Virus record (IMG/VR): IMGVR_UViG_3300049042_000233
Location: 1 to 32,178 of that record
DNA: 32,178 bases
Strand: one strand, 5' to 3'
DNA from: a virus
Taxonomy: Duplodnaviria > Caudoviricetes
In this document: piece after piece, positions 1-32,178 of the stretch
Layout: each line of letters begins with the position of its first letter
How positions within the stretch are numbered: position 1 is the stretch's first letter
The notes under the pieces: model-generated
Told to the model about the DNA's origin: nothing
The model's database searches: none
The model's input: the letters and a program-made list of their open reading frames with translations, nothing else
Made by a program: the position numbers and the translations under genes

Positions 1-55
1 CGATGGGGGGGTGGTACGGGGCGGTGGGAATAGGTATTAAATAAGAGCGGATTAT

Positions 56-1939
56 TCATTCGCCTTGCTCCTTCCGGAATCGTTTAGGTACGGGACTTTT
101 GAGATCTCGATTTGCTGTCCATTCGCCATCCTTTTTTCCCTTTTTCTCGGGCTCGGAATCGGGTGGCAATGGGGGTGCATAGACCCACCAAATCCCCTGC
201 GTCGAGTGGTCGATCCGGATCTTCGGTTGGCGGTTTCCTTCCTCGTCAACCATCCCCGAGCGGCCAGCACGTTTGCAAAGGGTCAGGGAGAACGCGGCCT
301 TGTTCCCATCCCTCCGGTCGGGTTCCCGTTGCAGGACAGCCACCTCGCGGGACCAGTTGGTTAGTTCACTCGACCCCGCGCCCAGATAGGCCACCTCGCT
401 CGAGGACTGCGCCTTCTCGGCCTTCGGTTTGGCGGTGTGATGGATGAGCACCACGACGCATCCGGTCTCCTCGAGGATCGGTTGGAGGGTGTTGCGGAGA
501 AAGACCGACATCCCTTTTTGGTCGTTAACATCGCCCCCGAAGAACGCCATGAGCGGATCGATGATGACGACCTCGAGCCGGTGCTCCTTGATGAGTTGGC
601 GGAGGATCCCGAGGAACACGTGCCCCGTCTTGGTGTTCTCCCTGAACAGCTTCAGGTTCTCATTGAGCAACTGCCCTGCACCGACCGTCCCTCGACCGGC
701 TGACAGGAGCCACTGCACCGATCCGAACATGGCCTCGAGCACGTCGCCCCAGTCATTCTCCGCTTGGATGATGCCGACCCGCAACGCTCGGCCCTCAGGG
801 TGCGCAATGCCGAAGAACGGGGTCCCTGTGGCCATTGCGACACCGAACTGGAGACAGAACGACGACTTCCCGACGCCCGACGAGGAGACAATGGTTAGCG
901 AGCCACCCTTGCACAACCATCGCTCCCCTAGGATGCAGGTGGGGTCAGGCATGATGGGTATCTCCTTGAGCGTGTCCCATGTCATCACCTGTGGCAGATC
1001 GCGGCGTCTCAGCCACACCTCGAACTCCTCCCACGTCTCTGGTCCCTCGCGGAGTGAGACCAGCCTTTGCCACTGGTCGCCCCGCTTGCATCCCGGCAGA
1101 CGCGAGAACCTGCCGGGGTTTTTATTGGCAGGACAAGGTCCAGCATCCTCTAGGTACTGGTACACGAGGTCACGACGGGTCTCCCACGTTGCCTTGTCGG
1201 GTGCGTCAACGCGCACCCACCCGTGAAACGATCGGCCACCGCTCGAGATGATAGCGGTGAGCGGCAGGTTGGACCCTTTGAGGGTGGCCAACTGGTCAGC
1301 CTCGGGAAGGTCGTCGAACTCGATGAGGACGTGCCTGTATGCGCTGACGTTGGAGTCTGCGCCCGTCGTGCTCTCGCTCCGGTAGGGGTTGATGCGTATC
1401 CATCGTCCCGAGGCCGAGGAGCAGGTGAACGGGTTGTCTCCCTGCTCGATTTGGTCGATGAACCACTCGAGCGGCTTGAAGGTGCCGTGCGATCCAGGAC
1501 GGTGCTTCCCGTCCTCGCCCTCGAGAGCCTGAGTGCAAATGCACACCAGCTCCCCCGGCATGAACGCGGCGCGAAGGAAGCGAATGGTCGAGGCCGACGA
1601 GTCATCTCCCGTCAGGTCAACGGGTGCCGCGTTTCGGTTGACGATGAACCTCCCCGTTGGACTGACAGTCTGGTGCGTGTCCAACTTCGACCCTCGCGGG
1701 TTGTTGTGTGGCTTCGTCGCGGCTTGTCGGACCTTGTGCTCGAGTTCTTTTCGACTCCACGGTGGCGAGCACCGCTGGTTCCACTGTTCGAGGATCTGGA
1801 GACTCTCGGCCTCGCTCAACGCGAAGTCGTGAGCCAGTACTCTGGCAAGGTCGTAGGTGGCCGAGTGGCCTCCCTGCCCGGAGATGGCCCCGGGTACCTT
1901 GGCCGCGTAGGATGCGGCGCGTTCATACGGTGTCAGCAT
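56..1939 (-). CDS. Primase-helicase (N-terminal PriCT-like helical domain, RepB-type primase-like domain, C-terminal AAA_25/RepA-type helicase)
   Basis: 627 aa. N-terminal WNQRCSPPWSRKELEHK; primase-like VLIEFD...IISSGGRSFHGWV...NPGRFSRLPG; Walker A variant SSSGVGKS, Walker B VVIIDP, and LIHHTAK...GAGSS typical of RecA-like RepA helicases. Confidence 0.85.
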   Translation of the reverse strand: MLTPYERAASYAAKVPGAISGQGGHSATYDLARVLAHDFALSEAESLQILEQWNQRCSPPWSRKELEHKVRQAATKPHNNPRGSKLDTHQTVSPTGRFIVNRNAAPVDLTGDDSSASTIRFLRAAFMPGELVCICTQALEGEDGKHRPGSHGTFKPLEWFIDQIEQGDNPFTCSSASGRWIRINPYRSESTTGADSNVSAYRHVLIEFDDLPEADQLATLKGSNLPLTAIISSGGRSFHGWVRVDAPDKATWETRRDLVYQYLEDAGPCPANKNPGRFSRLPGCKRGDQWQRLVSLREGPETWEEFEVWLRRRDLPQVMTWDTLKEIPIMPDPTCILGERWLCKGGSLTIVSSSGVGKSSFCLQFGVAMATGTPFFGIAHPEGRALRVGIIQAENDWGDVLEAMFGSVQWLLSAGRGTVGAGQLLNENLKLFRENTKTGHVFLGILRQLIKEHRLEVVIIDPLMAFFGGDVNDQKGMSVFLRNTLQPILEETGCVVVLIHHTAKPKAEKAQSSSEVAYLGAGSSELTNWSREVAVLQREPDRRDGNKAAFSLTLCKRAGRSGMVDEEGNRQPKIRIDHSTQGIWWVYAPPLPPDSEPEKKGKKDGEWTANRDLKSPVPKRFRKEQGE

Positions 1940-1964
1940 GGTTGTTTTTTGACCTGCTCCGAGG

Positions 1965-2270
1965 TCAGTTCTTCAATCGTTTGATCTCCTCGAGTGCTGC
2001 GTCGTACATGGTTTGCAACGCCTTGTGTTTGCCCCTCTCCACGAGGGTCATCGGGTTGGCAGCATCATAAGCCTCCTTCAGCTTGTCGTGCAGTTGGGCG
2101 TTGTGCTGTTGTAAATCCTGACAGGTCCTAGTGAGGCGATTAAAGGCATCCATCAGGCCCCAGTAGTCCTTGTTTGCTGCCTCGAGGCGTTTAACGACGC
2201 TCGCCAACTCGGCCACCAGATCCTCGATGAGTTCCGATGCGGCCCCATTTTCCAAGAGTTCTGCGTTCAT
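1965..2270 (-). CDS. Hypothetical coiled-coil protein
   Basis: 101-aa helical/heptad-rich ORF; ATGA overlap with the upstream gene. Confidence 0.75.
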   Translation of the reverse strand: MNAELLENGAASELIEDLVAELASVVKRLEAANKDYWGLMDAFNRLTRTCQDLQQHNAQLHDKLKEAYDAANPMTLVERGKHKALQTMYDAALEEIKRLKN

Positions 2271-2437
2271 TCCTCGTCCTCCTCGAGTTCCGCAAACTCC
2301 TCGGCGTGATAGGTTTTGAGGCTTTCAATCTGCTCTGCTGAGAGGTAGAGCGAGATGCTTCCCCACAGTTCCGCGAATGCCTCGCGGAGGTCGGCCACCT
2401 GTTGCTCGAGCCGCTCGATTTGGTCGCGCATTTTCAT
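2267..2437 (-). CDS. Small acidic hypothetical protein (56 aa, not in ORF track)
   Basis: Hand translation MKMRDQIERLEQQVADLREAFAELWGSISLYLSAEQIESLKTYHAEEFAELEEDEE; ATGA overlaps at both ends fill the gap exactly. Confidence 0.75.
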   Translation of the reverse strand: MKMRDQIERLEQQVADLREAFAELWGSISLYLSAEQIESLKTYHAEEFAELEEDEE

Positions 2438-2664
2438 TGTTCATCTCCAATGGTTGGGGGTTTTGGCATGGCTGCCCAATGGGTGACGACGCTCGGCGAT
2501 TTTATGCCTGACCACGCAAATGCCATGCGGTGTGACGGGGTGCAGAACGTGCGCTTTCCATCTCGAACGAGGACTATGACCGGGATGTCGCGCTTTGGCA
2601 TTTCGACGTTCGCATCGACCCAGAACAGCATCGATTTCGGATCGGCGTAGAGTGTTGATTTCAT
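2434..2664 (-). CDS. DUF551-like phage protein
   Basis: Restarted at ATG 2664 (MKSTLY...). WVDANVEMP...VIVL...VTHWAAMPKPP resembles the DUF551 'W-----LP...VTHWMPLPEPP' pattern. Confidence 0.65.
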   Translation of the reverse strand: MKSTLYADPKSMLFWVDANVEMPKRDIPVIVLVRDGKRTFCTPSHRMAFAWSGIKSPSVVTHWAAMPKPPTIGDEQ

Positions 2665-2759
2665 TTTTGTTTTGAGGATCCCACCGCCACGAGGCCGACG
2701 AACACACTGACGAGTAGGACGGCCATGATGCCGGCTCCGAGGCGGTGGAGGTTGTTCAT
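2661..2759 (-). CDS. Small single-pass membrane protein (32 aa, not in ORF track)
   Basis: MNNLHRLGAGIMAVLLVSVFVGLVAVGSSKQK; hydrophobic core; ATGA overlaps at both ends. Confidence 0.65.
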   Translation of the reverse strand: MNNLHRLGAGIMAVLLVSVFVGLVAVGSSKQK

Positions 2760-3076
2760 TTGAGCAGGGTTTCGAGGTGCGCGGAGAGTTGGTGAAACTC
2801 CGTTGGGTCAACCCACTGTTTCCTCGCGCTCAACAAGATACGCATCAGCTTTTCGACCGTCTCCGTGATCTCGGGGTTGCCGATAAACTGTTCGATGGCC
2901 GTCGCTTGATTGGTGCGCCATGTTGCCCACTGTTCGAGTTTCCCAATCCGGTTAACCAAGTCCCAATAGGCGACGTCATAAGATACGTCCCTCACTGGTT
3001 TGTCGTTCACGATGCGGAACACGTTGTTCATCATGTCGGCGAACACCGGCCGCAGTTCCCTAAGTTCTTGTGTCAT
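2756..3076 (-). CDS. Hypothetical protein
   Basis: 106-aa ORF translationally coupled to both neighbours. Confidence 0.7.
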   Translation of the reverse strand: MTQELRELRPVFADMMNNVFRIVNDKPVRDVSYDVAYWDLVNRIGKLEQWATWRTNQATAIEQFIGNPEITETVEKLMRILLSARKQWVDPTEFHQLSAHLETLLK

Positions 3077-3327
3077 TGGATTTCGTTTATTGCTGCGAGT
3101 TGCTTGGTCATTGCTTCGAGTTCGCGGCGGAGAAACCGGACCTCGAACGCGAGCGCGTCGGGATGCTTCCCTTGATCGCGGAGTTCGTCGGTCAGTTCGT
3201 CCCGCACGATTTCTCGGAGTTGGCTCCGGTACTCCGAGGACAAGAGCACTGCTCTTACCTCGGTCTTGATTGCTTCGACGGTGCTCATGGCTTGCCTGAT
3301 TAGGTTGTCGAGTTGCTGCGGTTGCAT
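3073..3327 (-). CDS. Hypothetical helical protein
   Basis: 84-aa ORF starting 3 nt after the upstream stop, with an ATGA overlap downstream. Confidence 0.7.
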   Translation of the reverse strand: MQPQQLDNLIRQAMSTVEAIKTEVRAVLLSSEYRSQLREIVRDELTDELRDQGKHPDALAFEVRFLRRELEAMTKQLAAINEIQ

Positions 3328-3330
3328 GGC

Positions 3331-3831
3331 TTAAAACGGCACCTCATCCGGTCCCTCGGCCTCCTCCTCGGCTTTTTTGATCTGCTCAAGTGCCTTCGCT
3401 GGCAGTTGCGTTTTGCCCTTCCTCGGGTCCATTGGCCTGAGCCTCGTGGCCGTCCCCTGCGATCCGTCCTTTTTCTGGTACGTCTCAAGGTAGATGGCAA
3501 ATGTCACCCACAGCCCATCGAACTTTTTCACAAACTCGATAAAGTTTGAGTTTTTCGAGAAGTCCGCGCTCTGGCCGTTGGGGATGTTGATCTTGCTCCC
3601 GTCGGGGTCAGCCGCGGCGAGCAGGACATTCAGTTTCCACCAGAGACTCTCAGCGTTGATAATGTCATCGGTGGCCTTTGCTCCAGACTCCGTGACGAAC
3701 TCGAGGCGGATCTTCATCTCGCCTTTCGGCGTACACTCAATCTCGTTCGGAAACTTGATGGTGCCTGAGTAGATGCCCGGAGTCTTAATCCACGAACTCT
3801 CCGGTGCTGCGTTTCGGTCGATTTTGAACAT
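3331..3831 (-). CDS. Single-stranded DNA-binding-like protein (DUF669-like)
   Basis: PGIYSGTI start, beta-rich body, acidic C-terminal tail ending EEEAEGPDEVPF as in SSBs; directly downstream of the RecT-like gene. Confidence 0.65.
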   Translation of the reverse strand: MFKIDRNAAPESSWIKTPGIYSGTIKFPNEIECTPKGEMKIRLEFVTESGAKATDDIINAESLWWKLNVLLAAADPDGSKINIPNGQSADFSKNSNFIEFVKKFDGLWVTFAIYLETYQKKDGSQGTATRLRPMDPRKGKTQLPAKALEQIKKAEEEAEGPDEVPF

Positions 3832-3837
3832 GGTGGT

Positions 3838-4572
3838 TTACAGTTTGGAGATGAGGTCAGCGGTGCGAGTGCGGATGTCCTTTTGGACTTTAGCGTTGAG
3901 GAGCGTGAGCAAGTCCGTTTTGAAAAACGCGAGTGCGGACGTGTAATGCTCCCCGAGCATGTCCCTAAACTCTTGCTCTGGATCTTCAGCCGGTGGCAAC
4001 GCCTCCGGTGTTACGACCTGCGCCTGAGCGGGTTTTTCGACTCGCTCGATGATGCCGAAGTCGCTGACTTCCTCGGGAGTGTAAATCCCGCTCACGACCT
4101 CCGGTGCGAGCAACCGCACTGCCTCTGAGATGAGACGAGCGGTCAGCATTTGGCGAGGGTGCCGCTTGTAGTTCTCTTTCAACTCGCCTCCCTTGCCCAG
4201 GGCGACCCCGTTGGCCACCAGCTCCTGCATCGTGACCTCCATCTCGATGTCGTTCTCTCCGTAGACCCACCGAGCCTTGACTCGCTCGGCAGTCCGAGTG
4301 CCCCAGATCACCTTGCCTCCTGCGGCCTTGTACCGACCGAGCATTGCGTCGGCCTTCATCGACAGCTTGCCGTCGAGGAGATGGTACGTTTGCGTGACCT
4401 CAAATGGGGTCAGGCCCGACGTCAGGCATTGGAGCGCGAGGATGGCTCCCTGCGCGGGTTTGGTGCATCCAAACATCCCTGATGAGGCGAAGGCTTCACC
4501 TAGTTGCATTGCTGCCCCGACGGGGTCCGAGACTCCCGAGAAGAGAGCCAGTGGTTTGTTTTCGTTGTTCAT
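3838..4572 (-). CDS. RecT/Redbeta-like single-strand annealing protein
   Basis: GLTPFE...YHLLDGKLSMKADAM and NYKRHPRQMLTARLISEAVRLLAPEVVSGIYTPEE match the RecT/Bet 'W..P..ML..RA...A.R..FP....G.Y..EE' signature. Confidence 0.8.
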   Translation of the reverse strand: MNNENKPLALFSGVSDPVGAAMQLGEAFASSGMFGCTKPAQGAILALQCLTSGLTPFEVTQTYHLLDGKLSMKADAMLGRYKAAGGKVIWGTRTAERVKARWVYGENDIEMEVTMQELVANGVALGKGGELKENYKRHPRQMLTARLISEAVRLLAPEVVSGIYTPEEVSDFGIIERVEKPAQAQVVTPEALPPAEDPEQEFRDMLGEHYTSALAFFKTDLLTLLNAKVQKDIRTRTADLISKL

Positions 4573-4576
4573 GTTT

Positions 4577-5035
4577 TTACTGTCTGTTGTTGTTGTTTTT
4601 TGCCGCTAATCCAACGGCGAGGATGAGCACCGCATCGGCGGTACTCAAAGTGATGTGGAGGCCTGGAAAGCGTCGTTGGGCCTCCTCCTTTAGTCGGTTT
4701 TTCCACTTGCGCTGTTCCTCTCCGGGACGCTTGGAGAGACCGATGACCTTTTGCCACGCCTTCGGCTGGACGAGGATGAGGCTGAACCCGAGCGACATGG
4801 CCACCCCTTGGATGAACCCGACGTTGCGGTGGAGGACTGCGAGTGACGAGTGACCCGCTCCGAAGATTGCTTTTGCTGGTAGCTCCATGCGGATCTCGCG
4901 ATGGCCAACCGCGTAGAGGTTGCGGAGACCCGTGAGGATGTCCCCATCGGTCTCTGGCATCTTGCAGCAATAGACGTTTCCGCTCTCCATGTCGTATGCC
5001 CACCCACCTGCCACTCCGGGGTCGATGGCGATCAT
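4577..5035 (-). CDS. RuvC-like Holliday junction resolvase
   Basis: Start MIAIDPG (ATGA-coupled at 5035), central E (IRMELP), PKAWQK and C-terminal ADAVLI: the RuvC acidic-residue layout. Confidence 0.85.
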   Translation of the reverse strand: MIAIDPGVAGGWAYDMESGNVYCCKMPETDGDILTGLRNLYAVGHREIRMELPAKAIFGAGHSSLAVLHRNVGFIQGVAMSLGFSLILVQPKAWQKVIGLSKRPGEEQRKWKNRLKEEAQRRFPGLHITLSTADAVLILAVGLAAKNNNNRQ

Positions 5036-5322
5036 TTGCCCCTCCTCTGCCAATAGGCGCGCATGGATTCAACTCGGCTGATTCGCGAGCACGCCGAGCA
5101 ATAGCGCTGGCCACGCTTCGATGGCTTGGCCCCTTTGCACCGACGACACCTCTTACTCGGTGCGAGCATGAGATCCCCGTGGGGCGTCTCGATGCGTTTA
5201 GCGACGAGGAGCCGCTGCGCGATGGACAGAGCGGCGTCCTTGGCCGAGATCAGGTTTGCGTGATCTTCAGGCGAGATGAGGTGCCACTCGCGGCCCTCGT
5301 GCTGGATGGTTTGCAGACTCAT
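5032..5322 (-). CDS. Small basic zinc-finger protein
   Basis: Restarted at ATG 5322 (MSLQTIQ...). CRRC...YCSAC pair and an Arg/Lys-rich C-terminus. Confidence 0.65.
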   Translation of the reverse strand: MSLQTIQHEGREWHLISPEDHANLISAKDAALSIAQRLLVAKRIETPHGDLMLAPSKRCRRCKGAKPSKRGQRYCSACSRISRVESMRAYWQRRGK

Positions 5323-5504
5323 TGCCCCACCTCCTCTCTGGCTGCCTCTAGGACGTATGTGATGCCGATGGCGGCCGACACGAGGCCGAGTACGCCCACT
5401 GCGGCCGTCCATGCGTCCCACTCGAGGGTGCCGAGCAGGGCGAAGTCGATGGTTGATAGAGCGAGGAGTATTTCCCCTTGGATGGTTTTTGCTTTGGTTG
5501 TCAT
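5319..5504 (-). CDS. Small membrane protein (about two hydrophobic segments)
   Basis: 61 aa, ILLALSTIDFALLG and AAVGVLGLVSAAIGITYVL; A/C-rich leader. Confidence 0.65.
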   Translation of the reverse strand: MTTKAKTIQGEILLALSTIDFALLGTLEWDAWTAAVGVLGLVSAAIGITYVLEAAREEVGQ

Positions 5505-5588
5505 GGTGTTGAGTTGGTTATGGGTTGCGTGGGGTTGGGTTAAAAGATTGCTGCAATCACACCGCCATCAAACGGGATAGCAATCGTC

Positions 5589-5620
5589 CTCGCTCTGAGC
5601 CAGGCTCGCTCTGAGCCAGG
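5589..5620. repeat. Perfect 16-bp tandem duplication CTCGCTCTGAGCCAGG x2
   Basis: Copies at 5589-5604 and 5605-5620, read directly. Confidence 0.95.
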
Positions 5621-5675
5621 CGAGAGCGTCGTCCTCGTCTACTCCAAGGTAATCCGTCAAGGCAACCGATCCGGC

Positions 5676-5786
5676 GTGCGTCCAGCTGCCATTTTCCAGC
5701 ATCGCGTCGAGGACGAGTCGTAGGCGGACGAAGCAACCAACACCTTCTCGGTGCGTCCAGCTGCCATTTTCCAGCATCGCGTCGAG
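5676..5786. CRISPR. CRISPR-like minimal unit: repeat (36 bp) - spacer (39 bp) - repeat (36 bp)
   Basis: GTGCGTCCAGCTGCCATTTTCCAGCATCGCGTCGAG is identical at 5676-5711 and 5751-5786. Spacer 5712-5750 matches capsid gene 24899-24937 at 33/39. The repeats are certain; CRISPR function is inferred (no cas genes, only two repeats, weak hairpin). Confidence 0.6.
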
Positions 5787-5996
5787 TGCAGTTTTCCACT
5801 CGAAATAGGCGAGGTCAAAAACCTGCTGCGGAACGTCACCGACGGTCACGTCGTTTCCGTCGTTTGGCGAAAATGATGCTGCCCAGCTTGCCTCGACGTG
5901 GAGGGTTGCTGGTTTGCCTAGGTTTGTTGGTTCAATGCTCATTTTGTTATCTGGTTGGTTGTTTCGTCTTGGGGTCTCCGCCCCTCAACTGCAACC

Positions 5997-6026
5997 ATCA
6001 AACCACAGTTGTTTTTCTCTGTCCAA
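5997..6026 (-). promoter_or_regulatory. Candidate sigma70-type promoter for the early operon
   Basis: Minus strand TTGGAC - 18 nt - TTTGAT, with an A-rich tract upstream, in an AT-rich gap about 55 nt before ATG 5942. Imperfect match to consensus. Confidence 0.35.
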
Positions 6027-6081
6027 CAGTTTTCTCATCTTTTTTTTATGCACTGCAAACTCGTTGAGTTTGAGGTGGTTA

Positions 6082-6113
6082 CCGATGCGGGAGGCCCCAT
6101 CCCCCCGCACCGG
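6082..6113 (-). other. 13-bp GC-rich RNA hairpin without U-tract
   Basis: Minus-strand RNA CCGGUGCGGGGGG-AUGGGG-CCUCCCGCAUCGG. The two non-Watson-Crick pairs are G-U only on the minus strand. Confidence 0.55.
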
Positions 6114-6197
6114 AGCATACCAGACATCCCGGCAAACAACCGGATGAACACGGAAAATCGTCCCACACGAAACTAAGCCCGTCAACGGTGCTCTAAA

Positions 6198-6764
6198 TCA
6201 TTGCTCCTCTAGGCTTTGCGAGAATAGGACAATCTCCGAGAGGGAAGCGATGATGCGTTCCTTTTGGTCTACTGTAAGTTTCTCCACATCAACGCGTTGA
6301 ACCCATCGTCGGAACGATTGCGCCACCCTCTCAACCGTCGGCATCTCCTTGAGGATGGGTTGGTTAGACTGTTTGAAGCGGTACTTCGTTTTGTTCCACT
6401 GAGTTTCTGGAAGTGCCAGCCACGCTTGTATTTCCGTCTGGAGCTTGCTGAGGTTGGCCGACGTCATCCCGAGGTCGGTTGCGGCCTCCGAGAGGTTGTG
6501 CCACCCGATGAGCGGCTGTAGGTCAGCGGCGAAACATAAGGCCACCGCCTTTGCCTTCGCATCTCCGGGACCGAGCATCCACGCTAGGATCCGGTGCAGG
6601 TGCGCGGCCGATGCGGCTGAGGACGTCCTCTCAACATGGTTGGCCAGTTCGGATTGGTGCCAGTCGGCCATCCTCTGCGCGGTTGCAACGGGAATGCCGA
6701 ATCGTTCGGCGAGTTGTTCGGCGGGGGTGTCGAGGTCCTCAGGTGTCCAGTCGGCGGGTTGCAT
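6198..6764 (-). CDS. Putative helix-turn-helix DNA-binding protein
   Basis: Likely ATG at 6764. Two HTH-like segments: AEQLAERFGIPVATAQRM and LSEAATDLGMTSANLSK. Confidence 0.6.
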   Translation of the reverse strand: MQPADWTPEDLDTPAEQLAERFGIPVATAQRMADWHQSELANHVERTSSAASAAHLHRILAWMLGPGDAKAKAVALCFAADLQPLIGWHNLSEAATDLGMTSANLSKLQTEIQAWLALPETQWNKTKYRFKQSNQPILKEMPTVERVAQSFRRWVQRVDVEKLTVDQKERIIASLSEIVLFSQSLEEQ

Positions 6765-6790
6765 TGCCCAACCCTGTAGCACTCAAAGAG

Positions 6791-7396
6791 TCACAGCGCA
6801 CTCTCAAACAGGGAGGCCTCGGCGTCTCTGCGCTTTTGGAGACCCGTCGTGTTTGGCCAGAGTCGTTTCATCGAGCGGAGCAGCTGCGGGACGTCGTGCG
6901 TTCGGCCATCGCGGAGAGCATTTTGGATCCCGAGCATCTCGGCTCGACGATCTCCAGAAAGCGCAGTGCCACGGTTGAAGACGAGCGAGAGCAGTGCATC
7001 CCGAGCGGGTTCCGGTAGCGTTTCCGCCTGTGGATAGATGCGGAGGAGTTGCAGGTAGAACCTCGGGACGGTGATGCGCTCGAACACGTCCAGAGCCTTT
7101 TCCCACGGCACTTCGATGTCTCGCACCATCGGCCTCGATGAGAGCCACAGCCGTGCACTCTCTCCACGGATCCCGATCGCGCCCTTGAGGAGTTCCAGGC
7201 TGGTATCGGCCAACGCTCCCCACGCCTCGGAAACTTGGCTCTCGGTGTTATAGCCCAAGTCAAAACCGACGCCGATGGTGACGCCTGATTGTTCCCCCGG
7301 CCATGTTGGCCGAGAGAGGAACTTCCGGTAATACGGTTCGCCACCTCCGACTTCGTAGTCGAGGAGTAACTTTCGGCCTTGGTCTGAGAGAGTCAT
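6791..7396 (-). CDS. Endolysin, lysozyme-like muramidase (GH24/pesticin-like)
   Basis: Restarted at ATG 7396 (MTLSDQGRKLLLDYE). SGVTIGVGFDLG, ALLSLVFNRG and GLQKRRDAEASLF motifs. Confidence 0.88.
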   Translation of the reverse strand: MTLSDQGRKLLLDYEVGGGEPYYRKFLSRPTWPGEQSGVTIGVGFDLGYNTESQVSEAWGALADTSLELLKGAIGIRGESARLWLSSRPMVRDIEVPWEKALDVFERITVPRFYLQLLRIYPQAETLPEPARDALLSLVFNRGTALSGDRRAEMLGIQNALRDGRTHDVPQLLRSMKRLWPNTTGLQKRRDAEASLFESAL

Positions 7397-7563
7397 TGGT
7401 GCCGTTCTCCTACACGCTCGGCCAGTTCCGAAACCTTCTCCCAGAGCTTCGAGCGGTCGACCTCGCAATCTTTGATTTTGGAGGCGAGCCACCAAATCGC
7501 GATCCCCATCGCAGCGGCCAGTGGCCCTTGCTGCACCAACGCTTCGGCAAGTTTCTCAATCAT
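7393..7563 (-). CDS. Holin-like protein, BhlA/UviB-like (56 aa, not in ORF track)
   Basis: MIEKLAEALVQQGPLAAAMGIAIWWLASKIKDCEVDRSKLWEKVSELAERVGERHQ: one TM segment then a charged helix; ATGA-coupled on both sides, directly before the endolysin. Confidence 0.65.
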   Translation of the reverse strand: MIEKLAEALVQQGPLAAAMGIAIWWLASKIKDCEVDRSKLWEKVSELAERVGERHQ

Positions 7564-7751
7564 TTTTGCTCCTTGCGGAAAATGTTAATTGCCGAGTAGA
7601 CCGAGACTCCTGCGGTCAGCACCGCATCGGCTTGATCTGGTGCTATTTTGAGCCCCGCGAGGGTAAGGAGAGAGATGATTCCTCTCCAAGTGGAGGGCTC
7701 GAGGAGACGGGCGATGATGTACTGCATACCTATGAGAGCGTGAGCCATCAA
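7560..7751 (-). CDS. Putative holin (two TM segments)
   Basis: RLLEPSTWRGIISLLTLAG...AVLTAGVSVYSAINIF plus a basic tail RKEQK; lies in the lysis cassette. Confidence 0.7.
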   Translation of the reverse strand: MMAHALIGMQYIIARLLEPSTWRGIISLLTLAGLKIAPDQADAVLTAGVSVYSAINIFRKEQK

Positions 7752-8893
7752 CCGAGCGGCGAATAGTCGAGCCCATAGCCGACCGTGAAAGGCCGATTGT
7801 GGTCCTCATACCAACCTGCACCGCTGAACACGTCCCGGAAGTCGGCAAAGGCCCGTTCAAACTTCGGCCTCACCGCGTCGAGTGAGAAGTTCGCCTGAGC
7901 GAATGCCACCATCTTCGCTCGGTCGATGCGGTAGCCTATCCGAATCGCTCGCAGGATGTCACCCATCGTCGAGCACCGGAACCCGTTGACGCCATCCACG
8001 ATGTACTCCGTCATCGCTCCCATGTCCGAACAGATTGGCACGCACCCCGAGAGCATCATCTCGACAGCGGTCCCGCCAAACGGCTCCCAGTAGGTCGAGA
8101 GAAGAAACCCGAACTGAGCCTTGGCCATCAACTCTTTGCGCTCCTCGATGCCAGCGTAGCCGATGAAGTCGACGTGCTCCGGCCACTCCTTTAATCCGAT
8201 GCCCTCGGGCCCTCCTTGGCCAGCGACCTTGAGCCTAATCCCCATCCGCTTGCACGCATCGATTGCGATGTCCAATCCCTTGTTCGTGCCTAGGCGACCG
8301 ATGAACAGCGCGTAATCCTCTCGCTTTTGCGTGGGGTCAAAGTTGCGCGTGTCGAAGTAGTTCGGCACGACCCTCCAGTACCACTTTGGATTGCAGTAGG
8401 AGACGCCCTCAGTCCCGACGAATGCCGAGCGGAGCGGATACGACTCGTAACACCGGAAAGGCGCGAACGCATGGCCACTGCCGATGCCCGGCTCGACGAT
8501 GATGAGATCCTTTTCAGCGTTGGCGATGTGAGTCGCTTCCTGCGTCCCACCCCAGAAAGCCAGCACGATGTCGCCTTTCTTCTTCCGTCGCTTGATTGCC
8601 TCTCCTGCGATGAGGTTAAACGCCCGATGTGCAAGGTCTTGTGACGAGTGCTTGAACTGGTTTCTCCTCCAGTCGTAATCGCCGTAGGTCTCTTGCAGGA
8701 TGTCACGAGAGGTCACGTTGACGTGCTCATGAGCCGAGGTAATCGAGTCGGGGTGCCCGTAGTGAATGGTGCGGTATTCCGTCGAGTCCTTGAACATCTC
8801 CAAGAACTTCAAGACTTTCTGAGTGAAGGCACAAGCGGAGTAGTCGGGGTGTGTGACCGTGTGCGGAACACCTAGGCAGTGAAGAGTTGTCAT
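7748..8893 (-). CDS. Glycosyltransferase family 4 (GT-B fold)
   Basis: VVPNYFD, LFIGRLGTNKG and WEPFGGTAVEMMLSGCVPICSDMGAMTE (E-x7-E motif), then DGVNGF. Confidence 0.92.
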   Translation of the reverse strand: MTTLHCLGVPHTVTHPDYSACAFTQKVLKFLEMFKDSTEYRTIHYGHPDSITSAHEHVNVTSRDILQETYGDYDWRRNQFKHSSQDLAHRAFNLIAGEAIKRRKKKGDIVLAFWGGTQEATHIANAEKDLIIVEPGIGSGHAFAPFRCYESYPLRSAFVGTEGVSYCNPKWYWRVVPNYFDTRNFDPTQKREDYALFIGRLGTNKGLDIAIDACKRMGIRLKVAGQGGPEGIGLKEWPEHVDFIGYAGIEERKELMAKAQFGFLLSTYWEPFGGTAVEMMLSGCVPICSDMGAMTEYIVDGVNGFRCSTMGDILRAIRIGYRIDRAKMVAFAQANFSLDAVRPKFERAFADFRDVFSGAGWYEDHNRPFTVGYGLDYSPLG

Positions 8894-8938
8894 GCTCCTC
8901 AGCCTAGGGGTTGAGTCTTTAGGCAGGCCAGTCCGCGT

Positions 8939-11929
8939 TTACTGAGATGCTCGTACCTTGAGCGTTCCGCTTGCGAGATCGATCGTGGATGCGGTGTCGT
9001 TGCGGAGTTGAACGGTCACCGTGTTGGCCGAGGAGACAAAAGCGTTGATCGTCAGGCCAGTGTTGCTCGACAAAGTTGCCTGCGCGAAGTGGCTAGTCAA
9101 CGCACCAGTGCACGTGACGGTTGTGGTCGTCGACGCGCCAGCTGCGAGCGACGGCGCGTCGTACGTTGCTGAGCCCGTGAAAAACCCGCCGACCTGAGTG
9201 GACCCATCCGAGAATTTGATGCCCGTCGAGTCCAGGTTGAGCGCCACTGTTGCGTCCGGTGTCGTGCCGATGCCAACCCGTCCACTCGACGAGATTGCAA
9301 ACCTTGTCGAGTCCGGAACCGTGTCGTCGTTGACGATCAAGCTGTTGCCTGATCCCAAGTTTGTGATCGTCACGCAATCGGTCGTCGCGGCCGTCGTGTT
9401 GAGAATCTCGAGCGTCGGTCCTGTTGAGAGTTGCTCAGCTTTTAGTGCAGCGTAAGCGGTCGAGGCGATGGCGTAGAGCTTGGGTGCTGTTGCTGCGTTG
9501 GGATCCGTGCCCGTGCCGATGCCGACATTGCCAGCAACTGCGCCGATCGCCAGCGCCTCCACAACGGAGCCCTGCGCCGTCCCGGGAACCTCAAATGCAA
9601 GCCGCGGCTGCCCAGACGCGTTGGACTTGAGTTTGACCGCGCTGATCCACTCATGGTTGTAGGTGCTGAGTTGCAGTCCGAAATTTTGGTTGATGCCATA
9701 ATCGCCAGCGGCGATGTCCACTTTTGCGGTGGGTGCTAAAGTCCCGATGCCGACGTTGCCGAGCGTCGTGATTATAAATGGAGTGGAATCTGGGTTGGGC
9801 GAATCCTCAACAAGTAGAGTCGCACCGAGCCCTTGATTTGTGATGCGGACAGCGGCCGCGGTTGAGGACGTGTTGCTGATGTCTACCGTCAGACCCGAGC
9901 CCGTCCCTGTCGCGGATTGAGTCGCTGTCAACGATGCAACCGATCCTGTTGTCAACACCGAGAGCGATCCAGAAACCGTGCCCCCCGTGAGGGCCAGCGC
10001 CTGCACGGCTGCGGCGTTGAGGCCTGTGATTTGAGCGGTTGTGATGGCAATCGGGACGCTCGATGCCGCGGTGGTCAAACCCTTCTCATTCACCGTCACC
10101 TGTGCCACCGATGCGGCGCTGCCGTACTGCCCGCTCGTGAGCCCGGACAAAGTCTTGAGCGTTGCCGCTTGTGATCCTCCGCCGGTGCTCGTTGTGACGT
10201 CTCCGGTGAGTTGAGTGATGGCCCCCAAAGCGGTCGCGCTCAGTCCCGTCACCTGCGCCGTCGTGATTGCGATGGCAACGTTGGTGGCAAGTGTGGTTAG
10301 CCCTTTTGCGTTGACCGTGATCTGCGCCACGCTCGACGCGCTGCCGTACTGACCAGTTGTCAGGCCCGCCAACGTTGCGAGAGTCGCTGCCTGTGATCCT
10401 CCGCCCGTGCTCGTGGTCACGTCTCCGGTCAGCTGCGTAATGGCAGCCGGTGCAGTGGCAGCCCATCCGGTGTTTCCGGATCCGGTTTGCTTGACGTAGA
10501 GCGTCGTGTTGGCCGCGCCATTGGTGCGCAGGAAAAGTGAACCAACAGGTGCCGTGACCGCACCTTCCGGAGTGTTGGTGCCCGCGGTGATGGTCGGTCC
10601 GCTCGAGCTGGTCAACTTGAGTCCGCTGTTGAGTTGTTGCTGAGCGGTAAACTGGTTGGCCACCGACAAAGCAGCGGCGGCGTACTGCGTCGAGTTGTGT
10701 CCATACCACGTGAGTATATTGGACGCGGACAGCCACGCCTCTCCACCATTCGGTGCGCTTGGAGTGGCTGTCTGCCCTAGGTTCAAGCGGCTCGGCGTGT
10801 AGGTAAATTGAGCAACAAGCGGATTGATCTTAGTCTCAAATGTCGCGTATGGCGCATTCGAAAAATTGTTATTCTGCTGGTAAAGAGCGCTCCCGGCGTC
10901 ACCAGTGACGACGTAGTTTGACGCTCCGGCGACGATTGAAAAGTTGGAGTTGAACACTCCAGCAACTGAGCCCGCGGCGATGGAGATGCCGTTGCCCGTC
11001 GTCGCGAGGTTTTGAAACGCGGACCATCCCATTGTGAGCAGCGCGGTGGCGGACGTGATGCTGATGGCGTTGGCGCCATTGGTGATGTAGTTGGACCACT
11101 TGCACTCGACGTAAGGTGTGAGCGCTCCGTTGGTTCCGCGCATCAAGATCGCGCCAGTCCCGAACTCGCCCGAGCATCTCTCGAGGTAGAGACTTCCGCC
11201 GTTGACGTCCCAGTGAGTGCCACCTGCACCGGCGGTTGAGTTGGCCACGCTTCGCACGTTTGCAGCGCGGACTGACACGTTGGCGTTGATCTGCACGCCA
11301 ACCACCGCCGTCGAACTGTTGGAGTTGCCCACCATGCAATCCTGCATGTGGACCAAGAACTTGGTCGACCCGTTGGCCGTCAGCGTGAGAACGGGGTTGG
11401 TGGTGTTGGTGTCGAAGCGTAAACCATTGAGCTCGAGGATGGAATCGCCAGCGGTCGCGGACCCTTGGCAGGTGTGGTAGCCGTTGATCCTCACGACGGA
11501 TCCCTGCCCGTTGTTGCCTCCTGTCGAGGCCAGAGAGACGCATGGTTTGAGCGTCAAGTTCTCGGCGTAGACGCCCGGCGGAATCAGGATCTGCGTCTGG
11601 TTGAGTCCCGTCGCACCGGTCACCAAGTCGATGCACCCTTGGATGGTTGCAGCGTCCACCCCGACAACCTTTGTGTTTGCGAACGTCACACCGCTTGAGG
11701 TCGGCTTGTTTGTCAAGTCGTTGTAAGAGCCTGAGATGGCCACTGTTGCAAGGCCGCTAATCTGCGCCGTTGAGTGCGTATGGTTCGCCGTTGCGTAATC
11801 CGACGCGGCTGTCGTTGCAGCGGTCCCGAGTTCGAGGGTTGAGCGTGCGGCGGATGCGGATGCCGCGGTGATGAGCGCCTTTCCCGTCGTTCCCGCGTCC
11901 TTGAGTAAACTGTTCGAAACTTTTGTCAT
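8939..11929 (-). CDS. Tail fibre / receptor-binding protein
   Basis: 996 aa, Thr/Ala/Gly/Ser-rich. [18 protein letters not shown], a beta-helix-like block after TIQGCID...[31 protein letters not shown] and three VGIGT motifs. Confidence 0.85.
10020..10444 (-). repeat. Two diverged 74-aa (222-nt period) repeats inside the tail fibre
   Basis: [22 protein letters not shown]...GQYGSA.SVAQ.TVN.KGLTT...IAITTAQ.TGL begins at 10444 and again at 10222. Confidence 0.9.
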
Positions 11930-13680
11930 ACGGTGTAAAATGGCACCAACTTCCCGTTTCCGGCATCGAAGTAGCCCGCTGGCACCACGGTATTTGATGG
12001 GGTTTCCTCAGAGACGGTCCAGTTGGGTCCTGTTGCTCCGGTGGCTCCTTGGTCGCCGGTGATTCCTGTTGATCCCGTTGCGCCCGTTGCGCCTTCGGGT
12101 CCAGTAGCACCAACGTCGCCGACCGCACCGTCGATGCCATCAATTCCAGCCGGTCCCGTTGCGCCGGTGGCTCCGGGATCACCAACTGGTCCGGTGGCAC
12201 CTCGCGGTCCCTCTGGTCCCTGTTCGCCGGTGTCCCCGGGAAACCCGGGTGGCCCCTCGGGACCCTGCATCCCGCTCGGTCCCGGCATTCCCGGATTGCC
12301 CTCGGGACCTTGCATCCCGCTTGGCCCTGCGGGACCGGGAAAGCCCTGATCCCCCTTTGGTCCAACATCGCCCGTTGCGCCGGTGGCACCGCGGCCACCG
12401 CGCATGTTGAGCGAGGAATTCCACTCGTTTGAGGCCTTGACGTAAACCGACACCGTTTGCACGTCGTCGTAGTTGTCGCTCTCAGGCATCTCCTGAAAAT
12501 AGACGTCACCATCTTTTCCAAGCGATGGAGAAGGCGCGTCAGTTCCACCGTAAAAAATGGTGCCTGCGATACCTGTCGCGCCGGTGGCACCGACACCTGT
12601 TGCGCCGTCATTGCCAGCTGCTCCATTTGCTCCACGGCTCGCGATCAAGTCCCAGAATGCGGACATCGTGCTTGGGATGTCGCCGGTGTTGCCGCCGTTT
12701 GCATCGGTGCGATACCAAAGGTTTCCCTCGTAGGTTGCCAAATCTCCGACGGCGTAGCTGATTCCGAGGTCAAATGCGCCGGTGTAGTTCCAGAGCGCGG
12801 GTGCTCCTGTTGCGCCTGTTGCGCCTGTTGCGCCGACCGGCCCTGTAGCGCCTGCATCTCCTGCCGGTCCAGACGGTCCTTGCTGTCCGCTCGGACCTGC
12901 GACACCTGTTGCTCCGACCTGTCCCTCCACACCCGTGGGTCCGACGTCACCGCTAGGTCCTGTCGCGCCAGTTGGCCCAGCCTCGCCGACGTTGCCCTGC
13001 GGCCCTTGCTCGCCGACGGCCCCCGATGGGCCAGTGGCACCTGTTGCACCTCCAGGTGATCCCGGTTCGCCTTGCGGTCCAGTCGGCCCCGGTGCTCCCA
13101 CTTCGCCTTGCGGTCCAGATGGTCCCGTTGCGCCCGATGCGCCAACGTGTCCAGTCGCACCTTGTGGTCCAGCGATGCCGGTGGCCCCATCTGCTCCACT
13201 AGGTCCCGTTGCGCCGATTTCGCCAGCAACTCCAGTTGCACCGACCGGCCCTTGCGATCCGACACCAGTCGCGCCAATCGGACCCTGCGGCCCAGCAACT
13301 CCGCCGGACGCCACGAGGATGTTGATCTTCTCCCCGCTCGGAGGTGCGCTCGTAAACGTCACAACGCCAGCTGCGACCGTGTAGTCATCGCCAGCGGTTT
13401 GGAAGACACCACCGATGGCCACGACGAAATGGTCGTCCGTCGAGTCGGTGGACGTCGTGGTGAAGACCGTCTGCGCTCCGTTTCCAGTGAACGTAAACTG
13501 TTGCAGTGCAAACGATGGCGCCGACGCCCCCGCTTGAAACGTCACCCATCCATTCCCCGCTGCGTTCGGGAACGAGAGCGTTTGGTCTGCTGTGTTAACG
13601 ATCAGGACGCCCGACGGAATGCCCTCGATTGGAGGGGTTCCCGACGTGGCCTTTCGGAGTTGGCGGATGAAGTTCGGCAT
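11926..13680 (-). CDS. Collagen-like (Gly-X-Y) fibre protein
   Basis: Two long G-X-Y tracts ([11 protein letters not shown]...) separated by globular inserts, e.g. [27 protein letters not shown] and [14 protein letters not shown]. Confidence 0.9.
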
Positions 13681-13689
13681 CCCCCGAGA

Positions 13690-14826
13690 TTAGAGGTCTC
13701 CGCAGTCGATGGAAATCCCTGCTGAGGCAGGAATCGAGTTTGTTGCACTCGTCACCCTTCCGTAAGCGTCGACCGTGAAGAGCACCTGATTTGACGCGGC
13801 GGTGACACCCGAGGTGGCCAAGTCGACACCGCTCGATGAGACGGCGATCCGGCTCGACGATACGGTTTTGACCGAGAGCGTCGTGCCACTCTTTTGGAGA
13901 CCATCACCAGCGTCAGCCACGCCAGCCGACGAGAACTGCGTGAACGTGATGGCCGTCGTCCCGATCGTGATCGCGCCTGACGTGGAAACCACCCAACCCG
14001 TTGATGCGTTGGAACTCCCCTGCTCGATGAAGACGAATGAACCAGCACTCAACTCGGTGCCGCTGTCAGCATCCGTGCGGCGGGTCAGGATGAATGGGCC
14101 ATCGGCGGCGCCTGCACTCGTGACCGTGTAGAGGCCATTCTGGAGCCCTGCGACTTGGTTTTTGACGAGCACGTATTCTCCCGCGTTGACCGCGTGAGAG
14201 TCGATTGTGAGCGCTCCGTTGGCGTCAGCGGTGAGCGTTGCGCCCACTCCGCTGGATCCGTTGTTGTAGGTGCAGGCGGCAAGCGCGGCGGTCGTTGCGA
14301 CATGCACCGAGGCCTTGACATCAAGCCCTTGTGCGACGTCATCGACGTACTTCTTGTTAGCCAGATGAGCATCCGCGGTCGGCACTCCGGTCGTCGAGAT
14401 CAGCCCGGCACCGAGGGTCAGGTTCTTCGAGGCATCAACCACCAGAGCCTTGTTCGCGCTCGCCGTACCAGCCGTCACACCTGCGACGGTGTTCAGTTCG
14501 GCAGTCGTTGCCGTCACCCCGTCGAGCTTGTTCAACTCGGCGGCGTCAGCGGTCACCTGACTCCCTGCGATCTGGATTTGACCCGTGATGTTCAGCGTCC
14601 CCGAGACGGTCTTTGTCCCTTGGATTGTCTGGTTGCGGTTGGCCGTGGTGACCATCCCTTCGGAAGTGGCAGTGCCCTCACCACCTACCGGAACGATGTC
14701 ACCGTTCGACTTTTTGATCAGCAGCTGGTTGTCGAACTCTTGAAAGAGCAGCTCACCAGTTGAGAGCGTGATGCCTGACACGCCCGTTGAGGTCGTGCGG
14801 CGTTTAAGTTGGATCGTGTTCGGCAT
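13690..14826 (-). CDS. Virion structural / fibre-like protein
   Basis: N-terminal IQLKRR...LSTGEL (Mtd-N/hyaluronidase-N-like), HLANKKYVDDVAQGLDVKASV, VLVKNQ...QNGLY and TVDAYGRVTSA motifs common in phage fibre proteins. Confidence 0.75.
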   Translation of the reverse strand: MPNTIQLKRRTTSTGVSGITLSTGELLFQEFDNQLLIKKSNGDIVPVGGEGTATSEGMVTTANRNQTIQGTKTVSGTLNITGQIQIAGSQVTADAAELNKLDGVTATTAELNTVAGVTAGTASANKALVVDASKNLTLGAGLISTTGVPTADAHLANKKYVDDVAQGLDVKASVHVATTAALAACTYNNGSSGVGATLTADANGALTIDSHAVNAGEYVLVKNQVAGLQNGLYTVTSAGAADGPFILTRRTDADSGTELSAGSFVFIEQGSSNASTGWVVSTSGAITIGTTAITFTQFSSAGVADAGDGLQKSGTTLSVKTVSSSRIAVSSSGVDLATSGVTAASNQVLFTVDAYGRVTSATNSIPASAGISIDCGDL

Positions 14827-14841
14827 GATGTCTTGATGTTG

Positions 14842-15876
14842 TTAAACTTGTCCCCCGTCGACTGATGCTCCCAAAGCGGCCAGAGTCGTGTAGGTAGTCA
14901 CACCGCCGACGACGCCAACCACATCACCTTCCACGCCTGTGCCAGCGATCGCGGCTCCGGCACCAATGTTCGCTCGGGCCTGAGCTTGTTGAGGTGCTGT
15001 GAGGCCCTGAGCGACAAATTGCACGGCTGTTGCGGCGATGTTGGATGTGTCGAAAAAAGGGAGCGAGACCGGCTGCGATGCGCGGCGGTTGGTGTTCTGG
15101 ACCTTCCACCGAAGTGCCTGAGTAGTCGTCAGGTTGCCAGAATAGGACCACGCAATCTCCGCCTGCAGCACCACGGATGAAAGGTCTGTCACCGTCTCAT
15201 CTCCGCCAGCGACAACCACTGTGACACCGTATCCAGATGATCTGCAATGCGGTGCCTGACGTTGGCCAAATGTGGACGCGGCCACGGTCACGATGTCTGC
15301 GGATGATGATGCGACAAAGGCCAGATCCGCATCCAGAGCGGTCGCGATCTTCGCGGCCATCGCTGAGGCGTTTTCCGTTCCTAGAGTCGTGACCTTGATG
15401 AGACGGCCATCAGCGGGTGCCTCCGGTCCCGTCGAGGATGCCGTGCCCATCCAAACCCGCACTGGCCCAACCGAGTCGGCAAGGTCGAAGTAAACTCCGT
15501 TCACCGTTGTGGCCGTCGTCTGGATGGCCACGACTTCGGCGGAGTCGTAGGGGTCGATGCCAAGGAGCCGGTCAATCCCTCCTGATGCCGTGTTGAGGGT
15601 CGCTCGGTAGTCAACGGCTGAGCCCGTCACCGTGCGGGTCCAGCTGGCAAACGAGAGGAGAGGGTTGGCGTCAAAGTCACCCTTCGGTTTCACGGTCAAC
15701 CTGAGGCCCGTTGATGAGCCCATGTCGACCGTCGAAGTGCTCGAGATGGTGCTGCGAAACTCGATGGCGGTCGGTATCACGTCCCCATTGCGGAGCAGCA
15801 CCTCCTGATCGTCTGAGCGGCGGAGACCGCCAACATAGACGAGGCCAGAGTCGAGAGCGACGGTGAGCGTGAGCAT
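14842..15876 (-). CDS. Putative tail tip/baseplate structural protein
   Basis: 344 aa in the tail module; C-terminal QGLTAPQQAQARANIGA motif typical of fibre-attachment segments. Confidence 0.6.
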   Translation of the reverse strand: MLTLTVALDSGLVYVGGLRRSDDQEVLLRNGDVIPTAIEFRSTISSTSTVDMGSSTGLRLTVKPKGDFDANPLLSFASWTRTVTGSAVDYRATLNTASGGIDRLLGIDPYDSAEVVAIQTTATTVNGVYFDLADSVGPVRVWMGTASSTGPEAPADGRLIKVTTLGTENASAMAAKIATALDADLAFVASSSADIVTVAASTFGQRQAPHCRSSGYGVTVVVAGGDETVTDLSSVVLQAEIAWSYSGNLTTTQALRWKVQNTNRRASQPVSLPFFDTSNIAATAVQFVAQGLTAPQQAQARANIGAGAAIAGTGVEGDVVGVVGGVTTYTTLAALGASVDGGQV

Positions 15877-15901
15877 TCACTCATGGGGCCGTCATCAACT
15901 G

Positions 15902-16465
15902 TCACGCACCGTAAAGTCCGATGATTTGATGACCCCCCGTTTGCTGCGAAACGGTGAAGGTCCCATCCTCCTCCTCCATGATGTAAGCGAGCACGATTTT
16001 GTAGTTAATGGCCCCCCCGACCTCACCGGCCACAAGCAGCGCACTAGTGTCCTCGATGGCGAGAGATGGATTGGAAATGCCCGTGGATGCCGTCGAGGAG
16101 AAGTTGCCGACCACGCTGAGCACCACCCGTTTGCCGTCAGCGGCCGTCCCGACTTCTTCCTCGGGGTAAGTCATGACGCTCTGCCCGTTGACCGTCCCCC
16201 AACGCACAAACACTTTGTATGTCGGGCTCGGTGATCCGGGGTTGTCGGCTCGCACGGTCACCTTGAATGGGAAGTTCGTTGTTGCCGATGGTGCCCCTGT
16301 CTGCGTCGTCCGACGGTTCTTGAGCGAGACCAGCTGGCCACGCGGGGTCACAGTCGCCGTGATGTCAGGAGTCGACTGGATGGCCAACCGAGGCAGGTAA
16401 TCGATGATGGCGTTTATGGCGGCGGCCAACTGGCCACCGCTTTTGAGACGTGGGATCACAGGCAT
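15902..16465 (-). CDS. Putative tail tip protein (N-terminus paralogous to 16456..17586)
   Basis: 187 aa; position in the tail module; shared N-terminal pattern ending TPRG. Confidence 0.6.
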   Translation of the reverse strand: MPVIPRLKSGGQLAAAINAIIDYLPRLAIQSTPDITATVTPRGQLVSLKNRRTTQTGAPSATTNFPFKVTVRADNPGSPSPTYKVFVRWGTVNGQSVMTYPEEEVGTAADGKRVVLSVVGNFSSTASTGISNPSLAIEDTSALLVAGEVGGAINYKIVLAYIMEEEDGTFTVSQQTGGHQIIGLYGA

Positions 16466-17586
16466 GATGGGATTTCTCTTAGGTCGTTGGTCGCTGTCTC
16501 CCCTCGGAAACTCGATGGGATTCCGGTCCCGCCGGTCCCGCCTCCCAAAAGCGGAAGCATGAAAGCGGATTGTCGCTGGTAGTTGTTGCGGAGTGGATGC
16601 GTCTCATCACTCCCAGGGTATTCACTCCCCGGGATGTAGCCATTCTCATCGCGATTTCTGAGCATGAATCCAAACTCCTCGACGGGTTTTGCAAACGTCT
16701 CCTCAGGATCACAACTTGGCACCGTCACCCGCGCCTGAAGCTCAACCTCGGCGTGCCAGCGCGGGTATGGTTGATCGTTGAGGAAGTCCTTTCCTCCCGT
16801 GATTTCGGTTTCCTCCGGCATCGCTGCCATGTCGCTCCCGAATCCATCGAGGACGTAGCCGCTCGTTGAGCCCACAGTGCCCGTCTGGTGAATGAATCCG
16901 ACCAGAACGTCGACCTCATACTCTTTAACGAACTCTGTGGGGTACCACGGGTTGTCCTGCTCACCCGGCTCAAGCGGAATCTTGCGGTCTCCGGTCTGCA
17001 CGATGTCATCGGCGGAGATGCGAGAGGCCGGTTCGTTCCAAGCGTCGACCAGCTTGACCGGGAAGAACCAGTTCTGCCCTCCGAAGTTGAGCCCCTGAAA
17101 GCCCGTCAGCGGGTCAAACGAGGTTTGCCTCGTCCCGAATGTGACATCCTCCGTGTGTATGAGGTAAATCGAATTCAGGATGGAGTACGTTTCCGGATTG
17201 GAGTTCTCGGGATCGTAATCCACAGCGGCGTTGCGCGTTGCGATTGCTCGCAAAAGGACGGTGGCCACGATGCGCTTGGATCCTCCGCTCAATGTGAAAC
17301 CCCGATACTGACGGTCCCCGATTTGGATGAGTGGACCAACGAGTCCGTAAGGCCACGGGGTCACGAAATAACGAGTGGATCCCTCACTGAGAAATGGCTG
17401 ATACCGTGGACCCTGCGGCTCGCCTTGGGTGATTGTCCTCGGTGGGGCGACAGTGAGAAACGTTCCCCTCGGCGTTTCGTTGGCGGTGAAGTCTTTCGTC
17501 TTTTGCACCTGCAAACGCACCAACTCACGACGAATGGCCGAGAGCGTGCGCCCGATGGGTCCCGGTGTTGTGATCGTCGGGATCAT
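16456..17586 (-). CDS. Putative tail tip protein
   Basis: Restarted at ATG 17586 (MIPTITT, ATGA-coupled); 376 aa. Confidence 0.6.
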   Translation of the reverse strand: MIPTITTPGPIGRTLSAIRRELVRLQVQKTKDFTANETPRGTFLTVAPPRTITQGEPQGPRYQPFLSEGSTRYFVTPWPYGLVGPLIQIGDRQYRGFTLSGGSKRIVATVLLRAIATRNAAVDYDPENSNPETYSILNSIYLIHTEDVTFGTRQTSFDPLTGFQGLNFGGQNWFFPVKLVDAWNEPASRISADDIVQTGDRKIPLEPGEQDNPWYPTEFVKEYEVDVLVGFIHQTGTVGSTSGYVLDGFGSDMAAMPEETEITGGKDFLNDQPYPRWHAEVELQARVTVPSCDPEETFAKPVEEFGFMLRNRDENGYIPGSEYPGSDETHPLRNNYQRQSAFMLPLLGGGTGGTGIPSSFRGETATNDLREIPSCL

Positions 17587-18287
17587 GAATAGATGAGCGA
17601 GGACCAGCCAGCACCTGTGTACTGCCCGTAGTTTGCGGAAGCATTGCGATACATGAGCGTGATTTTCCAGCGATCTCCAAACGGTTCTGCGGTCGCCCCA
17701 GCGAGAAGCCACGATTGCGTTGAACCCCAGATTGCGACGGGTGGGAACGAGATTTTGCCAATGTCGTTGACTAGCAATGCGAATGCGCTCCAGACGTCAA
17801 AGTAGGTCACCTTGAGTGTGCAGCCGTTTCCCGCGATGTAGTTTGAGACACCGACCAATCCCGGCTTTTTGAACTCCACGAATCGCTTGGTCGACTCAGT
17901 GTCGTTCGATGCGACCCATAAAGCGTTGGTTTCGTTCGGATTCTCGGGTGTCCCCGCGAGGTCTTGGAATCTCGGGTTGGCGGTGATCGGTTCGGTCCCG
18001 CTGTTGGCATCGATGCTCAACCGTTTCTTCGCGGCTGACGCGTAAGCGTAGACGCTCCTTTGCTCTAGCATCGTGGTCTGTGAGCCCTCGTCGAATGTCA
18101 TCGATCGCGATATGATGCTTCGCTGCGTATCTGCGCCCATGTCCGGTAAACCAGTTGGACTGAGGATCGTGTCGATTTGGTTGTCTTTGAAGATGTGGAC
18201 CGAGGTTTGGATGACGTTTCCCCACTCGTCGGTATCAAACGAGTGCGAGGTTTTGACCGCTGTTTCGCCTTTGAAGATTCGAGACAT
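17583..18287 (-). CDS. Putative distal tail/hub protein (paralog of 18289..18936)
   Basis: Restarted at ATG 18287 (MSRIFKG); 234 aa; EPITANPRF...NALW...KRFVEF...WKIT. Confidence 0.65.
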   Translation of the reverse strand: MSRIFKGETAVKTSHSFDTDEWGNVIQTSVHIFKDNQIDTILSPTGLPDMGADTQRSIISRSMTFDEGSQTTMLEQRSVYAYASAAKKRLSIDANSGTEPITANPRFQDLAGTPENPNETNALWVASNDTESTKRFVEFKKPGLVGVSNYIAGNGCTLKVTYFDVWSAFALLVNDIGKISFPPVAIWGSTQSWLLAGATAEPFGDRWKITLMYRNASANYGQYTGAGWSSLIYS

Positions 18288-18288
18288 T

Positions 18289-18936
18289 TTAGGTGTAAAT
18301 GTCGGACGACCAAGCTGGTGCGCCGAGGAGTTGAGCAGTGATTTTCCAAGAGGCCCCGTTTTGCTCCTGCGCCACCGAAGTCCCAAGAAGTGAGAGGCCG
18401 TTGAACATCGAGAAGTTTGGAATCGGCGGAAGCGTGTAGACTTGCCCCGGTACCGTCGCGTCGTCAGCGTTGGCGGCCATCCACGTCAGGTTAAACGTCC
18501 ATTGCGGAGCTAGGTAGGTGGTGATGCCAGCCAACTCGAAGTCGTCGCGAAACTGCACGAATCGTTTCGCACCATCGAAGTCCTCCCAGATCGCGTTGCT
18601 CGTGTTCGGTGTCTCCGCATCTCCTGCCCAGTCGTTGAAGTTTGGATGTGCAGTGATGGGTTCGTTCGAGATTGTCCCCTCGACGGTGACGAAGTTCTTG
18701 GTGAATGCTGCGCCTCTATAAGTCCCCTCCGAAGTTCCGAGGCTGTCACTCAGCATCTCGACGTTTTCCTTCGCCCCAACCAACGCCAGCTGGATCGAGC
18801 CAATGGTCTTTGTTGCTGGCCACTCGTAGGGCTCGGTGTTGGGTCCCGTTCGCGCATAGCGGGTGCGGAAAACGACCTCGATGGCACCTTGCTCGTCGAC
18901 CTGTGCAGAGATTGGAAACTCGGTGTTGAGGCTCAT
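18289..18936 (-). CDS. Putative distal tail/hub protein
   Basis: Restarted at ATG 18936 (MSLNTEF, ATGA-coupled to the tape measure gene); 215 aa; EPITAHPNF...NAIW...KRFVQF...WKIT. Confidence 0.65.
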   Translation of the reverse strand: MSLNTEFPISAQVDEQGAIEVVFRTRYARTGPNTEPYEWPATKTIGSIQLALVGAKENVEMLSDSLGTSEGTYRGAAFTKNFVTVEGTISNEPITAHPNFNDWAGDAETPNTSNAIWEDFDGAKRFVQFRDDFELAGITTYLAPQWTFNLTWMAANADDATVPGQVYTLPPIPNFSMFNGLSLLGTSVAQEQNGASWKITAQLLGAPAWSSDIYT

Positions 18937-21125
18937 ACCACGGCGACGTTGAGAGACCCTTGTTTCGAGATTGCACTGACCACGTTGTCGAGCTTGCCGG
19001 TGACGGCTTGCTGCCAAATCTGAATCGAGCGGATAACAGGATCCGTTTTGTCGCCCCCGGGAATGGGGAGCGGGAACGGCTCGGCAACGATATCGGTGGC
19101 CTGTTTAAGGTGCTCTCTCTGCATCTTAAAGAACTCCTCGGCGGGTGGTCCTTGAACTGGAATCTTCGCAATCTCCTCGCGTTTCTTCGCGGCGAGAAAT
19201 GCCGGTGACGCTGCAAATCCTCCACCCAAATCTCCAGCTGCCCGAAGCCCCGGTGCCTTCCCCTCGAGCCCGATCATCGGCCCTCGGGATGCAAGGTTGA
19301 TTGTCCGTCGTCCCCCTCCGATTTTCTCGAGCGAGGTGAAGAAGTCACCGGTCTTGGTCGCCTTGCTTTTCTTTTCTTCAGCCTGAGCAGTCTTTGCAGT
19401 CAACTCGGTTTGGTTTTTGAGTGTACTGGACTGCTCACGGATGGCTGTTGCGTTGCGGAGTGCGGCCTCGGTGAGCTTGGCCAACTCGGTTTTGAGTCGC
19501 TCGTTCTGCACTTGAAGCTTCTCGGTCGCTGCTGTTTGGCGAGTGAATCCCCGCTCGAATGCGGCGATGAGTCCTTGTCCCGGTGTGCCCTCGGCATAGG
19601 CATCAGCGTTGCTCGGCGGAACGATGACACCGTTCGAAAACGACTCCTTGGTGTTGTAGGTGATGCGCTTCCCGTTCGCGAACGTCTCACGCACCTCGCC
19701 AGGAGTGAGAGGTGTCGGGTAACCTGCCGCTTGTGCCGCGAGCATCTCACCTGCCTGTGCTGAAGTGATACCACCGGATGCAAACCCAATCGGCCCTTCC
19801 AGACCGAGGCCACCCATCCGCATTCCTCGCCCCGTTGTCTCGTTGCGGGTCGGAGAGATGAAACTTGGCAATGCAATGTCAGCGAGCCCCGCCACTGCGA
19901 AACCGATTTGCTGCTTGAGGTAGGACGCGAACGCATCGACTGCGCGAATGAATGCCTGCCCAAGCGGAGACTCGAGAGCGGCCCCGATGGCTGGTCCAGC
20001 ATTGACGATCCGTTCGATGAACGAGTCGGCCACTGGAGCGAGAGCCCCGATGAGGTCAGCCCCAGAGAACACCTCGGTGATACCCTCGAGAGCCCGAATA
20101 CCGAATGCTTGCACTTCGGAAAATGCAAGTTTCCCCGAGACCGTCAGGATGTCCCAGAGCGTGCCGTTCTGGATGGCCCCCTCGATGATCTGGAACGCTC
20201 GCACCGCTGTGTCGACGGCCCGACCGAAGCCTGCGCTGAAGTCGCTTGAGAACTGTAGAGCCTTCTTCGTCGCGGTTGAGAAGATGTTGCCGAGAGCGGT
20301 TCCGATTGGCGCGAACTTGCCGACGAGATTCTGCGCGAACTCGATGAGCGGCTTGAGCCCTTCCGACGCTGCGAGGCCGAGGTTCCGCTTAACTTCCTCG
20401 ACGTTGTCCTTAAGCGTGGAGATGAGCCCGTTGAGCGTCTGGCCTTGGTTTGCTGCAGCTCCCGAGAAAAGGCCCGTGGTCGTCATCGCTTGAAGCGCGT
20501 TGACCATGTCTTGCGCTGAGATCTTGCTCTTGGTCAGTGCCTCTTGGAGACCCGCATCACTCAGGTTGAGAGCCTTTTTCAACTCCTCGCCAATCGGAAT
20601 TCCGCGCTCGAGAAACTGAAGGAAAGTCTCGGTTTGCATCTTCCCGACCGAGAGCGTTTTGACGTACGGCTGAAGGATTTCAGACATCGGCTTTTTGGTC
20701 GCGGCGGCGATGTCACCGATGATCCGAATCGACTCCTTCAGTTGCTCGGCCGGTACGTTTGCGGCGGCCAGAGATGCGCCAGCGTTGGCCACCTCGCTAA
20801 GTTGGAATGACGTTGTTGCTGCGTATTTTGCCAACTCTGAGACGGCCCCCTGTGCTGTCTCGGCGGACTTGTAGAACGTCGTGAACTGAGCCACCACGGC
20901 CTCGAACTCTCCGGCCACCGAGATGCTCTCGGCGAACGTCTGACCGAGCGCACGGAATGCACTACCGACGGCACCAATGCCAGCTTGGAGGCCAGCGAAC
21001 AGAGCTTGCCCCCCAGCTACGGAAGCGACGGAAGCGGCGAAGGATCGGAGTTGAGACCCTGCCTGTGTGAGCCCTTGTCTGAAGTTGCTCGTGTCTGCGC
21101 CGATGCGGATTGTGGCCGTGCTCAT
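18933..21125 (-). CDS. Tail tape measure protein
   Basis: 730 aa, Ala/Gly-rich helical. IRIGADTSNF start, tape-measure core (ELAKYAATTSF...IGDIAAA...FLERGIPI...GQTLNGLISTLKDN). Confidence 0.93.
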   Translation of the reverse strand: MSTATIRIGADTSNFRQGLTQAGSQLRSFAASVASVAGGQALFAGLQAGIGAVGSAFRALGQTFAESISVAGEFEAVVAQFTTFYKSAETAQGAVSELAKYAATTSFQLSEVANAGASLAAANVPAEQLKESIRIIGDIAAATKKPMSEILQPYVKTLSVGKMQTETFLQFLERGIPIGEELKKALNLSDAGLQEALTKSKISAQDMVNALQAMTTTGLFSGAAANQGQTLNGLISTLKDNVEEVKRNLGLAASEGLKPLIEFAQNLVGKFAPIGTALGNIFSTATKKALQFSSDFSAGFGRAVDTAVRAFQIIEGAIQNGTLWDILTVSGKLAFSEVQAFGIRALEGITEVFSGADLIGALAPVADSFIERIVNAGPAIGAALESPLGQAFIRAVDAFASYLKQQIGFAVAGLADIALPSFISPTRNETTGRGMRMGGLGLEGPIGFASGGITSAQAGEMLAAQAAGYPTPLTPGEVRETFANGKRITYNTKESFSNGVIVPPSNADAYAEGTPGQGLIAAFERGFTRQTAATEKLQVQNERLKTELAKLTEAALRNATAIREQSSTLKNQTELTAKTAQAEEKKSKATKTGDFFTSLEKIGGGRRTINLASRGPMIGLEGKAPGLRAAGDLGGGFAASPAFLAAKKREEIAKIPVQGPPAEEFFKMQREHLKQATDIVAEPFPLPIPGGDKTDPVIRSIQIWQQAVTGKLDNVVSAISKQGSLNVAVV

Positions 21126-21772
21126 ATTGCAATTCCTAGTTTTCGATACAGGTACTCGGCCATGTCTGCGGCCACTGCTCCCAACGCCTTTTCGACGTAG
21201 CCTTTTCGGTCGACGAACGAACTGATGCCGGGACGCTTGTTTTGGATTTCAAGGTAGGTCTCAAGGAGGCCGTCAAACTTTCGCACGACAGCTGCGGGGT
21301 GCTTTGATTCGATGGTGTCAAACTTGGCTCCCTTGACTAGCCATCCCCACGCCCCTGCTCGACCGGCTGCGTCTTGTCGCTGCTTGATCTCGAGGCCCCA
21401 GCGGTCTTGTTGCACTGTTGTGCGTTGCAGTTGCGCGGCAGCCATCATCATTTTGACCACGGCCAGTTCTCCCCGCTTGCCCCTCTTGCCGATGTATTTC
21501 TTTTGTTTTTCCAGTTCGGCTTGGAGTTTCGAGCGGCGAGCACCAACGCGATCGATGATGCGCTTGGAGATTCTCAGGTTCCCGTCCTTTTTCCGCCTCT
21601 CAATGGCTTGGAGCGTCTCCGGCCGAGTGTCCATGTGGAACTTCCCAGCGCGGAGAACGACATCGCGAAACTTCCGTCCGACGATGCTCTTCACCTCTTT
21701 CCGCGAGTTCTCGAGGTAGATCCCGAGCACTCGGTTGAAGTTCGTCAGGTCCATCGAAAGCGTGAGTTTCAT
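21122..21772 (-). CDS. Basic hypothetical protein (possible tail completion protein)
   Basis: 216 aa, Arg/Lys-rich, coupled to the tape measure gene. Confidence 0.6.
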   Translation of the reverse strand: MKLTLSMDLTNFNRVLGIYLENSRKEVKSIVGRKFRDVVLRAGKFHMDTRPETLQAIERRKKDGNLRISKRIIDRVGARRSKLQAELEKQKKYIGKRGKRGELAVVKMMMAAAQLQRTTVQQDRWGLEIKQRQDAAGRAGAWGWLVKGAKFDTIESKHPAAVVRKFDGLLETYLEIQNKRPGISSFVDRKGYVEKALGAVAADMAEYLYRKLGIAI

Positions 21773-21957
21773 GCGTCACTTAAGCGCGGGTCATCCACTA
21801 TCGGCCTGATCCGGTGGCCTTGAGCCTCGAGCGAGGCCCCGAATAGCGCGTTAGCGTCCTGCATGGAAAGGGCGAGGATCTCGCTCGGAGTCCATCCGTA
21901 TGCACTCGCAAAGTGGTGGATGTACTTAGCGACCATCCCCGCCCGACTTAGTTTCCC
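21769..21957 (-). CDS. -1 frameshift extension of the tail assembly chaperone (gpGT-like)
   Basis: Slippery G GGA AAC at 21957-21951 just before TAA. The -1 frame reads LSRAGMVAKYIHHFASAYGWTPSEILALSMQDANALFG...SDA to TGA 21769, which overlaps the next ATG. Confidence 0.8.
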   Translation of the reverse strand, partial: GKLSRAGMVAKYIHHFASAYGWTPSEILALSMQDANALFGASLEAQGHRIRPIVDDPRLSDA

Positions 21958-22331
21958 GGTGCAGCCTCGGACCCTTCGATGACGACTTGTGATCCCGTGG
22001 CTTGCTCGATCATCTCACGGATCTGGCGTGCGATGTCAGCCAAGTCTGCGAGCGGGATGGATGGCAGGTTGAGCGACTCTTTGAGGATCCGTGCCTTGTC
22101 TCCTGCGAGATAAGCGGCGGTTGCTTCGGCCACCTTCTCCTGCGGCGCTGAGTGGAGATAGATGAACCCCAGGACATCGGCCATGCGGGTGCTCGGCGCG
22201 GTGAGGAGTTCGTTTCCGGTCAACTCCATGAGAGCGAAGGTTTGGAGCGTCAGCGGTCGGCATGGGATTCCGGCCACGGTTGCAGCAGCGTTGGACGTGC
22301 CCGTGATGAGGTGTTGGATGTCAGTCAGCAT
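21948..22331 (-). CDS. Tail assembly chaperone (gpG-like)
   Basis: 127 aa between the tube-like genes and tape measure; RPLT motif; ends PGN on a slippery heptamer. Confidence 0.78.
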   Translation of the reverse strand: MLTDIQHLITGTSNAAATVAGIPCRPLTLQTFALMELTGNELLTAPSTRMADVLGFIYLHSAPQEKVAEATAAYLAGDKARILKESLNLPSIPLADLADIARQIREMIEQATGSQVVIEGSEAAPGN

Positions 22332-22339
22332 GGTAATGG

Positions 22340-22858
22340 TTAGGCGAAATGTTTGAAGGTTTTAAGCGCATCTTGAAGCGTCTCGGTGGGAGCGTAGAGG
22401 ATTCCACGGCGGAGCTTTTGGCGAGTCAGTTCGTGGGTGGCGTTGACGAACGAGGCGAGCGTGGTGGCGTTCTCGCAGATGGCCACCCCGATGTAGGACT
22501 GCTCAGGGTTTGCAGCTTTTCGCACGCGGTTGATTTCATCGCGCACCTCAAGGCACGCGTGGATGATTTGCAGTTCCGCTAGGATCCGGAAGTCGAGGTT
22601 CTCGGGTCTCTTGCCTTTTGTCAGAGCGAAGTATGCGCTCGCAATGGCATCGGCCTTGATGGCGATTTGAGGTTCTCCACCGAATCCCTTCCACGTTCCA
22701 GCGACCTCGAAATGGAAGGTCGTGCGAACTTCTGGATTTCCGTTTGGCAGCGTTCGACGCTCGACGGTGACGGGGTTCTCAGCGTGCGGAGGAATCCCGA
22801 TGGTGGCCAGTGCGACAGCCAGTCGCTGGTTTCCGGTGGTGTAAAAAGAGGTGATCAT
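22340..22858 (-). CDS. Hypothetical protein in tail module
   Basis: 172-aa ORF, no recognised motif. Confidence 0.65.
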   Translation of the reverse strand: MITSFYTTGNQRLAVALATIGIPPHAENPVTVERRTLPNGNPEVRTTFHFEVAGTWKGFGGEPQIAIKADAIASAYFALTKGKRPENLDFRILAELQIIHACLEVRDEINRVRKAANPEQSYIGVAICENATTLASFVNATHELTRQKLRRGILYAPTETLQDALKTFKHFA

Positions 22859-22935
22859 GGCAAGGTGAGAATCCGGTTTTGAAAGGAGACGCGGTTTTGG
22901 CCCACCGCTTCCGGAAACTCCTCGGGGCTGATGGA

Positions 22936-23277
22936 TTAAGAGATGCCGTCGTAAGCGACCGCCTGCACGTTTGACTTGGTGAGATCCTCGGAGGATTCGA
23001 CGACCTCCGAAGAAGTCACGAAGACCGCACCGGTGACGAATCCCGAGATCAGACTCGGAAGCGTTGCGGTGTCTCCAACGTTTGGCGAGGTCGCCTCGTA
23101 GGTTTCAAAGTTCACCTCATCTTTGACGGCGAAGTAAACGACAGCCCCGAATCCTCCGTTGCCGTCAGGGATTTCCTTTTTGGATGAGGTCTTGTTGACG
23201 GTTGCAGTGGTCAGGAGCGTCGCGGATGAACCTCCGGTGCCGAATGTTACCGCTGTGCCTTTAATGATTTCAGCCAT
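22936..23277 (-). CDS. Putative tail tube-like protein, copy 2
   Basis: 113 aa, beta-rich; position of major tail protein; paralogous to 23297..23623. Confidence 0.6.
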   Translation of the reverse strand: MAEIIKGTAVTFGTGGSSATLLTTATVNKTSSKKEIPDGNGGFGAVVYFAVKDEVNFETYEATSPNVGDTATLPSLISGFVTGAVFVTSSEVVESSEDLTKSNVQAVAYDGIS

Positions 23278-23296
23278 GATTTTGAGTCGGTTGAGA

Positions 23297-23623
23297 TTAG
23301 GTCAAGCCAGCGTAGAGGGTCTTCGACACCGTGAGCTTCGCTACGTCCTCGGCCGAGAACGAGCGGTTGATGGAGTCGATGAACGTGTTCGAACCGGCTG
23401 CACTGCCAATCGTTCCGCTGAAGGAACCGCTGATGTAGCCGTCGATGGTGATTTCCGTTTTGAGGTTGTAGAGCGCGACGCTCTGCACGTCCCCATTCGG
23501 CCCGATGATTTCTTTGGATGCGGAGGATTTCTTGGCGTTGTACTGCGTCACGAGCATCCCCGATTGGGTTTGCAGCGTTCCAAGGGTGCCATAGTCCTCC
23601 CCGTTGTCGTGGATTGTTGCCAT
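23297..23623 (-). CDS. Putative tail tube-like protein, copy 1
   Basis: Restarted at ATG 23623 (MATIHDNG); 108 aa; KKSSASKEI..NG...SAEDVAK...YAGLT. Confidence 0.6.
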   Translation of the reverse strand: MATIHDNGEDYGTLGTLQTQSGMLVTQYNAKKSSASKEIIGPNGDVQSVALYNLKTEITIDGYISGSFSGTIGSAAGSNTFIDSINRSFSAEDVAKLTVSKTLYAGLT

Positions 23624-23627
23624 GTCG

Positions 23628-24056
23628 TTATTGTTGAGAGAGTTGATAAGCCCAGAGCTTGAAAGCGAATGTGTCCAACTGGACCTCCTCGGCGAAGGTT
23701 GTGTTTTGTGTCCCGAGGACGAACCCGAGCACCTTGGCCGACCCGAAAGAGAACTGGTCAAAGTCTCCATCAGCCACGGGGTTGAGCATCGCGGCCAGCA
23801 CGTTTTGCTTGATCTGCCCGGCCTCGTCAGCGGTGTACGCGGAGCGGTTGATGCGGAGGATGGCTTGGCCGTCGAGGATGAAGACTCGCGATCCGGCGAC
23901 GAGTTCGCGGTTGATCTCAACGCCGACGAAAAAGGATGCGGTCTCGCGTAGCTCGTCGGTGTCGGCACCGAGCACCTGCAATGTTGCGAGGTCGTCATCC
24001 GCTTTGACAGCGGCGACGACTCCACCAGCGACGTCGGCGAGAAAGTTGGTGCTCAT
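23628..24056 (-). CDS. Putative tail terminator/completion protein
   Basis: 142 aa; synteny between head closure and tube genes. Confidence 0.5.
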   Translation of the reverse strand: MSTNFLADVAGGVVAAVKADDDLATLQVLGADTDELRETASFFVGVEINRELVAGSRVFILDGQAILRINRSAYTADEAGQIKQNVLAAMLNPVADGDFDQFSFGSAKVLGFVLGTQNTTFAEEVQLDTFAFKLWAYQLSQQ

Positions 24057-24376
24057 TGGTCCTGTTTCACCTCGAACTCGAGGATGGGGTTTTCTGGTAG
24101 GCTCTTCACGTTCACCACGCGGTACTTCATGCCGTCGATCGTGAACTGGTTCCTCCGTGGCTCCCCACCCTTACCGTACTCATCAAATGACGCCCGAGAA
24201 ATACGGATGGTCAGGTTGCCCTCGTTGTTCACCCCGGTCTCCTCCGGAATGGTGTAATATTCAGAGTTTGAGACGACCGCCTGCACGCTCTCCCCGTTGA
24301 GCAGCACCGCCGCGCCCATCGTCGAAGCGGCGTGATTGAAGGTGCGGAGCAGAGCGTTTGAGAATGCGGTCCTCAT
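24053..24376 (-). CDS. Putative head closure / head-tail joining protein
   Basis: 107 aa, beta-rich with FTIDGMKYRVVNV, like gpFII/gp16-type stoppers; synteny. Confidence 0.6.
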   Translation of the reverse strand: MRTAFSNALLRTFNHAASTMGAAVLLNGESVQAVVSNSEYYTIPEETGVNNEGNLTIRISRASFDEYGKGGEPRRNQFTIDGMKYRVVNVKSLPENPILEFEVKQDQ

Positions 24377-24594
24377 GCGTAAGCGATGAACTCGAGGCCT
24401 TTGCCTTTAATGGTCGGCAGCATCCCATTTTCGTCGTAGATCCCCGCGCCTTTTGGGACGAGCGGAGCGGCGGTGATGGGTGGCGGATTAACTGCCTTCG
24501 GCCCCGACTGGAACGTCACCTTGGCCAGCACGGCGAGGCCCCCCGGGGTGTCGAGTCCGGTGTACCTTTGAACCTGTGAAATCGGTGGAACCAT
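24373..24594 (-). CDS. Small hypothetical virion-module protein
   Basis: 73 aa, ATGA-coupled to the next gene. Confidence 0.55.
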   Translation of the reverse strand: MVPPISQVQRYTGLDTPGGLAVLAKVTFQSGPKAVNPPPITAAPLVPKGAGIYDENGMLPTIKGKGLEFIAYA

Positions 24595-24597
24595 ACG

Positions 24598-24628
24598 AAA
24601 AAAGGGGAACGGGGTTTGCCCGTTCCCC
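24598..24628 (-). terminator. Rho-independent terminator after the major capsid gene
   Basis: Minus strand GGGGAACGGG-CAAAC-CCCGTTCCCC-TTTTTT: perfect 10-bp stem plus U6, 17 nt after the capsid stop. Confidence 0.88.
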
Positions 24629-24645
24629 CTTTGGAATGCAATGCA

Positions 24646-25590
24646 TTAGGCGATCGTGAGCAACTCCCCAGCGGTCGAATCAACGACCTTTTCGGAGGTG
24701 TGCTGACGGACGCGGACCACACCCGAGCGGCGTGCTTCGTCGCGGTACGTCTCAACGACGAACAGGTCGGAAGCGTCTCCGGTCCATGTCAGCGTGCGGC
24801 CTGCGCCACCTGCTACGAAGTCACCGGATTGGACGTTCCCGATCCATGCGCGGTTCGAGCCCCAGATGAACGAGCCCGAAGCGGACTGTCCTTTTTTCGA
24901 GGAGTCGTACGCGGCCGAAGCGACCAGCACTTTCTCGATGCCGATGTTGGCGGCGATCAGTGCAGCGTCGACGTTGCGGAGGTCTCCGGTTCCGACGGAC
25001 CCGAAGATGTAGCTCTGCACCTTCGCGTTCTTTCTCAGCGCGTTGTAGACGTCGAGGTTGACCACGAGGGTGTTGGCATCCACGCCCTTTTTGCGAAGGC
25101 GGGAGATGGCGTCCTGCAAGTCACTCACGGGGTCTGCTGCGGAGTTGCTCCACACCGTCCCCACGGTCGTGTTGTTGAAGTTGCTCGCGTTGAAGATCGC
25201 GGCGGCCACACGAGTTTCGTGCGCCAGCTTGATGTTGCGGAGCAGCAGCTTTGCAATCGTCGCCTCGGTGTCCAGGAACCTCGAGAGGTCCGCTTGATTG
25301 GAGTCGTCGATCAACTCCTCCAACCCGCGATCCTCGCAGAGGTAGGTGTCGGACGTGAAAGCGCGGGAAATTCGGCTGTAAGAGCCGTCAGCGTTGCGCT
25401 TTGCTGCGTCTGCGTCGACCCGCATCAGGTGGCCCGTTGCGGTGTCGATTTTGAGGTATTGTCCCGCTTTCGTGGCCACCGAGAGAGGTGGCATCACGAG
25501 ACCGCCGATGAGGCCTGAGTCGGCCCCGCCGGATTGAATGACAGCCTGCTGGATGTCACCGCGTAGTACTGCGCCTGTGTTTGCGTACAT
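24646..25590 (-). CDS. Major capsid protein (lambda gpE-like, HK97 fold)
   Basis: 314 aa after scaffold and decoration genes, followed by a strong terminator. Y.CEDRGLEELIDD, E.RVAAAIF, W....ADPV.D, N.LVV...VY.AL..N patterns. Confidence 0.9.
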   Translation of the reverse strand: MYANTGAVLRGDIQQAVIQSGGADSGLIGGLVMPPLSVATKAGQYLKIDTATGHLMRVDADAAKRNADGSYSRISRAFTSDTYLCEDRGLEELIDDSNQADLSRFLDTEATIAKLLLRNIKLAHETRVAAAIFNASNFNNTTVGTVWSNSAADPVSDLQDAISRLRKKGVDANTLVVNLDVYNALRKNAKVQSYIFGSVGTGDLRNVDAALIAANIGIEKVLVASAAYDSSKKGQSASGSFIWGSNRAWIGNVQSGDFVAGGAGRTLTWTGDASDLFVVETYRDEARRSGVVRVRQHTSEKVVDSTAGELLTIA

Positions 25591-25609
25591 TGTCTAAGGT
25601 CCTTTCGAA

Positions 25610-25981
25610 TTAAGAGTGAGTGTGAACCCCGAGTGCGACTTCGATCACATCCCCGTCAGCGGTTGCCGCTTCGAGAGCGATTCCGATTGGGTTGTTGCTC
25701 GACGTTGCCGTGGCGAGGATTTTGCCAGAGGCGGCAGGATAAACTGCTGCACCAGCGCTGATTGCTCCGCCGGCCTTCATCTCGAAGGTTCCGGAAGCGG
25801 AGTTGAGTTTGACCGTCACGATGCCGCTTGCTGCTGCGTCAGCGAGAGCCACGCCGAGAGCGGTGCCGTTTGGTGCGCCAGCTGCAACAGCCAGCCCAGA
25901 TGAGAGTGCAACGCGCTGACCGACCGAGAGAGCCCCTGCTCCCACGGCGAACGCTTTGAACCCGGAGTCGTTTTGTGCCAT
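25610..25981 (-). CDS. Capsid decoration/cement protein (DUF2190-like)
   Basis: Ala/Gly-rich: ALGVALADAAASG...GTFEMKAGGAISAGAAVY...IGIALEAATADGDVIEV. Confidence 0.82.
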   Translation of the reverse strand: MAQNDSGFKAFAVGAGALSVGQRVALSSGLAVAAGAPNGTALGVALADAAASGIVTVKLNSASGTFEMKAGGAISAGAAVYPAASGKILATATSSNNPIGIALEAATADGDVIEVALGVHTHS

Positions 25982-25993
25982 GTGTTTTTTTCT

Positions 25994-26911
25994 TTAGGGT
26001 TTGAGGATTCCCTTAGCGATCAGGTGGTTCCTGTACGCTTCGGGGTTTTTCCGGAGTTCGGAAAAGTCGGTCGGCTGTTCAGCCTTTGCTTCGGTTGCAA
26101 CGCCCGGAGCGACGGGAGTACCGAAGGATTTGATGAGAGCGGCGAGTGCCTCGAACTTGGTTTCGACGGCCCCGAGAATCTTCTCCTCGACTGCCTCGAA
26201 AGCAACACCTGCGACCTCTTCGGCCTTTGCGCTCATTGCGGCTTCCTCGGGCATTGTCTTGCCCATCTCTGCCTCGGGAGCTTCGGTCGTTTCTTCGGTG
26301 AGGAGTGCTTGCAGCATCCCCTTGATTTCCGAGATCGATGCTTCGACCGTGGCGAGGCGTTCCTCGACGGTCGGCGCGGGTGCCTCGGCCATTGCTTCGG
26401 GTTTTGGTTCTTCCTTCATGGGAGTCTCACTTGTTTGCGCGTCATCAACTGGTGCCTCAAAAAGGCCGTCCGGATTGGCTGCCGGTTCGTCAACCAGATC
26501 GACCGAGCGGAGGCGCGTGCATCGTGCGTAGGCGGCCCCGTTGACGTCCTGAGGCTTGCCCTCGAACGAGATGGAAAGGCCGAATGACTCAGGGGTTTTG
26601 GTGGCCAACTCGAGGATGAAATCTCGACGTGGCGAGGTCTGGAACAGTTGAAGATCCGCGAGCACCTTCTCGTCCTCGATGCGGAAGTTGACGAGTCGCC
26701 CGACAATCTCCTCCACGCCCGACTCGTGGCCTACCTTGACCTTGATTCCGCTCCTTGCTGCGTTTCCGCATTTAACGACCTGCGAAAGGGTCGTCTCATC
26801 GATGAGGAGACCGTGTCCCTTGGCCACCCCGAGTGTGATGACAGAGACGCCGAAGATGGTATCGGCATCGATGCTCGAGGGTGCGAGTGCTTGGAAAGAT
26901 GTGGTCTTCAT
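25994..26911 (-). CDS. Prohead protease/scaffolding protein
   Basis: N-terminal G.AKGHG...H...VGRL...FGLSI...LRSVDLVDEPAANPDGLF protease-like domain, then an acidic coiled-coil scaffold. Confidence 0.8.
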   Translation of the reverse strand: MKTTSFQALAPSSIDADTIFGVSVITLGVAKGHGLLIDETTLSQVVKCGNAARSGIKVKVGHESGVEEIVGRLVNFRIEDEKVLADLQLFQTSPRRDFILELATKTPESFGLSISFEGKPQDVNGAAYARCTRLRSVDLVDEPAANPDGLFEAPVDDAQTSETPMKEEPKPEAMAEAPAPTVEERLATVEASISEIKGMLQALLTEETTEAPEAEMGKTMPEEAAMSAKAEEVAGVAFEAVEEKILGAVETKFEALAALIKSFGTPVAPGVATEAKAEQPTDFSELRKNPEAYRNHLIAKGILKP

Positions 26912-27072
26912 TTGCTCATTCGATTCTGAAGTTTCCGTTTGTTGGCGTAATAGGCGCGGATCGCTGCGATGGCATCCTCACGGGTTTTGTGGTGCGAGAC
27001 GACCGACTCCTGCCCCGGGTAAACTTTGACCTTGGCCCATCCTGTTGGGGTTTTGCGGATTGCGTAAGGCAT
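26908..27072 (-). CDS. Small basic hypothetical protein (54 aa)
   Basis: MPYAIRK...HKTREDAIAAIRAYYAN; TGATG overlap with the portal stop and ATGA overlap with the protease gene. Confidence 0.7.
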   Translation of the reverse strand: MPYAIRKTPTGWAKVKVYPGQESVVSHHKTREDAIAAIRAYYANKRKLQNRMSK

Positions 27073-28796
27073 CAGTCCTTTTTGTTGAGTCTCTCTACGA
27101 TCCGGTTCGCCCACGCTTGGCCAGCGTCCCCGCCCCATCCGTCCCACGCCTGCCGGCCCTTTCCGTAGTCGTCCCACGTCGAGCCCTGCTTATCGACTTG
27201 GTGTCGGTCAAAGTAGGCCTTCATCCTCCGCACGGTGTCGGCGGAAACTGGTCGACCGCTGGCCAAGTCGCGAGCCCGAGCGATGCCCACTGGAGTCATC
27301 CCGCGTTGGGACGCTGGTTTCTTGGCACGCTCGCGCAGTGCTCGTGCGGCCGCTGCACGCACGGCCTGAGGTGGTTCGAACGAATCCTCGGCGAACTGCG
27401 TGGATTCCTCGGCTGAACTAAGGGACGCAGGTGGGTTTTTCGCCTGATCCAAAACGATCGGATCCTCAACCCCTGCGGCCTCGAAAATTTCTTTCCGACG
27501 GCGCACCTCGTTTGCCGATTGAATGAAGGCTTCCTCCCAGTCTTCGCCTTTACTCGCGAAATACTCAGCATAGGTCGTGGCGCCATGACGGAGTTCGGCA
27601 AGTTCTGCGCTCGTCTCTCGTCCGATGTCGGTGGATGGCCACGGCGGAAACTGCCACCGGTGAGACCTCCATTCAGCGGACTGCGGGATGTCTCCGTTCG
27701 AGATCCCGAACGCGATGACGGCCTCAAGGATGGGGTCGAGGATTCGGTTTGTGAGAATCCGTTGATAGCGTCCACAAACGCGTGCGGCTTGCTGTGAGTC
27801 GAGGCGAGCGGTCACCCCTCCGAGGTTACTTGAGTCGATGAAAAACCCGTACGGGAGTCCGAGAGCGTCGGCGAGGTGACGTTGCAGGGACTCGAGGAAC
27901 CCTGTGAACGTCACGCTCGGACGGTTGCTCATGAACCCAGTCACTTCCTCGCCAGGCTTGAGGTAGTGGATGGTGCCGGGTGTGATGCGCTCGATGGAGT
28001 CTCCGGTGGTTGTCTGCTCGTCCCATCCGAGACCCTCGCCTGATGGAGTCTTCACCACACCTGTCTGTCTGCTCGCCCACTTCACCGCATCCTTCTCCCC
28101 CGCGAGGATTTCCACGATGTCCTTGCAGGTTGCGATGGCGGGAGCAAAGGCCGATACACCACGGTAAGAGTCGTGGCGTTGAGGGTCGAACAAGTGCAGG
28201 CACCGCTCGGCTGGCACCTCCTGCTCGTCGACGTAGGATGCTCCCATGCTGCGGCGCGTGATCTGGTAGGCCACTGGTCGGCCCGTCTTGACGTCGATAC
28301 GGATGCCCCCGATGAGGTCGTCGGCCACGGTCGAGTGGTACGGGTTCCCGATGCGGTCGGCTTCGATAAGTTGCAGGCGCGGCCCGTCCTCGGTGAGGCT
28401 TTTGACGAGGAGACAGTCACCGTCCCGCACGAACGAGACGAAGGCGAGTTGCATCAGACTCAGGAAGTCGAATCGGCCCGAGAAGTCAGCACGTTTGCAC
28501 CAGTCTGCAAAGTAGGCCTCGTAGGATGAGTTCACCCCGGGGTCGCTCGTCCTCGCTTGATAGCGGAGGGATCCAAGCGTGTACAACGTGAGCTTTCGCA
28601 GGATGCCAGACACCAGCGGATGGTTGTTCTCGAGGTCCCGAGCCTCCCAAATCAACTGCACGCGGCCTCTGTTGGTGGAGGCTGATTCCGCGTGATTTGA
28701 GTAGTTCGAGGGCGTTTGTGCTCGGCTCTCGGTCGGCTCCGCGCCCTCCCAGCGAAAAGCCCGTACTGCGTTGCGGATTCGTCGGATGAGTTTCAT
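27072..28796 (-). CDS. Portal protein, lambda family, with C-terminal accessory domain
   Basis: Restarted at ATG 28796. ARDLENNHPL, VRDGD, LQLIEADRI, GRPVAY, RGVS.FAP and PGTIHYLKPGEE motifs of lambda gpB-type portals. Confidence 0.93.
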   Translation of the reverse strand: MKLIRRIRNAVRAFRWEGAEPTESRAQTPSNYSNHAESASTNRGRVQLIWEARDLENNHPLVSGILRKLTLYTLGSLRYQARTSDPGVNSSYEAYFADWCKRADFSGRFDFLSLMQLAFVSFVRDGDCLLVKSLTEDGPRLQLIEADRIGNPYHSTVADDLIGGIRIDVKTGRPVAYQITRRSMGASYVDEQEVPAERCLHLFDPQRHDSYRGVSAFAPAIATCKDIVEILAGEKDAVKWASRQTGVVKTPSGEGLGWDEQTTTGDSIERITPGTIHYLKPGEEVTGFMSNRPSVTFTGFLESLQRHLADALGLPYGFFIDSSNLGGVTARLDSQQAARVCGRYQRILTNRILDPILEAVIAFGISNGDIPQSAEWRSHRWQFPPWPSTDIGRETSAELAELRHGATTYAEYFASKGEDWEEAFIQSANEVRRRKEIFEAAGVEDPIVLDQAKNPPASLSSAEESTQFAEDSFEPPQAVRAAAARALRERAKKPASQRGMTPVGIARARDLASGRPVSADTVRRMKAYFDRHQVDKQGSTWDDYGKGRQAWDGWGGDAGQAWANRIVERLNKKD

Positions 28797-29053
28797 CGGC
28801 GGAATGATGCTCGCACGCGGTTGCGAGGAGTCGAGCGTGAGCGTTCGGTGACGATCTGCGAGCACGCGGCGAGTTCCTTAGCGATCTGCACGCGATCACG
28901 TTGGGAAGACGTTCCTGCTGACGACACCGATGTGTACGGGTCAGCGAACTCGGCCTTGAGGCGAGCGTATGCCTCCGCCAACTCGGCGGCGGTCATCGCC
29001 CTGAAAATCCCTTGGTAGTCAATCTCGTCGGCCATCACCTGAGCACCACTCAT
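28793..29053 (-). CDS. gpW-like head-tail joining protein
   Basis: Small helix-hairpin-helix ORF between terminase and portal, as in lambda; alternative start at 29035. Confidence 0.6.
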   Translation of the reverse strand: MSGAQVMADEIDYQGIFRAMTAAELAEAYARLKAEFADPYTSVSSAGTSSQRDRVQIAKELAACSQIVTERSRSTPRNRVRASFRR

Positions 29054-30765
29054 CAACCAGCGGTGCCAATGAAGTTGGTTGCCAGCGCGGCGAGCACCTG
29101 CAGCACTTCGCAGTCGAACAGGTGGTTATCCTTTCGAATCTGCCTCCAGATGTGGCTGACCCTGCCGTGCGCGTCGACCCTCTCCTCTCGTCGCTCGGCG
29201 GTCACCTGCGCGAGGTAGACATCCCCGGCCTCCCGAGAGAACTCCCACGAAGGACCCTTGCCTGACATGAGATGAGCCAGTGCGTCCTTGAGCATCGGGT
29301 TTGAGAACACAAGCAGGTTGATGGTCCTCTTTTGACCTTGGCCGAGCATTGCATCGGCTTTGCTCCACATGAACGGCCTTCGGACGTTGTTGACCATGTA
29401 GCCGTTGACCGAATCGTGGCCTTTGCTGGCCTTCCACTTTCCTCCCCGTTTCGCGATCTCGGTGTACACGGTTTGAGTGTCGAACCCCGAGTCGATGATG
29501 ACATCGCCCGACGCGATGCCGTACTTGGTCACCACCTCATCCATCATCGATAGACTGACCGCGCTCCCGAAGTCGACGAGGCGAGAGGTTCCCCCGGGAT
29601 GCCATTCTCGGACGACGAACCAAAGCCCGTAGGACTGCACGTCGATGGAGAGGAAAACACGGCCACCGGTGGTTTCTTTCAGCTTGTAGTCGGTCCCTCG
29701 TAGGTCATCCCCGAACTGTTCGGCTTTGAGATCGCTCACCCACGGCTCGCCCATCGTCTCTCGCTTCCACGTCTGCATGGGGATGATGTTCCCGAAGGTC
29801 ATCTGACGCTTGGCCACGAGGAACTCCTCGACGGCCTCACGCCACGGGATCCACCACGGGACCAACGATGACCAAGTGAACGACACCTTGTGCTTCGGCG
29901 CGATGAGGTTCCCCTTCTCCCATCGGCCATTCTCAACGAGTGTGCGGCGCGTAACGGGGTCGTCGGTGTGGCCGTGACCGCACGATGGGCACTTGAGTCT
30001 GATGCTTTCAGCGACCCTCTCGAAGAGCCACTTCCCCTCGGGTGTCTTGGTCTGCTCCGACTCCTCCCACTCGACGTGCTCCCAGAGTGGCGTGAAGAAC
30101 ATACCGCACGACTGACACGGCCACTCGAACCTGCGTTGGTCCCCGTCGAGGAAGGATTGGTGCACCGCGTCGTTCTCGAACAGCGGGGTGGAGATCTGGA
30201 CGATGCGGTAGTTCCACTGTGCCCTCACACGCTTCCGCACCATCTCCAACGCCCCCGGCGGGTAGTTGCGCACCTCGTCGAGGATGAGCCATCGCACCGG
30301 CACCGACTGAAGTTTCGAGGGTGAGCCAGCCCCGCGAACCATGAGGGTCATGGGTGCGAAGTCGATGGTCCCCTTCCGCTTCCCTGACCGCTCCTTGGGC
30401 ATCATCCGTTTGATGGTCTGGCAGTCCATCAGGGTCGGGAGCAGTCGAGTCTGCATGAAGTCCTCGGCCTCGTCCTGCGCGGCAAGCACCCACATGGCGG
30501 GTCCGGGATCCTCAGCGATGGCCCACGCGAGGAGAATCATCATCGTCTGGGTCTTGCCCGACTGAGCGGAGCACATGATGGAAATCTCGCGGATGCTATC
30601 ATCGGCGAACACCTCCATGATTTCCTTTGTCCACGGCGCGGTGTTCGAACTGAACTGCCCCGGCATCGAGGACTGCTTGTCGATGATGATGTGATCCTCG
30701 GCCCATTGCCATGGGTGCCTGTAGTCGCGGAGGGTCGCGATCTCGGAGATCGTCTCAAAGAACAT
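29053..30765 (-). CDS. terL: Terminase large subunit, lambda GpA family
   Basis: WAED...PG...PW, Walker A SAQSGKT, Walker B LILDE, ISTP, CxxC...CxxC, nuclease IDVQ and NHLFDCEV. Confidence 0.97.
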   Translation of the reverse strand: MFFETISEIATLRDYRHPWQWAEDHIIIDKQSSMPGQFSSNTAPWTKEIMEVFADDSIREISIMCSAQSGKTQTMMILLAWAIAEDPGPAMWVLAAQDEAEDFMQTRLLPTLMDCQTIKRMMPKERSGKRKGTIDFAPMTLMVRGAGSPSKLQSVPVRWLILDEVRNYPPGALEMVRKRVRAQWNYRIVQISTPLFENDAVHQSFLDGDQRRFEWPCQSCGMFFTPLWEHVEWEESEQTKTPEGKWLFERVAESIRLKCPSCGHGHTDDPVTRRTLVENGRWEKGNLIAPKHKVSFTWSSLVPWWIPWREAVEEFLVAKRQMTFGNIIPMQTWKRETMGEPWVSDLKAEQFGDDLRGTDYKLKETTGGRVFLSIDVQSYGLWFVVREWHPGGTSRLVDFGSAVSLSMMDEVVTKYGIASGDVIIDSGFDTQTVYTEIAKRGGKWKASKGHDSVNGYMVNNVRRPFMWSKADAMLGQGQKRTINLLVFSNPMLKDALAHLMSGKGPSWEFSREAGDVYLAQVTAERREERVDAHGRVSHIWRQIRKDNHLFDCEVLQVLAALATNFIGTAG

Positions 30766-31936
30766 CAGCGGCGCGAGTTGCTTTCTTTCCGGTGAGCGTC
30801 TCCCATCGTTTGACTATGACGTCACAGTAGGCTGGACTGATCTCCATCCCGAAGCAGCGGCGGCCCAATTGCTCGGCGGCGATGAGGGTGGTTCCCGAGC
30901 CGAGGAATGGATCGAAGATGTCACCTTGGGTGCAGTTGGCGATCATCATCCTGATCCAGTCGAGCGGTTTTGAATGAGAGTGCTCTGACTCAGAGTGGAA
31001 CTGTGAGATGGACAGAGAGAAGACATCGGCGAGGTGCTTGCCTCTCGGATCGGCCTCGTAATGGTAAGTTCCTCTCGAGTTGGTTCTGATCCCAGAGACA
31101 CCCGGCTCACCGTAGTGGGACCCCTCCTGATTGTACTTTTCCACGTCACCATACCATAGGCACATCTTCATTCGCTTGAGTGGTCGTGATGGTGTGAACC
31201 AACTCTGTAGACAATCCCACACAAACGCCCACGACGGTGCGCCGAACAACGCAACGATGTCACTGATCCTTTGACCGTCGCAGAATGCGAGGGTCGATTG
31301 TCGCTTTTGCATTGCGATCCATGCGTCCCACGGAGGGTCAAAAAACAAAGTTTCACAATGGTCTCCGAATCCCTCGGCCTTCGTGCTGTCCCCACACATC
31401 AGCCGATGCTCCCCGAGGATCCACAAATCGCCCGGCTTGGTGATCGGGTCGTCCGGTGTCTCCGGCACCTCGTCGGGGTCTCCGTTGAGTTGATTGGTTT
31501 CCGCGAGTAGCTCGGCCATCTCTTCATCCGAGAAGCCCGTCAGGAGGTGGTCGAGGTCGCTCTCTTTAATGGCCTCCAGTTCGACCTTGAGCATCTCCTC
31601 GTCCCATCCGCCACCGATTTCCGCGAGTTTGTTGTCAGCCAGAATGTAAGCCCTGCGTTGAGTCTCGCTCAGGTGCGAGAGCCTGATGACCGGTACTGAC
31701 TCGAGACCTAGCTTGAGCGCGGCCATGACGCGCCCGTGGCCAGCGATGATGCCGTTGTCCTGGTCAACGAGGACGGGGTTGTTGAAGCCAAACTCACGGA
31801 TGCTTCCCGCGATCTTTACGACCTGCTCTGGGTCGTGTTTCTTCGCGTTCCTCGCGTAGGGTATCAAGTCGGCTGGGTGCATCTGTTCCAGCTTCGGCTG
31901 CGGCTTGTTCATCTGCCCATCGTTGTATTTCTGCAT
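30755..31936 (-). CDS. ParB-like N-terminal domain fused to an N6A/N4C DNA methyltransferase
   Basis: LIPYARNAKKH...SIREFGFNNPVLVD...IIAGHGR...ADNKL, then GDLWILGEHRLMCGDST, DPPW, H.H.KP and FDPFLGSGTT. True start may be ATG 31912. Confidence 0.9.
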   Translation of the reverse strand: MQKYNDGQMNKPQPKLEQMHPADLIPYARNAKKHDPEQVVKIAGSIREFGFNNPVLVDQDNGIIAGHGRVMAALKLGLESVPVIRLSHLSETQRRAYILADNKLAEIGGGWDEEMLKVELEAIKESDLDHLLTGFSDEEMAELLAETNQLNGDPDEVPETPDDPITKPGDLWILGEHRLMCGDSTKAEGFGDHCETLFFDPPWDAWIAMQKRQSTLAFCDGQRISDIVALFGAPSWAFVWDCLQSWFTPSRPLKRMKMCLWYGDVEKYNQEGSHYGEPGVSGIRTNSRGTYHYEADPRGKHLADVFSLSISQFHSESEHSHSKPLDWIRMMIANCTQGDIFDPFLGSGTTLIAAEQLGRRCFGMEISPAYCDVIVKRWETLTGKKATRAADVL

Positions 31937-32177
31937 AGCTGTTTCGTATTGCGGTTGTGATTTCAGTGGAGATCTGCGTCGGGGTCATCCCCGAGAGTCG
32001 GCCAGCGAGTGATGGTCCGATGCGGAGCTGCAAGCGTTTGCAGGTGTCGAAGGTTTGATAGAGCTTTTTCCGGATTTCGTCACGGTGCATCACTTCTCCT
32101 CGGGCCTGTTGGATTTGAAGTTCGAGAAGTTGGTTTCGCAGGTAGACCTGCCGAGCGGTGAGCTTGCTTTTATCGAG
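31794..32177 (-). CDS. Terminase small subunit, Nu1-like (5' truncated by window edge)
   Basis: Frame is open to the window end: LDKSKLTARQVYLRNQLLELQIQQARGEVMHRDEI...; Nu1-like coiled coil with GE motif; upstream of TerL. Confidence 0.65.
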   Translation of the reverse strand, partial: LDKSKLTARQVYLRNQLLELQIQQARGEVMHRDEIRKKLYQTFDTCKRLQLRIGPSLAGRLSGMTPTQISTEITTAIRNSYAEIQRWADEQAAAEAGTDAPSRLDTLREEREETRPRAGRKDRGKHP

Positions 32178-32178
32178 G

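Follow-up and report, generated by a model that had tools for sequence, protein, structure and literature searches.

A 39-nt capsid-gene insert between two copies of a 36-nt stretch of a small phage gene: a candidate off-target Cas1-Cas2 integration

The small gene and its repeat-insert-repeat unit

The window, meaning the whole stretch of DNA that was analysed, is a 32,178-nt tailed-phage record from freshwater with 59% G+C; its recognisable genes are almost all encoded by the minus strand. An open reading frame (ORF) of 124 amino acids is found at 5568-5942 on the minus strand, as the first ORF behind an A/T-rich intergenic stretch and as part of a variable cassette of small genes. This ORF carries a unit in which, as originally predicted, two identical copies of a 36-nt stretch (5676-5711 and 5751-5786, plus-strand numbering) enclose an insert of 39 nt (5712-5750). 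Each copy corresponds to 12 codons of native small-gene coding DNA and starts with GT on the plus strand. If TTG was the end of the donor, the parse is instead a 40-nt insert with a 35-nt duplication. The ORF reads through both copies and the insert in frame, a point of which the prediction made no use.

The unit was compared in seven of 24 listed sequencing runs (X1-X4, X6, X8 and X10). In X1, a possible source of the record, the insert unitig has a depth of 112.6, the flanks have 111.4 and 98.7 and the repeat unitig has 240. The insert is thus as deep as its flanks and the repeat twice as deep, so the carrier allele is the main form in that population and not a rare chimera. One contig each in X2 and X3 (both from study P2) runs across the whole unit and, compared with the window, 8 letters differ; the insert is free of changes and a single one falls in a repeat copy (at 5685). 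A third carrier allele is represented by a protein, P0006, from an ENA assembly. The evidence consists of contigs and not raw reads, which speaks for an assembly or amplification chimera, but the full depth in X1, the contigs with their own point differences from another study and the third protein allele mean that such an artefact can practically be dismissed. Contigs span both junctions, where the original prediction had asked for reads, and the unit is real.

Four adjacent bases at 5582-5585 differ in X2 and X3 in the same manner as among intact alleles, which suggests that recombination with parent alleles followed the rearrangements. The remaining runs have other gene cassettes at the place of the unit: X4 and X6 are continuous across the region with other letters, and in X8 and X10 only a common piece (5799-5886) is covered, followed by another gene ending.

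The ORF is a rearranged derivative of a phage gene of 155-161 amino acids, and the unit is one of four changes in it. The first 18 codons (5889-5942, minus strand) come from another gene, the 73-amino-acid gene A of relatives, and were fused in frame by a deletion; about 1 nt is common at this fusion junction, and the run contigs have a loose end at 5888. Comparison of the window ORF with P0008 places the junction of an in-frame deletion of 105 nt (35 codons) at 5639-5640 on the minus strand. A contig of parent type, also in X2, is 130 letters long over a section of 41 letters in the window, a difference equal to the 105 nt deleted less 16 nt. These 16 nt are a tandem duplication (5589-5621, no strand assigned; period 16 with 17 matching bases), which causes a frameshift close to the ORF end and is absent from allele P0006. 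Near residue 114, P0006 has Ser where intact alleles have Arg, which could be due to a point change or to the 16-nt duplication having been lost imprecisely.

The fusion deletion, the 105-nt deletion and the unit all keep the frame, which has a chance of about 1 in 27 and suggests that early stops are selected against in a polycistronic operon. The carriers also differ at residues that are conserved in intact alleles (F47L, S86R and K50N), and these substitutions suggest that the protein itself is no longer constrained.

The parent gene is modular, with an N-terminal module of about 70 amino acids that either stands alone or is joined to one of at least three different C-terminal modules (P0002-P0009, P0130-P0155). 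The switch point is a few codons before the duplicated stretch, and most of the N-terminal module is missing from P0004 and P0141. No PHROGs match was obtained for P0003, P0008 or L052, no usable match in the Atlas and none in IMG/VR. A distant member of the family matches phrog_9974 (function unknown), and the scores of the parent gene for the Pfam family VasX_N were all sub-threshold and were taken as noise.

The cassette (5500-5960 in the window; L029-L051 behind the anchor gene) consists of small genes between a conserved gene of 194 amino acids and the resolvase region. Relatives vary in which genes it contains. A repeated A/C-rich motif precedes the starts of successive genes and could be a shuffling point for the cassette. 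The intergenic segment upstream of it (6047-6120) has two adjacent hairpins, for which the Rfam family FinP scored below threshold (E 0.037). Among relatives (L030:5744-5926, L033:7221-7511, L038 and L050) there is an ORF of Gly-Tyr, Gly-Asp and Gly-Ser repeats and a gene of 104 amino acids between the resolvase and RecT genes, both of which are lacking in the window. CheckV gives completeness values of 37-49% for records of 32-38 kb (G000-G039), yet several independent assemblies end near that size, and the estimate may be too low for this phage family.

Origin of the duplicated stretch and of the insert

The original prediction treated the unit as a viral mini-array whose repeat might resemble one in a host array. 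A protein search with the 12-codon stretch found it once in intact relatives of 157-160 amino acids. The intact gene is also found at the DNA level in six metagenome loci, and both window copies align to one and the same place in L052. A duplication with a period of 25 residues is present in only 3 of 49 family proteins, all three with the same insert. Since the stretch is single in intact alleles, the structure is an insertion with a 36-nt target duplication and not a repeat captured from a host. The supposed CRISPR repeat resembles a target-site duplication of the phage's own coding DNA, and that part of the prediction is not supported. These alignments identify the 36-nt stretch as coding DNA native to the phage, and nothing points to a CRISPR origin in a host.

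Database searches agree with this. Exact searches gave no match for the whole repeat in IMG/VR or for 25 nt of it among JGI metagenome contigs, in scans that may omit records very near the window's own. No CRISPR family was among the Rfam matches at E values up to 10, all three of them sub-threshold, and by BLASTN the unit had only short matches (E 0.08-4) to INPHARED phages and PLSDB plasmids. A loose likeness to the repeat of the host is possible. A profile of the capsid protein searched against GTDB gave nothing, one 22% match to a Bacillus phage record was the yield of the host search, the Atlas lists no host for the phage, and no Cas1 was found in the phage record.

The insert is derived from the gene of the major capsid protein (24646-25590, minus strand; 314 amino acids), which was recognised by phrog_1005 (E 7e-40) and by Atlas neighbours that are capsid clusters. 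The predicted ungapped match of the insert to 24899-24937 at 33/39 was reproduced; the runner-up place in the window has 23/39, and 500 shuffled inserts reached at most 27/39. It had also been claimed that the similarity stops at the repeat borders. This is nearly correct, except that three of the four bases following the right border are also those of the capsid gene and that one base at the left border is common with capsid alleles ending in TTG.

Among 24 capsid records (the window and 23 others; a second scan rendered the same 24 contigs), the best match to the insert is 34/39, compared with 33/39 for the phage's own gene. Nine close records have 0-8 mismatches among themselves over the insert site, and 34/39 falls inside this range. 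Four of the six differences between the insert and the phage's own capsid gene, including the Ser/Ala change, are natural bases of sister alleles. The other two (at 5735 and 5740) are found in none of the 24 records and are both synonymous in the capsid frame. The synonymous share of random changes is 26%, so that two synonymous changes have a chance of about 0.07, which makes an unsampled allele likelier than decay in place. The donor is probably an unsampled sister capsid allele, as judged from the distribution of these bases, and the predicted origin of the insert in a capsid allele other than the window's own is supported.

A match of 38-39/39 in the capsid gene of a related phage, which had been named as support, was not found among the 24 records. 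A capsid contig of X2 differs in 5 of 44 letters, and exact searches with a 33-nt part of the insert gave no match in IMG/VR or in GTDB genomes in scans that may omit records near the window's own. When a 241-nt region was compared with 39 whole related virus records, all classed as linear and possibly fragments, five matched and only at the capsid site. Because the exact donor was not found, the true borders and the protospacer-adjacent motif (PAM) are uncertain by one base.

Possible function as a guide

The function originally put forward was that of a working mini-array, processed by host Cas proteins and directed against sister phages, with six mismatches sparing the carrier. The insert is indeed slightly nearer to sister capsids than to the phage's own, and X2 and X3 carry it without change. 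In X2 the carrier allele has the greatest depth of those found (371 compared with 66 and 111), and in X1 it is the only one found, an abundance that is compatible with a benefit but also with hitchhiking. On the other hand, the repeat is phage coding DNA for which no host match was found, the unit is located inside an ORF and not between genes, and no sampled target is nearer than 5 mismatches. The repeat folds no better than shuffled sequences (z -0.95 and -1.23, with no z below -1.3). The operon would transcribe the minus strand, so the RNA would be opposite to a TTN-compatible guide, which needs the plus strand. A scan for promoters and terminators at 5300-6300 on both strands, which is a weak test, gave no sites.

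A comparison of relatives for different or additional spacers at the locus had been proposed. None were found among the few carriers; the same insert occurs in X1, X2 and X3 and in all three carrier proteins. One change in the 111-nt unit compares with 8 letters, or about 5 events, in 346 nt of flanks. The unit thus changes at the rate expected from its flanks, with no sign of extra conservation. Taken together, a working mini-array is improbable. An equally small chance is given to a mini-array at birth, in which host Cas1-Cas2 would have written a spacer of a competing sister phage straight into this phage, part of whose gene thereby became a repeat, and in which the RNA, loaded by a host effector, would help to exclude sisters.

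Two further suggestions were a guide that dampens expression of the phage's own capsid gene and a selected decoy or recombination template. The identity of 85% to the carrier's own capsid gene and the high abundance of the allele speak for such roles. However, the operon shares the minus strand with the capsid gene and its transcript would be sense to the capsid mRNA, so the suggested dampening does not hold if it is to work by RNA pairing. The insert without its TTN flank would be a poor decoy for a TTN-type system, and the two bases that occur in none of the capsid records mean that there is no sign of copying back from a recombination template. Roles of this kind are very improbable.

Writing of the unit and comparison with known systems

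The reading that is somewhat favoured is that the unit was written by off-target integration of host Cas1-Cas2 into phage DNA and is now a neutral scar in a decaying gene. Repeats and spacers of CRISPR arrays have size ranges that include 36 and 39 nt. The site is empty in relatives and native DNA is duplicated, as in neo-CRISPR integration. Compared with the nine close capsid records, the overlap at the junctions is 0 nt to the right and 0-1 nt to the left. At the donor site (24896-24937, plus strand, with the flank at 24896-24898), TT is found at positions -3 and -2 in 24 of 24 records, which are not independent since the Lys codon is invariant. A TTN flank has a chance of about 8% for either orientation and is a possible PAM. 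A TTN PAM goes with types I-B, I-C, I-G and V. The target starts with GT on the same strand as the TTN flank, and the joint chance is about 0.006 by composition, with criteria picked after looking.

Integration of this kind is described in the cited work. With purified Cas1-Cas2 of Pyrococcus furiosus, PMC6698737 describes full-site integration of repeat length in non-CRISPR DNA that was only 43% repeat-like, and off-target sites enriched for G at position 1, T at position 2 and a central A tract. For Streptococcus thermophilus Cas1-Cas2, PMC6895254 describes a preference for G at off-target sites, with the second site measured by a ruler. Off-target integration in vivo in Escherichia coli is attributed to Nivala, Shipman and Church 2018 in 10.1101/148544, PMC7054753 and PMC6698737. 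Before the junctions and flanks were analysed and PMC6895254 and PMC6698737 were weighed, integration by Cas1-Cas2 had been rated somewhat less probable than template switching.

Five inferred steps would lead to the observed duplication of native DNA, the capsid-derived insert, the junctions nearly free of overlap and the real and abundant allele. A host with active CRISPR adaptation (a repeat of about 36 nt, spacers of 35-40 nt and a TTN-type PAM) would have excised a prespacer from a sister phage's capsid gene. Cas1-Cas2 would then have joined both 3' ends of the prespacer to opposite strands of phage DNA, 36 nt apart, and gap filling would have duplicated these 36 nt. The gene would be dispensable and an addition of 75 nt keeps the frame open in a polycistronic operon, which might be why the event was tolerated. 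The lineage would afterwards have diverged and the gene decayed further, with no more spacers added.

The main alternative is a replication template switch or end-joining without Cas, in which case the CRISPR-like sizes are due to chance. During co-infection, a growing strand would jump to the capsid gene of a sister phage, copy 39 nt and return 36 nt upstream. Several features of the locus are in accordance with this and weigh against Cas1-Cas2. Three other rearrangements have occurred in the same gene, and the overlap is about 1 nt in two of these, which shows that a homology-poor process in no need of Cas acts here. Module swaps are frequent in the family, and those of C-terminal modules take place a few codons away from the 36 nt that were duplicated; the gene content of the cassette is variable. 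There is fuzzy homology near both junctions, namely the three of four bases to the right and a 5-nt word out of register to the left. A gene for a RecT-like single-stranded DNA annealing protein (3838-4572, minus strand; phrog_561, E 1e-21, and PF03837 on homologues) is located about 1 kb away and is a possible helper.

Against template switching are the exact junction overlap of only 0-1 nt and the combination of a TTN flank and a GT start in one orientation, which it does not predict. In addition, no other repeat-insert-repeat structure of this kind was seen by eye in 596 kb (55 partly overlapping loci of relatives and the window), where only low-complexity or coding tandem repeats were found besides the unit. 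Template switching or end-joining is possible but is the less probable of the two explanations.

Off-target integration by Cas1-Cas2 has its own weaknesses in that it is a single event and that the unit was flagged for its CRISPR-like sizes, so the agreement in size is partly a result of selection. That the searches found neither a host nor a cas gene also counts against it. The original prediction had a one-off illegitimate insertion as its fallback; the outcome is close to this, but the geometry points to Cas1-Cas2 as the likely writer.

If Cas1-Cas2 wrote the unit, it is natural evidence that the adaptation integrase of a host acts on phage DNA during replication and that the products can spread among wild phages. 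Viruses could then gain repeat-spacer units without capture of a host repeat, which would be a de novo origin of mini-arrays, and the repeat length and PAM of an uncultured host might be readable from phage genomes alone. For surveys of mini-arrays there is also a warning in that a perfect 36/39/36 unit in a phage can arise from the phage's own gene. What seems to be new is that the target is a phage genome, that the donor is likely a sister phage, that a coding gene supplies the repeat and that the unit has spread in natural populations. No report of such an event in a phage genome was found in titles and abstracts of the literature, mostly without subscription papers, which is not proof of absence.

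Minihomology recombination and repair in phage T4 resembles the present case in that dispensable phage genes are rearranged and a phage recombinase is encoded nearby. According to the account in PMC8262927, the T4 process uses about 3-13 identical nt and its products are mainly deletions, whereas a templated insertion with duplication and an overlap of 0-1 nt relative to the nine close records is found here. The T4 type of repair is therefore a poor fit, which weighs against template switching, although fuzzy homology is present and the exact donor was not found.

Virus-borne mini-arrays (SPV1, SPV2, phage mini-arrays and single repeat units) share with the unit one spacer between two repeats in a virus without cas genes, and a spacer that matches a gene of related viruses while the carrier's own copy is mismatched. 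As presented in PMC6858448 and 10.1101/2023.03.03.530964, they have host-like repeats, an intergenic location, leaders (SPV), spacer turnover and near-perfect targets. The present unit differs by a repeat of phage coding DNA, placed in frame in an ORF, by having one spacer only and by a best target of 34/39.

Neo-CRISPR formation by off-target Cas1-Cas2 differs in its setting. The cited work deals with host chromosomes or plasmids and with over-expressed or purified Cas1-Cas2, while the present target lies in a coding gene of a phage genome and a sister phage is the likely donor. The similarities are a foreign insert of spacer size, a duplication of native DNA of repeat length, clean junctions, a G (as GT) at the border and a PAM-like flank at the donor site.
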